A stretch of 64,000 nt of DNA. It comes from an uncultured Opitutia bacterium. Lineage in GTDB: Bacteria > Verrucomicrobiota > Verrucomicrobiia > Opitutales > Opitutaceae. How positions within the stretch are numbered: position 1 is the stretch's first letter; every line of letters starts with the position of its first letter. The translations under genes and the position numbers were made by a program. Below the pieces are notes generated by a model. It did not search any database and had not been told where the DNA came from. It saw only the letters and a program-made list of their open reading frames with translations. Below are positions 1-64,000 of the stretch, in pieces. The stretch lies in the NCBI GenBank assembly GCA_903855985.1, contig CAIOAO010000043.1, positions 8,603 to 72,602 of the forward strand. Reading direction: 5' to 3'.

Positions 1-234
1 GAGCTGCGACTTGGCCAGTACGGCCTTGCCGGCGGCGGCGCTGGCGTCGGACGGCCGCGTCCCGGCCGGCCACATCCGGCGCTCGCGGATGCCGGTCATC
101 AGCTCGAGCCGGCCCGCGGGCAGCTTGAGCCGCTCGTACAGCGGGCGCAGGCGTTCCTCGATCTGGGCGGAGGTCCAGATTTCGCCGGGGAGCGCGCTCG
201 CGAGGGATTCGATGCAGACGTGGGCGAACCTCAT
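1..234 (-). CDS. 3-oxoacyl-ACP synthase III (FabH-like), 5' part only; gene runs off the left window edge
   Basis: My translation of the reverse strand from ATG at 234..232 gives MRFAHVCIESLASALPGEIWTSAQIEERLRPLYERLKLPAGRLELMTGIRERRMWPAG..., a typical KAS III N-terminus. It is missing from the ORF track because it is truncated by the edge. Confidence 0.6.
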   Translation of the reverse strand, partial: MRFAHVCIESLASALPGEIWTSAQIEERLRPLYERLKLPAGRLELMTGIRERRMWPAGTRPSDASAAAGKAVLAKSQL

Positions 235-241
235 GCGCGCC

Positions 242-1054
242 TTACTTCTCCGGCCGCATGGCGAGCCGGATGATTTCCTGGTCGAAGTAATTCGAGCCGA
301 GCCCCGCGTCCACGACCAGCGTCGTGCCGTTCACCCCGCTGCTGCGCTCGCTGAGGAGAAACAGCACGGTGTTGGCGACTTCCTGCGTCTCGAGGTTGCG
401 TTTGCGGAACGTGAGCTTGGCGGCGTAAAGGTAGCTTTCGACATAGCCCGGGATGCCGGCCGACGCGCTGGTCTTGAGCGGTCCGGCGCCGACGGCGTTG
501 AAGCGCACGGCGGTGTCGGCGCTGAAGGACTTGGCGAGGAAGCGCACGCCGGACTCGAGGGCGGCCTTGATCGGGCCCATGTAGCCGTAGTTGTCGGGTG
601 TCACGAGCAGCGAGGAGATGCCGATGGTCACGACGGAGGCGTTCTTGGCCAGCAGCGGCTTGAGGGCGCGGGCGACCTCCACGAGGGAAAACGCGGACAC
701 GGCCATGGCCTGCAGGAAATCCGCGCGCTTCGTCTCATGGAACGGCTTGAAGCCCTCGCTGTAGTTGGCGAACGCGATGGAATGGACCACGCCGTGCAGC
801 ACCGGGTGGCCGGCGGCGGCGATCTCGGTGGCGAGCCGGGCGGGCGCGCCCTCCTGTTCGACGTCGCAGATAAAGACCGGTTTACCGGCGAGCTGGGTCT
901 CGAGGGACTTTTTGCGGGCCTCCGAGCGCACGCTGTAAAGCACCTTCGCGCCGGCTTCCTCGAGCGACTGGGCCGTGAACCAGGCCACGCTCTTGCGGTT
1001 GGCCACGCCGAAGACGAGGACGGTCTTGCCGGAAAGCTGGAGGAAATCGGTCAT
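242..1054 (-). CDS. fabI: enoyl-ACP reductase, FabI type (SDR)
   Basis: ORF 242..1084. Rossmann N-terminus [19 protein letters not shown] and FabI-like Y-x6-K ([12 protein letters not shown]). The ATG at 1054 overlaps the upstream stop as ATGA. Confidence 0.85.
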
Positions 1055-1506
1055 GGCGCGGGCGTGGCGGCGGGCACCTTCCACGCCACGGAAAAATCCA
1101 CGGAGAGCACGCGCTTGTCACCGCTTTTGATGCTGCCGCTCATCATGGTGAAACCGCCGAGGGTCTCCTTTTTCTTCACTTCGATCACGATGGTCTCGCC
1201 GGGATAGACCGGGCTGCGGAAACGCACGTCGTTGATCTTCGCCAGCAGCGGCACACCGCCGGCCGGTCCACCCTGCCCCGCCATGCTGCGTGCCATGTAG
1301 AGCGCCCCGGTCTGGAACACCGCCTCGCACAGCAGTACCCCCGGGGTGATTGGCGCGCCGGGATAGTGTCCCTGGTAAAAATCCTCGTCGGCGCGCAGGG
1401 TCCGCTTGGCCACCAAGCCGTCCGCGCTCTCGGAGACGATCTCGTCCACGAACAGGAACGGCGGCCGGTGCGGGATCAGGGCGAGGACGTCGGGGCTGGC
1501 GCTCAT
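1051..1506 (-). CDS. 3-hydroxyacyl-ACP dehydratase, FabZ/FabA-like hotdog fold
   Basis: [15 protein letters not shown] ... [26 protein letters not shown] matches the FabZ signature. ATGA overlaps occur at both ends (1503-1506 and 1051-1054). Confidence 0.85.
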
Positions 1507-2960
1507 GGGGTGGCGTTGGTGGAAGCGGGCTGGCGCTGGCGGAAGAGTGCCTGGTCGATCTTGTTCGCGACGATCACACCATAATTGATGGTCCCGAGCC
1601 AGCCCGACATGATGATGCCCACCGAGCCGGCGTGGTACAAGCCGGGGAGTTTTTCGGGCAGGTCCATCGAGACCTTCAGGCCCTCAAACTTGGTGCCAAA
1701 GGCCGTGCCGCCCACGTGCGTGGTGTAGCGCTCGATGGTCCGGGGCGTGGCGGCCTCCTTCCAGTCGATCTTTCCCCGCACGCCGGGAATGAACTTCTCC
1801 AGGGTGACGATCGCCTCCTCGATGAGCCGGTTTTTCTCCCGCTCGTACTCCTCGTCGCCCAGTTTTTGCCAGTCGCCGTAGCGGCCGTTGAGCGAGACCA
1901 CCACGGTGTAGCGGTCAGAGCCGGGCCGCGTGTCGGGGTAATACATCGAGAACGTCCGGCTCGTGGTGTGGAAATCGGTCAGTTCCTCGCTGCTGAACTT
2001 GGGGTTGCCCGACGTGAAGACGAGATCACCGATGTGCGGGAGCGTCTCGCCCTTGCGGATGCCGAGGTAAACCTGGCAGGAGCTCGAGTTGATGCGCACG
2101 GCCTGGGCGTTGGCGACGTACTCCGCCGGGAAACTTGCCTCGCCCGCGAGGCGGAAGATGGTGTTCTTGATGCTCGCGTTGGAGAGGACGGCCTTGGCGC
2201 GGATGACGCGGCCGCTGCTGGCGACGATGCCGCAGGCGACCTTCCGGCCGGCGCGCTCCTCGACCAGAATCTTGTCCACGAGCACTTTTTTCCGCACCTC
2301 GACACCGTTGTGCTTCAGCTCGGCGATCATCTTCTCGATCAGCACGTCCGAGCCGCCGCGGAAGGTGTAGACGCCCGAGCCCATGAAATTGGAAAACACG
2401 ATGCCGTAGGTGATGGCGGGATCGTTGAGCGTGGAGCCGTTGGCGTAGGCGATCGGCTCCATCAGCAGGCGCTTCACGTCATCGCGGCCCGGGAAGAAGC
2501 GCTCGAGCATCTCGCCCGTCGTCTCGGGGTTGTTGTCGTAGTAGTTCATCCCCCGCAGGTAGTCGTAGAACTTCTCGACGTGGTCGGGATCGAGTTTGAA
2601 CTGCTCGACGAGGACGCGGGTGTAGTCCTCGCGGGTGAAGGTCGTCCAGACGTCCATCTGCGGGTTGACGAAGCGGATGTCCTTCAGCTGCACGATCGCG
2701 TCGGCGATCTCCTTGGTCCAGTACTTGCGGCACGACTTGATCATGCCGACGGGGAAGCCGTGCAAGGAAATGTCGAAGATGTGGCCGCCCTTGCGGGTGA
2801 ACCAGGTGGCGAGGCCGCCGAACTGGTAGTGGTGCTCAAGGAGCAGCACCTTGTGCCCGGCTTTCGCCAGCACGTTTGCGCCGGTCAAGCCGCCCAGACC
2901 GCTGCCGATGACGATCACGTCATACTCGTCGGCCACCCCTTTGAGCCAGTCATAAGCCAT
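1503..2960 (-). CDS. NAD(P)/FAD-dependent oxidoreductase, phytoene desaturase (CrtI) family
   Basis: 485 aa. N-terminal dinucleotide fold [37 protein letters not shown], with CrtI/RetSat-like length and C-terminus. Confidence 0.85.
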
Positions 2961-3051
2961 GGAAGCCGATCAGTGAACGCGCTGCCGGAGCGAGGGCAAG
3001 GGGTTTGTTCCCCGCCCTCGGATTCACCCTGAAACCCGGCCTGGCCGCCGC

Positions 3052-4377
3052 CTAGCGCTGAGGCTCCGGCTGCTGGTCGCGGGGATTGTCCTTCGGCGGG
3101 GGCGGTGCCGGACGCGGCGGCGGTAGATTGACCGGACGGGCCTCGGGCGGCCGGGCGGCCGGCTGATGGTTCGGCGTGGGCGGCGGCTGATGGGTCAACT
3201 GGCCGGTCGGGCGCGGGGAGTTGTTCTCCGGCCGGGGTGCCGGTGGCGGCGTGGTGGGCGCACGGTCGCGGTTGTTCTGATTCCAGTTGGGATTGTTGGC
3301 GGGCCGGGACGCCGGCTGGCTGGGCGGATTGGCCGGCCGGGGATTGTTGGCCGGCGCATTAGTTTCCGGCCGGGGCGCGGGTGTCGCGGGGGTCACGGGC
3401 GGGCGGTGGTCGCGATTGTCGTGGTTCCAGTTGGGGTTGTTCGCCGGGACCGGCTGGCGGTTGTGATCGTTGTCCCGCGAATTATTGTCCGGCCGCGGGC
3501 GTTCCGGGTGCGCGTCACGGGGCGGATACGACGGATACGACGGTGAGCTGGGGAATGGCCGGGGGCGGATAATATCCGGATTGGAGCGGTGGTTGTCGGG
3601 ACGCGTGAAAGGCGGACGCGTTGCCGGTGGAGTCCACGGGCGCCAGTTGTTGCCATAATTCGGCTTTCCGCCGGGGCCCGGGCGGCGGTTCCAATCCCGG
3701 TGCTCGGACCAGTTGTGATGGCGGTCACCGACGATGATGACGCGGGTGCGCCAGTTGAAATCGTAGCTTAGCCAGAAGCCGACCGGCAGACCCAGGCCAA
3801 ACGTCACATAGGGCGGACCACCGTAATAGCTGGTCTGACCGTAGACCAGATTCGGGTCGTAATACGGCACGTAGATGACGTCCGGCTGGGCCGGCACGAT
3901 CTGGATGTCGTCACCATCCAGCAGCAGTTTCTGCTGGGGCGTGCTCGTGAGGGTGCCGTTGGCCTTCGCGCGAACGCGCAAGCGCTGCACGGAGTTCATC
4001 ACCTCGTCGGGTTGGAAGAGGAACGTGGCGCCGAGCTGTTGCGTCCAGGTCAGGTTTTCATCCATCCACTTGATCAGCATCGGATACCGTGCGAGGGCGC
4101 GGACGCTTTCGCTCCACGGCTGGTCGTCGATCTTGTCCGGGTCGCCGCCGGTGCTGAGGTAGCGCTGGGCCAGCACGATGTCGGCGGGGCTGGCCGCGGC
4201 CGGCAGAATGATGGCGACCAGGGCGTCGGGATAGAGGGCGATGGGCCCCAGCAGCTGGTCGACCTGCTGCGGGTTCAGCGGCGCGTTGACGTCAATTTCC
4301 TCGGCGCGCCCCGGGCTGGCGGCAAGCAGCGCGAGGCCAAGGAGGAAGCTCAGGACGGGGACAGTGGAGAGTTTCAT
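3052..4377 (-). CDS. secreted DUF3300-family protein with long Pro/Asn/Arg-rich low-complexity tail
   Basis: ORF 3052..4536. The internal ATG at 4377 gives signal peptide MKLSTVPVLSFLLGLALLAASPGRA. LLGPIALYPDALVAIILPAAASPADIVLAQRYL is the DUF3300 core. The C-terminal ~170 aa is P/N/R-rich. Confidence 0.8.
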   Translation of the reverse strand: MKLSTVPVLSFLLGLALLAASPGRAEEIDVNAPLNPQQVDQLLGPIALYPDALVAIILPAAASPADIVLAQRYLSTGGDPDKIDDQPWSESVRALARYPMLIKWMDENLTWTQQLGATFLFQPDEVMNSVQRLRVRAKANGTLTSTPQQKLLLDGDDIQIVPAQPDVIYVPYYDPNLVYGQTSYYGGPPYVTFGLGLPVGFWLSYDFNWRTRVIIVGDRHHNWSEHRDWNRRPGPGGKPNYGNNWRPWTPPATRPPFTRPDNHRSNPDIIRPRPFPSSPSYPSYPPRDAHPERPRPDNNSRDNDHNRQPVPANNPNWNHDNRDHRPPVTPATPAPRPETNAPANNPRPANPPSQPASRPANNPNWNQNNRDRAPTTPPPAPRPENNSPRPTGQLTHQPPPTPNHQPAARPPEARPVNLPPPRPAPPPPKDNPRDQQPEPQR

Positions 4378-4445
4378 GGGGGTAGGAAGTGCTCCTGCAC
4401 TGAGTGAACTGAGACAAAAGGGGTAAATCTTTGTGCCGGAAAAAG

Positions 4446-5879
4446 CTAAGCTTTCGCGAGGATGTGGTAATTGGCCATGGAGATGCCGCTGAGCATGGCG
4501 CCGACGATGCCGAGAAAACCCTGGTCCGTGCCGCACAGGTAGAGATTGGCGAGATCGGTGCGGCCCTGCCGGTTCTTTTCTGCCGCGCCGTAAATGGCGC
4601 CGCCGAGGTGGCCGGTAAACTTGGTGATGGTGCGGGGGGTGAACATGTCAGTGCTCACGGTGGCACGGGTGAGCAGGTCGGGCGCGGCCAGCTTCGGGAG
4701 GAAACGCTGGGCGCTTTTCTGCAGCGCGGCGTACCAGCGCAGCTTGTCGGCGCGGTAGGTTTCCTCCGGCAGGTGGGCCCAGCGTTCGAAGTTGGCGAGG
4801 CAGGTGCAGCGGAAGATGCCCTCGGCGAGCTGCTGGTCGGGACCGTAGTCGAAATTATTGGGGATGCAGATCACGCCGCTGCGCGGATCCACCTGCGCCT
4901 CCGGGCAGGCGTAGTCGAATTTGGCCGAGTCGTTGAAAAACACGATGGTGTCACTCCCCCACCCGAGGTCCGCCGGCTGCCGGTCCAGGATCGTGATTGT
5001 TTCCACAAAGGACAGACGCCCGGGCGCCGGGGCGGGTTGCAGGCGGTGACCCGATTGCACGAGGCGCGCGGTTTCGGGCGCTCCGATGGACGAGATGACA
5101 TGGTCGGCGGTGATCTCGTCACCGTTGTCGAGGAGGAGCGAGGCGGCGCGGCCGTCGCGGGCGACGATGTGCTTCACACCGCACTTCATGCGGCGTTCGC
5201 CGCCGGCGGCGCGGTACTTTTCGAGCAGGACCCGGAGAATGACCCGCACGCCATCGAAGGGCCGCGCGAAGCCCTCGAGGAAGAGCGCCTTGAACATGAT
5301 CACGAACTGGCCGAACTCCATGTCGTGCTCGGACGAGCTGCCGTAATACATCACGGGGCAGAACAGCATGTGCTCCAGCAGCGGGTCGGTGATGTACTGG
5401 CGGACGAGGGTCCGCGCCGACACGGGCTGGGCGTCGAGCGAGACATCATCGTAGGCCCGCACCGCGCTGGTCAGCCGGCGGAAGCCGTCGATCTGGGCGG
5501 GAAATTTTTCCGCGACCTCGCCCTCGAGCACGGCAAAGTCGTTGGTGAACCGCAGCGAGGTCTCACCGTGCGGGCCGAAGGCGATGCGCGTCTGCTTCTG
5601 CTCGCAGAGGGCGAACTCCTCGCGGCTGATGCGCAACTGCCGGAGGAGCTTGGTCAGGGGCGTCCCCTTGACCCCGGGTTGCACGAAATTGGTCATCGCA
5701 TGCAGGCCGACGTCGAATTTGCGTCCGCCGATGCTGTAGAAGCTGTTCAGTCCGCCGACGGTGTTGTGCCGCTCGAAGATGCAGACCTTCTTGCCGAAGT
5801 GCGCCAGCCGGATGCCGGCGGCGAGCCCGGACATGCCGGCGCCGATGATGGCGACATCGTAGTGGGAGCGGGAATTCAC
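4446..5879 (-). CDS. NAD(P)/FAD-dependent oxidoreductase, phytoene desaturase (CrtI) family (second copy)
   Basis: ORF 4446..5921 begins with TTG inside a 23-bp-arm hairpin. The GTG at 5879 (VNSRSHYDVAIIGAGMSGLAAGIRLAHFGKKVCIFERHNTVGG) is the more likely start. Confidence 0.8.
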   Translation of the reverse strand: MNSRSHYDVAIIGAGMSGLAAGIRLAHFGKKVCIFERHNTVGGLNSFYSIGGRKFDVGLHAMTNFVQPGVKGTPLTKLLRQLRISREEFALCEQKQTRIAFGPHGETSLRFTNDFAVLEGEVAEKFPAQIDGFRRLTSAVRAYDDVSLDAQPVSARTLVRQYITDPLLEHMLFCPVMYYGSSSEHDMEFGQFVIMFKALFLEGFARPFDGVRVILRVLLEKYRAAGGERRMKCGVKHIVARDGRAASLLLDNGDEITADHVISSIGAPETARLVQSGHRLQPAPAPGRLSFVETITILDRQPADLGWGSDTIVFFNDSAKFDYACPEAQVDPRSGVICIPNNFDYGPDQQLAEGIFRCTCLANFERWAHLPEETYRADKLRWYAALQKSAQRFLPKLAAPDLLTRATVSTDMFTPRTITKFTGHLGGAIYGAAEKNRQGRTDLANLYLCGTDQGFLGIVGAMLSGISMANYHILAKA

Positions 5880-5891
5880 CGGAGAGATGAA

Positions 5892-5954
5892 GGGGGAAGC
5901 CAGGAAACCAGGAAAGACCAAAACCTTCCGGTTCCTGGTTTCATGGCTTCCCCC
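5892..5954. repeat. inverted repeat with 23-bp arms (1 mismatch) and 17-nt spacer; each arm is built from GGAA/TTCC units with 8-bp period
   Basis: GGGGGAAGCCAGGAAACCAGGAA (5892-5914) versus TTCCTGGTTTCATGGCTTCCCCC (5932-5954). The reverse complement differs at one base. Confidence 0.9.
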
Positions 5955-5987
5955 TTAAAATAAAACAGGCCGGGAATACTCCCGGCC
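5955..5987 (-). terminator. rho-independent terminator after the ACP gene
   Basis: Reverse strand reads GGCCGGGA-gtat-TCCCGGCC followed by TGTTTTATTTTAA, about 30 nt past the ACP stop at 6017. Confidence 0.65.
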
Positions 5988-6016
5988 CGTGGTCGTCCTT
6001 GGCGCGGTGCGCGCGG

Positions 6017-6280
6017 TCAGCTCTTGGCACTCAGCGCGTTGAACTTCGGCGTGAGGTACTCCGCGCAGCTGTCGAGCGAAGCGAGCTGGATGTAGTCCGC
6101 CTCCGGGACCTCGATGCTGTGGCGTTTGCGCAGTTCCATCACGATATCGAGGAAATCCATCGAATCGAGCTGGAGCTGGTCGCGCAGGCGCACGTCGGAC
6201 TTGACGTTGGTCAGGTCCTCGTCGGGCGCGATGTCGGCAATGATGTCGAGCACCACCTTCTTGCATTCGTCTTTGGTCAT
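6017..6280 (-). CDS. acyl carrier protein (cluster-specific)
   Basis: 87 aa. The phosphopantetheine attachment motif is LQLDSMDFLDIVMEL. Confidence 0.9.
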   Translation of the reverse strand: MTKDECKKVVLDIIADIAPDEDLTNVKSDVRLRDQLQLDSMDFLDIVMELRKRHSIEVPEADYIQLASLDSCAEYLTPKFNALSAKS

Positions 6281-6301
6281 ATATGGGCGGAAGCGTGGGA
6301 C

Positions 6302-7540
6302 TTAGGGGGCAAAGCGTTTAACAATCAACGTGGAATTTATCCCCAGCATCCCGAAGGAGTTATTGAGGATGGTGTCCACTTTCGCAACCTTCCGTGGCTG
6401 ATTTAAAACCAGCCCGGGCAGCGCGCACGCCGGGTCGAGGTCATCCACGTTGATCGTCGGGTGCACGATCAGGTCGTCGAAGGACGGCAGGTTGCCGGCC
6501 AGCTCCAGCGCCCCCGCCGCACCCATGCAGTGGCCGATGTAGCTCTTGGTGTTGTTGATGTGGGTTTCGGGGCAACCTTCGCCGAACACCGCACGGATGG
6601 CCTCGCACTCCTGGATATCGCCGAGGGGCGTGGCAGTGGCGTGGGTGTTGACGATGTGAATATCGGCCGGAGTGAGTCCGGCGCGGCGGATGGACGCGCG
6701 CACGCACTCGGCCTGCCGGACGGGATTGGGCAGCACGTAGTCGCTGGCGTCGGAGTTGACGTGATAGCCCGCGATCTCGGCGTAGATCTTGGCTCCGCGC
6801 GCCTGGGCATCCTCGAGCCGCTCGAGCGTGTACAAACAGCCACCCTCCGAGACGACGATGCCATTGCGGGCCTTGTCGAAGGGGCGGCTGGCCTTGGCCG
6901 GGTCGGCGTGGGTGGCGAGGGCGTTCTGGCTCTTAAAACCGGCGAAGATGCCGAAGGTGTGGATGCTCTCGCTGATGCCGCCGCAGATGGCCAGGTCCAC
7001 CTCGCCGAGGCGCAGCATCTGCGCGGCGTGGATCAGGCCCAGGTTGCCGGCGGCGCAGGCGGCGCCGATGGTGTACGCGGGCCCGGTGACACCGAGATTG
7101 AGCGAGGCCTCGCCCGCCGGGTTGTTCGCGACGGTGCGGGGGTTGTGGTAATGCGACCAGAACTTCGTGTCGTAGTTAAACTTCGAGATGTTGTAGATTT
7201 CGTTCTCCGTCTCGACGTTGCCGTGCTCGGTGCAGCCGATGTAGATGCCCACGCGGTCCTTGGCCTGGGCCGACCAGTCGATCTTGCTGTCGGCCAGGGC
7301 TTCGCGGGCGCAATAGACGCTGATGCTGCCGGCGCGGGTGCCGACGCGAACCTCCTTCTTGGTCTGGTGGCGGAGGGCGTCGTAGTGGCAGACACCGGCG
7401 AGCTGCGAGCCCATGTAGCGGATTTCCATGCGCTCGATGCCTGCCACGCCATTGAGCAGGTTCTGGCGGAACTCCGCCAGGGAATTGCCGTTGGGGGCAG
7501 TCAAACCGACTCCGGTGATGACGATGCGGGAAGGCTTCAT
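6302..7540 (-). CDS. beta-ketoacyl-ACP synthase I/II (FabF/FabB-like)
   Basis: ORF 6302..7567 has a TTG start; the ATG at 7540 gives MKPSRIVITGVGLTAPNG. Cys-His-His triad context: IGAACAAG, NTHATATPLGD, IGHCMGAAG. Confidence 0.9.
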   Translation of the reverse strand: MKPSRIVITGVGLTAPNGNSLAEFRQNLLNGVAGIERMEIRYMGSQLAGVCHYDALRHQTKKEVRVGTRAGSISVYCAREALADSKIDWSAQAKDRVGIYIGCTEHGNVETENEIYNISKFNYDTKFWSHYHNPRTVANNPAGEASLNLGVTGPAYTIGAACAAGNLGLIHAAQMLRLGEVDLAICGGISESIHTFGIFAGFKSQNALATHADPAKASRPFDKARNGIVVSEGGCLYTLERLEDAQARGAKIYAEIAGYHVNSDASDYVLPNPVRQAECVRASIRRAGLTPADIHIVNTHATATPLGDIQECEAIRAVFGEGCPETHINNTKSYIGHCMGAAGALELAGNLPSFDDLIVHPTINVDDLDPACALPGLVLNQPRKVAKVDTILNNSFGMLGINSTLIVKRFAP

Positions 7541-7599
7541 TCGTTGGGAAAGGAAATCGCTAGCCAACCCCGGGCCGAAAGCAATACAAGCCTCACTGC

Positions 7600-8589
7600 A
7601 TGAACGTGCTTGTCGTCGGGGGCGCCGGTTACATCGGCAGCCATTGTGTCCGCCAGCTCATTGCCGCCGGGCATCGTCCGGTGGTGCTGGACAACCTTGT
7701 GTACGGCCACCGGGCCGCGGTGGCGCCCGGCGTGGCCCTGCACCAGGTCAATCTCGCGGACGAACCGGCGGTCGGAAAGCTGCTCCGCGACGAGGCGATC
7801 GAGCTGGTGATGCATTTCGCCGCCTACTGCTACGTGGGCGAGTCGGTGACGGATCCGCTCAAATATTACTTCAACAATGAGGTCGGCACGCTGCAGCTGT
7901 TGCGCGCGATGCTGGCGGCCGGCGTGAAAAAGTTCGTGTTCTCCTCGACCTGTGCGACCTACGGCACGCCGGCGACGCTGCCCATCGTCGAGACGATGCC
8001 CCAGGCGCCGATCAATCCCTACGGCCAGACGAAACTCGACGTCGAAAACGCCCTCAAGGCCCTCGCGGTGGCCCACGGCCTGAGCTTCGCGGCGTTCCGC
8101 TATTTCAATGCCGCCGGGGCCGCCGAGGATGGGAGCATCGGGGAGGATCACACGCCCGAGACGCACCTGATCCCGCTCGCCTTCGACGCCGCCACGGGCC
8201 GCCGGGCGCAACTCGAGATTTTCGGCACGGATTACCCCACCCCCGACGGCACCTGCCAGCGCGATTACGTGCATGTGGACGACCTCAGCCGCGCGCATAT
8301 CGCCGTGTTCGGGCAACTGGCCAAGCCGGGGGCCGCGTTGTTCTACAATCTCGGCACCGGCCGCCCGACCTCGAATCGCGAGGTCATCCGCGCCGTGGAA
8401 AAAGCCACCGGCCGCAAAATCAAGATCGTCGAGGCGCCGCGCCGCCCGGGTGACCCGGCCGCGCTTTACGCCGATTCATCCAAGGCACAGCGCGAGCTCG
8501 GCTGGAAACCCAAGTTCCCCGACATCGATTCCATCGTCGCCACCGCCTGGAAATGGCACGCGGCGCATCCCGGCGGCTACGGGAAGTGA
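7600..8589 (+). CDS. galE: UDP-glucose 4-epimerase
   Basis: MNVLVVGGAGYIGSHCVRQL with full-length GalE-like sequence, including the YGQTK catalytic motif. Confidence 0.9.
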   Translation: MNVLVVGGAGYIGSHCVRQLIAAGHRPVVLDNLVYGHRAAVAPGVALHQVNLADEPAVGKLLRDEAIELVMHFAAYCYVGESVTDPLKYYFNNEVGTLQLLRAMLAAGVKKFVFSSTCATYGTPATLPIVETMPQAPINPYGQTKLDVENALKALAVAHGLSFAAFRYFNAAGAAEDGSIGEDHTPETHLIPLAFDAATGRRAQLEIFGTDYPTPDGTCQRDYVHVDDLSRAHIAVFGQLAKPGAALFYNLGTGRPTSNREVIRAVEKATGRKIKIVEAPRRPGDPAALYADSSKAQRELGWKPKFPDIDSIVATAWKWHAAHPGGYGK

Positions 8590-8594
8590 CGGGT

Positions 8595-8622
8595 GTAGGG
8601 CGGGTCTAAGACCCCGCTCTAC
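8595..8622. repeat. REP-like GC hairpin, GTAGGGCGGGTCT family
   Basis: GTAGGGCGGGTCTAAGACCCCGCTCTAC lies between convergent galE and the sigma54 activator and overlaps the activator stop codon. A second copy is at 38804. Confidence 0.7.
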
Positions 8623-10139
8623 CCTTTGAGCTTCTTCTTCAGCGCCGCCTGGGTCAGCCCGAGCTCGGCGGCGGCGGCCTTGAGGTCGCCGTTGGTCGCG
8701 GCGAGCGTGCGCTGGATCATTTCCGACTCCAATCGCGCGAGCAGCGGCGGCTGGCCGTGACGCAGGTTGGCGTGGAGAAAATCGAGGGCGCGCTCGGGTG
8801 TCAGTGCGGGTTCACCGGCGGCGATGCTCTCCGCGGCGATCTTGGCGCTGGCGAGCGCGACACTCTCCGCGTTGGCCGTCCGGATCGTGTCGAAGGGTGA
8901 GTCGCTGGCATCGGTCGGCGTGACGAACGTCGCCTCGGTGCTCGTGGCGTTGCGGATCTCCACCGGCAGGTCGTGAACGAGGATGGCGTCGCCCTGTGCG
9001 ATGATTGCGCTGCGGTAGACCACGTTCTCCAGCTCGCGCACGTTGCCGGGCCAGGGATAGCGCCCGAGCACGCCGAGCGCTTCGGCGGAGACTTTCGTGA
9101 CGCGCGTTTTGCGCTGCTTGGCGAGATTCTGCAGGAAAAAATCAATGATCGGCGGGATGTCCAGGGCGCGCTCGCGCAGGGCCGGCATCTTGATCCGCAC
9201 GACGTTGAGCCGGTAATAAAGGTCCTCACGGAAGGTCTTCGCCTTCACCATGGCCTCGAGGTCCTTGTTGGTCGCGGCGATGACGCGTACGTCGACCTTG
9301 ATGGTGTCGGTGCCGCCGACGCGCTGGATTTCGCCGGCCTGCAGGACGCGGAGGATTTTCGTCTGCGTCGCCGGCGCCATGTCGCCGATTTCATCGAGAA
9401 AGATCGTCCCGCCGTCGCAGAGCTCGAACTTGCCGAGGCGCTGGCCGGTGGCGCCGGTGAACGAGCCGCGCTCGTGGCCGAAGAGCTCGCTCTCAATCAA
9501 ATTGTCCGGGATCGCCGCGCAATTGACCGCAATGAACAACTTGGCCGCGCGGTGGCTGTGTTTCCAAATGGACCGCGCGACGAGCTCCTTGCCCGTGCCG
9601 CTCTCGCCCGTGATCATGACGGTGACGTCGCTGGCGGTGACCTGCCCGATGATCTTGAACACCTCCTGCATGACCGGGGAGCTGCCAACGATGCCCTCCT
9701 TGTAATCCTCGGTGTTGATGGCGGGCTTGTAGGCCCCCGCCGCCTGCAGGTCGGCGTGGGTCTTCAGCGCGGCTTCCGCCAGCGCGAGCACCTTCGGCGG
9801 GTCGAAGGGCTTCATGACGTAGTCGAAGGCGCCGTATTTCATCGCCTCGATGGCGGTCTGCGCCGTGCCAAATGCGGTCATCAACACCACGAGCTGCCGC
9901 GGGTTGGCGGAACGGATCAGCCGGAGCGCCTCGATGCCGCCCATGCCGCCCATGCGCACGTCGAGAAACACGAGGTCGGGCGTCGGCCCTTTTTTCACCA
10001 AGGCCAGACCTGCCTCGCCGCTGGCCGCCTCGGTCACCTTGTAGCCGCGCGACGAGAACACCCGCGTGAGCGAGTAGCGGATCTCGGTGTCATCATCGAT
10101 GATGAGGATGGACGGGGGCTTGGCGGTGGTTTCGGGCAT
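8619..10139 (-). CDS. sigma54-dependent response regulator (NtrC family)
   Basis: Receiver domain (ILIIDDD...DLVFLDVRM), AAA+ Walker [24 protein letters not shown], and a C-terminal HTH. Confidence 0.9.
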
Positions 10140-10211
10140 GAGCAGGGGAAAGGACCTTCCGGTGGCAAAAGAGCGCTGGCGCTTTCGTCCGGGCGGCTTT
10201 GATTAGTTTAC

Positions 10212-10973
10212 ATGTTTGGCTGGTCAATCAACTTGTTCCGCATCCGGGGTATCCAGCTCGCCGTGCACGCGAGCTTCTTCCTGCTGCTGGCATATTCCGC
10301 CTACGAGGGCTGGCAGGCCGGCGGTTGGGAGCAGCTGCTGTGGAGCGTGGGCATCCTGCTGGCGTTTTTCGTCTGCGTGGTGCTCCACGAACTCGGGCAC
10401 TCATTCACGGCGATGCACTTCGGCGTGGGTGTGCGGCGGATCCTGCTGCTGCCCATCGGGGGCATGGCGGAGTTTGACGCCATTCCCCGGCAACCCTCCC
10501 GCGAGCTGCTCATCACCCTCGCCGGCCCGGCGGTGAACTTCGCCCTCGCGGCCCTCCTGTGGGTCGTGGTGGGCGTGGCGGACGACGACTATCCGGCCAA
10601 CGCCGTGGGCTTTGGCCAGCTGCTGCTCCATGCCAACTTACTCATGGGCTGCTTTAATCTGCTGCCGGTTTTCCCGATGGACGGCGGCCGCATCCTGCGG
10701 GCGCTGCTGGCCACCCGGCTGCCTTACCTGCGCGCCACATTTTGGGCTGCGACGGTGGGCAAGGTGCTGGCCGTGATCGCCGGTTTGATCGCGGCGTTTG
10801 TCTTCCACAATTACCTCACGGCCTTTCTGTTCGCGTTCATTTACGCCGCCGGTGACGCCGAATACCGCGCCGTGCAGCGGCGAGAAATCGAGGACGCCCA
10901 CTGGCGGGCGATGGCGAACCGGCTGTATCCGACGCCCCCGGTGCTGGAGGAACCTCCCCTGCTGGGGCCCTGA
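10212..10973 (+). CDS. site-2 protease family (peptidase M50) membrane metalloprotease
   Basis: HELGH zinc motif and NLLPVFPMDGG motif, with multiple TM segments. Confidence 0.8.
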   Translation: MFGWSINLFRIRGIQLAVHASFFLLLAYSAYEGWQAGGWEQLLWSVGILLAFFVCVVLHELGHSFTAMHFGVGVRRILLLPIGGMAEFDAIPRQPSRELLITLAGPAVNFALAALLWVVVGVADDDYPANAVGFGQLLLHANLLMGCFNLLPVFPMDGGRILRALLATRLPYLRATFWAATVGKVLAVIAGLIAAFVFHNYLTAFLFAFIYAAGDAEYRAVQRREIEDAHWRAMANRLYPTPPVLEEPPLLGP

Positions 10974-10990
10974 CCGCCGGCCGCGGGCAC

Positions 10991-11022
10991 AAAAAAGCGC
11001 CTTCGGACCGGGCCGTGGCGCT
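10991..11022 (-). terminator. rho-independent terminator downstream of tRNA-Ala
   Basis: Reverse strand reads AGCGCC-loop-GGCGCT followed by TTTTT, directly 3' of the tRNA. Confidence 0.55.
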
Positions 11023-11031
11023 ATTCTAAAG

Positions 11032-11107
11032 TGGTGGACCCTAGCGGGTTCGAACCGCTGACCTCCTCAATGCCATTGAGGCGCTCTACCAACTGAGCTA
11101 AGAGCCC
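11032..11107 (-). tRNA. tRNA-Ala (anticodon GGC), CCA encoded
   Basis: Reverse complement is GGGCTCTTAGCTCAGTTGGTAGAGCGCCTCAATGGCATTGAGGAGGTCAGCGGTTCGAACCCGCTAGGGTCCACCA. It folds as a cloverleaf by hand, has the G3:U70 Ala identity pair and anticodon loop ATGGCAT. Confidence 0.92.
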
Positions 11108-11166
11108 TTTCCCACTTACGAGGGGTGAGGAAAATCAAAGTTCCCCGGGCGAACGCAAGGAGTTTT

Positions 11167-12063
11167 TTAACCCCCGTCTTCTTCCTTCATCCGGAAGGTC
11201 AGGCTGACGGTGTCGCCCTTCCAGGCACTGGGCGGGCTGACGCGCCGGTAACGTCGGATGTCGTCCATCACTGCCCGGTCAAATTCCTCACTCCCGGAAC
11301 CGCGGGTGATGCGCGCGCTGGAAATCGAGCCGTCGGTGTTGAGCCGGAACTCGGCGATGGCGAACACCGCGTCGCCCAGCCCGGGCGGTTTCTCGAGCCC
11401 ATCCTGGAGTCTTTGCTTCACGATCGCGAAATACGCGTCCAGCAGGTCGCCTTCCTCACGGGTCAGCGCCTTCCCGCCGGCGCCAGCCTTGCTGGCGGTG
11501 GAGCCGCCTACCACCCCGCCGGACACACCCTCGGTATCGATGTGCTTGACCCTGGGATTGCCGGCGCCGGCGACCTTGTTGGCCCGGTTCTGCCGGTCGA
11601 ACTCGGCCTTCGTCAGCCGCTTTTGCTCCGCCTCGCGCTCCTTTTTGATCTCCGCCTTCGCCCTCGATTCCGCGCGGATGATCTTTCGTTTGATCTGGTT
11701 GGAAAAATTCGGGGTCTTGGTCTCCTTCGTCTTCGGCGGGGTGACGGCCTTCTCGACCGGGGCCTTGGTCACAACGGGCTCGGGTTCCGGGGCCGGGGCC
11801 ACGGGGACGGGAGCGGCCAGCTTGACGGGTTCGGGCGCGGGGGCCGGGGGTTCGGGAATCGCGATCTTGATGCCGCCGGGTGTGCCCAGTGCCGGGGCCG
11901 CCGTGGCGCCGTAGTCGTCGCCCGCCCCGGCCACCAATTCCAGGATCTTGGGCGTTTCCTTGACGTGCGTCTGGGCCAGGTAGGCGAGGAAAACGACGAG
12001 CACCACGACCAGGCCGTGCAGGCTGGCGGAGAGAAAGAGGGCGCTGGGCGAACGGGCGGTCAT
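11167..12063 (-). CDS. tonB: energy transducer TonB
   Basis: N-terminal TM segment, Pro/Ala/Glu/Lys-rich linker, TonB C-terminal fold region; lies downstream of exbB-exbD. Confidence 0.75.
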   Translation of the reverse strand: MTARSPSALFLSASLHGLVVVLVVFLAYLAQTHVKETPKILELVAGAGDDYGATAAPALGTPGGIKIAIPEPPAPAPEPVKLAAPVPVAPAPEPEPVVTKAPVEKAVTPPKTKETKTPNFSNQIKRKIIRAESRAKAEIKKEREAEQKRLTKAEFDRQNRANKVAGAGNPRVKHIDTEGVSGGVVGGSTASKAGAGGKALTREEGDLLDAYFAIVKQRLQDGLEKPPGLGDAVFAIAEFRLNTDGSISSARITRGSGSEEFDRAVMDDIRRYRRVSPPSAWKGDTVSLTFRMKEEDGG

Positions 12064-12098
12064 GGCGGCACCGGATAGACGGACGGGGCGGCGAAAGC

Positions 12099-12533
12099 TT
12101 AGTTCGGCGACTGCGTGTCGAAGGTGAACTTCAGCAGGTTGCTCTTCTTCAGCTCGTCCATGAGCTGGATGACTTTCTCGTAGGGCAGTTTGGCGTCGCC
12201 GCGGATACGCATGACCGGCGGCTTCGACTCGGCGGCGTACCCGCGCAGGCGGATCTTGAGGTCGGCGTACGGCACGGCGGTGGTGCTGTTGTCGAGGTAG
12301 TAGTTGCCATACGCGTCAATCGAGATGGCGACAAAGCGCGCGTCCTTGTCCGGCTTCTGCTGCGGGCTGCGGGACTCGCTTGGCAGGTTCACCGGGATCG
12401 TCTGCTCCTGCTGGATCAACGGCGTCGCGATCATGAAGATGATCAGCAGCGTGAAGCCGAGGTCGATCAGGTTGGTGACGTTGAGCTCCGAGATCGGGGC
12501 CGCGGTCTGTCTCCGGCGAAAGGTCCGTGCCAT
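12099..12533 (-). CDS. exbD: biopolymer transport protein ExbD/TolR
   Basis: Only the last 144 codons of ORF 12099..13181 are credible. The ATG at 12533 gives MARTFRRRQTAAPISELNVTNLIDLGFTLLIIFMI. Confidence 0.85.
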   Translation of the reverse strand: MARTFRRRQTAAPISELNVTNLIDLGFTLLIIFMIATPLIQQEQTIPVNLPSESRSPQQKPDKDARFVAISIDAYGNYYLDNSTTAVPYADLKIRLRGYAAESKPPVMRIRGDAKLPYEKVIQLMDELKKSNLLKFTFDTQSPN

Positions 12534-12541
12534 GGCGGGTC

Positions 12542-13246
12542 CTATTTGCTCTCCAGCTCGATGCGGTCGGCGAGTTCGCTGGCGAAGTTTTCCAGCTCGG
12601 TGATGAGCTGCTTGGACTTGCCGAGCAGGAAGTTGTAGCCGAACACCGACGGGATGGCGACCAGCAGGCCGGCGATGGTGGTGAGCAGCGCGGCCGAGAC
12701 GCCGGGGGCGAGGGTCTTGATGCTCGCGGACTCCTGCACGGCGACGGCGCTGAACGCCTCCATGACGCCCCACACCGTCCCGAGCATGCCGAGGAACGGC
12801 GCGCCGGTCACGATGGTGGCGAGGAAGATCATGCTCGATTCGTAGCGCAGCGTCTGGCGCGAGAGCGCGCGCTGCAGGGCGTTCTCCGTGTGCTCGAGGC
12901 GGGCGCGGTTGTCCGTCTGCCCCTTCTCCTTCTCGATGGCGGTGGAGCGCCAGTAGCTTTCGATGGCGTCGGAAAACAGGTCGGCGTACGGGATCGACCG
13001 CTTGTTGCGGAAGGACTCCGGCAGGTCGAGCACGGCGCGCTGGTCGTGGAGGTGCGCCTCGAACGCGTGGTTCAGCTGGCCGAGGCGCTTCAGCTCGAAG
13101 TGCTTTCCGATCATGACCGACCAGGCGAAGATGCTGACGACGCCCAGGCCGGCGGTGATCACCTGGCCGACGGCGTCGCACCGGGCGAAGACTTCAATGA
13201 GGTTGGTCGTCGCGAGGACGGGTGAGAAAAGATGAAGGGCGGACAT
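12542..13246 (-). CDS. exbB: MotA/TolQ/ExbB proton channel protein
   Basis: ORF 12542..13339 with internal ATG at 13246. C-terminal half GAPFLGMLGTVWGVMEAF...TTIAGLLVAIP is typical of ExbB. Confidence 0.85.
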   Translation of the reverse strand: MSALHLFSPVLATTNLIEVFARCDAVGQVITAGLGVVSIFAWSVMIGKHFELKRLGQLNHAFEAHLHDQRAVLDLPESFRNKRSIPYADLFSDAIESYWRSTAIEKEKGQTDNRARLEHTENALQRALSRQTLRYESSMIFLATIVTGAPFLGMLGTVWGVMEAFSAVAVQESASIKTLAPGVSAALLTTIAGLLVAIPSVFGYNFLLGKSKQLITELENFASELADRIELESK

Positions 13247-13286
13247 CGCGCCAAAGAGTTGGAGGGTTTGCGGGACGCATTCAACG

Positions 13287-13306
13287 GAAATTCCGGCCCG
13301 AATTTC
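13287..13306. promoter_or_regulatory. 7-bp inverted repeat GAAATTC-N6-GAATTTC in the exbB / kinase divergent region
   Basis: Read directly: GAAATTC at 13287-13293 and GAATTTC at 13300-13306. Confidence 0.4.
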
Positions 13307-13374
13307 GCCCGGCCACCGGCGATTCTGTTTGCCGCGCACGGCGCGGGATTTTTTCCTGACCCCTGCCGCCCACC

Positions 13375-14487
13375 ATGGACTTCAAAACCCGCACCCTGCA
13401 GGAACTGCGCGACCGCCGCGGCACCCTCGCCTCCAAGCAAACCCTCCTCGGCTTCGACGGCTTCGTCGATACCATCGTGACCCCGGTCGCCCTGCGCGCC
13501 GGCCAGGGCGAGAACTTCACGCCCATCACCACGATCACCGAGTTCGGCCAGCGCATTATCGGGGCCGCCGGCAAGAGTACGAACCTCGAGTTCTACCCGC
13601 GGATGGACAAGCTGGGCGGCAACGGCCCGATCATGGCCAACGCCCTGCTCGCCCACGGCGCCCAGGTGACCTACATCGGCGCGCTCGGGCGGACCACGAT
13701 CCACCCGGCCTTCGCGGATTTTGCCCAGCGGGCCAAGGTGGTGTCCCTGTGCGATCCGGCCGCGACCACCGCGGTCGAGTTCACCGATGGCAAGCTCATG
13801 CTCGGCATGATGCGCAGCCTGGATGAGATCACGCCGGCCAAGATCACGGAAGTCATGGGCGACGACGCCTACCGGGCCGCCCTCGGCGCCGCCGACCTCG
13901 TCGGCCTGGTGAACTGGACGATGATCCCGAACCTGACGTCGGTGTTCACCGATCTCGTCACCCGCGTCCTGCCGCGGGTGCCGGCCAAGCCGGGCCGCAT
14001 CTTCTTCTTCGACCTCGCCGACCCGGAAAAGCGCTCGTCCGCCGACCTCGCGTACGCGCTCGATACGATCGGCCAGTTCGAGCAGTTCGGCCGCGTCACG
14101 CTCGGGCTCAACCTGAAGGAGGCGCAACAGGTGTTCACCGCGCTGGGCTTCGGCTCCGAGACGGAAACCGAGAGCGGCCTGCGCGCCATGGCCCAGAAGA
14201 TTCGCGACCGCCTCGACCTCACCACCGTCGTAGTCCACCCCAAGGAATCCGCCGCCTGCGCCACCCGCGAGGGCACGTCCTGGGTCCCCGGCCCCTACTC
14301 GGCCAAACCGCTCATCACCACTGGCGCGGGCGATCATTTCAACGCCGGCTTCGTTGCCGCCCAGCTCATGGGCCTGACGCCCGAGGCGGCGCTCGGCCTC
14401 GGCGTCTGCACCAGCGGCCATTACGTCCGCACGGCCAAGAGCCCGTCGCTGGCCGATCTCGAAACCTTCCTCGCGAACTGGAAATAA
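13375..14487 (+). CDS. ribokinase-superfamily sugar kinase (PfkB / ADP-dependent kinase-like)
   Basis: KLGGNGPIMANAL and the C-terminal TTGAGDHFNAGF motif. Substrate unknown. Confidence 0.6.
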   Translation: MDFKTRTLQELRDRRGTLASKQTLLGFDGFVDTIVTPVALRAGQGENFTPITTITEFGQRIIGAAGKSTNLEFYPRMDKLGGNGPIMANALLAHGAQVTYIGALGRTTIHPAFADFAQRAKVVSLCDPAATTAVEFTDGKLMLGMMRSLDEITPAKITEVMGDDAYRAALGAADLVGLVNWTMIPNLTSVFTDLVTRVLPRVPAKPGRIFFFDLADPEKRSSADLAYALDTIGQFEQFGRVTLGLNLKEAQQVFTALGFGSETETESGLRAMAQKIRDRLDLTTVVVHPKESAACATREGTSWVPGPYSAKPLITTGAGDHFNAGFVAAQLMGLTPEAALGLGVCTSGHYVRTAKSPSLADLETFLANWK

Positions 14488-14505
14488 CCCGCTCATTCTC
14501 CCGCC

Positions 14506-15153
14506 ATGCCCCTGAAATCCAAACCCACTGGCAAACTCATCTCCTTCGAGGGCTCCGAAGGCAGTGGCAAGTCCACCCAGATTTCCCGCCTCGCCGCCCA
14601 CCTCCAGCAGAACGGCCGCGAGGTCGTCTCGACCCGCGAGCCCGGCGGCACCGAGATCGGCGAGCAGATCCGCAACATCATCGTCCATAATTCCAAGGGC
14701 GACGAGATGTGCGCCGAGACCGAGCTGCTCCTCTTCACCGCCGCCCGCGCGCAGGTCGTGCGCGAGGTCATCGCCCCGGCGCTGGTTCGCGGCGCCGTCG
14801 TTTTGAGCGACCGCTTCCTCGACTCGTCCACCGTGTACCAGGGCATCGGCCGCAACCTCGCCGCCGATCCGGTTTCCCGCATCAACCACTTCGCCGTGGG
14901 CAACGTCATGCCCGACCTGACCATCGTGATTGATGTGCCCACCGAGGTCGGCCTCGCCCGCATCCGCCAGCGCGCCTCCGACCTGCCCGACCGCATGGAG
15001 CGCGAGAACATCGATTTCTACAAAAAGATCCGCGAGGGCTACCTGTTGCTCGCCGCGGGCATGCCGGACCGCGTGGTCGTGATCGACGGCACCCTGAGCC
15101 CGGATACCATCGAGAAGAAAATCTGGACGATCGTGAAAGAGCGTCTGGGCTGA
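14506..15153 (+). CDS. tmk: dTMP (thymidylate) kinase
   Basis: ISFEGSEGSGKSTQ P-loop, TREPGGT, and DRF lid region. Confidence 0.9.
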   Translation: MPLKSKPTGKLISFEGSEGSGKSTQISRLAAHLQQNGREVVSTREPGGTEIGEQIRNIIVHNSKGDEMCAETELLLFTAARAQVVREVIAPALVRGAVVLSDRFLDSSTVYQGIGRNLAADPVSRINHFAVGNVMPDLTIVIDVPTEVGLARIRQRASDLPDRMERENIDFYKKIREGYLLLAAGMPDRVVVIDGTLSPDTIEKKIWTIVKERLG

Positions 15154-15171
15154 TCGGACCCCGCTAAGCCC

Positions 15172-20007
<4,836 letters not shown>

Positions 20008-20019
<12 letters not shown>

Positions 20020-20110
20020 CACGAAGGAGACGAAACACACGAAAACGTTGCACAGGCAAGGTTCTGAAAATTTTTCGTGTGCTTCGGGTAATTCGTGGTT
20101 TCCTCTCTGT
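20008..20110. repeat. large imperfect palindrome with arms made of three 9-bp periodic units (ACGAA / TTCGK)
   Basis: ACGAA at 20021, 20030, 20039 and TTCGT/TTCGG/TTCGT at 20074, 20083, 20092. The arms continue to TCTCTCTTT / TCCTCTCTGTT. It fills the hydrolase-mutS divergent gap. Confidence 0.8.
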
Positions 20111-20115
20111 TCTTC

Positions 20116-22671
20116 ATGCCGGCCGAGAAACTCACCCCGATGATGCAGCAGTATTTCGAGGTCAAACGCGGGCTGCCGCGCGACACGATCCTGCTCTTCC
20201 GGCTCGGTGACTTCTTCGAGATGTTCTTCGACGACGCCGTGGTCGCGTCACGCCTCCTCGGGTTGACCCTGACAAAGCGCCAGGACCACCCGATGGCGGG
20301 CATCCCGGCCCATTCTTGTGACAATTATGTCACCAAGCTGCTCGCGGCCGGGAAGAAGGTCGCCATCTGCGACCAGGCCGAGACCGCCCAGCCCGGGCGG
20401 CTCGTGAAGCGCCAGCTCACGCGCATCCTTTCGCCCGGCACCACCCTGGCCGCCAACCAACTCGACGCCGCCCGCAACCACTACCTCTGCGCCGTCACCC
20501 TGGATGCCCACGGCCTGCACGCCTCGTGGCTCGACCTCTCCACGGGCGAGTTCCGCATCGCAACCGACACCCACATCGCGAACCTGCTGCCCGTCCTCAC
20601 CGCGCTCGATCCCGCCGAGCTTCTGGTCATTGACGGCGCCCTCGCCCGCTGGGCGGCTGCGCCGCACGAGCAGGTTGAGGTCCACGCCCTGCACGCCTTC
20701 TGCACCTCACGGCTGGTCACGGAGCTGTCGGGCTATCATTTCGAGACCGCCACCGGCGCCAAGACCGTGATGGACACCCTCGGCGTGCTGAACCTGCAGG
20801 GCTTCGGCCTCGTTCATTCCCATCCCGCGCTCGGCCCGGCCGGGGCGCTCGTGTTCTACGCGACGGAAAACCTTTGCGCCAAGCCCGAGAATCTCCGCGG
20901 CCTGCAGGAATACCGCAGCGCCCGCACGCTCCTCCTCGACCCGGCTACGCTGCGCAACCTCGAGATCTTTGCCTCCATCCGCGGCACCCGCGAGGCGTCC
21001 CTGCTCGGCGCCATCAACCGCACCACGACCGCCCCGGGCGCGCGCCTGCTTGAGCGCTGGCTCGCTGCACCGACCCTCGACCTCGCCGAGATCAATCGCC
21101 GGCAATCCCTCGTCGGCGAACTCCTCGCCCAGCCTTCCCGCCTCGCCGCCCTGCGCGAACTGCTGGCGAGCGTCCGCGACATCCCGCGCATCCTCGGCCG
21201 CCTGCAGAACCGTCTCCGGAACCCGCGGGAGCTCGGCGGCGTGCGTGACACCCTCATGCAGATGCCCGCGCTGCAGGCCGAGCTGGCCGGCTTTGGCGGG
21301 ACCCTGGCCACCGGTTACCAGTCTCGACTCAGCGAACTGCCGGCGTTGCGCGACCTGCTCACGCGGGGTCTGGCGGAGGAGCTCCCCAACGACCTTGCTG
21401 AGGGCAATTACATCCGCAGCGGCTACGACCCGCGGCTCGACGAACTTCGCACCCTCACCAGCGGCAACAAGACCTGGCTCTCCGACCTCGAACGCGCCGA
21501 GCAGGAGCGCACCGGCATCCGCAGCCTGAAGGTCCGGTTCACGAACAATTTCGGGTATTACATCGAGGTCACCAAGGCCAATCTGCACCTCGTCCCCGCC
21601 GACTACATCCGCCGGCAGACCACGGTCAGCGGCGAGCGTTACGTCACCGAGGCGCTCAAGGCCAAGGAGAAGGAGATCTTCCACGCCGAGGAAAACGCCC
21701 TCGCCCGCGAGCTGGAGCTCTTCAACGCCCTTGTTGCCGCCATCCTCGATGAGTCCGTCGCCCTCGCCCAGACCGCTGACGCCGTGGCCGAACTCGATGT
21801 GCTCGCCGGCTGGGCCGTGCTCGCCCGCGAATGGAATTATTGCCGGCCCATCCTCGACGAGAGTGATGTCCTCGCCATCACCGAGGGCCGCCACCCCGTG
21901 GTTGAGCAGATGCTCAAGGCCCCCGACGCCGCCCTCGCACGCGGCACCAGCCAGGCGTTTGTGCCCAACGACACGCTGCTCGCGTGCAACGATGCCCAGA
22001 TCGCCCTCATCACCGGTCCCAACATGGCCGGCAAATCCACCTACATCCGCCAGGTCGCGCTGATCACGCTCCTCGCGCAGGTGGGCTGCTGGGTCCCGGC
22101 CAAGGCCTGCCAGGTCGGCCTCGTGGACCGCATCTTCTCCCGCGTCGGCGCCAGCGACGACCTCGCCCGCGGCAACTCGACGTTCATGGTCGAGATGAAC
22201 GAGACCGCCAACATCCTCAACAACGCCACCAGCCGCTCGCTCATCATCCTCGATGAAATCGGTCGCGGCACGTCCACCTATGACGGCCTCTCCATCGCCT
22301 GGGCGGTCGTCGAGCACCTGCACCGCGACGCCGAAGGCGGTCCGCGCACGCTCTTCGCCACGCATTACCAGGAACTCACCCAGCTGGAAAAACACCTGCC
22401 GCGCCTGCGCAATTTCTCCGTCGCCGTGAAGGAATGGAACGACGACATCGTCTTTGTCCGCCGCGTCATCCCCGGCGCCGCCGACCGCAGCTACGGCATC
22501 CAGGTCGCCCGCCTCGCCGGCCTGCCGTTGAGCGTGATTGACCGTGCCAAGACCATCCTCGGCAAGCTGGAGAGCGACGACACGAGTGTGTCCGTGCCTT
22601 CGCCCCAGGCGCGGCCCAAGAAGAAAATCACGGTCGCGCCGGCCGATGATTCGCAGCTTAATTTTCTCTAG
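20116..22671 (+). CDS. mutS: DNA mismatch repair protein MutS
   Basis: MPAEKLTPMMQQYFEVKRG..., Walker A GPNMAGKST, and TFMVEMNETANIL. Confidence 0.95.
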   Translation: MPAEKLTPMMQQYFEVKRGLPRDTILLFRLGDFFEMFFDDAVVASRLLGLTLTKRQDHPMAGIPAHSCDNYVTKLLAAGKKVAICDQAETAQPGRLVKRQLTRILSPGTTLAANQLDAARNHYLCAVTLDAHGLHASWLDLSTGEFRIATDTHIANLLPVLTALDPAELLVIDGALARWAAAPHEQVEVHALHAFCTSRLVTELSGYHFETATGAKTVMDTLGVLNLQGFGLVHSHPALGPAGALVFYATENLCAKPENLRGLQEYRSARTLLLDPATLRNLEIFASIRGTREASLLGAINRTTTAPGARLLERWLAAPTLDLAEINRRQSLVGELLAQPSRLAALRELLASVRDIPRILGRLQNRLRNPRELGGVRDTLMQMPALQAELAGFGGTLATGYQSRLSELPALRDLLTRGLAEELPNDLAEGNYIRSGYDPRLDELRTLTSGNKTWLSDLERAEQERTGIRSLKVRFTNNFGYYIEVTKANLHLVPADYIRRQTTVSGERYVTEALKAKEKEIFHAEENALARELELFNALVAAILDESVALAQTADAVAELDVLAGWAVLAREWNYCRPILDESDVLAITEGRHPVVEQMLKAPDAALARGTSQAFVPNDTLLACNDAQIALITGPNMAGKSTYIRQVALITLLAQVGCWVPAKACQVGLVDRIFSRVGASDDLARGNSTFMVEMNETANILNNATSRSLIILDEIGRGTSTYDGLSIAWAVVEHLHRDAEGGPRTLFATHYQELTQLEKHLPRLRNFSVAVKEWNDDIVFVRRVIPGAADRSYGIQVARLAGLPLSVIDRAKTILGKLESDDTSVSVPSPQARPKKKITVAPADDSQLNFL

Positions 22672-22684
22672 TTCGCCGCGTGCC

Positions 22685-22945
22685 ATGGTCTCCCCGTACC
22701 ATCCTTCACCGGGTGATGAAAACGCTCCCACCAACGTTCTCCTGCTGGCGGCCAAGGCCGATCCTTCATTCGGTGAGGAGCTGAGAAATATCCTCCGCCT
22801 GCCGGGCATCCAGCGTCGCGCGATGATCAACTCCGCGCTGGAGGCGATGCGAATCCAGCGCGCGGACCCGTTGCTGGTCCAGGCGGTGGCGTTGCTCGCC
22901 GATGACGCCGGCGTCGCCAGAATGCGCGAGCTGCTCCAGTCGTAG
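22685..22945 (+). CDS. hypothetical small protein (86 aa)
   Basis: Internal ATG of ORF 22538..22945, 14 nt after the mutS stop. Codon usage looks native. No motif recognised. Confidence 0.4.
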   Translation: MVSPYHPSPGDENAPTNVLLLAAKADPSFGEELRNILRLPGIQRRAMINSALEAMRIQRADPLLVQAVALLADDAGVARMRELLQS

Positions 22946-22992
22946 CATTCCACACCGCAGTGGGTCGGACCATGCGTCCGACGAGTCCGGGG

Positions 22993-24033
22993 TCAGGACG
23001 CCGTGCTGTGGCGCAGGGTCCACAGCTGCTTGGCCTGCTTGATGATCGCGGCCAGCACATCGGGCGTCACCGCCTGCTTCGGATCGTCACCGATGCCGTG
23101 GCTCGGGCTGACGTGCGACTCGATGCAGAGTCCGTCCGCGCCGTACGCCACGGCCGCGAGCGCGCAGGCGGGAACGTAGACGGCCTTGCCGACCGAGTGG
23201 GACGGATCGATTACGACCGGCGCCCAGGTCTTCTCCTTGAGCAGCGGCGTGATGCTTTCGTCGGGATGGTTGCGGTAGCCGTCGAGTGTCGGCGAGGTGC
23301 CGCGCGGACAGAGGATGACGTTCGGGTTGCCAAACGCCGCGATGTATTCCGCCGCCGAAATGAACTCCGCCAGCGACCCCATGTGGATGCTGCGCTTGAG
23401 CAGCACGCAGGTGTCCTTTTCCGCGATCGCCCGGCCGATGGACCGCAGCAGCGAGTAGTTGAGCGCATTGCGCGCGCCGACCTGCAGCGAGTGCACGCCC
23501 GCATCGAGGGCGAGCTTGATGTGGCTGTCCTCCATCACCTCGGTGTCCACCGGCAGGCCCGTGCGGCGCGAGGCCTCCATCAGGATATCCAGCGACTTCA
23601 CGTCGCCCTGGAACGCATAGGGATTCGTCCGCGGCTTCCACACGCCGCCGCGCAACACATGGGCGCCGGCTTCCTTCACCGCCGCGGCGGTCTCGTAGAA
23701 ATAGTTGGGGTTCTTCGGGTCAATCGTGCACGCGCCCGCGATGACCAGCAGTTCCTCGCCCAGCGTCACCCCGCCGAGTTGGAGGCGGTGGCTCGCGAGG
23801 TCAGACCGCTTGTCCATCAGCTTGAACGGCGACTGGATCCGGTCGATGCGGTCCACGTACGCTAGGCCCTCGAGCCGGTTGATCATCAGCTCGTCGCGCT
23901 CGTCGCCCACGATCGCGTAGATCGTCCGCACGGCCCCGATGATGGGTTGGATCTTGCAGCCGAACTCGCCGACGATCGCGGTGATTTCGGTCAGTTGCTC
24001 AGCGGTGAGACGGTTCGTTTTGGGGAGGATCAT
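22993..24033 (-). CDS. 3-deoxy-7-phosphoheptulonate (DAHP) synthase, type I-beta with N-terminal regulatory domain
   Basis: 346 aa. ...IAGACTIDPKNP...AGAHVLRGGVWKPRTNPYAFQG... has KDO8P/DAHP type I-beta architecture, preceded by a ~80 aa ferredoxin-like domain. Confidence 0.9.
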   Translation of the reverse strand: MILPKTNRLTAEQLTEITAIVGEFGCKIQPIIGAVRTIYAIVGDERDELMINRLEGLAYVDRIDRIQSPFKLMDKRSDLASHRLQLGGVTLGEELLVIAGACTIDPKNPNYFYETAAAVKEAGAHVLRGGVWKPRTNPYAFQGDVKSLDILMEASRRTGLPVDTEVMEDSHIKLALDAGVHSLQVGARNALNYSLLRSIGRAIAEKDTCVLLKRSIHMGSLAEFISAAEYIAAFGNPNVILCPRGTSPTLDGYRNHPDESITPLLKEKTWAPVVIDPSHSVGKAVYVPACALAAVAYGADGLCIESHVSPSHGIGDDPKQAVTPDVLAAIIKQAKQLWTLRHSTAS

Positions 24034-24053
24034 GACGGAGACGTTTCGAGGTT

Positions 24054-24084
24054 AACAAAAAAGCCGCCCGGGAGGGGGCGGCTT
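24054..24084 (-). terminator. intrinsic terminator about 20 nt upstream of the DAHP synthase ATG (candidate attenuator terminator)
   Basis: Reverse strand reads AAGCCGCCC-CCTCCC-GGGCGGCTT-TTTTGTT. Confidence 0.7.
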
Positions 24085-24106
24085 GTTTTGCGAAATTGGG
24101 GTGGAC

Positions 24107-24193
24107 TCAGTTTTCGCGACAGCCGCCGTGGTTTTTCCGGGTAAAATACCCCCGGAAAGCGAAGCTAAAGTAATAGGCGCTGAAGCAGTTCAC
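24107..24193 (-). CDS. candidate leader peptide, Phe/Tyr-rich (28 codons)
   Basis: My translation from GTG at 24193 is (M)NCFSAYYFSFAFRGYFTRKNHGGCREN-stop. Eight of fourteen consecutive codons are Phe or Tyr. An alternative TTG start lies at 24229. Confidence 0.55.
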   Translation of the reverse strand: MNCFSAYYFSFAFRGYFTRKNHGGCREN

Positions 24194-24243
24194 GGCCGAA
24201 GCAGTGCCTGCGGGCCCAGTTCTTGTCAATCCTGCGGCCCACC

Positions 24244-25008
24244 CTACAGCACCGCCGTGAATTCCGCCGGCAGCGGCGCCGACGCAGCAAAGCGGTACGG
24301 CTTGCCGTTGAACTCATACTCAAACGCCGTCTCGAACGAATGGAGGAACATCCGCTTCGTCTTCACCGCCTTCGCGTACTCCCGGTTGCGCGGAAAGTTT
24401 CCGTAGGTCTGGTCGCCCACGATCGGCATGCCGCGCTTGGCGCACTGGGCGCGAAGCTGGTGGCTCCGGCCGGTGTGCGGTTCGAGGCGCAGGAGCGACA
24501 CCCGCGGCTCGCCCCGGCCCGTGCGGACCAGGCTCATCTTGCACTCGGCCGGCACCCGTCCTGTGCCCAGCGCGGCGCGGACCTGCCCGCCCTTCTTCAC
24601 CACAGCCAGGGTGTCCTTCCACAATTCGACCGGCGGACGCGGCGTGCCAAACACCAGCGCCTGGTAAACTTTTTTCACCTGCTTCCGCTTGAACTGCGCC
24701 CGGATCTCCTGCGCCAGCTTCTCGTCCGCGGCGGCAAGCACCACGCCCGAGGTGGCGGAGTCGAGCCGGTTGAGCAGCCAGAGTTTCAGCAGGGGCCCAC
24801 CCTTCACCGGCGTCCATTGGAAAAACTCTCCTTCCAGCATGTAGCGCACGGTCAGGAGCGAGCGGGGCTCATCCCCGCCGGCGTTGGGATGCGAGAGCAC
24901 GCCCGCGGGCTTGTCGAACGCCACCAGCCCGTTGGCATCCTGCGCAATCAATGTCACTCCGCGGCCGAGCGGCAATTCCGCCCAGAAGCTCTCCGACACC
25001 GCGCTCAC
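24244..25008 (-). CDS. RluA-family pseudouridine synthase
   Basis: NRLDSATSGVVLAA and HTGRSHQLRAQCA motifs. The GTG at 25008 overlaps the upstream stop as GTGA. Confidence 0.8.
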   Translation of the reverse strand: MSAVSESFWAELPLGRGVTLIAQDANGLVAFDKPAGVLSHPNAGGDEPRSLLTVRYMLEGEFFQWTPVKGGPLLKLWLLNRLDSATSGVVLAAADEKLAQEIRAQFKRKQVKKVYQALVFGTPRPPVELWKDTLAVVKKGGQVRAALGTGRVPAECKMSLVRTGRGEPRVSLLRLEPHTGRSHQLRAQCAKRGMPIVGDQTYGNFPRNREYAKAVKTKRMFLHSFETAFEYEFNGKPYRFAASAPLPAEFTAVL

Positions 25009-26117
25009 CGGTAGAAAAACTCGTAGGTCAGCTCCTGCTCCTTGCCGAGCATCGCCTTCATGTCGTCCGTCCACGGACCGTAGGGTGACGGGATCGTGAT
25101 GGCGCTGGTGCAGAGGCGGGCCGCGGCGTCGGTGGCCTTGTTCTCGACGCTGATGATGCGGGCGATCTGGCCCTCCTCGTTGAGGATGAACTTCACGATG
25201 ACGATGCTGCCGGACGGCGGATAGATCCGGCTCTCGTCGTTCAGCCGGTCGAACTGCACCTGCACGATCTCCACCATCTTCTGGAGGTACGCGCCATAAT
25301 TGCTGAACTCCGCGCTGACGCCGATGAGGCCGGTATTCTGCGTGCCGACCTTGTTTTCAGCAAAAATCGCGGGGCGGGCCTGGATCGACTTCACGATCTG
25401 CGGCCGGGCGCGCGGATGATGCGGGTCAATGGAGGGCTGCAGGTCCGTGGCACCCTCGATGAGCGGCACGTTTTTCAGGCCGTCGATCTTGTTGGGGACG
25501 TCCTTGGGCGCATCGGACGGACTCGCGATATTGGTACCGTAGCCGCCGTCCGCGGCGCCGATTTTCTTCTCGAAGCCGCTCAAGGGGGTCTGCTCCTGCC
25601 GGGGGGCGGTCAACTTGGACTCGGTCGGCGACACGGGGCTCGGCGGGACCGGGGTCTGTTCCACCGGCTTCTGGAGCTGACCTGAAACGATCTGCGTGGA
25701 ATGGAGATCCTTCTCCCCTTCCATCGCCGGCCGGTCGCTCTTGCCGTTGGGCGTGGGTTTCTCCTGCGCGACCTGCTGGTTGCGGGAGGCGAAATTGTTG
25801 GTCTTGTCCGGCACATCCTCCGGCTTGTCGGGGTTGGTCTCGACAAACTGCTTGGGCATCCGCGGCTTCGCCGGCGGTTTGTACATCTCCGGCGCGAGCT
25901 GGATGCTGAACTGACGCGGTCGCGCGTGCGGGCGGACCAGCGCCGGCGTCGGATCGTTGCGCAGCAGGACCGGACCGATGAACATCAGCAGCAGGTGGAC
26001 GAGGATCGTGCCCACGATGCCAATCAGGATGGAGCGCGACTCCGGTTCCTCCCACATGCGCGCGAGGGCGCGCCGCACGGTGTGCGAAAGAGGAGGTGTG
26101 ACAATGGTTTGGCTCAT
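25005..26117 (-). CDS. TonB-like membrane-anchored protein (N-terminal TM, Pro-rich linker, TonB_C-like end)
   Basis: ORF 25005..26162 with ATG at 26117 (MSQTIV...). Architecture only; no specific family recognised. Confidence 0.55.
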   Translation of the reverse strand: MSQTIVTPPLSHTVRRALARMWEEPESRSILIGIVGTILVHLLLMFIGPVLLRNDPTPALVRPHARPRQFSIQLAPEMYKPPAKPRMPKQFVETNPDKPEDVPDKTNNFASRNQQVAQEKPTPNGKSDRPAMEGEKDLHSTQIVSGQLQKPVEQTPVPPSPVSPTESKLTAPRQEQTPLSGFEKKIGAADGGYGTNIASPSDAPKDVPNKIDGLKNVPLIEGATDLQPSIDPHHPRARPQIVKSIQARPAIFAENKVGTQNTGLIGVSAEFSNYGAYLQKMVEIVQVQFDRLNDESRIYPPSGSIVIVKFILNEEGQIARIISVENKATDAAARLCTSAITIPSPYGPWTDDMKAMLGKEQELTYEFFYR

Positions 26118-26143
26118 GGATGCGCCCGCTGGACAGGGCTCAG

Positions 26144-26719
26144 TCAGCCCACCAGACCCCAACTCGTCAAAATTTGTTTCGTCGCTTCCATCGGCAGGCC
26201 CATAATATTCGTAAACGACCCCTCCCAGCCGGCGATAATCAGCTCCCGGCCCTCCTGAATCCCGTAGGCACCCGCCTTGTCGAGGGGATTCACGACCTTG
26301 AAATAGGCGTCAATGGTGGCGTCATCCAGCGGCCGGAAGGTCACCTCGCTCGTGACGCCCTCATCCACCCTGATTCCGTCCCGCTGGCGGCGCAGCGCCA
26401 CCCCGGTGAACACCGTATGCGTCCGTCCGGCCAGCCGCTTGAGCATGGCCCGCGCCTCAACCAGGTCGCGGGGCTTGTTCAGGACCGTCTGGTCAATGAA
26501 CACCGTCGTGTCCGCACCGAGCACAAACGCCTCCGGGTGGCGCGCCGCGACCCAGTCGGCCTTCAGTGCGGCGTTGTGCGTGACCATTTTCCGCGGCTCG
26601 GTGGTTGGATCCTCGTGTTCGGTGACGTCCGCCACCACGACCTCAAACTGCACGCCCAACTGGGCCAGCAATTCGCGGCGTCGCGGCGAGGCCGAAGCGA
26701 GGATCAGGGGGTGAGCCAT
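26144..26719 (-). CDS. maf: Maf-like nucleoside triphosphate pyrophosphatase
   Basis: MAHPLILASASPRRRELLAQLGV ... GAYGIQ. Confidence 0.85.
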   Translation of the reverse strand: MAHPLILASASPRRRELLAQLGVQFEVVVADVTEHEDPTTEPRKMVTHNAALKADWVAARHPEAFVLGADTTVFIDQTVLNKPRDLVEARAMLKRLAGRTHTVFTGVALRRQRDGIRVDEGVTSEVTFRPLDDATIDAYFKVVNPLDKAGAYGIQEGRELIIAGWEGSFTNIMGLPMEATKQILTSWGLVG

Positions 26720-26890
26720 GGAGCCCGCGAGCAATGCCGCCCGCCCGCGCAGTGCGCAAGCCCCTGATTGTCACCACGAGGAGTCCCGCGGAGCGGGCGA
26801 TGCGACGATCCATCCGGTTCTTTGGGCTCATCCCGCTTGCGAGTTGTCAGCCGAGGGAAACGCGTCCACGTTGCCCGCTCCTTTTCCACC

Positions 26891-28540
26891 ATGCGTCTCG
26901 GCCTAGCCCAGCTTAACCCGATCGTTGGCGACCTCGCCGGCAACCGCCGTCGTATTCTGGAAGCTTACGCGTCACTCGTCGCGCAAGGGGCCGAGCTCGT
27001 GGTCTTTCCCGAACTCGCTGTCTGCGGCTATCCGCCGCGCGACCTGCTCTTCAAGCGCCGCTTCGTGCCCGACATCGTTGAGTCCCTCGCCCAGATTGCC
27101 GCCGCCGTCGGCGACGTCCCGGCGCTGATCGGCACCGTCGAGCTCAACCCGACCGGCCAGGGCCGCCCGTTCTACAATTCCGCCGCCTTCTGCCACCGCG
27201 GCAAGGTCACCGCCACCGCCCGCAAGTGCCTCCTGCCGACCTACGATGTCTTTGACGAGGACCGCTACTTCGAGCCCGCCACCGCGCCCACCGTCGTCGT
27301 TCACAACGGCGTGCGGATCGGCATCACCATTTGCGAGGACATCTGGACGCACCCGATGATCAGCACCCGCCGGCTTTACAGCGGCCAGATGCCGCTCGAG
27401 CAGCTCACCACGCAGAAATGCGACCTGATGCTGAACGTCTCGGCGAGCCCGTGGCACCACGACAAGGAAAACCTCCGCCAGAAGCTCGTGATCGACGCCG
27501 CCAAATCGCTCGGCTGCCCGGTCGCCTACGTCAACACGGTCGGCGGCAACGACGAACTCATCTTCGACGGCCGCAGCCATGTCTGCGACGCCACCGGCAA
27601 GCTCCTCGCCGGCCTGGCCTCGTTCGCCGAGGAACTGCGCGTCGTGGACACCGCTGCTGCACCCAAGGCCGGCGCCTTCGTGCCCAGTTTCGACCAGGCC
27701 GAAATGCCCGACATGTACGCCGCCCTCGTCCTCGGCCTGCGCGATTATGCGCACAAGAGCGGTTTCCAACGCGCCTTGGTCGCGCTTTCCGGTGGCATCG
27801 ACTCGGCGCTCGTCGCCGTCATCGCGGCCGACGCCCTCGGGCAGGAAAACATTGTCGGCGTCTCCCTGCCCTCGACGATTTCCTCGCAGCACTCCCGCGA
27901 CGACGCCCGCATTCTCGCGGAGAATCTCGGCATCCGCTTCGAAACGATCACCATCGCCGACGCCGTCGCCGCCACGGAACACTCCCTCGGCCCGCTCTTC
28001 ACCGGCCGCCCCCGCGATGTCGCCGAGGAGAACATCCAGGCCCGCATCCGCGGCGTCCTCATGATGGCGCTCTCGAACAAGTTCGGCTCCCTGCTCCTCA
28101 CGACCGGCAACAAGAGCGAGGTAGCCGTCGGCTATTGCACGCTTTACGGCGACATGTGCGGCGGCCTTGCGGTCATTTCCGACGTCTTCAAGACGCAGGT
28201 CTACGCCCTCTCCCGCTGGATCAACCGGGAAAAGGAAATCATCCCCCGGAACACGATCGACAAGGCCCCCAGCGCCGAGCTGCGCCCCGGCCAGACCGAT
28301 CAGGACAGCCTTCCGCCCTACGACATGCTCGACGCCCTCCTCCACGGCTACGTCGAGGAAGGCCTCTCCCGCCGCGACCTCGTCGCCCAGGGCTTCCCCG
28401 AGGCCGTCGTCAGCGACGTCGTCCGCAAGGTGGACCTCAATGAATACAAGCGGAAGCAGGCCGCCCCCGGCCTGAAGATCACTCCCCTCGCCTTCGGCGT
28501 CGGCCGGCGGATTCCGATTGTGCAGAAATACGTGGGGTAA
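26891..28540 (+). CDS. nadE: glutamine-dependent NAD+ synthetase
   Basis: ATG at 26891 ([15 protein letters not shown]). N-terminal nitrilase/CN-hydrolase domain plus a synthetase domain with [10 protein letters not shown]. Confidence 0.9.
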
Positions 28541-28542
28541 GC

Positions 28543-28866
28543 ATGACAATCGCCGCACGCCTGCACAAAGCTGGGGACGGCAAGTGGTGGTATGCGCCCC
28601 TGACCTTGGTCAGCTATTGCCTCATGGGTACCCTATGCTTCTGGGAAACGGCGGTGGGAATTTACGAAGGGCGTGTCAGTTATCTATTCGGACTTACCCG
28701 CTTATTTGGCCGCGACTTTAAATCCATTGTGTTCTCCCAACAGCCCATCTCATTCACTTTGTTCTCCATACTGGGTGTAGTGACTGGTATCTTCGTCTAC
28801 TGGCTTGGTTGGCAAAAGTTTGCCAGCCGTCGCCGTCGTCATTCCGTAAATGCAAAACGTCTCTGA
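28543..28866 (+). CDS. hypothetical small membrane protein, visibly lower GC than its neighbours
   Basis: 107 aa with 2-3 TM segments. Starts 3 nt after the nadE stop and overlaps the hemL start by 17 nt. Confidence 0.5.
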
Positions 28867-30130
28867 TTCGCTTTTCGCCCGCGCTCTCCAGCTCATCCCT
28901 GGTGGTGTGAATTCCCCCGTTCGCGCCTTCCGCTCCGTCGGCGGCGCGCCGTTCTTCGTGAAGAAGGCCCAGGGCGCCACGCTCACGACGGCGGATGATC
29001 GCGAGCTGATCGATTTTGTCTGCACCTGGGGTCCGGCGATCCACGGACACAACCATCCCAGGATCAAAGCCGCCATCGCCACGGCGTTGGAGAACGGCAC
29101 GTCCTTCGGCACGCCGAATCCGTACGAAGTCGAGATGGCCGAGCTCATCGTGAAGTTCGTGCCCTCGATCCAGAAGGTCCGCATGTGCAACAGCGGCACG
29201 GAGGCCACGATGTCCGCCATCCGGCTCGCGCGTGGCTTCACCAAGCGCGACAAGATCATCAAGTTTGCCGGCTGCTACCACGGTCACTCCGACTCGCTCC
29301 TCATCAAGGCCGGTTCTGGCGCCCTCACGCACGGCAATCCCGACAGCGCCGGCGTGCCCGCCTCCTTCGCCCGCGAGACCGTCGTACTGCCCTACAACGA
29401 CACCGCCGCGCTCGATGCCGGCTTCGCCGCCAATCCCGGCCAGATTGCCTGCGTCATCCTCGAAGCGTACTGCGGCAACGTCGGCTTTATCATGCCCGAC
29501 CCGGGCTACCTCGCCCACGTCCGCGCCGCCTGCACGAAGCACGGCGCGCTGCTCATCTTTGACGAGGTCATGACCGGCTTCCGCATCGCCAAGGGTGGCG
29601 TGCAGGAACGCGAAAAGATCACCCCCGACCTTACCTGCCTCGGCAAGATCATCGGCGGCGGCCTGCCCGTCGGCGCCTTCGGTGGACGCGCCGAGATCAT
29701 GGACTACCTCGCTCCGCTCGGCCCGGTCTACCAGGCCGGCACGCTCAGCGGCAACCCGCTCGCCATGGCTGCCGGCATCGCCGGCCTCAAGCTCCTCGAG
29801 GAACTCAACCCCTACGCGCGCCTCGACATGCTCGGCCGCCAGCTCCGCGACGCCGTCCTGACCGCGGCCAAGGCCAAGGGTATCCCCGTCCAGGTTCCGC
29901 AATGCGGGTCGATGTTCAGCATCTTTTTCACCCCGACGCCTGTCCGCGACCTGACCACCGCCATGCAGGGCGACGCGAAGGTTTTTAATCGATTCTTCCA
30001 CGCCTGCCTCGACGGCGGCGTTTACCTTGCTCCCAGCGCCTACGAGGCCGGCTTCATCAGCACCGCCCATGAAGGCGCCGCCATCGACCGCGCCTGCGAG
30101 GTGTTCACGGCCTCGATCAAAGGATTGTAG
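28850..30130 (+). CDS. hemL: glutamate-1-semialdehyde 2,1-aminomutase
   Basis: [13 protein letters not shown]..., and the PLP lysine region LGKIIGGG. Confidence 0.95.
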
Positions 30131-30191
30131 TTGAGTCGGTGCTCTCGCCGCTCGTCGCCCTGGCGGCAAAGCATCCCTGCATCTCGGGGAA

Positions 30192-30210
30192 TGTAACCCA
30201 ATGGGTTACA
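30192..30210. repeat. 19-bp palindrome TGTAACCCAATGGGTTACA (REP-like family, copy 1)
   Basis: Read directly: 9-bp arms around a single central base. Confidence 0.85.
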
Positions 30211-30261
30211 CTTTGCCGGAAACGGATATAGGGTCCGACGGCTGCCGCAACTCCACGCGCG

Positions 30262-30280
30262 TGTAACCTATTGGGTTACA
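30262..30280. repeat. 19-bp palindrome TGTAACCTATTGGGTTACA (copy 2, inverted relative to copy 1)
   Basis: Its reverse complement TGTAACCCAATAGGTTACA differs from copy 1 at one base. It lies 70 bp from copy 1. Confidence 0.85.
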
Positions 30281-30322
30281 CTGGCTCGAATGCGTTTGGA
30301 CGGGGCGCACTGTGTTCGGAAA

Positions 30323-31276
30323 TCACGCCCGCGGATGCGCGCGGGCGTGGATTTCCTTCAGGCGCGCCACGCTGACATGCGTGTACACCTGCGTGGTCAC
30401 CAGCTGCGCGTGGCCGAGTAATTCCTGCACGAGTCGCAGATCGGCGCCGGCATTCAGCAGGTGCGTCGCATACGAATGCCGCAGCTTGTGCGGCGTCAGG
30501 TCCATCGGCAGCTCTGCCAGCGCCAGGTAGCGCTTCAGCATCAACTGGACCTGTCGCACAGGCAGCCGGTGATGCCGGGTGTCAATCACCACGGCAGAAC
30601 TCGGCCGCACCTCACCCGCAAACTCCGTCTTGAACCGCGTGAGCAGTGCCGTGGCCACTTTGCCGAGCGGACACAGCCGTTCCTTGCGTCCCTTGCCGAG
30701 GACACGCGCCACGCCGGAGTCGAAGTCGATCGCCCCGTAATTCAGGCCCACGAGCTCGCTCACGCGGAGCCCGCCGCCGTAGAGCAGCTCCATCACCAGC
30801 CGGTCGCGGCAGGCGGTGAACGGATCGATGCTCCCGTTCGCCAGCAGGCGCTGGGGTCCGCCCAGCAGCTTCACCATCTGCTCCTCCGTGAGAAACTTCG
30901 GCAGGCGCCGCTCGAGCTTGGGCAGCGGTACGCCGGTGAAGGGATTGCGTTTCACCTTTTCCCGCGAGAGCCAGAATTTGAAAAACGCCCGCAGCCCCGA
31001 TACGTGGTTGTGCAGCGTCCGCCGGCCAAACCGCCGCTGCGCCTCGATCACAAAGTCGCGCACCTCCCGCGGACCCAGCCCGTCAAACTCCATCGCCGCC
31101 CCGCCCGCCTGGGTGCGCCAGCGGTAAAAATCCTCAAACGCCTGCCGGTAGTTGCGCAGCGTGTAGGGCGAATAGCGCCGTTCCTTCGCGAGGTAGTCCG
31201 CGAACGGCAGCCACCACTCGGCCACCACGTCCGGCGGCAGCTCAGGCGGTGGTCGGCTGGAGGCGGGCTTCGACAT
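30323..31276 (-). CDS. tyrosine recombinase XerC/XerD family
   Basis: ATG at 31276 (MSKPASS...). N-terminal SAM-like domain (YLAKERRYSPYTLRNYRQAFEDF). Catalytic LRHSYATHLL and VYTHV. Confidence 0.85.
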   Translation of the reverse strand: MSKPASSRPPPELPPDVVAEWWLPFADYLAKERRYSPYTLRNYRQAFEDFYRWRTQAGGAAMEFDGLGPREVRDFVIEAQRRFGRRTLHNHVSGLRAFFKFWLSREKVKRNPFTGVPLPKLERRLPKFLTEEQMVKLLGGPQRLLANGSIDPFTACRDRLVMELLYGGGLRVSELVGLNYGAIDFDSGVARVLGKGRKERLCPLGKVATALLTRFKTEFAGEVRPSSAVVIDTRHHRLPVRQVQLMLKRYLALAELPMDLTPHKLRHSYATHLLNAGADLRLVQELLGHAQLVTTQVYTHVSVARLKEIHARAHPRA

Positions 31277-31910
31277 CGCGCATGACCTTGTTCGCGTGCT
31301 TGCGCAGCGCGTCCTCGGGATCGAGTCCCTTCGCCTGCGCCGCCGCCGTGAGCTCAAACAGCATCCGGCCGAGCTGCTCCTCCGTGAGATGCGGGCTGAG
31401 CGCGGTCACCTGGGCGGAGTCCACCGACTGGTCCACCGGCAACTTTTTCTTCGCGATCTGCTTCCACACGGCCTCGGCGTACATCAGCGCCGGCAGCCGG
31501 GGCGGCAGGTTCTTGAACACGGACGACGGCTTGGGCCCGTGTTTCTTCTCCGTGGCCTTGATCACATCCCACTGGACGAGCACCTGCTCCGAAGTCTGCA
31601 GCTTGTCGGCGCCGAACACATGCGGGTGCCGCCGCACGAGCTTCTCGTTAATATCGCGGGCAACATCGTCGAAGTTGAACAGCCCGGCCTCCTGCGCCAG
31701 CTGGGCGTGAAACACCACCTGGATGAGCACGTCGCCCAGCTCCTCGCGCATGTGTGGCAGGTCGTTGCGGTCAATCGTGTCGATCAGCTCGCTCACTTCG
31801 TCAATCAGGCAGCGCACCAGCGAGGCGTGGGTCTGCTCCTGGTCCCACGGACACCCGTCGGGCGCCCGCAGCCGGGCCATGGTCTGGCGAAGATCGTCAA
31901 TCGCGCTCAT
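31242..31910 (-). CDS. mazG: MazG nucleoside triphosphate pyrophosphohydrolase
   Basis: ATG at 31910 (MSAIDDLRQTMARLRAPDGCPWDQEQTH), and EELGDVLIQVVFHAQLA. Confidence 0.85.
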   Translation of the reverse strand: MSAIDDLRQTMARLRAPDGCPWDQEQTHASLVRCLIDEVSELIDTIDRNDLPHMREELGDVLIQVVFHAQLAQEAGLFNFDDVARDINEKLVRRHPHVFGADKLQTSEQVLVQWDVIKATEKKHGPKPSSVFKNLPPRLPALMYAEAVWKQIAKKKLPVDQSVDSAQVTALSPHLTEEQLGRMLFELTAAAQAKGLDPEDALRKHANKVMRDVEARLQPTTA

Positions 31911-31926
31911 GGACGGAAGTTGCCCG

Positions 31927-31988
31927 CGGAACACCCGGAATACACGGAAATTTTTCGGCTTTGTCTTCCGTGTGTTCCGGGTGTTCCG
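31927..31988. repeat. inverted repeat with 23-bp arms (1 mismatch) and 16-nt spacer; arms are three CGGAA / TTCCG units with 9-bp period
   Basis: CGGAA at 31927, 31936, 31945 and TTCCG at 31966, 31975, 31984. It fills the mazG-trpC divergent gap. Confidence 0.9.
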
Positions 31989-31996
31989 TGGGCCTG

Positions 31997-32791
31997 ATGT
32001 CCGACAAGCTCACCGAGATCATGGCCTGGAAGCGGCGCGAAATCGCCCCGCTCATCCGTCCCGTGTCCGAAACCGAGCTCGCCCGGTTCTCCGCCAACCG
32101 CCCGCCGTCCTTTGCCACCGGCCTGCGCCGGGCCGACGGCAAACTCGCCATCATCGCCGAGATCAAGCGTCGCTCGCCGTCCGCCGGCGACATCAAGGCC
32201 GGCGCCAATGCCACCGATCAGGCGAAGCGCTACCAGGCGGCCGGCGCGGATGCGCTTTCGGTCCTGACCGACGACAAATATTTCGGCGGCTCACTCGACG
32301 ACCTCCGCGGCGTCACCGGCCATTTTCGTTCGAATCCGCCCGCCATCCCCTGCCTGCGCAAGGACTTCATGGTCCATCCGATCCAGGTCGTGCAGGCCTG
32401 CGAGGCCGGGGCCAGCGCGATCCTGATCATTGTGCGCGCGCTAACCGACGAGGAAATCAAGCCGCTGGCCGCCGCCGCCCAGACCGCCGGCCTCGACGCG
32501 TTGTTCGAGATCCATCACGAGGCCGACCTGGCCCGCGCGGTCCGGCACGGCGCGAAGATCATCGGTGTGAACAACCGCGATCTCGCCATCTTCAAGACCG
32601 ACCTCGCCCTCAGCGAGCGGCTCATCCCGCAGTTCCCGCGTGACGTCATCGCCATCAGCGAGAGCGGCATCCACTCCGCGGCCGACGCGGCCCGCGTCCG
32701 CGCCGCCGGCGCCCACGCCGTGCTGGTGGGCGAGGCCTTGATGCGTGCCCCCGATCCCGCCGTCCTTGCCGCGCAGTTCCGCTCCGCCTGA
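31997..32791 (+). CDS. trpC: indole-3-glycerol phosphate synthase
   Basis: ATG at 31997 (MSDKLTEIMAWKRREI). IIAEIKRRSPSAG, LSVLTDDKYFGGS. Confidence 0.9.
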   Translation: MSDKLTEIMAWKRREIAPLIRPVSETELARFSANRPPSFATGLRRADGKLAIIAEIKRRSPSAGDIKAGANATDQAKRYQAAGADALSVLTDDKYFGGSLDDLRGVTGHFRSNPPAIPCLRKDFMVHPIQVVQACEAGASAILIIVRALTDEEIKPLAAAAQTAGLDALFEIHHEADLARAVRHGAKIIGVNNRDLAIFKTDLALSERLIPQFPRDVIAISESGIHSAADAARVRAAGAHAVLVGEALMRAPDPAVLAAQFRSA

Positions 32792-33621
32792 TGCCGCCGC
32801 TTTCGTTCACCACCACGCGCGAGTTGCTCGCCAAGCTCGGTCACCAGCCGAAGCGCTTCCTCGGCCAGAATTTTCTCGTGGACGGCAACATCGTCCGCAA
32901 ATCCCTCGAGCTCGCCGCCATCGCCCCGGGGGACACGGTCGTTGAGGTCGGTCCCGGTCTCGGCACTCTGACCAGCGCCCTGCTCGCCGCCGGCGCCGAG
33001 GTCTGGGCCGTCGAGAAGGACCGCAACCTGCACCTGCACCTCGAGGAATCCGTCCTCCCGCTCGCTGCAAACCGCCTTCACCTGCTCGAGGGCGATGCCG
33101 TCGAGGAACCCCTCGCCGGACTCCCCGCCGCGCGCGCCACCGCCGGCTTCAAGGTCGTCGCCAACCTGCCCTACGCGATTTCCACGCCCTGGATGGACGC
33201 TGTTCTGTCCGGCCCGCTGCCGGACCGCATGGTCCTCATGCTGCAGCAGGAGGCCGCGCAACGCTACGCGGCCGCGCCCGGGGGCAAGCAGTTCGGCGCC
33301 ATTTCCGTTTTCCTCCAGGCGGCCTATGACGTTGCACCCGGTCACAAGGTGGACTCGGCCTGTTTTTATCCGAAGCCCGACATCGAGTCCTACCTGCTCG
33401 TCCTCGTGCGGAAACCGTCACCCCACGTTTTCCCGCCCGCGGTGAAGACCCTGATTCGCGCCTGTTTCCAGCAGCGTCGGAAACAGGTGGGCGGACTTCT
33501 GCGCGGGCTGCTGCCCGATGCAGGCGCCTCCTGGGTGGCGCAACTCACCGCGGCCGGGTTATCCGGCCAAACCCGGGCGGAGGCTATTCCGGTGGAACTT
33601 TGGCGCACGCTTGCGGTATGA
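32791..33621 (+). CDS. rsmA: 16S rRNA (adenine1518/1519-N6)-dimethyltransferase
   Basis: LGQNFLVD..., VVEVGPGLGTLT, NLPYAISTP. There is a 1-nt overlap with the trpC stop (TGATG). Confidence 0.9.
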   Translation: MPPLSFTTTRELLAKLGHQPKRFLGQNFLVDGNIVRKSLELAAIAPGDTVVEVGPGLGTLTSALLAAGAEVWAVEKDRNLHLHLEESVLPLAANRLHLLEGDAVEEPLAGLPAARATAGFKVVANLPYAISTPWMDAVLSGPLPDRMVLMLQQEAAQRYAAAPGGKQFGAISVFLQAAYDVAPGHKVDSACFYPKPDIESYLLVLVRKPSPHVFPPAVKTLIRACFQQRRKQVGGLLRGLLPDAGASWVAQLTAAGLSGQTRAEAIPVELWRTLAV

Positions 33622-33673
33622 CGAGTGAGGCCCGGCTTGAATGGCCGCGGTTTTTCGCTTAGTTGTCACGTCC

Positions 33674-34345
33674 ATGCTGCGCTTCATCCCCCTCGCCCTG
33701 TTGCTCGCCGCCGGGCCGTTGCTGGCCCAGCCCCGGCCGGGCTTGAAGCCAGGGCTCTCGGGCCGCGTGGAGGACAAGACCTACATTGCCCCCGGTGGGA
33801 GCTTCCGCGTCACGATCCCGGTCCTGCCGGAACTCGGCGGAACCATCATTGACACCCCCAACGTCGTCACCTTCCAGGACCGCTTCAACCTGCACGTGAG
33901 CATCGCCGCCTTCCCGCTCGATGCGACGCAGCGCTGGGAACTCTCCACCCGCGGACTAAAGGACTACCTCAGCTATTTTTTCGAGACGTTCGTGATGGCG
34001 GACTTCCATAACCTGTTTCCCGACGCCCGCACGGAGAGTGCGCGCTTCGAGCCGGAGATCATGAATGGCGCCCTGCTCGCCTACACCCTCCTGCCCGGCG
34101 GCTCGATGTTCAGCGACAAGCGCACCCTCCTGGGGGCCGACGACAAGCCGGCCGTCGCGAAACGCGGCAATCTCGTGTTCGTCCGCCGCGGCACCATTTA
34201 CATCATCAGCACCGAGCTCGCCGAGCGGGTGATCGAGCGCAGCTCGTACCGGAAAACCACCGCCGAGGAGGACGAGATCCTCCGGCTGCGGCTGGCCGAC
34301 ATTCTCAAGAAGATGGAGTTCGCCCGGCCGGCGACGGATTCCTGA
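33674..34345 (+). CDS. hypothetical secreted protein
   Basis: The ATG at 33674 gives signal peptide MLRFIPLALLLAAGPLLAQ. No family recognised. Confidence 0.55.
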   Translation: MLRFIPLALLLAAGPLLAQPRPGLKPGLSGRVEDKTYIAPGGSFRVTIPVLPELGGTIIDTPNVVTFQDRFNLHVSIAAFPLDATQRWELSTRGLKDYLSYFFETFVMADFHNLFPDARTESARFEPEIMNGALLAYTLLPGGSMFSDKRTLLGADDKPAVAKRGNLVFVRRGTIYIISTELAERVIERSSYRKTTAEEDEILRLRLADILKKMEFARPATDS

Positions 34346-34397
34346 CCTCCGGCGGAATTTCACTCGCGCCTCCGATGCGCCCCGCCAGACTGGCGAC

Positions 34398-34646
34398 ATG
34401 TCGTTCCAAAACTTCGTGATCTTCCTGATTGTCGGTGCGCTGGCCGGCTGGATCAGCGGCCTCATCACCAAGGGCAAGGGCTTCGGGCTGCCGGGCAACA
34501 TGATCGTCGGCATCATTGGTGCGTTCCTGGGCGGCTTTTGCTTCAACCTGCTGGGCCTCGGCGCCCACAATTTCCTCGGCCAGCTCATCTGCGCCGTGGT
34601 GGGCTCGTTGCTGTTCCTCTGGCTGCTGCGCTTCATCAGGAAATAA
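34398..34646 (+). CDS. GlsB/YeaQ/YmgE family stress-response membrane protein
   Basis: 82 aa. IVGALAGWI...GIIGAFLGG is a typical transglycosylase-associated family pattern. Confidence 0.85.
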   Translation: MSFQNFVIFLIVGALAGWISGLITKGKGFGLPGNMIVGIIGAFLGGFCFNLLGLGAHNFLGQLICAVVGSLLFLWLLRFIRK

Positions 34647-34652
34647 CCGGCG

Positions 34653-35036
34653 ATGACTGACAGCGCGGATAATCGTTCCAACCCGATCGACACGCTCACA
34701 GCTGCGCTTGGCGGCCGACCCATTAGCACATTGGCATGGCTACTGTGGCTTGCCCTCGCCATTGTTATAACCACCGGTGCCGACGTCATCTGGGAGCCGG
34801 CATATTATAGGACAGACAGATCGTTTACTATCGGGGTTACTGGAGTCCTCATTGTTGTAGTTCGACTGGCATTTTACCTGCGTAATCCAGAACAGAGACG
34901 CCTGCTCGTTTCGGTCGATCCCAACATTTCTTCTCAGAAAATCAGCGACCTTACCCGTGCAGGCGTGATAATCATCCCATTACTCGCGTTGGGCGCCGTC
35001 GTGGCTGTCCTGCTCTGGCGAATTTGGGGTCAATGA
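34653..35036 (+). CDS. hypothetical membrane protein, visibly lower GC
   Basis: 127 aa with 3 predicted TM segments. No family recognised. Confidence 0.5.
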   Translation: MTDSADNRSNPIDTLTAALGGRPISTLAWLLWLALAIVITTGADVIWEPAYYRTDRSFTIGVTGVLIVVVRLAFYLRNPEQRRLLVSVDPNISSQKISDLTRAGVIIIPLLALGAVVAVLLWRIWGQ

Positions 35037-35058
35037 GCTCGCATCCGCTTAGTTCACC

Positions 35059-35550
35059 ATGACCATCCGTAACGCCGTCGAGGCCGACCTGCCGGCCATT
35101 GTCGCCATCTACAATTCGATTATCCCCGGCCGCATGGTCACGGCGGACCTCGAGCCGGTGACGGTTGCCAGCCGGCTGCCCTGGCTCCAGGCGCACGACC
35201 CGGCCAATCGCCCGATCTGGGTGGCCGAGGAAAACGGCGAGATTCTCGCCTGGCTCAGCTTCGACACCTTTTACCCCCGCGCCGCCTACGATGGCACGAT
35301 CATGATCGCGCTGTACGTGGCGGAGAAACACCGCCGGGCCGGTCTCGGCAAGCAGTTGCTCACTCGCGCCCTGGCCCACGCGCCGACCCTCGGGGTGCAC
35401 ACGGTGCTCGGCTACATCTTTGCTCACAACGAGCCGAGCCTGCGGCTCTTCGCCGCCTTCGGCTTCGAGCGCTGGGCCCACCTGCCTCGCGTCGCGAAAC
35501 TCGACGACCACGAGCGCGACCTGGTCATTCTCGGCAAGCGCGTCGGGTGA
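35059..35550 (+). CDS. GNAT N-acetyltransferase (phosphinothricin acetyltransferase-like)
   Basis: IRNAVEADLPAIVAIYN..., and HRRAGLGKQLL in the acetyl-CoA binding region. Confidence 0.8.
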   Translation: MTIRNAVEADLPAIVAIYNSIIPGRMVTADLEPVTVASRLPWLQAHDPANRPIWVAEENGEILAWLSFDTFYPRAAYDGTIMIALYVAEKHRRAGLGKQLLTRALAHAPTLGVHTVLGYIFAHNEPSLRLFAAFGFERWAHLPRVAKLDDHERDLVILGKRVG

Positions 35551-35567
35551 AGGCGTTCTGTAGGCGC

Positions 35568-35595
35568 AAAAAAAAGGGCCCGCTCGCGCCGGCCC
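35568..35595 (-). terminator. rho-independent terminator for the GH4 / xylulokinase transcription unit
   Basis: On the reverse strand a GC-rich stem (GGGCCGGCGCGAGCGGGCCC) is followed by TTTTTTTT. Confidence 0.6.
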
Positions 35596-35602
35596 CTCTT
35601 CG

Positions 35603-35630
35603 CCTAAAACGTAACACCTAAATCCTAACA
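35603..35630 (+). repeat. four tandem heptamers CCTAAAA CGTAACA CCTAAAT CCTAACA
   Basis: Read directly, between convergent genes. Confidence 0.7.
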
Positions 35631-35650
35631 CCAAGTGAGCGCGAAAGCGC

Positions 35651-37189
35651 TCACTTGTACCCCGGCAGGTACGCCTTCTCCGCGGCGAACATCTCGAGGG
35701 TCATCTTTTTGATCTCCTCGGGACTGCACACGGCGGCGGTAAGCGGGTCCATCATCAGCGCGTAGATCGCGAGTTCCTTGCTGCGTTCGATGCAGGCCTG
35801 CGCGCCCAGGTCGAACATCCGCATGTTCGAGTCGCAGAGCGCCGCCATCTGGCGCGGCAGCGCGCCGTAGCGCGTGGGATTGATGCCGTTGCGGTCCACC
35901 ATGCAGGCCACCTCGACGCAGCCGTCGGCGGGCAGGTTGGTGATCAGCTGGCCGGCGCCGGCGACATTGTTCATCACGTTGCCGTGAATGCGGTAAGGCG
36001 TGTCCTTCTCGCGGGCCTCGATGATCCAGCTGGCGTACTCCCAGCTGCGCTCCCACTCCATCGCCTCCTTGCCGGCGAGCATGCGCGCGCGCTGCTTGTC
36101 GGCGTTCTTGCGCCAGGTCGGCCAGTTGTTCGCGTAAAAACTCGTGCCGCCATCGTAACCTTCGCGGCTGTAGCGCGAGATCAGGTCCTTCCGCTTCCGG
36201 TAGTACGGCAGGTATTCCGAGAGGTGGCCGCTGGACTCGGTGATGAACGCGCCGAAGTGCAGCATCATGTCCTTGCGGACGATATCCTTGTGCCAGAGCG
36301 GAGCTTCCCACTCGTGATGGTTGAGCTTCTTCGGGTTCTTCGCGCGGCCGTCCTTGAGCGCGCGGGCGACTTCCGCCGCCGCCTTGCGCTTCAGCAGCGG
36401 GTAAAGGTCCTTGCCGTTGTGCTCGAGCTTGGTGAACCACGCCAGGTGGTTGATGCCGGCGCATTCCCAGTCCATCTCGCTCACCGGCACGCCGGCGCGG
36501 TCGGCCAGCAGGTGGCTCGTGCCCTGTACCGAATGGCACAGGCCGACGATCTGCATGGTGGACGAACGGCCCGCCGCGAGGCACATCATCGCCATCGGGT
36601 TCGTGTAGTTGAGCACGATCGCGTCGGGACAAAGCTCCTCCGCGTCCTTCAGCACCTGCAGGAAAACCGGGATGGTGCGCATGGACTTGAACAGGCCGCC
36701 GGGCCCGATCGTGTCGCCGATGCACTGGTCAATGCCGTACTTCGCGGGAATGTCGTTGTCGAAGCGCACGCAGGCCGTGCCGCTGACCTCGATGCAGTTC
36801 ACGATGTAATGCGAGCCGCCCAGCACCTTCCGGCGGTCGGCCGAGCCGATGACCTTCCAGTTGGTCTTCCCGATCTGCTGCGTCAGCCGCGTGATCAGCT
36901 TGACCATTGTGTCGAGCCGCTCGCGGTCGATGTCCACCAGCGCAATCGTGCCGCCCTGGCCGCCCGGGATCCGGAGGATGTCATTCATCAGCCGGGGCGT
37001 GAACGCACTGCCCGCCCCGAGCATGGTGATCTTGATGGGGCGGAGAAGCTTGCCGGCCAGGCCGCGCGCGGCGGCATCCTTGGTGTGGTCGGCGTGGCCG
37101 ATTTGTTTGTGTTTGGTGCTCACGGTAGGGTTGGAAGGGATAAGGAAACGAGGCGGGCGACTAAATCCTGCGCCGCCTTCGTTAGGCAA
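35651..37189 (-). CDS. glycoside hydrolase family 4 (alpha-galactosidase/alpha-glucosidase type)
   Basis: KITMLGAGSAFTP NAD fold, LNYTNPMAMM, GLCHSVQG. The track start is TTG at 37189; GTG at 37123 is an alternative. Confidence 0.85.
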   Translation of the reverse strand: MPNEGGAGFSRPPRFLIPSNPTVSTKHKQIGHADHTKDAAARGLAGKLLRPIKITMLGAGSAFTPRLMNDILRIPGGQGGTIALVDIDRERLDTMVKLITRLTQQIGKTNWKVIGSADRRKVLGGSHYIVNCIEVSGTACVRFDNDIPAKYGIDQCIGDTIGPGGLFKSMRTIPVFLQVLKDAEELCPDAIVLNYTNPMAMMCLAAGRSSTMQIVGLCHSVQGTSHLLADRAGVPVSEMDWECAGINHLAWFTKLEHNGKDLYPLLKRKAAAEVARALKDGRAKNPKKLNHHEWEAPLWHKDIVRKDMMLHFGAFITESSGHLSEYLPYYRKRKDLISRYSREGYDGGTSFYANNWPTWRKNADKQRARMLAGKEAMEWERSWEYASWIIEAREKDTPYRIHGNVMNNVAGAGQLITNLPADGCVEVACMVDRNGINPTRYGALPRQMAALCDSNMRMFDLGAQACIERSKELAIYALMMDPLTAAVCSPEEIKKMTLEMFAAEKAYLPGYK

Positions 37190-37222
37190 GTGCGCAGTGA
37201 TGAATGTTCGCTCGGAGGTGAC

Positions 37223-38740
37223 TCACTCCGCGAGCTTCCGCTGCGCGCTGAAGACCGGCCGGAGCGCGAGGCTCAGCTGGTCCTGCAGCGCCTGCAGCTT
37301 CCGGTAGCGCGCGACATTCGCCTGGTTCGGCCAGCAGCGCGTCTGCTCCTTGATTGCCACCACGCCGGAAGTGAAATCACCCAGCTTCGCCTGGGTCTGC
37401 CCTTCGCGCCGCGCGACGCACCACGCGGCCTGCAACGCACCGCCGAGCGCCGCGCCTTCGTCCTCGACCATGGCCACGACCGGCACACCGAAAATGTCCG
37501 CCATCAGCTGACGCCACACCGGCGACTTCGCGCCGCCACCCGTCACCCGGATCTCCTTCGCCTTAACTCCCAGCGCGGCCAGCCGGCGCAGTCCGTAGTT
37601 CATGCCCATGGTGGCCCCTTCCATTGCCGCGCGGGCGAGATGGCCGCTGGTAAACGTCTTCTGGTTCAACCCGAGCAGCACGCCCGATCCGTCCGGGACA
37701 TTCGGCGTCCGCTCGCCCGCCAGGTATGGCAGCAGCACGAGCCCGCCCGAGCCGGCCGGCGTGTCGCGCACCGCGGTTTCGAGTGCGGCGTGATCCTGGT
37801 TGAAAAGTGCCCTCACCTGCTCTGTGACCGTGGTCACGTTCATCGTGCACAAGAGCGGCAGCCAGCCGCCGCTCGACGAGCAGAACGCCGCGATCTCCCC
37901 CTGCGGATCCACCACCGGCTTTGCCGCGTAGGCGTAGATGGTCCCGCTGGTGCCGAAGCTCGCCGTCACCACGCCCGGCGCGACGTTTCCCGTGCCGATG
38001 GCGCCCATCATGTTGTCGCCGCCGCCGGCACTCACGACGACCTCGCCAGTGAAGCCGTATTTCCTGGCCAGTTCGGGCTTGAGCACGCCGGTCGGCTGGT
38101 GCGACTCCGACAATTCCGGGAGCCACGCCGCGAGGTTCTTGTCGATGGCGTTGATCACGTCCTTCGACCACGCGCGCTTCCGCACATCCATCAGCGCGGT
38201 GCCGGACGCATCGCCGAACTCCATGAAGTAATTCCCCGTCAGCCAGAAATTGAGGTAGTCATGGGGCAGCAGCACATGCCGCAGCTTCTGGTAATTCCGC
38301 GGTTCGTGCCGTTTCAGCCAGAGGATCTTCGGCGCCGTGAAGCCCGGCAGGATGAGATTGCCCGTCTGGCGGATCGCCGCCTTCGGGCCGCCGAGTTTCT
38401 TCGTGAGTATGGCGCATTCCGCCGTGGTGCTGGTGTCGCACCAGAGCTTGGCCGGCCGGATGACCTGGCCCTTGGCGTCGAGCGGCACAAAGCCATGCTG
38501 CTGGCCCGACACGCCGATGCCCCGCACACGGCGGCCGTCAACCTGCCGTGCCACCTCACCCAGGACGGTGTCGAGGGCCGCGGTCCATTCCTGCGGATGC
38601 TGCTCCATGTGCCCGACGGGCAGCCCGGCGATGAGGGTGTGCGGCGCCCGGGCATCGGCGATGACCTGGCGGGTGTTCAGGTCGAGGACGACCGCCTTGA
38701 CGCTCTGGGTGCCGGAATCGATGCCGATGAATAGGGACAT
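37223..38740 (-). CDS. xylB: xylulokinase (FGGY family)
   Basis: MSLFIGIDSGTQSVKAVV..., GVSGQQHGFV, and the C-terminal GGGAKS motif. Confidence 0.8.
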   Translation of the reverse strand: MSLFIGIDSGTQSVKAVVLDLNTRQVIADARAPHTLIAGLPVGHMEQHPQEWTAALDTVLGEVARQVDGRRVRGIGVSGQQHGFVPLDAKGQVIRPAKLWCDTSTTAECAILTKKLGGPKAAIRQTGNLILPGFTAPKILWLKRHEPRNYQKLRHVLLPHDYLNFWLTGNYFMEFGDASGTALMDVRKRAWSKDVINAIDKNLAAWLPELSESHQPTGVLKPELARKYGFTGEVVVSAGGGDNMMGAIGTGNVAPGVVTASFGTSGTIYAYAAKPVVDPQGEIAAFCSSSGGWLPLLCTMNVTTVTEQVRALFNQDHAALETAVRDTPAGSGGLVLLPYLAGERTPNVPDGSGVLLGLNQKTFTSGHLARAAMEGATMGMNYGLRRLAALGVKAKEIRVTGGGAKSPVWRQLMADIFGVPVVAMVEDEGAALGGALQAAWCVARREGQTQAKLGDFTSGVVAIKEQTRCWPNQANVARYRKLQALQDQLSLALRPVFSAQRKLAE

Positions 38741-38803
38741 GGGGAGGGTTCCGCTATGGCCGCAAAAAGCCGCAACGTGCGCAAGCCGGGAAGCGGCGTC
38801 CGA

Positions 38804-38832
38804 GGTAGGGCGGGTCTCTGCCCCGCCCTACC
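38804..38832. repeat. REP-like GC hairpin, GTAGGGCGGGTCT family (copy 2)
   Basis: GGTAGGGCGGG-tctctgc-CCCGCCCTACC, an 11-bp stem. It shares GTAGGGCGGGTCT with 8595. Confidence 0.75.
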
Positions 38833-38852
38833 CCAAACGGCAAGCAGGCGCC

Positions 38853-39359
38853 TTACCCGATCTTCACGATCTCCAGCTCGGTCGCGCCCTTGGGAAACTT
38901 GAACGGCACCTTCTGCCCGACCTTTGCGTTCATCAGCGCCTTTGCGATGGGCGACAGCCAGCTGATCTCGTTCCGCTCAAAATCCGTCTCATCCACACCC
39001 ACGATGCGGTAAACCGACTCCTCGCCCAAGCGGGCGTCCCGCACTGTAACGCTCGAACCGAATTGTACCTTTCCTGCCTTGGCTCCGGGTGGATCCACGA
39101 TCGAGGCCGTAGCCAGGCTGGTTTGCAGGTAACGGATCCGCTGGTCGAGTTGCGCCACCTCGCGCTTTACCTCCGGGTCCACCGCCGCGCGCGCGAGCAG
39201 TCCCGATCGCTCGTCGTTGAGCCGAACCAACTCACCCCGCAGCCGCTCCGCGCCGGACGCCGTGAGATAGTTCTTCATCCCTGGCGGCAGCAATGACACC
39301 GGCGCCGGCAGCACCGGTTCGTCGGGTGTATCATCCTCACGCGTAAAGGCCTTGCTCAT
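38853..39359 (-). CDS. GreA/GreB-family transcription elongation factor
   Basis: ATG at 39359 (MSKAFTREDD...). Coiled-coil N-domain and C-terminal ...ISWLSPIAKALMNAKVGQKV. Confidence 0.75.
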   Translation of the reverse strand: MSKAFTREDDTPDEPVLPAPVSLLPPGMKNYLTASGAERLRGELVRLNDERSGLLARAAVDPEVKREVAQLDQRIRYLQTSLATASIVDPPGAKAGKVQFGSSVTVRDARLGEESVYRIVGVDETDFERNEISWLSPIAKALMNAKVGQKVPFKFPKGATELEIVKIG

Positions 39360-39420
39360 TGCCCCTACCATAAACCACTTCGCCCATTCCGACAAGTCGT
39401 GCCCGCCTGCGGATTTCCGA

Positions 39421-39446
39421 CTTCTTAATTCTGCCTTCTTAATTCT
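39421..39446 (+). repeat. perfect 12-bp direct repeat CTTCTTAATTCT x2 (14-bp period) in an AT-rich divergent promoter region
   Basis: Read directly at 39421-39432 and 39435-39446, ending 14 nt upstream of the ATG at 39461. Confidence 0.8.
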
Positions 39447-39460
39447 TACTTCCTCAAACC

Positions 39461-40411
39461 ATGGCCAAAGCCACCATCCCCGACGCCCTCAAAGCCGACC
39501 TCCCCCAGACCAAGTGGGGCAAGGTTCTCGCCACCACGCCGGTCGTCATGACGGTTATCGCCACGCTGCTCGCAGGTCTGTCCTCGGGCGAGATGATCCG
39601 CGCCCAGTATGACCGCTCCCTCGCGGCGCAGCAGCAGTCCAAAGCCGGAGATCAATGGGGCTACTTCCAGGCCAAGCGCCTGCGCGCCGCCCTCCAGCGC
39701 AACACTCTCGACCTCCTGCGCGGCACCGCCAGCGTGCATCCGCTCGACGCCAAGACCCTCGCCCTCTCCGTCAACGGCATGCCCGCGCAGGCCGTTCTCG
39801 CCACGGCCAGCGGTCAGCAGGCGCTGGATTCGCTTACCCATGGCACCCTGCCCTCCGCCGGCCCGGAACCGGTCCTCGCCGCCCCGATCAGCGCCGTGCT
39901 CGCGGCCGTGGACGCGGGCCAGTGGGACGCCGAGATCGCGGCGCTGCTCAAGTCTGTCAAAAAAGCCGACCTCGCCGGCGCGCTCAGCGCCGCCGCCGCC
40001 CATGTGCGGGCCTTCGACGCCACCCTGAAGCCGGTCACGTCCGCCATTGATGCGTTGGAAAAAGATCTCACGCACCTGCCGTCCAACGTCATGGATTCCG
40101 CCAATCCACTCACCCGCGACTTCATCGCCGCCCGCCTGGGTTACGCCGCGCAGCGCTACGATCTCGAATCCCGCCAGAACCAGGTCATCGCCCAGCTTCT
40201 CGAGCTCCAGGTCCGCCAGAGCAACACTTCCGCCGAGCGCCACCACGCGCGCAGTGGCTTCTTTTTCTACGGCATGCTCGCGGCGCAGCTGGCGGTGATC
40301 ATCTCAACGCTCTCCATGGCCGTCCAGAAGCGCAATGCCCTCTGGGCGATTGCCGCCGCCGCCGGCGTCTTCGCCTTCGCGTTCGCCGTCTACGTTTACC
40401 TGTTCGTGTAA
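39461..40411 (+). CDS. DUF4337-like protein (C-terminal TM anchors)
   Basis: KAGDQWGYFQAKRLR near the N-terminus and two C-terminal TM helices. Family assignment is from memory. Confidence 0.55.
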   Translation: MAKATIPDALKADLPQTKWGKVLATTPVVMTVIATLLAGLSSGEMIRAQYDRSLAAQQQSKAGDQWGYFQAKRLRAALQRNTLDLLRGTASVHPLDAKTLALSVNGMPAQAVLATASGQQALDSLTHGTLPSAGPEPVLAAPISAVLAAVDAGQWDAEIAALLKSVKKADLAGALSAAAAHVRAFDATLKPVTSAIDALEKDLTHLPSNVMDSANPLTRDFIAARLGYAAQRYDLESRQNQVIAQLLELQVRQSNTSAERHHARSGFFFYGMLAAQLAVIISTLSMAVQKRNALWAIAAAAGVFAFAFAVYVYLFV

Positions 40412-40462
40412 ACGCCGGGCAGGCCCCGTCGCCCCGGCCCGCTCCCTCCGCTCCACTGCTCT

Positions 40463-40493
40463 AGGACATGTCACCTGTTAAGTGACATGTCCT
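40463..40493. repeat. perfect inverted repeat with 12-bp arms and 7-nt spacer
   Basis: AGGACATGTCAC-ctgttaa-GTGACATGTCCT, read directly. It lies 245 nt upstream of the icd start. Confidence 0.9.
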
Positions 40494-40535
40494 CTGGGGT
40501 TTCCCGCGAGATACCACGGCGGCCGGATGGAAGTT

Positions 40536-42996
<2,461 letters not shown>

Positions 42997-43023
42997 AATC
43001 GCACGGCGCATCGCCGCGCGATT

Positions 43024-43055
43024 AGACCCATGGGCCCCATGAGACCCATGGGCCC
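43024..43055 (+). repeat. AGACCCATGGGCCC repeated twice (18-bp period), each copy containing the palindrome CCCATGGG
   Basis: Read directly at 43024-43037 and 43042-43055, followed by TGTTTCT. Possibly the icd terminator. Confidence 0.6.
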
Positions 43056-43129
43056 TGTTTCTCCGCAGATCAGACCTGTCTTGCCGAGCCGGTCGCGCAC
43101 CGGCTACGCTGTGATGTTCGCCTGCCGTC

Positions 43130-43459
43130 ATGTCCAAAGTCCCGATTGATCTCATCCTGCTGATCCGACCGGTTTCCTCGTACCGGTTTGAGGCGGTGGC
43201 GGAATATCTGACCAAGGATGCGCTGCCGCACTTCTTCGGGCTGCTCGCGCCGGGCAGTACGGTCTGGCAGAGCGAGGTCCTGCTGGCGGCCCTGGGCACA
43301 CCCGGCGTACGCCGGGCCCGCATCGTCCGCCTCAGCCGGACTGGGGAAGCCGGCGGCATTCCCCCGGAAAAACTTGAGTTCGCCCCCGAGGAAATCCCCA
43401 CGCTCGGCGAACTCGTCGTGGACCTCGACCCCGAGCCCAGCCGCCCGCCCTTCGCCTAG
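43130..43459 (+). CDS. hypothetical protein (109 aa)
   Basis: ORF in the track; no motif recognised. Confidence 0.45.
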   Translation: MSKVPIDLILLIRPVSSYRFEAVAEYLTKDALPHFFGLLAPGSTVWQSEVLLAALGTPGVRRARIVRLSRTGEAGGIPPEKLEFAPEEIPTLGELVVDLDPEPSRPPFA

Positions 43460-43517
43460 GCTGCCATCCCACCGGCCGACGCGTTGACTTCGCCCGGTCC
43501 ACGCCCTGACTTCGGGT

Positions 43518-44096
43518 ATGGACTGGGATGAAGCATACCGCAAAGGCGAGGTGTTCTGGGACAAAGGCGCACCGTCGCCCGTGATGAAGCAGTATCTCGA
43601 CCGCCATCCCGTTCGCGGGCGCGCTTTGGTGCCCGGCTGTGGCCATGCGCATGAAGTGGTGCTGGCCGTGGGCCACGGGCTGGACGCAACCGGACTGGAC
43701 ATCGCACCGACGGCCATCGCCGAGGCGCGGGCCCTGTACCCGGCGATTGCAGGGCGGCTGGTGGTCGGCGACCTGTTCAACCCGGCGCCTGAATTGCGTG
43801 GCGCCTTTGACGTCGTGCTCGAGCACACCTGCATGAGCGGACTGCCACCGGCGTTGCGGGCGAGTTACCGTCACGGGATCGACCTGACCCTGCGTCATGG
43901 CGGCCTCCTGATCGGAGTGTGGTACATCAACCCCAACCTCGCGCCCGGCGAGGAGGGACCGCCCTTCCCTTTCCATGTCCCCGACCTGACCGCGCTGTTT
44001 GCCGATGGCTACGAGATCGTGGCCGACTATGTCCCCGACGTGGCGTTCAAGGGCCGCGAAGGGCGGGAGCGTCTGCGCGTCCTGCGGCGCAAGTGA
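43518..44096 (+). CDS. SAM-dependent methyltransferase, thiopurine/halide methyltransferase (TPMT) family
   Basis: WDEAYRKGEVFWDKGAPSP..., GRALVPGCGHAHEV, GLDIAPTAI. Confidence 0.7.
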   Translation: MDWDEAYRKGEVFWDKGAPSPVMKQYLDRHPVRGRALVPGCGHAHEVVLAVGHGLDATGLDIAPTAIAEARALYPAIAGRLVVGDLFNPAPELRGAFDVVLEHTCMSGLPPALRASYRHGIDLTLRHGGLLIGVWYINPNLAPGEEGPPFPFHVPDLTALFADGYEIVADYVPDVAFKGREGRERLRVLRRK

Positions 44097-44173
44097 CGTC
44101 AGCCCCGGGCGCGAGTGGCGGTGCCGGGCTGAAACAACTTGCCGCGGATTTACCCTCCCGAAACCATCCGACC

Positions 44174-45562
44174 ATGGTGTTAAACGGGAGCGGAGCCCAT
44201 AAAGCGGCCTGGGTGACCATCCTGCTGGTGATCGGGGTTTACTCGGTCGTGCGCTTTGTCGGGCTCGATAAGTCCCCTCCTGGCCTGTACGCCGACGAAG
44301 CGGTGGTCGCCGCCGAGGCGATTGCGTTGGTGCAGACGGGCTACGATTCCCATCACGAGCGCGAGTTGTTCACGCCGATGACGGCGGGCGGAAATGTCTC
44401 GGCCGCCCACCTCTACCCGAAGGCGCTCTGGATCGCGCTGGCGGGCTACTCCATCCCGGCCCTCCGCGCCTATGCGGGGTTGGAGGCCATGCTGCTGCTC
44501 GCCGGGCTCTTTTTCCTGGCGCGATCCCAGTTGGGTTCGCGGGCGGCGGTGTTGGTCCTGCTGGCCGGCTGCCTCTCGCCCTGGATATTCCAATACTCGC
44601 GGATGGCGGTGGAGGATCCCCTGCTGAGTCTTTGCGGGCTGGTGTGGGGCCTGTATTTTTTCCTGCGTTCCACGGCCTGGGTGGATGCGATCATCGCTGC
44701 GGTCTGTTTTTCCGTAGCCGTCTATGCCTATGGCTCGGCGCGGGTGACGCTTCCCCTGCTGTTTCCACTGCTGCTCTGGGTGAAACAGCCCGAGCGGAAG
44801 GTGACCTTCCGGTACCTGGCCGCGTTTGCGCTCACGGGCGTGCTCCTCTGCGCCCCGCTTCTCATCGGCACCCTGCGGGGCACATTGCTGTCCCGCTATG
44901 CCGTGGTCGGCATTTTTTCACCGTCGCATCTTCAGGGCGGCGGGCGGCTGACGGCGGTCGGGGAATTTCTCTACAACCTCCGGCTGCACCTGGCGCCGGA
45001 TTATCTGTTCATCAGCGGCGATGCGAACCTGCGGCACTCCACCCAGTTTACGGGCGAGTTCAGCTGGCTGGACACCTTTGCGCTGCTCCTGGGCGTGGGG
45101 CTCCTCGGCTTGAGCCTCGTCCGGAGCCGGCAACTGCCAGTCAACCGGTTCATGGTGCTTTGCGGCGCGGGGTTTGTCATCGGGATTTTTCCTGCCGCGC
45201 TGACCTGGGAAGGCGTGCCCCATGCGGTGCGCGCCTCCGAATGCTGGCCCTTTCTCGCCCTGTTCACGGGCTTCAGCCTGACGCGCGCGGAGCAACGCTG
45301 GCCGTGGGTGCTCCCGGCTTCCGCTTTGGTGGCAGCCGCCTTTGCGGTGGGTTTTCTCCGGTATTATTTCGTGGTCTATCCGTCCACGGCCCGCGACGAA
45401 TTCCAGGTCGCGCGCCTGGAAGCCGCCGAGCATGGCCGCACCACGGGCGACTGGCGGCCGCTGGCCCGGCTCACGCGCAACGACCCGCCGATGGCCGTGC
45501 GTTACTATCTAATGCGCTATGCGGGGCAGACCTTTGAGCAGAGCGGCCAGCTGTTCGACTGA
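44174..45562 (+). CDS. ArnT/PMT-like (GT39/GT83-type) membrane glycosyltransferase
   Basis: ATG at 44174. Polytopic membrane protein with an early ...GLYADEA... loop. Family assignment is tentative. Confidence 0.6.
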   Translation: MVLNGSGAHKAAWVTILLVIGVYSVVRFVGLDKSPPGLYADEAVVAAEAIALVQTGYDSHHERELFTPMTAGGNVSAAHLYPKALWIALAGYSIPALRAYAGLEAMLLLAGLFFLARSQLGSRAAVLVLLAGCLSPWIFQYSRMAVEDPLLSLCGLVWGLYFFLRSTAWVDAIIAAVCFSVAVYAYGSARVTLPLLFPLLLWVKQPERKVTFRYLAAFALTGVLLCAPLLIGTLRGTLLSRYAVVGIFSPSHLQGGGRLTAVGEFLYNLRLHLAPDYLFISGDANLRHSTQFTGEFSWLDTFALLLGVGLLGLSLVRSRQLPVNRFMVLCGAGFVIGIFPAALTWEGVPHAVRASECWPFLALFTGFSLTRAEQRWPWVLPASALVAAAFAVGFLRYYFVVYPSTARDEFQVARLEAAEHGRTTGDWRPLARLTRNDPPMAVRYYLMRYAGQTFEQSGQLFD

Positions 45563-45604
45563 CTGGTGCCTCCGGCCGGGAAGTAGAAAAGGGTCAGGCC
45601 CCGC

Positions 45605-45632
45605 GGTCAGCATTCAGCGATCAGCGGTCGGC
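45605..45632 (+). repeat. four tandem heptamers GGTCAGC ATTCAGC GATCAGC GGTCGGC
   Basis: Read directly, 42 nt after the stop of the upstream same-strand gene. Confidence 0.75.
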
Positions 45633-45795
45633 TGCAGATAGAAATTGCATGGCAAACCGCTCCGCCTCGTCCGCGGGCGCTCGCCAATCCGCACACAGTG
45701 TTTGGCAAGCCATGGTGAGTCACGACGACGTGGTCGGCCTATGCTGGCGCCCTGCTCCAAGGGAATCCTCCCATGCGCGGCAGCACCCGACTAAC

Positions 45796-46425
45796 ATGAA
45801 ATACCTCACCTCCATCCTGATTTGCGGCGCGCTGTTCGTGCTGTCCGCGCTCGCGCTCTCGGCGGCCAATCCCTGGTCCGTTCGCGTGCGGGCCACGTAC
45901 CTGCAAACGGTTGACCAATCGGACGCCTTCACGGCGCTCAGCATCAATTTTCCCAAGGATGCGATTTCCGTGAACGACAAGCTCATCCCCGAGATCGACA
46001 TCGACTATGCTTTCTCTGACACGCTGTACGGTGAGGTGGTCCTGACGATCCCGCAGACGCAGGACGTCACCCTCGCGGGCGTGGGCAAGCTCGGCACGTT
46101 CAAGCATCTCCCGCCGTGCTTCCTCTTCGGCTACCGCTTCAACCCGACCGGTGCGTTCCGGCCGTATGTCGGCGCAGGCTTCAATTTCACCCTGATCTGG
46201 GACAACAACCTCTCGGTTGCCGGGGTGCCGCTGCATCTGGATCACCACAGCATCGGCTTCGCCGCACAGGCGGGTGTGGACTGGAACCTGGGCAACAACT
46301 GGTCCCTGAACGCGGACCTGAAGCACGCCTCCCTGAGCTCTGATGTCTACGCCGGCAGCACGCGTCTGACCACGGCTCAGCTCGACCCGTGGCTGTATGC
46401 CATCGGCCTACGCTACGACTTCTGA
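45796..46425 (+). CDS. ompW: OmpW family outer membrane protein
   Basis: ATG at 45796 (MKYLTSILICGALFVLSALALSAA). Beta-barrel pattern ending ...GLRYDF. Confidence 0.85.
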   Translation: MKYLTSILICGALFVLSALALSAANPWSVRVRATYLQTVDQSDAFTALSINFPKDAISVNDKLIPEIDIDYAFSDTLYGEVVLTIPQTQDVTLAGVGKLGTFKHLPPCFLFGYRFNPTGAFRPYVGAGFNFTLIWDNNLSVAGVPLHLDHHSIGFAAQAGVDWNLGNNWSLNADLKHASLSSDVYAGSTRLTTAQLDPWLYAIGLRYDF

Positions 46426-46458
46426 CCGGGCAACCGGCCAACCGTAGGATGTGTTCGA

Positions 46459-46485
46459 CGCCGGGCCGGAAGGCCCGGCGTTTTT
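46459..46485 (+). terminator. rho-independent terminator of ompW
   Basis: CGCCGGGCC-ggaa-GGCCCGGCG followed by TTTTT. Confidence 0.85.
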
Positions 46486-46570
46486 CGTGTCCGCGACCGA
46501 TGGCCCGGCGCAGCCGGTCGGAACGACGTGAGTTGGGCCAGTTTGCAGCGTTCAGCTGCAAGTTCCGGCA

Positions 46571-46598
46571 GCGGAAAGCTGAGCGCTGACAGCTGAAG
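46571..46598 (-). repeat. four tandem heptamers (reverse strand CTTCAGC TGTCAGC GCTCAGC TTTCCGC)
   Basis: Read directly. It starts 8 nt after the stop of the upstream reverse-strand LysE gene. Confidence 0.75.
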
Positions 46599-46606
46599 GC
46601 GGAATA

Positions 46607-47242
46607 CTATTTCACCGCGACCGTCACGCCCGCGCCGATCATCATCGTGCCAGCGGTGCGCTGCAGCGCCCTCATCCGCGAGGGGCGGTTGAAAAACCGC
46701 CGGCTGCTCGCCGCGGCATAGGCGTAGGTCGCCGGGATGCCACCCACCATCAGCACGACGATTCCGCCCATCGTCACGGCCTCGCTGACGGAAAGTTGAC
46801 CAAGGTTGATGAACGTCGGCAGCAGGCCGGCGTAGAAACCGATCGCCTTGGGATTGGCGAGGGTGACCATCAGCCCACCCAGGAGGCTGCGCTGGAAGCC
46901 GCGGGGCGGTGCGATTTCACCCTCGGGCGCAGCCATGGCTGCGGGCGGTGACCGCCAGAGTTTCACGCCGAGCCAGATGAGATAGCCGGCGCCGGCCAGT
47001 TTCACGACGATGAAGAACTCCCCCATTGTGTGCGCCAGGGCCGCGAGGCCCAGCACCGCGAGCGTGAAATAGATCAAATCCCCGATGACCATGCCGCCGA
47101 TCAGGGCGAGGGATTCGCGAAAGCCCCGGCCGATCGCGCAGGACACCACGGCAAAAATTCCCGGTCCCGGCACGGCGACGGCAACGGCCAGGGCGACAGC
47201 GAAGGCGACAAGGATGGTGAGGTGCACGGTGGAGATAGGCAA
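46607..47242 (-). CDS. LysE/RhtB family amino-acid exporter
   Basis: 211 aa. PGPGIFAVVS near the N-terminus, six TM segments. Confidence 0.85.
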   Translation of the reverse strand: MPISTVHLTILVAFAVALAVAVAVPGPGIFAVVSCAIGRGFRESLALIGGMVIGDLIYFTLAVLGLAALAHTMGEFFIVVKLAGAGYLIWLGVKLWRSPPAAMAAPEGEIAPPRGFQRSLLGGLMVTLANPKAIGFYAGLLPTFINLGQLSVSEAVTMGGIVVLMVGGIPATYAYAAASSRRFFNRPSRMRALQRTAGTMMIGAGVTVAVK

Positions 47243-47398
47243 AGCGCGGCTACACTCCGTGGCAACGGTACTTCGAAAGCGGCAGCGCTTGCGCCCGACA
47301 GGGTTCGCCTCACCGGTGTGTCGCCACTGTCAGGCGGGAAAATACCTATGGGCCATTAATCCCCTTGGATTCACGGGAATGAGTTGGAAGCTCCGGGG

Positions 47399-48037
47399 AT
47401 GAATTTACGGGGCAGATGGCGTGATGGCACGTTGCAACCAATGGTCTACGGACTGGTGGGTGCCTGGGGCGCAATCTTGATCGGGCTGGTGGCCTGCACC
47501 TCGGCACCACCCGACCCACGGCTTTCCCCGCCTCTGGCGATCGTCAGCGATAGTGCGTGGGCGGAAGCGGAACTGATCGGGGCCCAGGTGCCCCGGAGCA
47601 TGCTGATGGTCGGGCACGGCGCCAGCATGCTGCCACTTTACGCCAGCGGAACCGTCCTCGTGATTCAGCCCCTGCAATGGGAGCACCTGCGCACCGGGAT
47701 GACCGTCGTTTACTACAAGCCGGACACCATGCCCCTCATGCTCGTCGCGCATGTGCTGAAGGACCGGGATGGCGCGGCCTGGGTCACGCAGGGGCTGAGC
47801 CGGGCCGAACCGGACCTGACGGAGGTGACACCCGAGAATTATATCGGCGTGGTCGTGGCCGCCTGCCACCGGCCGGACTCCGCCCCGGCCGGTCTCGCCG
47901 TGCTGCAACACCTGGCGGTAACATCCGAGGCCAACTGTCTCATGCGTTGCCATGTGGAAGGCAGCGGCAGCCGGCCGCCGCCTTCCGGCCACGCGGCCCG
48001 ACCCGTTCTGCCGGAAAAGACGCCGGATCCGGAGTAA
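47399..48037 (+). CDS. S24/S26-family serine peptidase-like lipoprotein
   Basis: Possible lipobox LIGLVAC. GHGASMLP (Ser nucleophile context) and a downstream VAHVLK. Start is uncertain (TTG 47384, ATG 47399 or 47441). Confidence 0.5.
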   Translation: MNLRGRWRDGTLQPMVYGLVGAWGAILIGLVACTSAPPDPRLSPPLAIVSDSAWAEAELIGAQVPRSMLMVGHGASMLPLYASGTVLVIQPLQWEHLRTGMTVVYYKPDTMPLMLVAHVLKDRDGAAWVTQGLSRAEPDLTEVTPENYIGVVVAACHRPDSAPAGLAVLQHLAVTSEANCLMRCHVEGSGSRPPPSGHAARPVLPEKTPDPE

Positions 48038-48086
48038 CCCCGGCTTCGTTCCGTCCCACGATCCAACGACGGATAGCTTTCCACCC

Positions 48087-49418
48087 TCAGTTCTCCTCCG
48101 TTGTCATGGGTGGAAGCTGCTTCGGCCGTACGCGGCGCTCGCGCGCGGGGTCGATCTCCTCCTGCTCCGGCGCGGGGATGCGGGTGAACGCGATGCGCAT
48201 GGGCGCATTCGCGGTCACGCCGAACGCGCCGCCGAAGTACACCGAGCCGTTGCCGAAGGTCTGGTTGAGCTGGTCCACGGCGTGGTGCAGCCGCTCGCGC
48301 GCCTCCTCCCGCTCCGGCTCGAACAGGCTCGACGTGTGCCCGCTCATGGCCAGCAGCCGGTTCAGCACCAGCCCCACCTGGAACGGCGTCTTCCGGCGCA
48401 GCGCCGCGGGCCGGCGTGCCCAGACCTGGTTCAGCGCGCGCGTCAGCGCGAGCGTGTCCTGCGTCTCGGTGAACCGGATCTCGTCGCCCCACTTCGCCCC
48501 GTCGCGGTAGCCGACATACACGGACAGCTCCCCCGCATAGTGCCCGATGCCGCGGAGTCGCATCGCCGCCTTCTGCAGCAGCCGGTGCAGCACGGCGAAG
48601 GACTTGGCCTCCGAGCGCAGCGCCGGCGGCAGCACGTGCGAGTGCCCGATGCTCTTGTGTTTGTCCATCTCGAGAGGGATGCGGTCTCCGCGGATGCGCG
48701 CGTGCATACGCTCACCCTCGACTCCGCCCCACACGCCGCGCAGCTGGCCCTTGGTGGCGGCGTAGAGCTTCTCCACGGTATCGATGCCGTGCGACCGCAG
48801 GCGGGCGTCCATGCGCTCGCCGATGCCGAGGAAATCCTGCAGATCCAGGCCGAGCAGCTTCTGCGGGAGGTCGGCTTCCTCGAGCACGACCAGCCCGTCC
48901 GGCTTCTGCATGTCCGTGGCCATCTTCGCCAGCAGCCAGTTGGGCGCGATGCCAATGGAGCTGGTCAGGGCCGGGCCGATGTGCCGCTGGACGGCGGCCT
49001 TGATGCGGTGCGCGACGCCAAGCGCCTCCTCGCGCGGGGCGTAGGTGGCGGTCAGGTCGCACTCCACCTCGTCGATGGACTTGATTTCCGTCACGTGGAT
49101 GCACGACTCGATGGCCTCCAGCAGCCGCCGATGGTAGCGCACATAAAGCTCCGGGTGGGCCTCGACGAGGGTGATGCCCGGGCAGCGCTGGCGGGCCTCG
49201 GGGATGCCCATGCCGGTCTTCACGCCGAAGGCCTTGGCGGGATAGCTGACGGCGATGCAGCAGGTCGTCTCCGCGACCACCGGCACGACCGCCAGCGCCC
49301 GTCCGCGCAGCGCCGGATGCTCCTGCTGCTCGCAGGAGGCGAAGAAGGAATTGAAGTCAACGGCGAGCGTTCGGAGCGGCACGGCGCGGAATGTCCGCCC
49401 CGGTTTTGTCCGCGTCAA
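48087..49418 (-). CDS. Y-family DNA polymerase (DinB/Pol IV-like)
   Basis: LAVDFNSFFASCEQ and SIDEVECDL carry the catalytic Asp and Asp-Glu. The track start is TTG at 49418; GTG at 49382 is an alternative. Confidence 0.8.
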   Translation of the reverse strand: MTRTKPGRTFRAVPLRTLAVDFNSFFASCEQQEHPALRGRALAVVPVVAETTCCIAVSYPAKAFGVKTGMGIPEARQRCPGITLVEAHPELYVRYHRRLLEAIESCIHVTEIKSIDEVECDLTATYAPREEALGVAHRIKAAVQRHIGPALTSSIGIAPNWLLAKMATDMQKPDGLVVLEEADLPQKLLGLDLQDFLGIGERMDARLRSHGIDTVEKLYAATKGQLRGVWGGVEGERMHARIRGDRIPLEMDKHKSIGHSHVLPPALRSEAKSFAVLHRLLQKAAMRLRGIGHYAGELSVYVGYRDGAKWGDEIRFTETQDTLALTRALNQVWARRPAALRRKTPFQVGLVLNRLLAMSGHTSSLFEPEREEARERLHHAVDQLNQTFGNGSVYFGGAFGVTANAPMRIAFTRIPAPEQEEIDPARERRVRPKQLPPMTTEEN

Positions 49419-49665
49419 AAACCGAAGCGAAAACCACCGCGGGTATTAGTTTTGGTCTGGAAATAGTGTGCGGGTTGGCGATGCGCCGGCCGGTTTCCTG
49501 CCCGGCGGCGAGCCCAAGGACGCCGCTGGGCGAAGTCATTAGGAATCGCAATGCCACGTGGCGCGAAAGTGCTCGGCGGTCCGCCGCCCTGCAGCGTTCC
49601 GCGCGATTTGTGCCCAGGCGGTTTTCCCTCTTGGCATGCGGACGCTCCGCCGGAAGTGTCTGGCC

Positions 49666-49908
49666 ATGAACTACCGGACCAAGGCGGAATACTACATCCA
49701 GGGCATCACGCAGGGCTTCGTGGACGCCCCCGAAGTGATCGCGTGGGCCGACGAGGTGATCGTCGCCGCATCCAAGACCGAGGACTGGATGATTGAGATC
49801 TCCACCTGCGGCCCCGGCGACCGGCTGGTCGTCCTCAGCCACCTCAACACGGTCAAGGGCGAGGTGGACCAGGCGGAACTCGCGGCGCTGCTGGCCGCGC
49901 GGAAGTAA
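49666..49908 (+). CDS. hypothetical small protein (80 aa)
   Basis: Internal ATG of ORF 49558..49908 (MNYRTKAEYYIQG...). No family recognised. Confidence 0.4.
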   Translation: MNYRTKAEYYIQGITQGFVDAPEVIAWADEVIVAASKTEDWMIEISTCGPGDRLVVLSHLNTVKGEVDQAELAALLAARK

Positions 49909-49917
49909 ACTCCGAGC

Positions 49918-49945
49918 CGTCAGCGGTCAGCTTTCAGTGGTCAGT
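49918..49945 (+). repeat. four tandem heptamers CGTCAGC GGTCAGC TTTCAGT GGTCAGT
   Basis: Read directly. It starts 9 nt after the stop codon at 49908. Confidence 0.75.
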
Positions 49946-50089
49946 TCGGATGCTTCATTCCAGACAGGCCGTCGTGTCTTGCGGGCGGGACTGTGAGATG
50001 AAGGGAACCTGATTGCCCGTCGGCACGGGCGCCATCCTTCGTCATATTTCCCGGAGCTGAGTGCTGAAAGCCGACTCCTGATCGCTGGC

Positions 50090-50536
50090 TTAGCGCAGCA
50101 CACCCTGCCGGCGCAGGGCGCGGGCGTAGATGAAGAGCAGGTAGCCGACGACGAAGATGACGGTGCTGAAGATCAGCGGGCCGACACCACCCATCACTTT
50201 CAGGCCGTTGGACAGGCCGAAGTTGTGGATCGTCGTGAGCACCATGCCGAGAAAGGAGACGAGAAAGACGGGCATTGCCACGCCCTTGCGGAGCAACAGC
50301 AGCAGCGAACCCAGCGCTCCGCCCCAGGTCGCAATCCCCCACGCAGCCACCACCCAGAACGGAAAACCGTAGAAAAAATCCAGCTGGGCCGGCGTGAAGG
50401 CCTGCATGTACGCCGCGTTGCGGGTCTGCGTCATGTAGAAATCAAACGCGCCCACGAGATTCCACAGCAGGGAAATCACGCCCACCACCCAGAGATGCCA
50501 TGGTGCCTTGGTCGCAGCGGGCGGGGTCGTAGCCAT
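50090..50536 (-). CDS. hypothetical membrane protein (4 TM)
   Basis: 148 aa, ATG start, hydrophobic throughout. Confidence 0.6.
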   Translation of the reverse strand: MATTPPAATKAPWHLWVVGVISLLWNLVGAFDFYMTQTRNAAYMQAFTPAQLDFFYGFPFWVVAAWGIATWGGALGSLLLLLRKGVAMPVFLVSFLGMVLTTIHNFGLSNGLKVMGGVGPLIFSTVIFVVGYLLFIYARALRRQGVLR

Positions 50537-50677
50537 GATTTAGGACGAATAAATCACGGAAATTTGTCAATTCAGGGCTGGAACCCGACGATCCGATCGC
50601 GGAAGCAAGGAAGAGCGATTAGGTCTTGGCGTCGAAAGCTTATCGCCTACCGCCGGCCCTCAGCGTTGACTGCCCCC

Positions 50678-51763
50678 ATGCCCGACCCCGAAGCCACGCC
50701 GCCGGCCCCGCATGTGCGGCGTCCGCGTTATGCGGGCAAGAATCCCCGGCGGTTTGAGGACAAGTACAAGGAGCACAATCCCGCCCGCTATGCGGCCGAC
50801 GTCGCCAAGGTGCTCGCCTCCGGCAAGACGCCCGCCGGCAGCCACCGGCCCATCATGGTCGCCGAGATCCTTGATATCCTCGCCCTCCGGCCGGGTGAAA
50901 CCGTCGTGGATTGCACCCTCGGGTATGGCGGACACGCCCAGGAGTTGCTCGCTCGCGTCACCCCGGGCGGGCGGCTCATCGGGCTGGATGTGGACCCGGT
51001 CGAGCATCCCAAGACCACGGCCCGCCTCCGCGCCGCCGGCTGGGATGAGCGGGCGTTCAACGCGGTGCGCTCAAATTTTGCCGGTCTGCCGAAGGTGCTC
51101 GCGGAGCTTGGACTCGCCGGCGCCGATGCCGTGCTGGCGGACCTCGGCGTTTCCTCGATGCAGCTCGACGACCCGGCGCGGGGTTTCACGTTCAAGACCG
51201 ACAGCCCGCTCGACTTGCGCCTGAACCCGGCCCGCGCGCCATCCGCCGCCGACTGGCTCGCGCGCGTGCCCGAGCGGGAGTTGGCAGCCGCGCTCAGCGA
51301 AAACTCCGACGAACCCCAGGCCGGTTTGCTGGCGCGGGAATTGGTTGTGCGGCGCGGGCAGATGCCGTTCACGCGTACCCGGCAGCTTGCCGATGCGATC
51401 CGGGACATCCTCCGGCGGGACCGGCCCGGCCACGACCGGACAACCGACGATGACTGCGTACGCCGCGTATTTCAGGCCCTCCGCATCGCGGTAAACGATG
51501 AATTCGGCGCCCTCGACCTGTTCCTTCAGCGGCTGCCCACCTGCCTGAATCCCGGCGGCCGTGTGGCGATCCTGACGTTTCACTCCGGCGAGGATCGGCG
51601 GGTGAAGCAGGCGTTTCGCGACGGCGTCCGCACGGACATTTATGCCTCGGCCTGCGAGGAAATCATCCGGTCCGGCCCGGAGGAGCGGCGGTCCAACCCG
51701 CGCAGCACGTCCGCGAAACTGCGCTGGGCGGTGCGCGGCACGGCAGAAGCCGCCATCTGCTGA
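50678..51763 (+). CDS. rsmH: 16S rRNA (cytosine1402-N4)-methyltransferase with ~55 aa basic N-terminal extension
   Basis: ATG at 50678. HRPIMVAEILDIL..VVDCTLGYGGHAQ, DLGVSSMQLD, and FHSGEDRRVK. Confidence 0.85.
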   Translation: MPDPEATPPAPHVRRPRYAGKNPRRFEDKYKEHNPARYAADVAKVLASGKTPAGSHRPIMVAEILDILALRPGETVVDCTLGYGGHAQELLARVTPGGRLIGLDVDPVEHPKTTARLRAAGWDERAFNAVRSNFAGLPKVLAELGLAGADAVLADLGVSSMQLDDPARGFTFKTDSPLDLRLNPARAPSAADWLARVPERELAAALSENSDEPQAGLLARELVVRRGQMPFTRTRQLADAIRDILRRDRPGHDRTTDDDCVRRVFQALRIAVNDEFGALDLFLQRLPTCLNPGGRVAILTFHSGEDRRVKQAFRDGVRTDIYASACEEIIRSGPEERRSNPRSTSAKLRWAVRGTAEAAIC

Positions 51764-51780
51764 CCACCACCTGGCGATCC

Positions 51781-52482
51781 TCAGACGGTGAGCGCGTTCG
51801 GGTCCGGGCGGACTGCGGCGAACATGCCAATGCGCAGCCAGTTGCTCAGCGTCCGCAGCAGGAACGGATCACCGGTCACGCGCAGCCGCTCGTCCTTGAT
51901 GGCATCACGGATCCGGGTGTCGCCCGCCCAGATCTCCGTCATCGTGCGCAGGTCCGTGCGCAGCTGGATGTCTACGGGTTTGCCGGGATTCTTGGTGCAC
52001 AGCTCGCTCTCCTCTTCGCGGTCAAAGACGATCCACCAGTGTTCGAACTTCGCGAGGCCGGGAAACACGAACTGGATGACGGCGCGCCCGCCGGGCAGCT
52101 GCGAGCGGTCGATGCGGCGGCGGAAATCATGCATGAGCAGCTCCACATCGAGTTCGTCGTCGCTCATCTGGCCCCGGGCCCACTTCATGCCCCACTGGCC
52201 AAGGTGCATGATGAACGGCTGGAGTTCGCGGCCCGCGGGGGCGAGGAAGTATTCCGTGCGCCGCTGCTCCGGCTGGTGCTTCCGGATGATCAGCCCGCAA
52301 TCCTGCAATTGCTGCAGCCGCTTCGTCAGCAGGGTCGGTGAGATCTGCGACAGCCCGCGCTGGAGGTCGCTGAAGCGCGTGCAGCCGAGCAGGAGTTCAC
52401 GGATGATCAGAATGGTCCAGCGCTCGCCGAGAACCTCGGCCGCCTTGGAGACAGGGCAGAACTGACCATAATGGATGCTCAT
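51781..52482 (-). CDS. HxlR-family transcriptional regulator with C-terminal SCP2-like extension
   Basis: CPVSKAAEVLGERWTILIIRELLLGCTRFSDLQRGLSQISPTLLTKRLQQLQDCGLI. Confidence 0.85.
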   Translation of the reverse strand: MSIHYGQFCPVSKAAEVLGERWTILIIRELLLGCTRFSDLQRGLSQISPTLLTKRLQQLQDCGLIIRKHQPEQRRTEYFLAPAGRELQPFIMHLGQWGMKWARGQMSDDELDVELLMHDFRRRIDRSQLPGGRAVIQFVFPGLAKFEHWWIVFDREEESELCTKNPGKPVDIQLRTDLRTMTEIWAGDTRIRDAIKDERLRVTGDPFLLRTLSNWLRIGMFAAVRPDPNALTV

Positions 52483-52519
52483 TTATGGAACGCTTTGTAC
52501 AATAATTGCGGAGGTCAGG

Positions 52520-52560
52520 CTACTACACAATTAGTAGTGGGTTGCTACACTCTGAGGCGT
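52520..52560 (+). promoter_or_regulatory. operator/promoter block with CTAC-N7-GTAG core, upstream of the DUF4242 gene
   Basis: 29 of 40 positions are identical to 53721-53760 at exactly 1200 bp offset. It lies in the divergent region next to the HxlR gene. Confidence 0.55.
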
Positions 52561-52638
52561 AGCGGGCTGGAAACGAAATCGCTAGGATGGGTGTAGCGAC
52601 GGGAAGTCCTCCCGCCCACAACCTCAACCACCTCAGTT

Positions 52639-52920
52639 ATGCCCAAATACGTGATCGAACGCGATATCCCCGGTGCCGGAAAACTCAGCGCCAGCGAACT
52701 CCAGGCCATCTCCCAAAAATCCTGCGGTGTGCTGCAGAAACTCGGACCCACCATCAACTGGGTCGAAAGCTACGTTACCGGCGACAAGGTCTACTGCATC
52801 TGCATCGCCCCGAATGAGGCGATCGTACGGGAACACGCCAAAATGGGCGGCTTTCCCGCCAACCGCGTGTCCGAGGTGAAGAGCATCATCGACCCGACGA
52901 CTTCCGAGTCCGCCGCCTGA
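52639..52920 (+). CDS. DUF4242 domain protein
   Basis: MPKYVIERDIPGAGKLS...GDKVYCICIAPNEAIVREHAK matches the DUF4242 pattern as I remember it. Confidence 0.75.
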   Translation: MPKYVIERDIPGAGKLSASELQAISQKSCGVLQKLGPTINWVESYVTGDKVYCICIAPNEAIVREHAKMGGFPANRVSEVKSIIDPTTSESAA

Positions 52921-52974
52921 CTCCCGCGCCCGGGTTGCAAGGGCAGCCCGGGCCCGGACCGGTGGACCCCCGGC

Positions 52975-53175
52975 TCACTTCCGCGCAGGGGCGTCAAAGA
53001 TCTGCTCGATGGGCTGCTTGAAGAGCTTCGCGATGGCGAAGGCGAGCGGGAGGCTCGGGTCGTATTTTTCGGTCTCGATGGCGTTGATGGTCTGGCGCGA
53101 GACGCCCAGCGCCTCTGCCAGGTCGTTCTGGGACCACGTCCTCGCCGCCCGGAGTTCGCGCAGGTGGTTTTTCAT
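52975..53175 (-). CDS. XRE-family HTH regulator (YozG-like, 66 aa)
   Basis: LRELRAARTWSQNDLAEALGVSRQTINAIETEKYDPSL. The ATG at 53175 overlaps the upstream stop as ATGA. Confidence 0.85.
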   Translation of the reverse strand: MKNHLRELRAARTWSQNDLAEALGVSRQTINAIETEKYDPSLPLAFAIAKLFKQPIEQIFDAPARK

Positions 53176-53618
53176 TGGTAGCGGCACTGGGCGATCGCCG
53201 TGCCTACGAGCCAGAGCGGAAACATCACGAGAAAGGTGCCGCCAATCCCCAGGCCGGACCGGAGCAGCACGCCGAGGTCGAGGCCCGCGGTGTTCAACGT
53301 GGAGATGATCATGCTGATCACGACCGTCCCCAACGCCGCGAACAGAAAGCCGGCCAGTTGGATTCCGCGCTGCAGTTCATCCATGCCGCGCACCACCCTG
53401 ACCCACGCCCGGATGTACAGCAGGGCCGGCAACACGGGCAGCAGCAGGTAGAACGCCCGCAGCCCCGGGCTCCAGTTCGGGTGGCCCTTGTTCATGAACA
53501 GGACAGCAAGGTAAACGGCGACCGTCACCGCGAGCCAGGCATTCAGCCGCAGGTCTTTTTGGAGCGAGTACTGCCCCGAGTGTGGGATGTAGTTCTCAAT
53601 CAGGTTGGGCTTTTCCAT
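53172..53618 (-). CDS. hypothetical membrane protein co-transcribed with the XRE regulator
   Basis: ATG at 53618 (MEKPNLIENY...), 4 TM segments. Confidence 0.6.
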   Translation of the reverse strand: MEKPNLIENYIPHSGQYSLQKDLRLNAWLAVTVAVYLAVLFMNKGHPNWSPGLRAFYLLLPVLPALLYIRAWVRVVRGMDELQRGIQLAGFLFAALGTVVISMIISTLNTAGLDLGVLLRSGLGIGGTFLVMFPLWLVGTAIAQCRYQ

Positions 53619-53718
53619 GTCGCCACGATGTAAAGGTACCTTTTCACATGTCAAGCATGCTTTACTCGTCTTGACCGCGCACTACGCCGACAGGCGACTG
53701 AATATCCCCCGTCACTGA

Positions 53719-53760
53719 CCTGCTACAAATCAAGTAGTGGCTTGCTTCATTTTACGGCGT
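53719..53760 (+). promoter_or_regulatory. second copy of the CTAC-N7-GTAG operator/promoter block, upstream of the tautomerase gene
   Basis: tgctacaaatcaagtagtggcttgcttcattttacggcgt aligns with 52521-52560. Confidence 0.55.
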
Positions 53761-53842
53761 GGAAGGAAAACCCGGGAACCGATAAAGTGACCGCGAACGG
53801 GGCCTGGCCCCAGCAATCAACCACCAACCAAGAGAAAACAAC

Positions 53843-54061
53843 ATGCCGTTAGTTAACGTTAAGGTCATCGAAAACGTGTTCACCCCGGAACAGAAGAAGC
53901 TGATCATCTCCAAACTGACCGACACCATGGTCGCCATCGAGGGCGAGGCGCTGCGTCAGGTGACGTGGGTCACCATCGAGGAGGTCAAGGAAGGCAACTG
54001 GGGCATCGGCGGGCAGGCGCTCAACGCCAGCATCGTCCGCCAAATGCAACAGCGCGCCTGA
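53843..54061 (+). CDS. 4-oxalocrotonate tautomerase family protein
   Basis: MPLVNVKVIE... has the catalytic Pro1 context; 72 aa. Confidence 0.85.
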   Translation: MPLVNVKVIENVFTPEQKKLIISKLTDTMVAIEGEALRQVTWVTIEEVKEGNWGIGGQALNASIVRQMQQRA

Positions 54062-54077
54062 TCGGCTGACGCAGTTC

Positions 54078-54122
54078 AAAACAACGGCCGGGGTCGCAAG
54101 TCCCCGGCCGGTTGTTTTTGGC
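54078..54122 (+). terminator. rho-independent terminator of the tautomerase gene
   Basis: AACAACGGCCGGGG-tcgcaag-TCCCCGGCCGGTTGTT followed by TTT. Confidence 0.85.
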
Positions 54123-54205
54123 CGACGACAGTTGCCCCTCAGGACGCGAAACGGGGCCAAACTTGGAGGATTGCGCGGCCGGGCCGGGTTTCCAAACTCC
54201 CCGCC

Positions 54206-55852
54206 ATGAAAGTCCCCCTGCCCTGTCTGGCGCTGGCCTTGTTTGTTTCACCGCTGGGTGCCGCGGTCGAACCACCCATGGCCCCGTTGACCGCGACCTT
54301 GCAGAAAGCGGCCGCCGACATGAAGGCCGGCGGGTTTGTCACCGGTGAGTCGGTGGAGGGTAAGGTGCAGTATGCCTTGATCGGCGCGCCGCTGCCGCGT
54401 GAGGGCCTGGCGCCGGAGAAGGTGATTTTTGAAATCGGCTCCATCTCCAAGGTCTTCACCAGCCTGTTGCTGGCCCAGACCGTCCTGGAAGGGAAAGCCG
54501 CGCTGACCGACCCGATTGCCAAATTCCTTCCCCCCGGGTTGAACCTGGATCCCAAGGTCGCGGCCATCACGCTGGAGCAACTTGCCACGCATACCTCGGG
54601 GCTGCCGCGCCTGCCCGACAACCTCGGGCCCACTGACCCGCTGGATCCTTATGCGAATTTCACGACCCAGCGGTTGGAGGATTTTCTCCGTCGTTACCAC
54701 CCGGCCGCATCGCCGCCGCAGCCCATGGCCTATTCGAATCTCGGTGCCGGGCTGCTGGGTCATCTGCTCGAGCGAATCCATGGCCGGCCTTACGCGACGC
54801 TGCTCGCCGAGCGCATCACCGGACCGCTCGGCCTGCCGGACACGGTCATTACCCTCTCGCCGGAGCAGCAAACACGTTTTGCCACGCCGTATTCCGGCAC
54901 CATGCCGGTCAAACCCTGGCAGATGAGTTCACTCCAGGGCGCGGGCGCCATCCGTTCCACCGCCGCCGACCTGATCAAGTTCGGGCAGGCCCTGTTGACT
55001 CCGAACAGCCCGATCTATCCGGCATGGGCCCTAGTCCGCCAAACGCGAGTCACGGTTGTGGGCGAACAGAAAATCGGCCTGGGCATCCTGGCCGAGAACC
55101 GCAACGGCGAGATGGTTTACTTCCACGACGGGGGAACGGGTGGGTTTCGGAGTTATTTCGAACTGGCGCCGGCCACCCGCCGCGTGACCGTCGTGTTGCT
55201 CAATAATGATACGCTGCAGATCGCACCCTATCTCGCCGGCAAGCTCACCCCCAAGCCCGCGGCCGGGGATGCCGTCGAGGAAGTTCCGATCGAAGCGACC
55301 AAGCTCACCGAGTATACCGGGGTCTACGCCATCACGGATGCCCAGCGCTTCACGGTCATCCAGGACGAAACCGGCCTGCTGCGCATCCGCCTCACCGGCC
55401 AGCCTTTCGGGGCCGTGGTTTACCTGGGGTCGGACCGGTTCACGCTCCAAAGGGTGGCGGCGGAGTTTCAATTTTCCCGCAACCCATCCGGTCAGATCGA
55501 CACGCTGACGCTCTCGCAACGGGGCCGCACAGTGCCGGCCCACCGCACGGGGGAGCCTGCGCCCACGGTGATTTTCCCGGAGCCGAAGAAACTGCTGGAG
55601 TACGCCGGCACCTACCAACTGACACCGAACGTGGTCTTCGAAATCGCGCCACGCGGCTACCAGTTGTTTGCCAAGCTCACCGGCCAGGTCGCCGTGCCGG
55701 TTTTTTGCGACCGGCCGGATCATTTCGTGTACGACGTTGTCGCCGCCGCCCTCACCTTCGAGCGCGACGAAACGGGCACGGTCATCGCGGTCGTGCTCGA
55801 CCAGGATGGGATGAGCCCGCGGGCCCCGCGCGTGCCCGACACCCGGAAATAG
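54206..55852 (+). CDS. serine hydrolase, class C beta-lactamase/PBP family, with C-terminal extra domain
   Basis: Signal peptide, SxxK (GSISKVF), and YSN motif (MAYSNLG). Confidence 0.8.
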   Translation: MKVPLPCLALALFVSPLGAAVEPPMAPLTATLQKAAADMKAGGFVTGESVEGKVQYALIGAPLPREGLAPEKVIFEIGSISKVFTSLLLAQTVLEGKAALTDPIAKFLPPGLNLDPKVAAITLEQLATHTSGLPRLPDNLGPTDPLDPYANFTTQRLEDFLRRYHPAASPPQPMAYSNLGAGLLGHLLERIHGRPYATLLAERITGPLGLPDTVITLSPEQQTRFATPYSGTMPVKPWQMSSLQGAGAIRSTAADLIKFGQALLTPNSPIYPAWALVRQTRVTVVGEQKIGLGILAENRNGEMVYFHDGGTGGFRSYFELAPATRRVTVVLLNNDTLQIAPYLAGKLTPKPAAGDAVEEVPIEATKLTEYTGVYAITDAQRFTVIQDETGLLRIRLTGQPFGAVVYLGSDRFTLQRVAAEFQFSRNPSGQIDTLTLSQRGRTVPAHRTGEPAPTVIFPEPKKLLEYAGTYQLTPNVVFEIAPRGYQLFAKLTGQVAVPVFCDRPDHFVYDVVAAALTFERDETGTVIAVVLDQDGMSPRAPRVPDTRK

Positions 55853-55908
55853 CCGCCGGGCGGAATTTTTAGCGGGCGCGCGACGCCAGGCGCTGATATG
55901 CCGATGCC

Positions 55909-56454
55909 ATGCCCCTGCCGACCAAGGACGAAGCCCGCCAACTCCTCGAACAGCACGTCAGCGACGAGTACCAGCGCTATCAAGCGCGGATGGTCGCGAC
56001 CGCCATGGAGGGTTATGCGCCGCTCTTTCAGGGCGACCCGGTGCTCTGGTATCTCACGGGCCTGCTCCATGACATTGATTTCGAGCAATTCCCCGCGACG
56101 CATCCGCGCGAGTCGCTGGGGTGGTTCAAGGCCTGGGACTACCCCGAGGACCTGATCCATGCCGTCGAATCGCACGCCTACGGTTACAACGGTTTCACCA
56201 CCCTGCCCCGCACGAAGCTGGCGGCGGCGCTGCTCGCCACCGATGAGCTCTGCGGAATTTTCTATGCCTACCGGAAGCTGAATCCGGTGCGCTACGGTGA
56301 GATGAAAGCCAGTTCGATCCGGAAGAAGGTGAAGGAGCCCTCGTTCGCCGCGAAGGTGGACCGCACCACGATCTACACGGGCTGCGAGCACTTGGGCGTT
56401 TCAGTGGACGACCACATCGCAAACCTGATCAGGTTTCTCGCCGTGCTCGAGTAA
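55909..56454 (+). CDS. HD-domain phosphohydrolase
   Basis: LTGLLHDIDFEQ (HD motif) and AVESHAYG. Confidence 0.7.
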   Translation: MPLPTKDEARQLLEQHVSDEYQRYQARMVATAMEGYAPLFQGDPVLWYLTGLLHDIDFEQFPATHPRESLGWFKAWDYPEDLIHAVESHAYGYNGFTTLPRTKLAAALLATDELCGIFYAYRKLNPVRYGEMKASSIRKKVKEPSFAAKVDRTTIYTGCEHLGVSVDDHIANLIRFLAVLE

Positions 56455-56468
56455 CGCTGCGCCACCGC

Positions 56469-56615
56469 CTACTTTTTTTTGGCCTTCTTCGCCGCGGCTT
56501 TGTCGTCGGCCAGCTTGTCGGCCGGTTTCTGGAAAAAAGGCAGCGGCCGCTGCTGCGAGAGGAAGCGCTGGCCGTTTTTCCGGTCCTGGTTGGTTGGCAG
56601 ATACTTTGTACCCAT
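56469..56615 (-). CDS. possible small basic protein (48 aa), not in the ORF track
   Basis: My translation is MGTKYLPTNQDRKNGQRFLSQQRPLPFFQKPADKLADDKAAAKKAKKK-stop. Third-position GC looks native. No family recognised. Confidence 0.3.
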   Translation of the reverse strand: MGTKYLPTNQDRKNGQRFLSQQRPLPFFQKPADKLADDKAAAKKAKKK

Positions 56616-56705
56616 GCAGGGAGAATTGCGGGGGAAGTGGCAGGGATAAAGCGCAAAGCAGGCGATTTTGCGGCCCGGGCGGCGGCCGCGAGGGTCCGCT
56701 CAGTC

Positions 56706-57290
56706 TTACCTCCCAGGCGCGACTGCAGGCGCCGGTTGGGAGGGGAAATCCAGCACAAATCGCTTCATGCCTAACTCCCAGCCGGAAAGGCCGTACAACT
56801 TCGCTTCCGCAAGGGCGTGCGCCGGCGTCCATCCGTCATGCCGGATCCGATAGCAGGCCACGATCGTGCCGGTCCGGTCCGCGCCGTACTCGCAGTGGAT
56901 GAAGACGGGCGCAGGGGACGATTCAATCAAGGCCAGTAGTCGATCCACTTCAGCGGGGGTGGGCGCACTGAATCCATGCAACGGCACCTCCTGGTAAACC
57001 ATGCCGTGGTTCCGGACCGACGTGGCTTCATCCGGCCGGACGTCATCGGGCATGCGGAGGTTGATGACGGTCGCCACGGCGAGTCGCTGCAGTTGCGCCA
57101 GACCGGCTGCGTCGGGCTGCGCACCACGGTAGAGTGAGCCATTGACGCGGCCGAAGTTGGCGAGGCTGCCGGTGGCCGGGACACCCCGGTGGGTGCCCAC
57201 GCAGCCCAAGGTCAAGAGGGCCACGGTTGCGATTACTGCCGCCAGCCAAGCGCGATCGCCAAATATCCGGCCGTACAGCTGGGCCTTCAT
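56706..57290 (-). CDS. Cys-based protein tyrosine/dual-specificity phosphatase-like lipoprotein
   Basis: Lipobox LLTLGC and CX5R active site HCEYGADRTG. Confidence 0.75.
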   Translation of the reverse strand: MKAQLYGRIFGDRAWLAAVIATVALLTLGCVGTHRGVPATGSLANFGRVNGSLYRGAQPDAAGLAQLQRLAVATVINLRMPDDVRPDEATSVRNHGMVYQEVPLHGFSAPTPAEVDRLLALIESSPAPVFIHCEYGADRTGTIVACYRIRHDGWTPAHALAEAKLYGLSGWELGMKRFVLDFPSQPAPAVAPGR

Positions 57291-57562
57291 GCCTTCACCT
57301 GGCTTTCCGGCGGAGATGAGTACCGGCGCACGCCAAGCGCGATCGGCAGGCCGATACAGGTGAAATGGACGATCCCATGCGTCACCGATAGGCGGTCCGC
57401 GCCGGGCTTAAAGACAATTGCAGACGAAGGCAGGGTGCCGACATTCGTAAATTCCTTGTGAGGCTGTCCAGGGGGCACGGCGCAGCCCTCGCCATCCTTG
57501 ACGTCCCGGGCCGGTTGCGGGAAACTTCGAGCGTAGTTCGCACCCCTCACCTCGACGCGCAT
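57287..57562 (-). CDS. doubtful hypothetical protein (91 aa)
   Basis: Internal ATG of ORF 57287..57793. It has an ATGA overlap with the phosphatase start, but its ATG overlaps the divergent ATG at 57561 and its third-position GC is lower than neighbours. Confidence 0.25.
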   Translation of the reverse strand: MRVEVRGANYARSFPQPARDVKDGEGCAVPPGQPHKEFTNVGTLPSSAIVFKPGADRLSVTHGIVHFTCIGLPIALGVRRYSSPPESQVKA

Positions 57563-58517
57563 GACGCCCCACTCGCCCGTTTCCGTTTTTCCAGCCGCCG
57601 CTACTGGCAAGAAATGCTGGCGGGCGCTTGCGCTCGGAGTCGCCCTGCTTACGGCCAGCGCGGTGCAGGCCCAGATCGTCGTGCCCAACGCGAGCAGCGG
57701 CAATCTCGGGCTGTATGCGACGGACGGCTCCGCCATCAACGCGTCGCTCTTCTCAGGTTTTTCGACGCCCTTCTTCACCGCCGCAGCGGGCAATGGTGAT
57801 TTTTACCTGGTCGACCAGACCGCCGGTACCGTCGGTCAGTACTCCGCCAACGGCAGCATCGTGAATGCCGCCCTCATCACGGGCATTCCCACGGCCTCCG
57901 CCATCGCGGTGGCCAGCAACGGCAATATCTACATCTCCAACAACTCCGGCGTTGTGGCCGAGTACACTTCGGGCGGCGCCTTGATCAACGCGGCGCTGCT
58001 CACGGCCGGCGCCGGCGGGACGCGCGGCATGGTCTTTGACAGCAGCGGCAACCTTTACGTCACGAGTTATTTCTCCGGCACCGTGGGCAAGTACAACGCC
58101 ACCACCGGTGCGGCGATCAATGCCTCCCTCATCACCATTGCCGGCGGCTGCTATGGACTGGGCATCGATGCCAGCGACAATCTCTACGTGGTCGATCCGA
58201 CGGGCCTGAAGGTGGGCAAATACAATTCCAGCACGGGTGCCGCCATCAACGCCTCGCTCATCAGCTTTGCCTCCGCCCCGTTCTTCACCGCGGTGGATGC
58301 CAGTGAAAACATCTTTGTGAGCATTAATGCCACCAACGTCATCGCCGAATATAATTCAAGCGGTGCCCTGCTGAACGGCTCCTTCATCACGGGCCTGAAC
58401 AACCCCGGCAATTTCACCTTCCTCGTGGTCCCCGAGCCGGCCACCTGGGCCCTGCTCGCAACCGGTGGTGGTCTGCTTGGCTGGGTGGGTGCAGTCCGCC
58501 GTCGTCGGCGGCAGTGA
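57561..58517 (+). CDS. PEP-CTERM sorting-domain protein with six NHL-like ~40-aa repeats
   Basis: Signal peptide. Repeats G.V..Y...G..IN(A/G)(A/S)LI...GN.Y(V/I). The C-terminus VVPEPATWALLATGGGLLGWVGAVRRRRRQ is a PEP-CTERM motif plus TM plus Arg cluster. Confidence 0.8.
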   Translation: MTPHSPVSVFPAAATGKKCWRALALGVALLTASAVQAQIVVPNASSGNLGLYATDGSAINASLFSGFSTPFFTAAAGNGDFYLVDQTAGTVGQYSANGSIVNAALITGIPTASAIAVASNGNIYISNNSGVVAEYTSGGALINAALLTAGAGGTRGMVFDSSGNLYVTSYFSGTVGKYNATTGAAINASLITIAGGCYGLGIDASDNLYVVDPTGLKVGKYNSSTGAAINASLISFASAPFFTAVDASENIFVSINATNVIAEYNSSGALLNGSFITGLNNPGNFTFLVVPEPATWALLATGGGLLGWVGAVRRRRRQ

Positions 58518-58578
58518 CCCCGTCAGGCCGGCGAGTGTGAACTTGCCAGCCGGGGGGCTTTGGCCAGTCTCGCGCCCC

Positions 58579-59232
58579 ATGAGTAATCCCGTGCCCGCCT
58601 ACCCCGCGGATGTGGCCAGGAAGCCCAACCTGGTACTCCTGCTCGCCTGGACCGCCGTGCTCACCCTGATTGCGTATTTTGTCTGGAAATATGCGCTGCA
58701 CTATTTCGTTTTCACTCCCCAGTCCTACGGCACTTATTTCTGGCCCCGCATCTCGTGGGTGGTCCCGCATGTGGCGGCGGGACTGGTGGCGATCTTGATC
58801 GGACCGCTGCAATTCTGGCCGCGCGTGCGCCGCGACCACCTGGCGTTCCACCGGATCGCCGGGCGGGTCTATGTGACCGTCGTACTGGTCGGCGCCATCG
58901 CCGCCCTCGGGCTGGCCGCGAAGATTGACAGCGGACCGGCCTATGCCCTTGGACTGGCCGGGCTGGCGGTGGCGTGGCTGACGACGACCGGGATGGCCTT
59001 CGTTGCGATCCGCCGGAAGAACGTGGAGCAGCACCGGCAATGGATGATCCGCAGCTATGTCGTCACGTTTGCCTTTGTCACTTTCAGGCTGTGCGACGAC
59101 GCGATGCACCGGCTGCAGATCCTGTCCGATGATGAGCGGTCAAAAGTCCTGGCCTGGGCCTGTTGGGCCATTCCTCTGCTGGTGACTGAGCTCATCCTCC
59201 AGAGCCGGGCGGTCCTCAAAACCCGCGGCTGA
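58579..59232 (+). CDS. DUF2306 membrane protein
   Basis: ATG at 58579. HVAAGLVAILIGPLQFWPRVRRDHLAFHRIAGRVY. Confidence 0.65.
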   Translation: MSNPVPAYPADVARKPNLVLLLAWTAVLTLIAYFVWKYALHYFVFTPQSYGTYFWPRISWVVPHVAAGLVAILIGPLQFWPRVRRDHLAFHRIAGRVYVTVVLVGAIAALGLAAKIDSGPAYALGLAGLAVAWLTTTGMAFVAIRRKNVEQHRQWMIRSYVVTFAFVTFRLCDDAMHRLQILSDDERSKVLAWACWAIPLLVTELILQSRAVLKTRG

Positions 59233-59263
59233 GGCGCGGCGGCGGATCGCGGCGTGATTTCCG

Positions 59264-60043
59264 CTAGGGCTGCGGGTGTGACTGGAAGAAACCGGCCACG
59301 AGTTGCGGGCCCTCCGGGGCATAGCGATGTCCGCCCGCGTGAAGGAAAGTGGCCACCTCGGTGCCCTGGGTGGAGACGTACGAACGGTAACCCAAGGTGT
59401 CGGGCTGGCGCGGGCCGCAGCCGTTGAGCTTGAGCACGAAATCGATCATCTTCGCCTGCCAGGCAAATTTCACCAGCGGGTCATCCGGACTGGCGAGGTG
59501 CAGCACGGGCTTCGGGTGGAATTTATCGAAACCCCGGGTCAGCAACGCAGCCGAGGGGGCAAAGGCGGCAAAGGTGTCGCCGCGCTCCGCCCACAAAAGG
59601 TAAGTGAATAGTCCGCCGTTCGAGTGGCCGGTCGCGTAGATGCGCTTGTTGTCGACGTGATAGTCCGCGCGGAGGCTCGCCAGCATGACATCAAAAAATC
59701 GGAGGTCCCGGTCGCCCTGGATCCCTGCAGCCCCTTGCCAGCCGGCGCGGGATCCGGCGTGGTCCGACAGCTGGCCCGGTGTGGGCAGACCCTGGGGATA
59801 GACCACGATGGCGCCGGGCCAGGCTTCATGCAGCGGAAAGCTGCGTGAAGCCTGCCGCATGGATCCGCCATGGCCGTGGAAGGCAAATACCACCGGCAGT
59901 GGAGCGCCGGCCGCGGCTCCGGCCGGGATGCTTAGCAGCGCTTCGCGCCTGACTCCATCCACGACCCAGGCCCGCGACACGAGTGCGGCGGAGGCGGAAA
60001 GCGTCAAACCGAGCAGGCCGAGGAGTAAAAGCAGGCGTTTCAC
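59264..60043 (-). CDS. secreted esterase (PHB depolymerase/feruloyl esterase-like alpha/beta hydrolase)
   Basis: The GTG at 60043 gives signal peptide (M)KRLLLLLGLLGLTLSASAA. Nucleophile elbow GHSNGG. The track ORF starts with TTG at 60073. Confidence 0.7.
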   Translation of the reverse strand: MKRLLLLLGLLGLTLSASAALVSRAWVVDGVRREALLSIPAGAAAGAPLPVVFAFHGHGGSMRQASRSFPLHEAWPGAIVVYPQGLPTPGQLSDHAGSRAGWQGAAGIQGDRDLRFFDVMLASLRADYHVDNKRIYATGHSNGGLFTYLLWAERGDTFAAFAPSAALLTRGFDKFHPKPVLHLASPDDPLVKFAWQAKMIDFVLKLNGCGPRQPDTLGYRSYVSTQGTEVATFLHAGGHRYAPEGPQLVAGFFQSHPQP

Positions 60044-60217
60044 ACCGACCTGAGACGCCCCGGCCGCGGGCAAGTTTCATGACTGGGAACTTCCGCGAAC
60101 GGCGAACCGAGAGATCCGCCCGCTATCTGCGACGGAGCCAGACACCAAGATCACACTACGATCACTTCGCCGTTCCCAGCGGGTAAGACCCCATATCACC
60201 CGTGGGCGGCCCAATGT

Positions 60218-60961
60218 ATGTTTCATTCCACCATGCCCGAAGATCCTCTCGCCCAGCCCTTGAAACCCGCCACACCCGCCGCCCCGGCTCCAGCCGCTCC
60301 TGCAGGGGCAACCCCGGTCGCCACGCCCGCGGCGACTCCCGCCGCCACCCCAGTGACGAGTTATGCCAAGGCGAAGACGCGGGACTCCTCGGCGGATGCG
60401 TCCGACGACGACGCCCCGGTCTCGGTAAAATCCACCCCGTGGACCATCATTCTCGCGGTCATCTCGGTCATCCTGCTGATCACAGTGGTTCTCTTTGCCG
60501 CGAAAGTGAGCGACCGCGACCGGACTCTTTTGGAAACCAAGAACCGCACAGCCCAGGTCCAAACCGCCGCGACCCAGTTGCAGACGCAGGTTGATGACGC
60601 CAAGTCCGAGGCCGCCTCATTGCAGAAGAAGCTGGACGCCGCCGATGCGGAGACGGCGCAGTTCAAGACCGATCTGGACAAGACCAAGGCCAGCATTGTT
60701 GAGGTCCAGGCCCGCTTGGACAAAGCTCGGGCCGCCGCCGCGGCCTTCCAGACCCAAGCCGAGGAGGCCAAGGTGGCCTCGCTGAAGCGCCAAGGCGAGG
60801 TCGAGGTCGCTCAAGCCCAGACCGCGGTCATGCTCGAGCAGCTGAACAAAGCCCGGGGTGATGCAGCCGACATGAAGAACCAGCTCAGCGAGCTGCAGAC
60901 CAAGTTCGACGCCGCGCAAAAGGAAATCACCCGCCTGCAAAAGCCGGCGGCAAAGAAATAA
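60218..60961 (+). CDS. membrane-anchored coiled-coil protein with Pro/Ala-rich N-terminus
   Basis: One TM segment (WTIILAVISVILLITVVLFAA) followed by ~150 aa of heptad-like Q/A/K/D-rich sequence. Confidence 0.6.
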   Translation: MFHSTMPEDPLAQPLKPATPAAPAPAAPAGATPVATPAATPAATPVTSYAKAKTRDSSADASDDDAPVSVKSTPWTIILAVISVILLITVVLFAAKVSDRDRTLLETKNRTAQVQTAATQLQTQVDDAKSEAASLQKKLDAADAETAQFKTDLDKTKASIVEVQARLDKARAAAAAFQTQAEEAKVASLKRQGEVEVAQAQTAVMLEQLNKARGDAADMKNQLSELQTKFDAAQKEITRLQKPAAKK

Positions 60962-60979
60962 CCCCGACCACTTCTGCTC

Positions 60980-61438
60980 ATGAAATTCCAGGCCTGTGTT
61001 CCGCGTTTTCGCACGGTTTTGTTCGCCAGTGTGGGCCTGACGGCGGCACTCGCCCTTCAAGGCTGCGTGAAACAGCCGCCCGCCCCACCCGTCGCCCAAT
61101 TTGACCCGGCGGTCGGGGAAACCGGACCGTCCACAGTGGTGATGGTGACGGACGACTACGTCTACTATCCGCAATACGAGGTGTATTACAGCGCGCACCG
61201 GCATCAATACGGCTACCGCGACAGCAACGGCTGGTCCTGGCGCGCGGGTCCGCCCAACGTCTCCGCCAGTGTACTGTTTGCTTCACCCTCGGTGCAGATG
61301 GAATTCCACGACTCGCCGGAGCGGCACCATGGTGACGTGATCCGGAATTATCCGCGCAATTGGAAGCAGCCGAACCAGGGCCGGGGCGACAAGGACGATC
61401 GCCGGGATGACCGGCCGGACGGTCCGCGGAAGCATTGA
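60980..61438 (+). CDS. hypothetical lipoprotein
   Basis: Lipobox LALQGC with a charged D/R-rich tail. Confidence 0.55.
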   Translation: MKFQACVPRFRTVLFASVGLTAALALQGCVKQPPAPPVAQFDPAVGETGPSTVVMVTDDYVYYPQYEVYYSAHRHQYGYRDSNGWSWRAGPPNVSASVLFASPSVQMEFHDSPERHHGDVIRNYPRNWKQPNQGRGDKDDRRDDRPDGPRKH

Positions 61439-61498
61439 GCTCTGGCCGCGGCCGATACTTTGAACTAAGCGTCGCCAGGCGCCCCCATCGGTGTCGTC

Positions 61499-61804
61499 GT
61501 GGCAGCCATCACTACTCACCCTGACCTCCCCCCTTGTGCCGGCTGCGGCCGTTGCTGTCACCTGGTGGTCGAGTTGCGCGCGGGCGACATCGTGCCGGAG
61601 GAATTCATCGTTGAGCGCGAAGGGGCGCGTTGCATGGACCAGCGGAACGATGGCGCCTGCGTGGCCCTCGATCCGGTCACCAAGCTCTGCACCATCTATG
61701 AGGACCGGCCGCAGACCTGCCGCGATTTCAGCCGCGGGGAGACAATATGCCGTCGGATCCTGGGCCGGACCCTCACGGTGACGGCCCCAACTTTGGCGGA
61801 CTGA
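61499..61804 (+). CDS. YkgJ-family cysteine-cluster (zinc/iron-chelating) protein
   Basis: GTG start. CAGCGRCC ... C..L....C.IY..RP..CR pattern. Confidence 0.75.
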   Translation: MAAITTHPDLPPCAGCGRCCHLVVELRAGDIVPEEFIVEREGARCMDQRNDGACVALDPVTKLCTIYEDRPQTCRDFSRGETICRRILGRTLTVTAPTLAD

Positions 61805-61825
61805 TTCCGGCCGGAACCGGCCGGA

Positions 61826-63019
61826 TTACCGCTTCAGGCTGGCGCAGAAACGCGCGAGCCGCTCCACGCCCTTCCGGATGATCTCGTCGGACGTGGCATA
61901 GCTGAGGCGGAGATAACCCTCGGCGCCGAACGCCGAGCCGGGAACCGCGGCGACCTTTTCCTGTTCGAGCAGCTTCGCGCAGAAATCAGCACTGGTCAGC
62001 CCGAAGCTGGAGATGTTTGGGAAGAGATAAAACGCCCCCTCGGCCAGCAGGCATTTGACCCCGGGAATCCGGTTGAGCTCGTCGTGCAGGAATTTGCGGC
62101 GCCGGTCGAAGGCGGTGAGCATGACCTTCAGCGCCGCGGCGGTCTTGTCCTTTTCGGTCAGCGCCGCCAGCGCGCCGAACTGGGCGAACGAGGTCGGGTT
62201 GGAGGACATCTGGCTCTGCAGCTCCACGCAGGCCTTGGTGATGGACGCCGGCGCGATGAGCATGCCCAGGCGCCAGCCCGTCATCGAATAGGTCTTGGAA
62301 AAACCGGCCACGATCAGCGTGCGGGCCTCCGCCTCGGGGCTGAGCGTCGCCACACACACCGGCTTGGCACCGTCATAGACCAGATGCTCGTACATCTCGT
62401 CGGAGAGGATGTAGAGGTTATGCTTCACCGCGACGGCGACAATCGCCGCGAGCTCGGCGCGCGTGTACACCGCGCCGGTCGGATTGGACGGGGAATTGAG
62501 GATGACCAGCCGCGTGCGGGGCGTGATGGCCTGTTCCAGCTGGGCAGGGGTGAGCTTGAAACCGGTCGTATCCGGAGTGAGCACAAATTTCGGCACCGCG
62601 CCGGCGAGCTTCACCATCTCGGGATAGCTGACCCAATAGGGCGCGGCGATGATGACCTCGTCGCCAGGCGAGCACGTGGCCAGGATGGCGAGGTAGCAGG
62701 AATACTTGCCGCCGGGGCTCACGATGACCTGGGCCGGCGTGACCTTGAGCCCGTAATTCGTGGCGTAGCTTTCGGCGATGGCCGCGCGGAGCGACTCCAT
62801 GCCCGCCGTCGGGCCGTACTTGGTCTTGCCGCCACGGAGTGCGGTGATGCAGGCCTCCTTGATGTGGTCCGGGGTGTCGAAATCCGGCTCGCCGGCCGCA
62901 AAGCTGCAGACGTCCTCGCCGGCGGCCAGCATCGCCTTGGCTTTCGCGTCCACCGCGAGGGTCGGGGAAGGCGAGATGTTACGGGCCCAGGCGGAGAGCG
63001 GACGCGGTGCGGTGGTCAT
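61826..63019 (-). CDS. aspartate/aromatic aminotransferase, class I PLP enzyme
   Basis: ATG at 63019 ([21 protein letters not shown]). GEPDFDTP, and the PLP lysine in [13 protein letters not shown]. Confidence 0.9.
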
Positions 63020-63101
63020 GGATGCGGCCGCCACTACAAAGTGGCGCGGCGGGTGATGGCAAGCCCCGCGCTCGGGTTCGGCGCGGATGGCGGCCGCCGG
63101 C

Positions 63102-63425
63102 TCAGCTGCGCCGCGCGGGGCGGGCCGACTTGACGGCGAGGCCGTCGAGGGCGAGCCGCAGCAGGTCGCCGACGCTGGTGTCCTTGCTGCGTGCATAGCG
63201 CTTCAGCATGGCGCGCTGCGCGGCGGCGACGCGTACCGAGATTTGGCGGTGTGGCTCGCGGCTTGGCGCGCAGGCCTCGAAATCGAACTGTTCGATGGCC
63301 AGGCGGACCACCTCGCTGGCGGTCTTCAGCCCGTGGCTTTTGCGCGCGGTCTTGATTTTCGCGATCAACCCCAGGGGCAGGTCGAAGGTCAGCGGCGCGG
63401 AAATTGTCTTGGTTCGGGTAGCCAT
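63102..63425 (-). CDS. protein with two tandem ribbon-helix-helix (CopG/Arc/MetJ-like) motifs
   Basis: ATG at 63425. [36 protein letters not shown] and [36 protein letters not shown]. Confidence 0.55.
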
Positions 63426-63567
63426 GGCGGATGGGCGCGGGTCGCGCAAAAAAACGGGCCGTTATCTGGCCGGGGAGGCCGAGGCGGGGCAACGAAAATT
63501 TGCCTGCATAAAAAATTGACTCAGCGCGGGATTACCTGAGTTTCACGGACAGTTTCTTCCCTACCCC

Positions 63568-64000
<433 letters not shown>

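Follow-up and report, generated by a model that had tools for sequence, protein, structure and literature searches.

The window that we analysed, a 64,000-nucleotide stretch from an uncultured Opitutia bacterium, begins with eight consecutive reverse-strand genes (Table 1). All eight open reading frames lie on the minus strand where the original prediction had placed them, and the two ATGA overlaps that it described around the dehydratase gene are exact. Pfam and NCBIfam profile searches confirmed the family of each gene. Six of them, encoding a beta-ketoacyl-ACP synthase (KAS), a dedicated acyl carrier protein (ACP), flavoenzyme 1, flavoenzyme 2, a FabZ-like dehydratase and a FabI-like reductase, are hereafter called the cassette. 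As had been noted, no ketoreductase is visible: E. coli FabG used as a query gave no match at E<1e-5 in the 64-kb window. A FabD scoring above its equivalog cut-off stands alone ~5 kb from the cassette.

Table 1. Genes and non-coding features at the start of the window.
Feature	Position	Strand	Remarks
OleA-type thiolase, first 78 codons	1..234	-	cut by window edge; 344 aa on source contig
FabI-like enoyl-ACP reductase, 270 aa	242..1054	-	ATG overlaps FabZ stop (ATGA 1051-1054)
FabZ-like 3-hydroxyacyl-ACP dehydratase, 151 aa	1051..1506	-	ATG overlaps flavoenzyme 2 stop (ATGA 1503-1506)
Flavoenzyme 2, 485 aa, FAD-dependent, CrtI/PDS fold	1503..2960	-	partner of FabZ and FabI ('module B')
Secreted DUF3300 protein, long Pro/Asn-rich tail	3052..4377	-	between the two flavoenzyme genes; PF11737
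Flavoenzyme 1	4446..5921, likely true start GTG 5879	-	partner of KAS and ACP ('module A')
Long hairpin CCAGGAA...TTCCTGG	5889..5957	-	leader, just 5' of probable flavoenzyme 1 start
Intrinsic-terminator-like hairpin and T-run	5965..5990	-	directly 3' of ACP gene
Dedicated acyl carrier protein, 87 aa, DSMD motif	6017..6280	-	PP-binding domain
Elongating KAS, 412 aa, Cys-His-His	6302..7540, ORF to 7567	-	ketoacyl-synt domains

All six cassette proteins score below the NCBIfam equivalog cut-offs for housekeeping fatty-acid synthesis (FAS), in keeping with the prediction that the fab-like genes are a specialised set. The KAS has N- and C-terminal ketoacyl-synt domains and legible Cys-His-His motifs (GAACAAG, NTHATAT and IGHCMGAAG); it reaches 313 bits against the fabF model TIGR03150 (cut-off 494) and is 67% identical to the KAS of Planctomycete cassettes. 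The ACP (PP-binding, E = 1.6e-7) scores 29–33 bits against ACP models with cut-offs of 66–71 and shares 55–63% identity with Planctomycete cassette ACP, and a tblastn search with E. coli AcpP found neither it nor any orthologue at E<1e-5. For the FabI-like protein (adh_short_C2, E = 1e-56; Tyr-x6-Lys motif present), the best FabI models gave 175 bits against cut-offs of 299–477 and the best solved FabI only ~141 bits, while identity to cassette FabI of Planctomycetota and Deltaproteobacteria is 55–56%. The FabZ-like protein (FabA-like domain, E = 4.6e-22) scores 99.9 bits against the FabZ model NF000582 (cut-off 113), retains its catalytic residues, His in GHYP and Glu in CEAV, shares 39% identity with E. 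coli FabZ and, unlike anammox amxFabZ, keeps the canonical tunnel Gly.

The two flavoenzymes are distant paralogues (~23% identity). Flavoenzyme 2 (Pfam Amino_oxidase and NAD_binding_8) has carotenoid isomerase as its best NCBIfam match, at 114 bits against a cut-off of 587, and scores 75 bits against crtI_fam (cut-off 238). Its AlphaFold model (pLDDT 90) is matched most closely in Foldseek by gamma-carotene desaturase 4rep (TM 0.73), followed by PDS 5mog and CrtI 4dgk, and its sequence is 87–98% identical across Opitutaceae and 57–60% in Planctomycetota and Deltaproteobacteria. Flavoenzyme 1 matches Amino_oxidase over residues 30–483 (E = 4.9e-16), shares 49–52% identity with Planctomycete and deltaproteobacterial copies, and is always preceded by the ACP gene in the Opitutales and metagenomic loci examined; its true start is likely the internal GTG in Table 1, since relatives begin MN(T/S)RSHY. 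There are no crt genes, and the scores fall at least threefold short of the CrtI-family cut-offs, which agrees with the earlier view that this is not carotenoid synthesis. Among the 63 loci long enough to judge, 53 have FabZ downstream of flavoenzyme 2, one relative (P0122) has a natural flavoenzyme 2::FabZ fusion, and flavoenzyme 2 is a solitary gene in ~15 of 80 Opitutales loci. Given the ATGA coupling, the fusion and the recurrent downstream FabZ, the flavoenzymes probably work together with the dehydratase.

Between the flavoenzyme genes lies the DUF3300 gene (PF11737, E = 7e-49), whose product has a signal-peptide-like N-terminus, MKLSTVPVLSFLLGLALLAASPGRA. The original prediction had described it as embedded in the lipid cluster, but comparison of loci speaks against a part in the pathway: of the 40 Opitutales loci that show this junction, only two carry it there (L002 and L015), and in L011 the same junction holds a xylose-isomerase-like TIM barrel. 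The gene is a lineage-specific insertion, placed where the content of the junction varies, and is probably outside the pathway. The hairpin following the ACP gene (11 pairs, 8 of them G-C) is the strongest terminator-like site in positions 1–8700, and a G+C-rich hairpin with a T-run, differing in stem sequence, occupies the same position in L002, L004, L011, L014, L027 and L039; it may be an attenuator separating KAS and ACP from the downstream genes. Because of this hairpin and of the DUF3300 insertion, which most relatives lack, the eight genes probably do not form a single continuous unit. Hairpins like that in the flavoenzyme 1 leader also occur in L002, L011 and L021; in Rfam the leader hairpin matched generic hairpin models only, all below gathering scores.

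The gene cut by the window edge had been called a FabH-like KAS III, a description that holds at the level of fold and fails at the level of family. The fragment scores 87.6 bits against NF006720/PRK09258 over 77 residues of the N-terminal part only, and a full-length orthologue (L011) scores 436 bits against NF006720 (cut-off 285). The closest PDB structures are those of Xanthomonas campestris OleA (3row, 4ku3 and others; E ~1e-66, full length). The L002 orthologue conserves Cys143, Glu117, His285 and Asn315, including the OleA-specific Glu in its L-E-P motif (residue roles from PMC8180931). On profile, structure matches and residues, we rejected an ordinary or initiating FabH and assign the edge gene to the OleA family, predicted to carry out the head-to-head Claisen condensation in olefin synthesis. 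The source contig, which extends past the window, carries the complete OleA gene and, after it, a 269-aa alpha/beta hydrolase that is haloalkane-dehalogenase-like, as OleB would be; in L011 the OleB-type start overlaps the OleA stop.

With OleA at the window edge and OleB just beyond it, the cluster is tied to head-to-head hydrocarbon synthesis, so its chains probably end up in a long-chain olefin and not as a free unusual fatty acid. The specialised acyl product originally envisaged persists in our proposal as unusual, probably polyunsaturated, chains, but not as the likely end product. A search of the window and of 1.33 Mb of cassette-bearing Opitutales loci found neither OleC nor OleD. The oleABCD genes have been reported in Opitutae genomes, ole genes being Opitutae-specific among freshwater Verrucomicrobia (PMC5673642), and on the basis of that report the source organism may have a complete Ole pathway.

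All six cassette proteins are conserved at 42–67% identity among Opitutales, Planctomycetota and Deltaproteobacteria; the cassette was not among the matches from other classes of Verrucomicrobia. The order Flv2-FabZ-FabI-OleA-OleB appears in 55 of 80 Opitutales species loci, and L078 is the sole Opitutales locus without OleA among those with FabI and enough downstream sequence. Of the 48 metagenomic loci that span 8 kb or more, 25 have Ole homologues next to the cassette, and the gene orders number at least six. In L108 and L149 a single strand carries, with overlapping junctions, KAS-ACP-Flv1-OleA-OleB-OleC-OleD-Flv2-FabG-FabZ-FabI, and in Smithella-type operons oleABCD lies between the two flavoenzyme genes. 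The L108 OleC, whose nearest relatives are named Smithella and Syntrophaceae, scores 490 bits against olefin beta-lactone synthetase, and its OleD 402 bits against 2-alkyl-3-oxoalkanoate reductase. Planctomycete-like loci have the order OleC-OleD-KAS-ACP-Flv1-Flv2-FabZ-FabI, deltaproteobacterial cassettes include their own FabG and phosphopantetheinyl transferase (PPTase), and many Planctomycete and deltaproteobacterial cassette loci have no ole gene within 10 kb.

The cassette is thus coherent across phyla and repeatedly linked to ole genes; its gene order is shared by more than 100 loci spread over several phyla, far beyond chance. The predicted wiring of the flavoenzymes to the fab-like genes is borne out by this synteny and by the FabZ fusion, and is not peculiar to the source genome. 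Cross-phylum identity, sub-cut-off scores, an ACP to which AcpP is blind, a lone FabD and, in some lineages, a private PPTase together suggest that the cassette is a unit apart from housekeeping FAS. What the window holds is one end of a conserved two-module system with ole genes attached.

We favour, with a probability of roughly 0.6, a reading in which modified, probably polyunsaturated, chains are assembled by a type II synthase private to the cluster, with a dedicated ACP as carrier, and OleA condenses them towards long-chain olefins. We infer the flavoenzyme chemistry and the product identity as follows. The KAS would elongate chains carried on the dedicated ACP, with malonyl loading and keto-reduction borrowed from housekeeping FabD and FabG, and the FabZ-like enzyme would dehydrate the 3-hydroxyacyl-ACP. 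Both CrtI-fold flavoenzymes would act on ACP-bound enoyl or allylic intermediates, shifting, isomerising or adding double bonds; CRTISO, CrtI and the fatty-acid isomerase of Propionibacterium carry out such reactions, each on a substrate of its own. The FabI-like enzyme would reduce a double bond solely in cycles where saturation is wanted. The modified, most likely polyunsaturated, acyl chains would be handed to OleA, two of them condensed head to head, and the remaining Ole enzymes would turn the product into a long-chain olefin. The canonical look of the FabZ-like protein counts against this reading, as do the lack of OleC and OleD near Opitutales cassettes, the solitary flavoenzyme 2 loci and the ole-free cassettes elsewhere. 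If true, it would give a polyketide-independent way to polyunsaturated chains, joined to hydrocarbon synthesis. Cultured Opitutaceae are said to make C31:9, a finding attributed to Sukovich et al. 2010. The original prediction is supported in part, in its specialised set and flavoenzyme wiring and not in its readings of the edge gene and DUF3300.

Alternatively, ordinary chains could go to OleA and the flavoenzymes could desaturate, saturate or isomerise the later Ole ketone, beta-lactone or olefin, as CrtI, RetSat and CRTISO act on C40 chains. The closest folds are indeed those of enzymes of long free polyene hydrocarbons, ole genes sit between the flavoenzyme genes in L108 and L149, and flavoenzyme 2 is solitary in some lineages. 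We nevertheless consider this unlikely: in P0122 flavoenzyme 2 forms one protein with FabZ, in the window its gene is translationally coupled to those of FabZ and FabI, every flavoenzyme 1 gene comes after an ACP gene, and ordinary chains would make the private KAS, ACP, dehydratase and enoyl reductase needless.

Also unlikely, and a little more so, is oxygen-independent synthesis of membrane unsaturated fatty acids (UFA), in which a flavoenzyme and FabZ would replace FabA/FabM/FabX (trans-2 to cis-3), the KAS would serve as FabB and the FabI-like protein as the reductase specific to the pathway, on the pattern of the Enterococcus fabI-fabN-fabO module, with OleA and OleB sharing the pool. A single isomerisation needs fewer than two different flavoenzymes, the recurrent linkage is to ole rather than phospholipid genes, the cassette is missing from the matches in other Verrucomicrobia classes, and neither a dedicated divergent ACP nor the PPTase of some lineages occurs in the UFA pathways compared. 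These points outweigh the 87–98% identity of flavoenzyme 2 across Opitutaceae and two precedents, a UFA-specific FabI whose gene neighbours encode a FabZ-like isomerase and a FabF-like synthase (PMC9671860) and the flavin-dependent UFA enzyme FabX (PMC8626469).

That the product is a beta-lactone or ketone lipid, the long-chain ketone arising as the OleA product decarboxylates spontaneously, or some other natural product begun by OleA, seems improbable. Only OleA and an OleB-like hydrolase adjoin the cassette in Opitutaceae, no Opitutales locus has OleC or OleD near it, and passages in two papers describe ketones from OleA alone and beta-lactone pathways begun by OleA, OleC and OleD (PMC6463001; PMC7064751). 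However, an OleB-type decarboxylase invariably accompanies OleA and is coupled to it, which is sensible only if the intermediate is a beta-lactone and the product an olefin, and oleABCD has been reported from Opitutae (PMC5673642). Plain housekeeping FAS with unrelated neighbours, or a carotenoid pathway, was already disfavoured and is very improbable: the FabZ-like protein is just under its cut-off, but KAS, ACP and FabI fall far under theirs, the cassette proteins are nearer to those of other phyla's cassettes than to any solved FAS enzyme, and the flavoenzyme linkage is conserved while crt genes are absent.

The favoured route, from private synthase to OleA, has relatives in the literature. 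A survey of pfa-like clusters, whose text leaves Verrucomicrobia unmentioned, also reported such genes in Planctomycetes and Geobacter (PMC3098273), so the cassette need not be the source of polyunsaturated fatty acids (PUFA) everywhere. Counting against the favoured route, the anammox homologues kuste3336 and kuste3607 failed to substitute for CrtI and yielded no new lipid upon expression in E. coli (PMC4790861). In 2009 a Pfa-independent, candidate anaerobic PUFA route was proposed for Desulfotalea and Kuenenia from a related cluster type (PMC2649909); none of the papers we found demonstrates such a route. OleA itself probably draws polyunsaturated substrate straight from a carrier protein (PMC6463001). 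Desulfotalea psychrophila, which is without the Pfa polyketide route, has FASII clusters with phytoene-dehydrogenase-like genes and contains the hydrocarbons C31:8 and C31:9 (PMC2649909).

An open reading frame was present for each of the eight minus-strand genes predicted within positions 1-7567, and Pfam and NCBIfam searches upheld the family assignment of every one. Both ATGA stop/start overlaps are exact in the sequence. Elsewhere in the cluster, 21 nt separate KAS from ACP and about 137 nt separate ACP from flavoenzyme 1 (Flv1), and the remaining gaps measure 68 nt, 91 nt and 7 nt. E. coli FabG had no match at E<1e-5 in the 64 kb, in agreement with the noted absence of a ketoreductase from the window. 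Near-identical proteins and loci bear names that place the DNA in Opitutaceae (Verrucomicrobiota).

Features of the cluster and its immediate surroundings in the window
Feature	Position	Strand	Remarks
KAS	6302-7540	minus	Cys-His-His readable in translation
ACP	6017-6280	minus	Pfam/NCBIfam family match
Flv1	4446-5921	minus	GxGxxG motif
DUF3300	3052-4377	minus	Pfam/NCBIfam family match
Flv2	1503-2960	minus	GxGxxG motif
FabZ-like	1051-1506	minus	catalytic His and Glu readable
FabI-like	242-1054	minus	Tyr-x6-Lys readable
KAS III-fold gene, first 78 codons	1-234	minus	truncated by window edge
Terminator-like hairpin	5965-5990	minus	between ACP and Flv1; 11 pairs, 8 G-C, then TTTATTTT
Second long hairpin	5889-5957	minus	GGGGGAAGCC...CCAGGAA / TTCCTGG...GGCTTCCCCC
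GalE (epimerase fold, 329 aa)	7600-8589	plus	divergent from KAS, ~60 nt from KAS start
Sigma-54-dependent response regulator	8619-10139	minus	Response_reg, Sigma54_activat, HTH_8; just beyond GalE

The six fab and flavoenzyme genes (KAS, ACP, Flv1, Flv2, FabZ-like and FabI-like) are a cassette of their own. The fab-like products scored below the cut-offs of the corresponding housekeeping families: KAS reached 313 bits to fabF TIGR03150 (cut-off 494), ACP 29-33 bits to ACP models including acpP TIGR00517 (cut-offs 66-71), the FabZ-like protein 99.9 versus 113 and 95.9 versus 155 (NF000582/TIGR01750), and the FabI-like protein 175 bits versus 370. E. coli AcpP recognized the cassette ACP in no locus. 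The proteins of the window are 67% (KAS), 55-63% (ACP), 49-52% (Flv1), 57-60% (Flv2), 42-43% (FabZ) and 55-56% (FabI) identical to those of cassettes in other phyla, and the window FabI scored 141 bits to the best solved FabI versus ~300 bits for cassette FabIs. These identities and bit scores suggest that KAS and FabI have their closer kin in the cassettes of other phyla, canonical FabF and FabI being more distant. Because the scores fall under the cut-offs, the ACP is divergent and the cassette is coherent across phyla, we rejected, on indirect grounds, the alternative that these genes are the housekeeping fatty acid synthase.

Gene-neighborhood analysis showed the flavoenzyme-fab linkage to be conserved, recovering it in Planctomycetota, Deltaproteobacteria-like and Opitutales loci. 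The six genes occur in identical order in Planctomycetota (L084, L085), and Deltaproteobacteria-like contigs (L086 and many others) have FabG inserted and a phosphopantetheinyl transferase (PPTase) added. Across loci, two modules can be told apart within the cassette: KAS-ACP-Flv1 (module A) and Flv2-[FabG]-FabZ-FabI (module B). The locus of more distant Opitutales holds module B alone, together with OleA and OleB. A lone FabD is encoded on the opposite strand 4-6 kb downstream of OleB, past GH77, signal peptidase and LepA, both on the source contig beyond the window start and in a Horticoccus locus (L011, 19499-20431, minus strand), where it exceeds its equivalog cut-off (299 versus 261). This FabD is also found in L014, L015, L021, L029, L039-L041, L044, L049, L057 and L068, and the neighborhood is conserved across Opitutales.

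Both flavoenzymes matched Pfam Amino_oxidase over their full length, and they are ~23% identical to one another. In NCBIfam, their best named matches were carotenoid isomerase, CrtD and CrtI, with scores between one third and one tenth of the cut-offs: carotenoid isomerase, the best equivalog (cut-off 587), gave 114 bits for Flv2 and 62 for Flv1, and the crtI family TIGR02734 (cut-off 238) gave 75 and 55, respectively. An AlphaFold model of Flv2 built from 73 sequences had a pLDDT of 90, and its top Foldseek matches were gamma-carotene desaturase (4rep, TM 0.73) and plant PDS (5mog, 0.71), followed by CrtI (4dgk) and two uncharacterized archaeal oxidoreductases, with top matches only 15-18% identical. 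Flv1 and Flv2 belong to the CrtI superfamily, outside any characterized family. No carotenoid gene was present among the identified neighbors in about 165 loci, where fab and ole genes were found instead. Given these missed cut-offs and neighbors, the original view that the cluster does not make carotenoids stands.

The Flv2 family is narrow, with about 190 clusters (50% identity) at E<=1e-30, few of them full length. In about 15 Opitutales loci, Flv2 is a solitary gene. A natural Flv2::FabZ fusion (P0122) is followed by a FabI-like gene and a radical SAM gene. The fusion locus (L083, 2209-5792) encodes a 625-aa fusion protein on a contig of G+C 0.38, and its radical SAM gene recalls those of the candidate ladderane clusters of anammox bacteria. 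In six metagenomic loci (L095-L098, L103 and L120; G+C about 0.57-0.63), Flv2-FabZ is the sole adjacent pair, with no FabI, KAS, ACP or ole gene within 10 kb.

The gene cut by the window edge had been called a FabH-like KAS III, which is right at the level of the fold and wrong as regards FabH. The window fragment (78 aa) scored 87.6 bits to NCBIfam NF006720/PRK09258 over model positions 1-77, and its full-length L011 orthologue scored 436 bits to this model (cut-off 285) versus 94 bits to canonical fabH TIGR00747, below the cut-off of 292. The solved structures nearest the L011 protein were 3row, 3s21, 4ktm, 4ku3, 5vxd and 6b2r, all matched over the full length at E ~1e-64 to 1e-66; 4KU3 and 4KU5 are OleA of Xanthomonas campestris (PMC8180931). 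Catalysis by OleA involves C143, H285 and N315, with the second subunit supplying E117 from an L-E-P motif (PMC8180931). All four residues are identical in the aligned orthologue from L002, one of the two closest relatives of the window (NAC*L, CHQV, LGNTG and LEP(A)TAS); this orthologue is 90% identical to the window fragment, which ends before the catalytic residues. By family, then, the edge gene is OleA, a predicted head-to-head condensing thiolase.

On the source contig, OleA comprises 344 aa and is followed by a 269-aa alpha/beta hydrolase (Abhydrolase), after which the strand switches. The L011 and L002 orthologues of this hydrolase scored 131-141 bits to haloalkane dehalogenase models, its PDB matches are haloalkane dehalogenases, and it shares 43% identity with the OleB that belongs to the oleABCD set of locus L082. 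We take this likeness to be the relationship described for the beta-lactone decarboxylase OleB. An OleB-like gene directly follows OleA in at least 49 Opitutales loci. As a haloalkane-dehalogenase-like neighbor of oleA, the hydrolase fits a putative OleB, so that the cluster appears to end in oleA-oleB. With two query sets, neither OleC nor OleD was found in the window or within 10 kb on either side of any Opitutales locus, and when a typical OleC served as the query of a protein search, all matches came from Smithella, Syntrophaceae and Bacteriovorax-type relatives and none from Opitutaceae. The divergent epimerase-fold gene was rejected as an OleD, as it scored 410 bits to GalE (cut-off 262) and just 59 bits to OleD; such a neighbor is kept in many Opitutaceae loci (weak matches to the OleD query there, 22 loci). 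A published study of freshwater Verrucomicrobia describes the ole genes as a trait that sets Opitutae apart (PMC5673642).

The order Flv2-FabZ-FabI-OleA-OleB was present in 55 of 80 Opitutales species loci, and OleA was missing from a single locus (L078) among those with FabI and sufficient downstream sequence. Metagenome contigs were scanned as well, with an alignment built from non-Opitutae homologues, which produced 80 loci (G+C 0.32 to 0.68); Ole homologues lie beside the cassette in 25 of the 48 metagenomic loci of at least 8 kb, in several arrangements.

Arrangements of cassette and ole genes
Gene order	Loci	Remarks
KAS-ACP-Flv1-OleA-OleB-OleC-OleD-Flv2-FabG-FabZ-FabI	L108, L149	one strand; junctions overlap
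KAS-ACP-Flv1-OleABCD convergent with Flv2-FabG-FabZ-FabI	L087, L164	
OleA-KAS-ACP-Flv1-Flv2-FabG-FabZ-FabI-PPTase	nine loci	
OleC-OleD-KAS-ACP-Flv1-Flv2-FabZ-FabI	L105, L107	OleA on other strand
OleC-OleD part of the preceding order	L155, L159	
OleD-KAS-...	L117, L143, L084	
Flv2-FabZ-FabI-OleA-OleB	Opitutales	further arrangement

A full oleABCD set adjoins the cassette in L087, L108, L149 and L164. In L108, OleA scored 392 bits to NF006720 (cut-off 285) and OleB matched best to haloalkane dehalogenases; the best named matches of OleC (490 bits to olefin beta-lactone synthetase) and OleD (402 bits to 2-alkyl-3-oxoalkanoate reductase) lie under the strict equivalog cut-offs. The nearest relatives of this OleC are named Smithella and Syntrophaceae, one of them being annotated as a 'ligase in alkane synthesis cluster'. 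In many Planctomycete and deltaproteobacterial loci, no ole gene was found within 10 kb of the cassette. That the same partners have been independently re-assorted in several phyla is strong evidence that the cassette and the ole genes share one pathway. Two delta-like contigs (L110 and L118, 3051-8600) carry a duplicated OleA-KAS pair (OleA-KAS-ACP-OleA-KAS-Flv1...). In L082, a protein of 313 aa that matches neither a Pfam nor an NCBIfam model is encoded after Flv-FabG-FabZ-FabI (13432-14373, plus strand), with oleABCD on the other strand.

DUF3300 had been read as a protein embedded in the cluster, which over-reads its position. Besides the window, only its two closest relatives, L002 and L015, have it between Flv1 and Flv2 (2 of 40 loci with a visible junction). 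Elsewhere, this junction contains a xylose-isomerase-like TIM barrel (L011), other 1-2 kb inserts, a second Flv1 copy or nothing, and in Smithella-type operons oleABCD sits there. Given this variability and its own rarity, DUF3300 is an incidental insertion at the seam between modules A and B, and we rejected it as a pathway component on grounds of synteny. The papers found to mention DUF3300 appear unrelated to this cluster. The C-terminal half of the protein (3052-3700, minus strand) is a low-complexity tail of ~200 residues extremely rich in Pro, Asn and Arg (NNPNWN, RPxxP repeats), opposite which lie repetitive open reading frames. The second Flv1 copy is in an Opitutaceae MAG (L013), where the two copies stand in tandem (6983-9931).

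The strong intrinsic-terminator-like hairpin after ACP recurs, with its T-run, at the same position in L002, L004, L011, L014, L027 and L039, with differing stem sequences. Its recurrence in these six relatives suggests attenuation between KAS-ACP and the downstream genes, so KAS-ACP may be expressed at a different level from the remaining genes. The second long hairpin lies just upstream of the probable Flv1 start (GTG 5879) and overlaps the start chosen by the gene finder (TTG 5921); similar hairpins occur in L002, L011 and L021. Neither could be assigned to a known RNA family, as Rfam returned sub-threshold generic hairpin models only.

In our proposal, the cassette would assemble special chains, probably polyunsaturated, on its dedicated ACP, and OleA would then condense them. 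Alongside dehydration and reduction, the flavoenzymes would work on ACP-bound intermediates; flavin-mediated shifts of a double bond from trans-2 to cis-3 and from trans-2 to cis-2 are examples of what they might do. We favor such double-bond shifts over de novo desaturation because Flv2 and FabZ are coupled and can be fused, because the double bonds of known polyunsaturated hydrocarbons (PUHC) are methylene-interrupted, and because two different flavoenzymes would match the two kinds of isomerization that Pfa synthases need. In its most far-reaching form, the hypothesis is that the cassette is a dissociated type II polyunsaturated-chain synthase, independent of O2 and of Pfa, in which Flv1 and Flv2, together with FabZ and FabI, introduce cis double bonds in a methylene-interrupted pattern as the chain grows on a private ACP, and which feeds OleA, yielding C31:9-type hydrocarbons in Opitutae, Desulfotalea-/Smithella-like Deltaproteobacteria and Planctomycetes, and that it is related to the anammox ladderane clusters. 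This tentative reading has, in our estimate, a probability of roughly 40%. Three possible alternatives fit less well. Tailoring by the flavoenzymes after condensation, and likewise an anaerobic route to monounsaturated fatty acids, agree more poorly with the dedicated ACP, the fusion or the coupling to OleB, and the same holds for a ketone or lactone as the product.

The original prediction of a specialized lipid pathway distinct from carotenoid synthesis therefore holds in outline, having missed the Ole linkage and made too much of DUF3300. To our knowledge, there are just two established routes to polyunsaturated acyl chains, oxygen-dependent desaturases and Pfa polyketide-type synthases; a synthase of the proposed kind would be a third. 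Sukovich et al. reportedly found C31:9 in Opitutaceae bacterium TAV2 in 2010, a statement not repeated in the literature we searched. How C31:8 and C31:9 polyenes arise anaerobically without Pfa genes, in strict anaerobes such as Desulfotalea, is a question that has stood since 2009, and for the opening reactions of ladderane synthesis, too, clusters of this type are the leading candidate. Earlier work had already noticed such clusters, and the Ole pathway itself is established; a systematic physical coupling of the flavoenzyme/FAS-II cassette with ole genes is undescribed in the literature searched. The gene orders tie the two directly together, most strongly the 11-gene Smithella-type operon and the Flv2::FabZ fusion, and the question is directly testable because the gene set is compact, expressible and assayable. 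Were the hypothesis confirmed, the CrtI superfamily would gain a new type of reaction, a lipid trait conserved throughout the class Opitutae would have its explanation, and small, separable enzymes would become available for engineering polyunsaturated hydrocarbons.

Among characterized enzymes, the flavoenzymes resemble CrtI, PDS, CrtD, CRTISO and RetSat in their FAD-binding Rossmann motif and amine-oxidase-type substrate domain, and their CrtI/PDS-type structural matches (4rep, 5mog, 4dgk) desaturate, saturate or shift double bonds in long lipid chains. They differ in their low identity, sub-cut-off scores and lack of a carotenoid gene context, and in that the substrate here is probably an ACP-bound acyl chain. 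An enzyme presumably comparable to Flv1 and Flv2 is the FAD-dependent polyenoic fatty acid isomerase of Propionibacterium acnes. In Enterococcus fabI-fabN-fabO, as here, a FabZ-like protein, a FabF-like protein and a dedicated FabI are grouped for double-bond retention (PMC9671860), and Helicobacter FabX is a flavoenzyme (dehydrogenase/isomerase) able to create cis-3-enoyl-ACP (PMC8626469). However, the isomerizing proteins come from other families, FabN being a hotdog protein and FabX an FMN and [4Fe-4S] enzyme, and those modules have neither a dedicated ACP nor a linkage to ole genes and yield a single double bond.

A second comparison is with the Pfa-fed OleABCD pathway of Shewanella and Photobacterium, whose product is the C31:9 hydrocarbon hentriacontanonaene. 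Shewanella forms C31:9 by OleA-catalyzed condensation of two 16:4n-3 chains of the Pfa synthase, probably taken straight from the carrier domains (PMC6463001), and pfa and ole genes are adjacent in Photobacterium and Geobacter (PMC6463001, PMC4882568). In both systems, an OleA with the same catalytic residues precedes an OleB-type hydrolase, a carrier-protein system dedicated to special acyl chains adjoins ole genes, and KS, ACP, DH and ER activities are present, with KR and PPTase in some cassette lineages. The cassette differs in consisting of separate type II proteins rather than a multidomain polyketide-type synthase, in having two CrtI-fold flavoenzymes instead of FabA-like DH/isomerase domains and a FabK-like PfaD, and, in Opitutaceae, in that OleC and OleD are not adjacent. 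KAS scored 77 bits to omega_3_PfaA (cut-off 1010), and no large multidomain open reading frame of the Pfa type (KS-MAT-ACPn-KR / KS-CLF-DH / ER) lies next to the cassette in any locus. The text of a survey of pfa-like clusters does not mention Verrucomicrobia (PMC3098273); Planctomycetes also have pfa-like genes.

The third comparison is with the FASII clusters containing phytoene-dehydrogenase-like genes in Kuenenia stuttgartiensis (candidate ladderane clusters kuste3603-3608 and kuste3335-3352) and Desulfotalea psychrophila (DP2405, DP2406, DP1860), for which Rattray et al. (2009; PMC2649909) proposed a novel anaerobic PUFA pathway; D. psychrophila makes C31:8 and C31:9 hydrocarbons although it has no polyketide PUFA route (PMC2649909). 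Heterologous tests of the anammox genes revealed no function, and the anammox homologues of the flavoenzymes did not complement crtI in vivo (PMC4790861). The ladderane pathway is still listed as unknown in a 2026 review (PMC13459092). Anammox FabZ (amxFabZ) has Ile at the tunnel glycine as its signature (PMC10139942) and has lost basic ACP-binding residues, whereas the window FabZ keeps both the tunnel Gly (FQTGAL) and the basic residues (RFRSP, KKKE); with this canonical Gly and similar scores to E. coli FabZ and amxFabZ, close kinship with amxFabZ is unsupported. The window also differs in having no radical SAM or methyltransferase genes, unlike the anammox cluster, in its cassette FabI, and in the direct joining of its cassette to oleA and oleB, a link not described in the passages of PMC2649909 that were consulted. 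The Kuenenia and Desulfotalea clusters resemble the cassette in grouping pfam01593 flavoenzymes with FabF paralogues, a variant of FabZ and an ACP of their own, in that the host lineages overlap (Planctomycetes, Deltaproteobacteria) and in their proposed role of making PUFA/PUHC chains without Pfa (PMC2649909).

Follow-up and report, generated by a model that had tools for sequence, protein, structure and literature searches.

What controls the DAHP synthase gene in this Opitutaceae genome, and is there a regulatory switch in the short segment that precedes it? DAHP synthase is the first enzyme of the aromatic pathway. In the window, by which we mean the whole 64-kb stretch of DNA that was analysed, the protein is of class I-beta, with Pfam matches to DAHP_synth_1 (PF00793, 1.4e-40) and DAHP_snth_FXD (PF18152, 3.8e-8), the latter being, according to Pfam, an N-terminal ferredoxin-like regulatory domain. 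The neighbouring upstream gene encodes an RluA-type pseudouridine synthase (rluA). A sequence-only reading of the segment between the two genes had proposed a Phe/Tyr leader-peptide attenuator, consisting of a short reading frame with a hairpin inside it, an antiterminator and a terminator. The features discussed below are collected in Table 1.

Table 1. Features of the DAHP synthase locus, in window coordinates. Component segments are written 5′ to 3′ on the minus strand.
Feature	Position	Strand	Basis and details
RluA-family pseudouridine synthase gene, upstream neighbour, outside the switch	24244..25074	-	Pfam PF00849 PseudoU_synth_2; stop TAG 24246-24244
TTGACA, probable -35 box of the leader/DAHP synthase promoter	24224..24229	-	Invariant in 28/28; putative promoter role
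Leader frame, GTG start, 28 codons, TGA stop	24107..24193	-	Open in 28/28; GTG 24193-24191, in-frame TGA 24109-24107, peptide MNCFSAYYFSFAFRGYFTRKNHGGCREN
Regulatory block, codons 4-17, 5 Phe and 3 Tyr codons	24143..24184	-	Aromatic richness, phase
Hairpin P1	24134..24158	-	Covariation, RNAalifold; TTTCCGGG 24158-24151 / CCCGGAAA 24141-24134
Region 2 (GGCGGCTG), 5′ strand of the outer antiterminator helix	24120..24127	-	Conservation, pairing; GGCGGCT at 24127-24121
Inner antiterminator helix	24090..24117	-	Pairing, folds; GCGAAA 24117-24112 : TTTCGC 24095-24090
Intrinsic terminator, regions 3 and 4, AAGCCGCCC-CCTCCC-GGGCGGCTT and T tract	24057..24084	-	Scan, covariation; arms 24084-24076 and 24069-24061, T's to 24057
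DAHP synthase gene, regulated gene of the proposed switch	22993..24033	-	Pfam; ATG at 24033

A scan with the DAHP synthase protein, restricted to one genome per species, yielded 80 loci from Opitutaceae or other Verrucomicrobiota, whose proteins were 83-98% identical to that of the window. The upstream element was present in 18 of these 80 fetched loci, one of the 18 being cut by a contig end. In addition, a DNA pattern derived from the conserved core matched 17 metagenome contigs. Fourteen of these matches were true, and all 14 lay directly before ATGATCCTCCC..., the start of DAHP synthase; the remaining three (L083, L088 and L093) were unrelated sequences and were dropped. After duplicate removal, the alignment (A1) comprised 28 distinct versions from the window, 17 Opitutaceae genomes and 10 metagenome contigs. 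The element occurs in a single copy per locus, and in a single copy in the window. In all 28 versions it stands directly 5′ of the DAHP synthase ATG, and the frame, its aromatic content, P1, GGCGGCU, the terminator and their spacing are conserved together. The ortholog alignment that had been suggested as a check thus shows the Phe/Tyr-rich upstream frame and the terminator being kept as a unit.

The short frame from GTG 24193 to TGA 24107 was confirmed in the window and is open in every relative. Its GTG is invariant, and the interval from GTG to stop contains no insertions or deletions in any of the 28 sequences, unlike the segment just 3′ of the stop, where indels are abundant. When the G of GTG is counted as nt 1, 22 sequences have their stop codon at nt 85 and the other 6 at nt 73, and the leader is 24-28 codons long across the family. 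Frame 0 is open in 28/28, frame 1 contains stops in 28/28 and frame 2 contains stops in 7/28. Each sequence has 7-9 aromatic codons in frame 0 (mean 8.07), compared with means of 0.96 and 4.04 in the other frames. All in-phase aromatic codons fall within codons 2-18, and the last of them is codon 17 or 18 in every sequence. The window leader has 8 aromatic codons among its 28, all of them in the 14-codon core FSAYYFSFAFRGYF. The proposal had pointed to this run of eight Phe or Tyr codons in fourteen, and it is in fact the richest of approximately 100,000 stop-free 14-codon stretches in the six frames of the 64 kb. In six neighbouring genes, 6.3% of codons are aromatic, and the richness of the leader thus lies well outside what chance would produce.

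Variation at the aromatic positions consists of TTT/TTC, TAT/TAC and Phe/Tyr exchanges, and the third base of the TTN and TAN codons of the leaders is always a pyrimidine, never a purine. U-ending Phe and Tyr codons are over-used in the leaders relative to neighbouring genes (TTT:TTC, 70:76 vs 21:62; TAT:TAC, 41:21 vs 15:45). Trp (TGG) is found in 18 of the 28 leaders, mostly at codon 14; the window has Arg (CGG) at this codon and contains no Trp. The C/U exchange at codon 14 keeps a P1 pair too. Because Trp codons occur in 18/28 members, the family as a whole is, by its codon content, a Phe/Tyr/Trp leader, and the original description as a Phe/Tyr leader holds for the window but is too narrow for most relatives. 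The peptide has a fairly well conserved core, F-x-F-(R/W)-G-Y-F-T-R-K; outside the hairpin it is loosely conserved, with the aromatic count kept. Judged from this comparison of sequences, the leader frame appears to be translated.

A strong terminator had been noted just before the ATG, and the consensus scan confirmed a stem of 9 pairs, 7 of them G-C, with a 6-nt loop. Under strict criteria, which demanded a perfectly paired stem of 7 or more pairs with 5 or more G-C among them and a U-rich tail, neither strand of the 64-kb window has any other canonical intrinsic terminator, and this one precedes a gene rather than standing behind one. In the alignment, 98% of the terminator cells are paired, two pairs co-vary (AU/GC and CG/UA) and the T tract is invariant. 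From the T tract to the ATG there are only 23 variable, G-poor bases, in which neither a promoter-like match nor a Shine-Dalgarno motif was found. This agrees with the view that the terminator leaves no room for a promoter after it.

The hairpin that had been recognised inside the frame was likewise recovered. The loop of P1 contains the Tyr16 and Phe17 codons, 92.9% of its cells are paired across the 28 sequences, and two-sided changes were observed in 3 of its 8 pairs (UA/CG/GC, CG/UA and UG/CG/GC). When P1 and the terminator were scored jointly, 95.6% of cells were paired and the covariation score was matched by 0 of 500 shuffles. RNAalifold also recovers both helices. Compensatory changes, which had been named among the things to look for, are found in P1 (three pairs) and in the terminator (two pairs), but not in the outer antiterminator helix, which is almost invariant. 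One of the masked folds of the window had the 3′ arm of P1, once freed, paired with CCGGG of the terminator loop and arm; the complement is not conserved in relatives and this pairing was rejected.

Region 2 has the same sequence as the terminator 3′ arm, and it pairs with AGCCGCC in 97% of cells. The antiterminator pairing put forward in the sequence-only reading was thus retained, although the structure turned out to be larger. As modelled, the antiterminator is a two-helix stem formed by GGCGGCU:AGCCGCC and GCGAAA:UUUCGC. The inner helix is paired in 86% of cells and closes a loop that is variable in length and sequence, in which the leader stop codon of the window is located. Each sequence was folded over the stretch that runs from just after P1 through the terminator 5′ arm, so that the 3′ arm (region 4) was withheld, and the two-helix antiterminator was the minimum-energy fold in 28/28. 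The comparison of the alternative folds, which had also been proposed as a check, gave mean predicted energies of -20.7 kcal/mol for the antiterminator and -17.3 kcal/mol for the terminator. The mean z of the antiterminator was -3.8 relative to shuffled upstream segments, and 92.3% of its cells were paired, compared with 36-54% when the partners were slid by 1-3 columns. Both the open frame and the alternative pairing are therefore conserved in the relatives that carry the element, the loss of which had been named as evidence against the proposal. The divergent pairs L057/L065 and L076/L077 retain the antiterminator via different pairings.

Region 2 shows little or no variation, and the wobble bases of both GGC codons are constant. 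In six relatives the stop codon overlaps region 2 (GGCGGCTGA), and the CGCGAA..CUGA segment is unchanged in these six sequences, where the earlier stop (GGCGGCUGA) leaves it untranslated. The covariation measures of the antiterminator do not exceed those of shuffles, since 56 and 45 of 500 shuffles, respectively, reached the observed values. Because the outer helix is almost invariant, covariation speaks neither for nor against the antiterminator, and the outer helix is supported by sequence conservation and predicted energy rather than by covariation. The invariance is itself informative, because AGCCGCC must pair with two partners, GGCGGCU and, on the terminator side, GGGCGGCU.

The spacing of these segments bears directly on a stalling and masking mechanism. 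Counted from the GTG, the aromatic codons occupy nt 10-51, P1 nt 36-60, region 2 nt 67-73, the stop codon nt 85-87 (73-75 in six relatives), region 3 nt 111-117 and region 4 nt 125-133; the U tract ends at nt 137 and the AUG is at nt 161. Across the 28 sequences, nt 51 or 54 is the final base of the last aromatic codon, and region 2 begins at nt 67. The stop codon has two alternative positions and is always in, or 12 nt after, region 2. This constant placement of the stop in or just after the antiterminator 5′ strand makes the geometry fit ribosome-mediated attenuation. When a ribosome was modelled at the stop codon by forcing the covered bases to be unpaired, only the terminator remained. When the A site was placed at codon 13, the antiterminator was present in the minimum-energy fold. 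With the A site at codon 9 or 17 and the full-length leader, the equilibrium fold was still the terminator. The classical geometry that had been postulated was thus reproduced at the stop codon and at codon 13, while the folds at codons 9 and 17 imply that antitermination must be kinetic, as in the classical cases.

Upstream of the frame, TTGACA is found in 28/28 sequences, and its distance to the GTG is exactly 30 nt in all but three of them, where it is 31 nt. The interval between them is poorly conserved, except for a C-A and for a T at the seventh base ahead of the GTG. The position of TTGACA is constant in three contexts, namely with the rluA stop 15 nt upstream, with a long palindromic insert, and with rluA absent and a different gene in its place. 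The putative -10 region is weak, and a sigma-70 consensus scan of 22500-25500 found no promoter; for this reason, the promoter call relies on the invariant TTGACA and its fixed spacing. No Shine-Dalgarno motif was found before the GTG, and none before the DAHP synthase ATG either. The fixed TTGACA-N30-GTG spacing together with the missing Shine-Dalgarno motif suggests a leaderless transcript, which probably begins at or within 1-2 bases of the GUG, so that the leader peptide would be translated from a leaderless message.

From conservation and predicted folds, we consider it very likely that the DAHP synthase gene is under the control of a transcription attenuator of the ribosome-mediated (leader-peptide) type. 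In the mechanism that we propose, transcription would proceed from the TTGACA promoter, probably with its first base at the GTG or no more than two bases away, and a ribosome would translate the leader of 24-28 codons. Between codons 2 and 18 this ribosome would meet 7-9 codons for Phe, Tyr or, in most relatives, Trp. With an ample supply of charged aromatic tRNAs, it would reach the stop codon, located on GGCGGCUGA or 12 nt beyond, and would cover GGCGGCU and GCGAAA, the 5′ strands of the antiterminator. AGCCGCC would then pair with GGGCGGCUU, and the resulting terminator would end transcription at the U tract, which is 23 nt short of the ATG. If Phe- or Tyr-tRNA runs short, the ribosome would stall in codons 4-17 with its front edge short of GGCGGCU. 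The two-helix antiterminator would form once AGCCGCC has been made, no terminator would arise, and RNA polymerase would enter the DAHP synthase gene.

Since the predicted stability of the antiterminator is no lower than that of the terminator and a 1:2 stem is not established, the leader may be ON by default, in which case termination would occur only with a ribosome parked at the stop codon. A pairing between region 2 and an earlier segment of the frame is predicted for 28/28 sequences, with a site that varies from one to the next. Such a pairing also appears in 63% of shuffled controls; as the controls were nearly as good, a trp-like 1:2 anti-antiterminator is not claimed. The folds suggest that an untranslated leader may default to read-through, which, if there is no 1:2 stem, would require tight coupling of transcription and translation. 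P1 is possibly an RNA polymerase pause hairpin. In the proposed course of events, holding the polymerase until the ribosome arrives would be the most likely function of this co-varying hairpin, and an obvious one, since without a 1:2 stem termination would depend on a closely following ribosome.

Other explanations of the same segment were weighed against this mechanism. The hairpin could be a plain terminator of the rluA unit, in which case the aromatic frame would be fortuitous and DAHP synthase would have its own promoter. Indeed, no terminator separates rluA from the leader in the window, and rluA and DAHP synthase are adjacent in most relatives, whether the leader is present or not. If the hairpin served rluA, however, one would not expect the leader to stay with DAHP synthase in L057 and L065, where rluA is missing upstream, or across long palindromic inserts; nor do the leader-less relatives have a terminator after rluA. 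Given also that the 23 bases after the T tract show no promoter-like match and that the frame and its aromatic content are conserved in 28/28, this explanation is extremely improbable. A different possibility is that the RNA acts independently of translation, either as a protein- or ligand-switched attenuator reading the U-rich segment and P1, or as a stand-alone small RNA with its own terminator. Such an RNA would account for nucleotide-level conservation of P1, region 2, the inner helix, wobble positions and the bases past the early stop. Moreover, a terminated product of approximately 135 nt would exist anyway and could, by analogy, act in trans, as the rnTrpL RNA of Sinorhizobium is reported to do. 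An RNA of this kind does not explain why the U-rich segment varies in a codon-like manner, with phase-specific aromatics, pyrimidine third bases and Phe/Tyr swaps, or why the start is invariant and the frame open without indels. The segment also forms simple hairpins only, with no conserved junction or pocket, and no Rfam family scored above threshold. We regard this alternative as very unlikely.

The peptide itself could also be the active product, either as a TnaC-like arrest peptide that senses free aromatic amino acids or as a small hydrophobic protein, with tRNA charging not being sensed. The fairly well conserved core of the peptide would be in line with such a function, and trans-acting leader peptides exist (peTrpL). 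The conserved core mostly coincides with P1, however, and can be explained by nucleotide constraints for that reason; outside it, the number of aromatic codons is kept but not their position. The C-terminal four residues are dispensable, as indicated by the earlier stop in six relatives. In addition, the stop codon lies on the antiterminator and there are no aromatics past codon 18, both of which are predicted by a tRNA-charging model and neither of which is needed by an arrest peptide. We therefore consider an active peptide highly improbable, and attenuation by a translating ribosome remains our preferred explanation.

Comparison with Rfam placed the element outside the described families. 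The whole window gave no match at gathering thresholds. With E-values up to 10, only terminator-level matches were returned (Phe_leader, Thr_leader and some sRNA models), and there was no riboswitch or T-box match. The RF01859 Phe_leader model scored 18.4 and 20.2 bits against a gathering score of 55, with the terminator part alone being aligned, and the Phe_leader and Thr_leader matches overall had 17-20 bits in the terminator only. Membership of the Phe_leader, Thr_leader and sRNA families was rejected because of these terminator-only alignments below the gathering score. Since the RF01859 model matches the terminator alone, at 18-20 bits vs 55, the element lies outside this family.

In Escherichia coli, the pheL-pheA system has an aromatic-rich leader (7 Phe in 15), alternative hairpins and an intrinsic terminator before an aromatic-pathway gene. 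The present locus resembles it in having an aromatic-rich leader followed by alternative hairpins and a terminator before a gene of the aromatic pathway. In contrast to the DAHP synthase leader described here, pheL-pheA serves a terminal-branch enzyme and uses Phe codons only. In E. coli trpL, a stalled ribosome frees segment 2 to form the 2:3 pairing, while a ribosome that has reached the stop codon covers segment 2, and transcription is then terminated by the 3:4 pairing. The stalling and masking logic is the same here, and in both cases a coding-region hairpin is available as a pause signal. In trpL, however, segments 1:2 pair and the untranslated leader terminates, whereas in the present leader P1 and region 2 share no bases, and the antiterminator has a predicted stability equal to or above that of the terminator.

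The sequence-only reading was aware of no earlier case of aromatic-codon attenuation at a DAHP synthase gene or in this kind of high-GC lineage, an impression that was wrong. There is a precedent in Corynebacterium glutamicum, where attenuation of aroF depends on the leader peptide aroR, with its Phe-Tyr-Phe residues (Neshat et al. 2014, as described in PMC11802643 and PMC4046766). According to these accounts, a leader peptide with Phe/Tyr codons lies upstream of a DAHP synthase gene in a high-GC organism, and ribosome stalling raises aroF transcription, as proposed here. The two systems differ in that aroR-aroF belongs to Actinomycetota and the present element to Verrucomicrobiota, and in that aroR, in the same accounts, has a single Phe-Tyr-Phe triplet, compared with 7-9 dispersed aromatic codons here and Trp in many relatives. 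The C. glutamicum aroF (cg1129) encodes another DAHP synthase subclass and is not known to be of the I-beta type with a ferredoxin-like domain. We consider aroR-aroF a functional analogue; the resemblance rests on the literature, and homology is not claimed. An earlier proposal that E. coli aroF is under tyrosyl-tRNA-dependent control is also listed in PMC2659441. With respect to the start of the transcript, PMC4007540 describes leader peptides of Deinococcus deserti that are made from transcripts starting at, or one base before, AUG or GUG. The arrangement suggested here by the TTGACA-N30-GTG spacing and the lack of a Shine-Dalgarno motif would be leaderless in the same sense, although the D. 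deserti starts were mapped by differential RNA-seq and the start proposed here is predicted from sequence. The sections of the PMC4007540 text consulted give no aromatic-pathway example among the D. deserti leaderless attenuators.

A full-text literature search for leader-peptide attenuation in Verrucomicrobia found no report. The element is thus best taken as a switch of a known kind, one that already has a published functional analogue at the same enzyme. It opens no new class of mechanism, and our literature search returned no such switch for this phylum. Its notable traits are the putative leaderless GUG start, the mixed Phe/Tyr/Trp content and possibly a default-ON architecture. Gene regulation in Verrucomicrobiota is almost uncharted, and most of the Opitutaceae that carry the element are known only from metagenomes. 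A conserved attenuator would imply that transcription and translation are coupled in Verrucomicrobiota, and that canonical intrinsic terminators work in the phylum even though they are rare (one by strict criteria in 64 kb). Such an attenuator would also suggest that flux into the shikimate pathway is set by tRNA charging, on top of the allosteric domain of the enzyme. Tyr and Phe exert feedback inhibition on class I-beta DAHP synthases that have a ferredoxin-like domain, for example that of Thermotoga maritima; such inhibition, if shared, would add an enzyme-level layer to the same control. The leader would also be a compact natural sensor of aromatic tRNA charging.

Carriers of the element accounted for 19 of 81 genome sequences (the 80 fetched loci and the window), and the 62 without it included some very close relatives. 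In a neighbour-joining tree built from the DAHP synthase proteins, carriers (19 in all) formed several groups interleaved with non-carriers, with L003 and L006 among the very close non-carriers. A search of the 62 leader-less loci for another aromatic-rich upstream frame found none; many non-carriers have a GGAAT-N5-GGAAT repeat between rluA and the DAHP synthase ATG. Because carriers are interleaved with close non-carriers, many of the non-carriers having GGAAT-N5-GGAAT instead, the DAHP synthase regulatory region, as far as sequence comparison can tell, evidently turns over fast. This makes the locus a clean case of regulatory turnover, in which the gene is controlled with the switch in some genomes and without it in their close relatives. 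A broader reading, in which this is an independently evolved attenuator of Verrucomicrobiota that combines a leaderless GUG transcript, sensing of Phe, Tyr and (in most members) Trp charging and a default-ON state, and that has been repeatedly gained and lost, is tentative, and we think it rather doubtful as a whole. The known hosts of the element are a group of freshwater and soil Verrucomicrobia.

The attenuator hairpin (24061-24084) was the sole canonical intrinsic terminator found in the 64-kb window when strict criteria were applied to both strands, so that canonical intrinsic terminators seem to be rare in this genome. Because an A-tract is present at its 5′ side, the hairpin looks bidirectional as a terminator. 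The 5′ untranslated segment that follows the terminator and leads up to the DAHP synthase start codon, ATG (24034-24056 in the window), is C/A-rich and nearly G-free, as are its counterparts in the 27 relatives with the leader. A Shine-Dalgarno motif was sought in this segment and was absent in all 28 sequences, an indication that initiation in this lineage does not depend on such a motif. At its 3′ end, the DAHP synthase gene (22993-24033, -) is met by a long convergent ORF encoded on the other strand, and the attenuator therefore appears to control the DAHP synthase gene only.

In nine relatives, the stretch separating rluA, the upstream RluA-family pseudouridine synthase gene, from the TTGACA of the leader promoter contained near-perfect long palindromes. 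These segments, whose predicted folding energies were -44 to -120 kcal/mol, look like REP/MITE-type inserts. The TTGACA-N30-GTG module, comprising the probable -35 box, the spacer and the leader start codon, was undisturbed where they part rluA from the leader promoter.

Features in the window and in the upstream regions of relatives' DAHP synthase loci (L-numbers)
Feature	Position	Strand	Loci or remark
Long ORF	20095-22671	+	MutS-like by eye
tRNA gene	11035-11107	-	Rfam match at gathering threshold
Palindromic segments	rluA stop to leader TTGACA, 100-210 nt		L005, L007, L058, L076, L082, L085, L090, L092, L096
Leader-less upstream type	last 60 nt 5′ of DAHP synthase ATG		L008, L009, L014, L019, L025, L028, L033, L041, L056, L069 and others
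Third upstream type	5′ of DAHP synthase ATG		L010, L011, L024, L029, L031, L035, L047

Elsewhere in the window, seven aromatic residues in 14 codons occurred only at 58672-58743 (+) and 50336-50380 (-), positions unconnected with the leader. The tRNA gene was the only Rfam match at the gathering threshold across the whole window.

Two other kinds of upstream region were seen in relatives. In the leader-less relatives, the 3′ end of rluA reads ...GAGAAGTTCCTTTGACAGG, and its stop codon is therefore embedded in a TTGACA. Downstream of the rluA end, 15-40 nt 5′ of the ATG, most of these loci carry a GGAAT-N5-GGAAT direct repeat, a possible operator or promoter that would place the DAHP synthase gene under another, protein-based kind of control. 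The third type, comprising seven loci, is marked by the conserved motif TGTCCATTT ... CTAAAT, which looks like a promoter.
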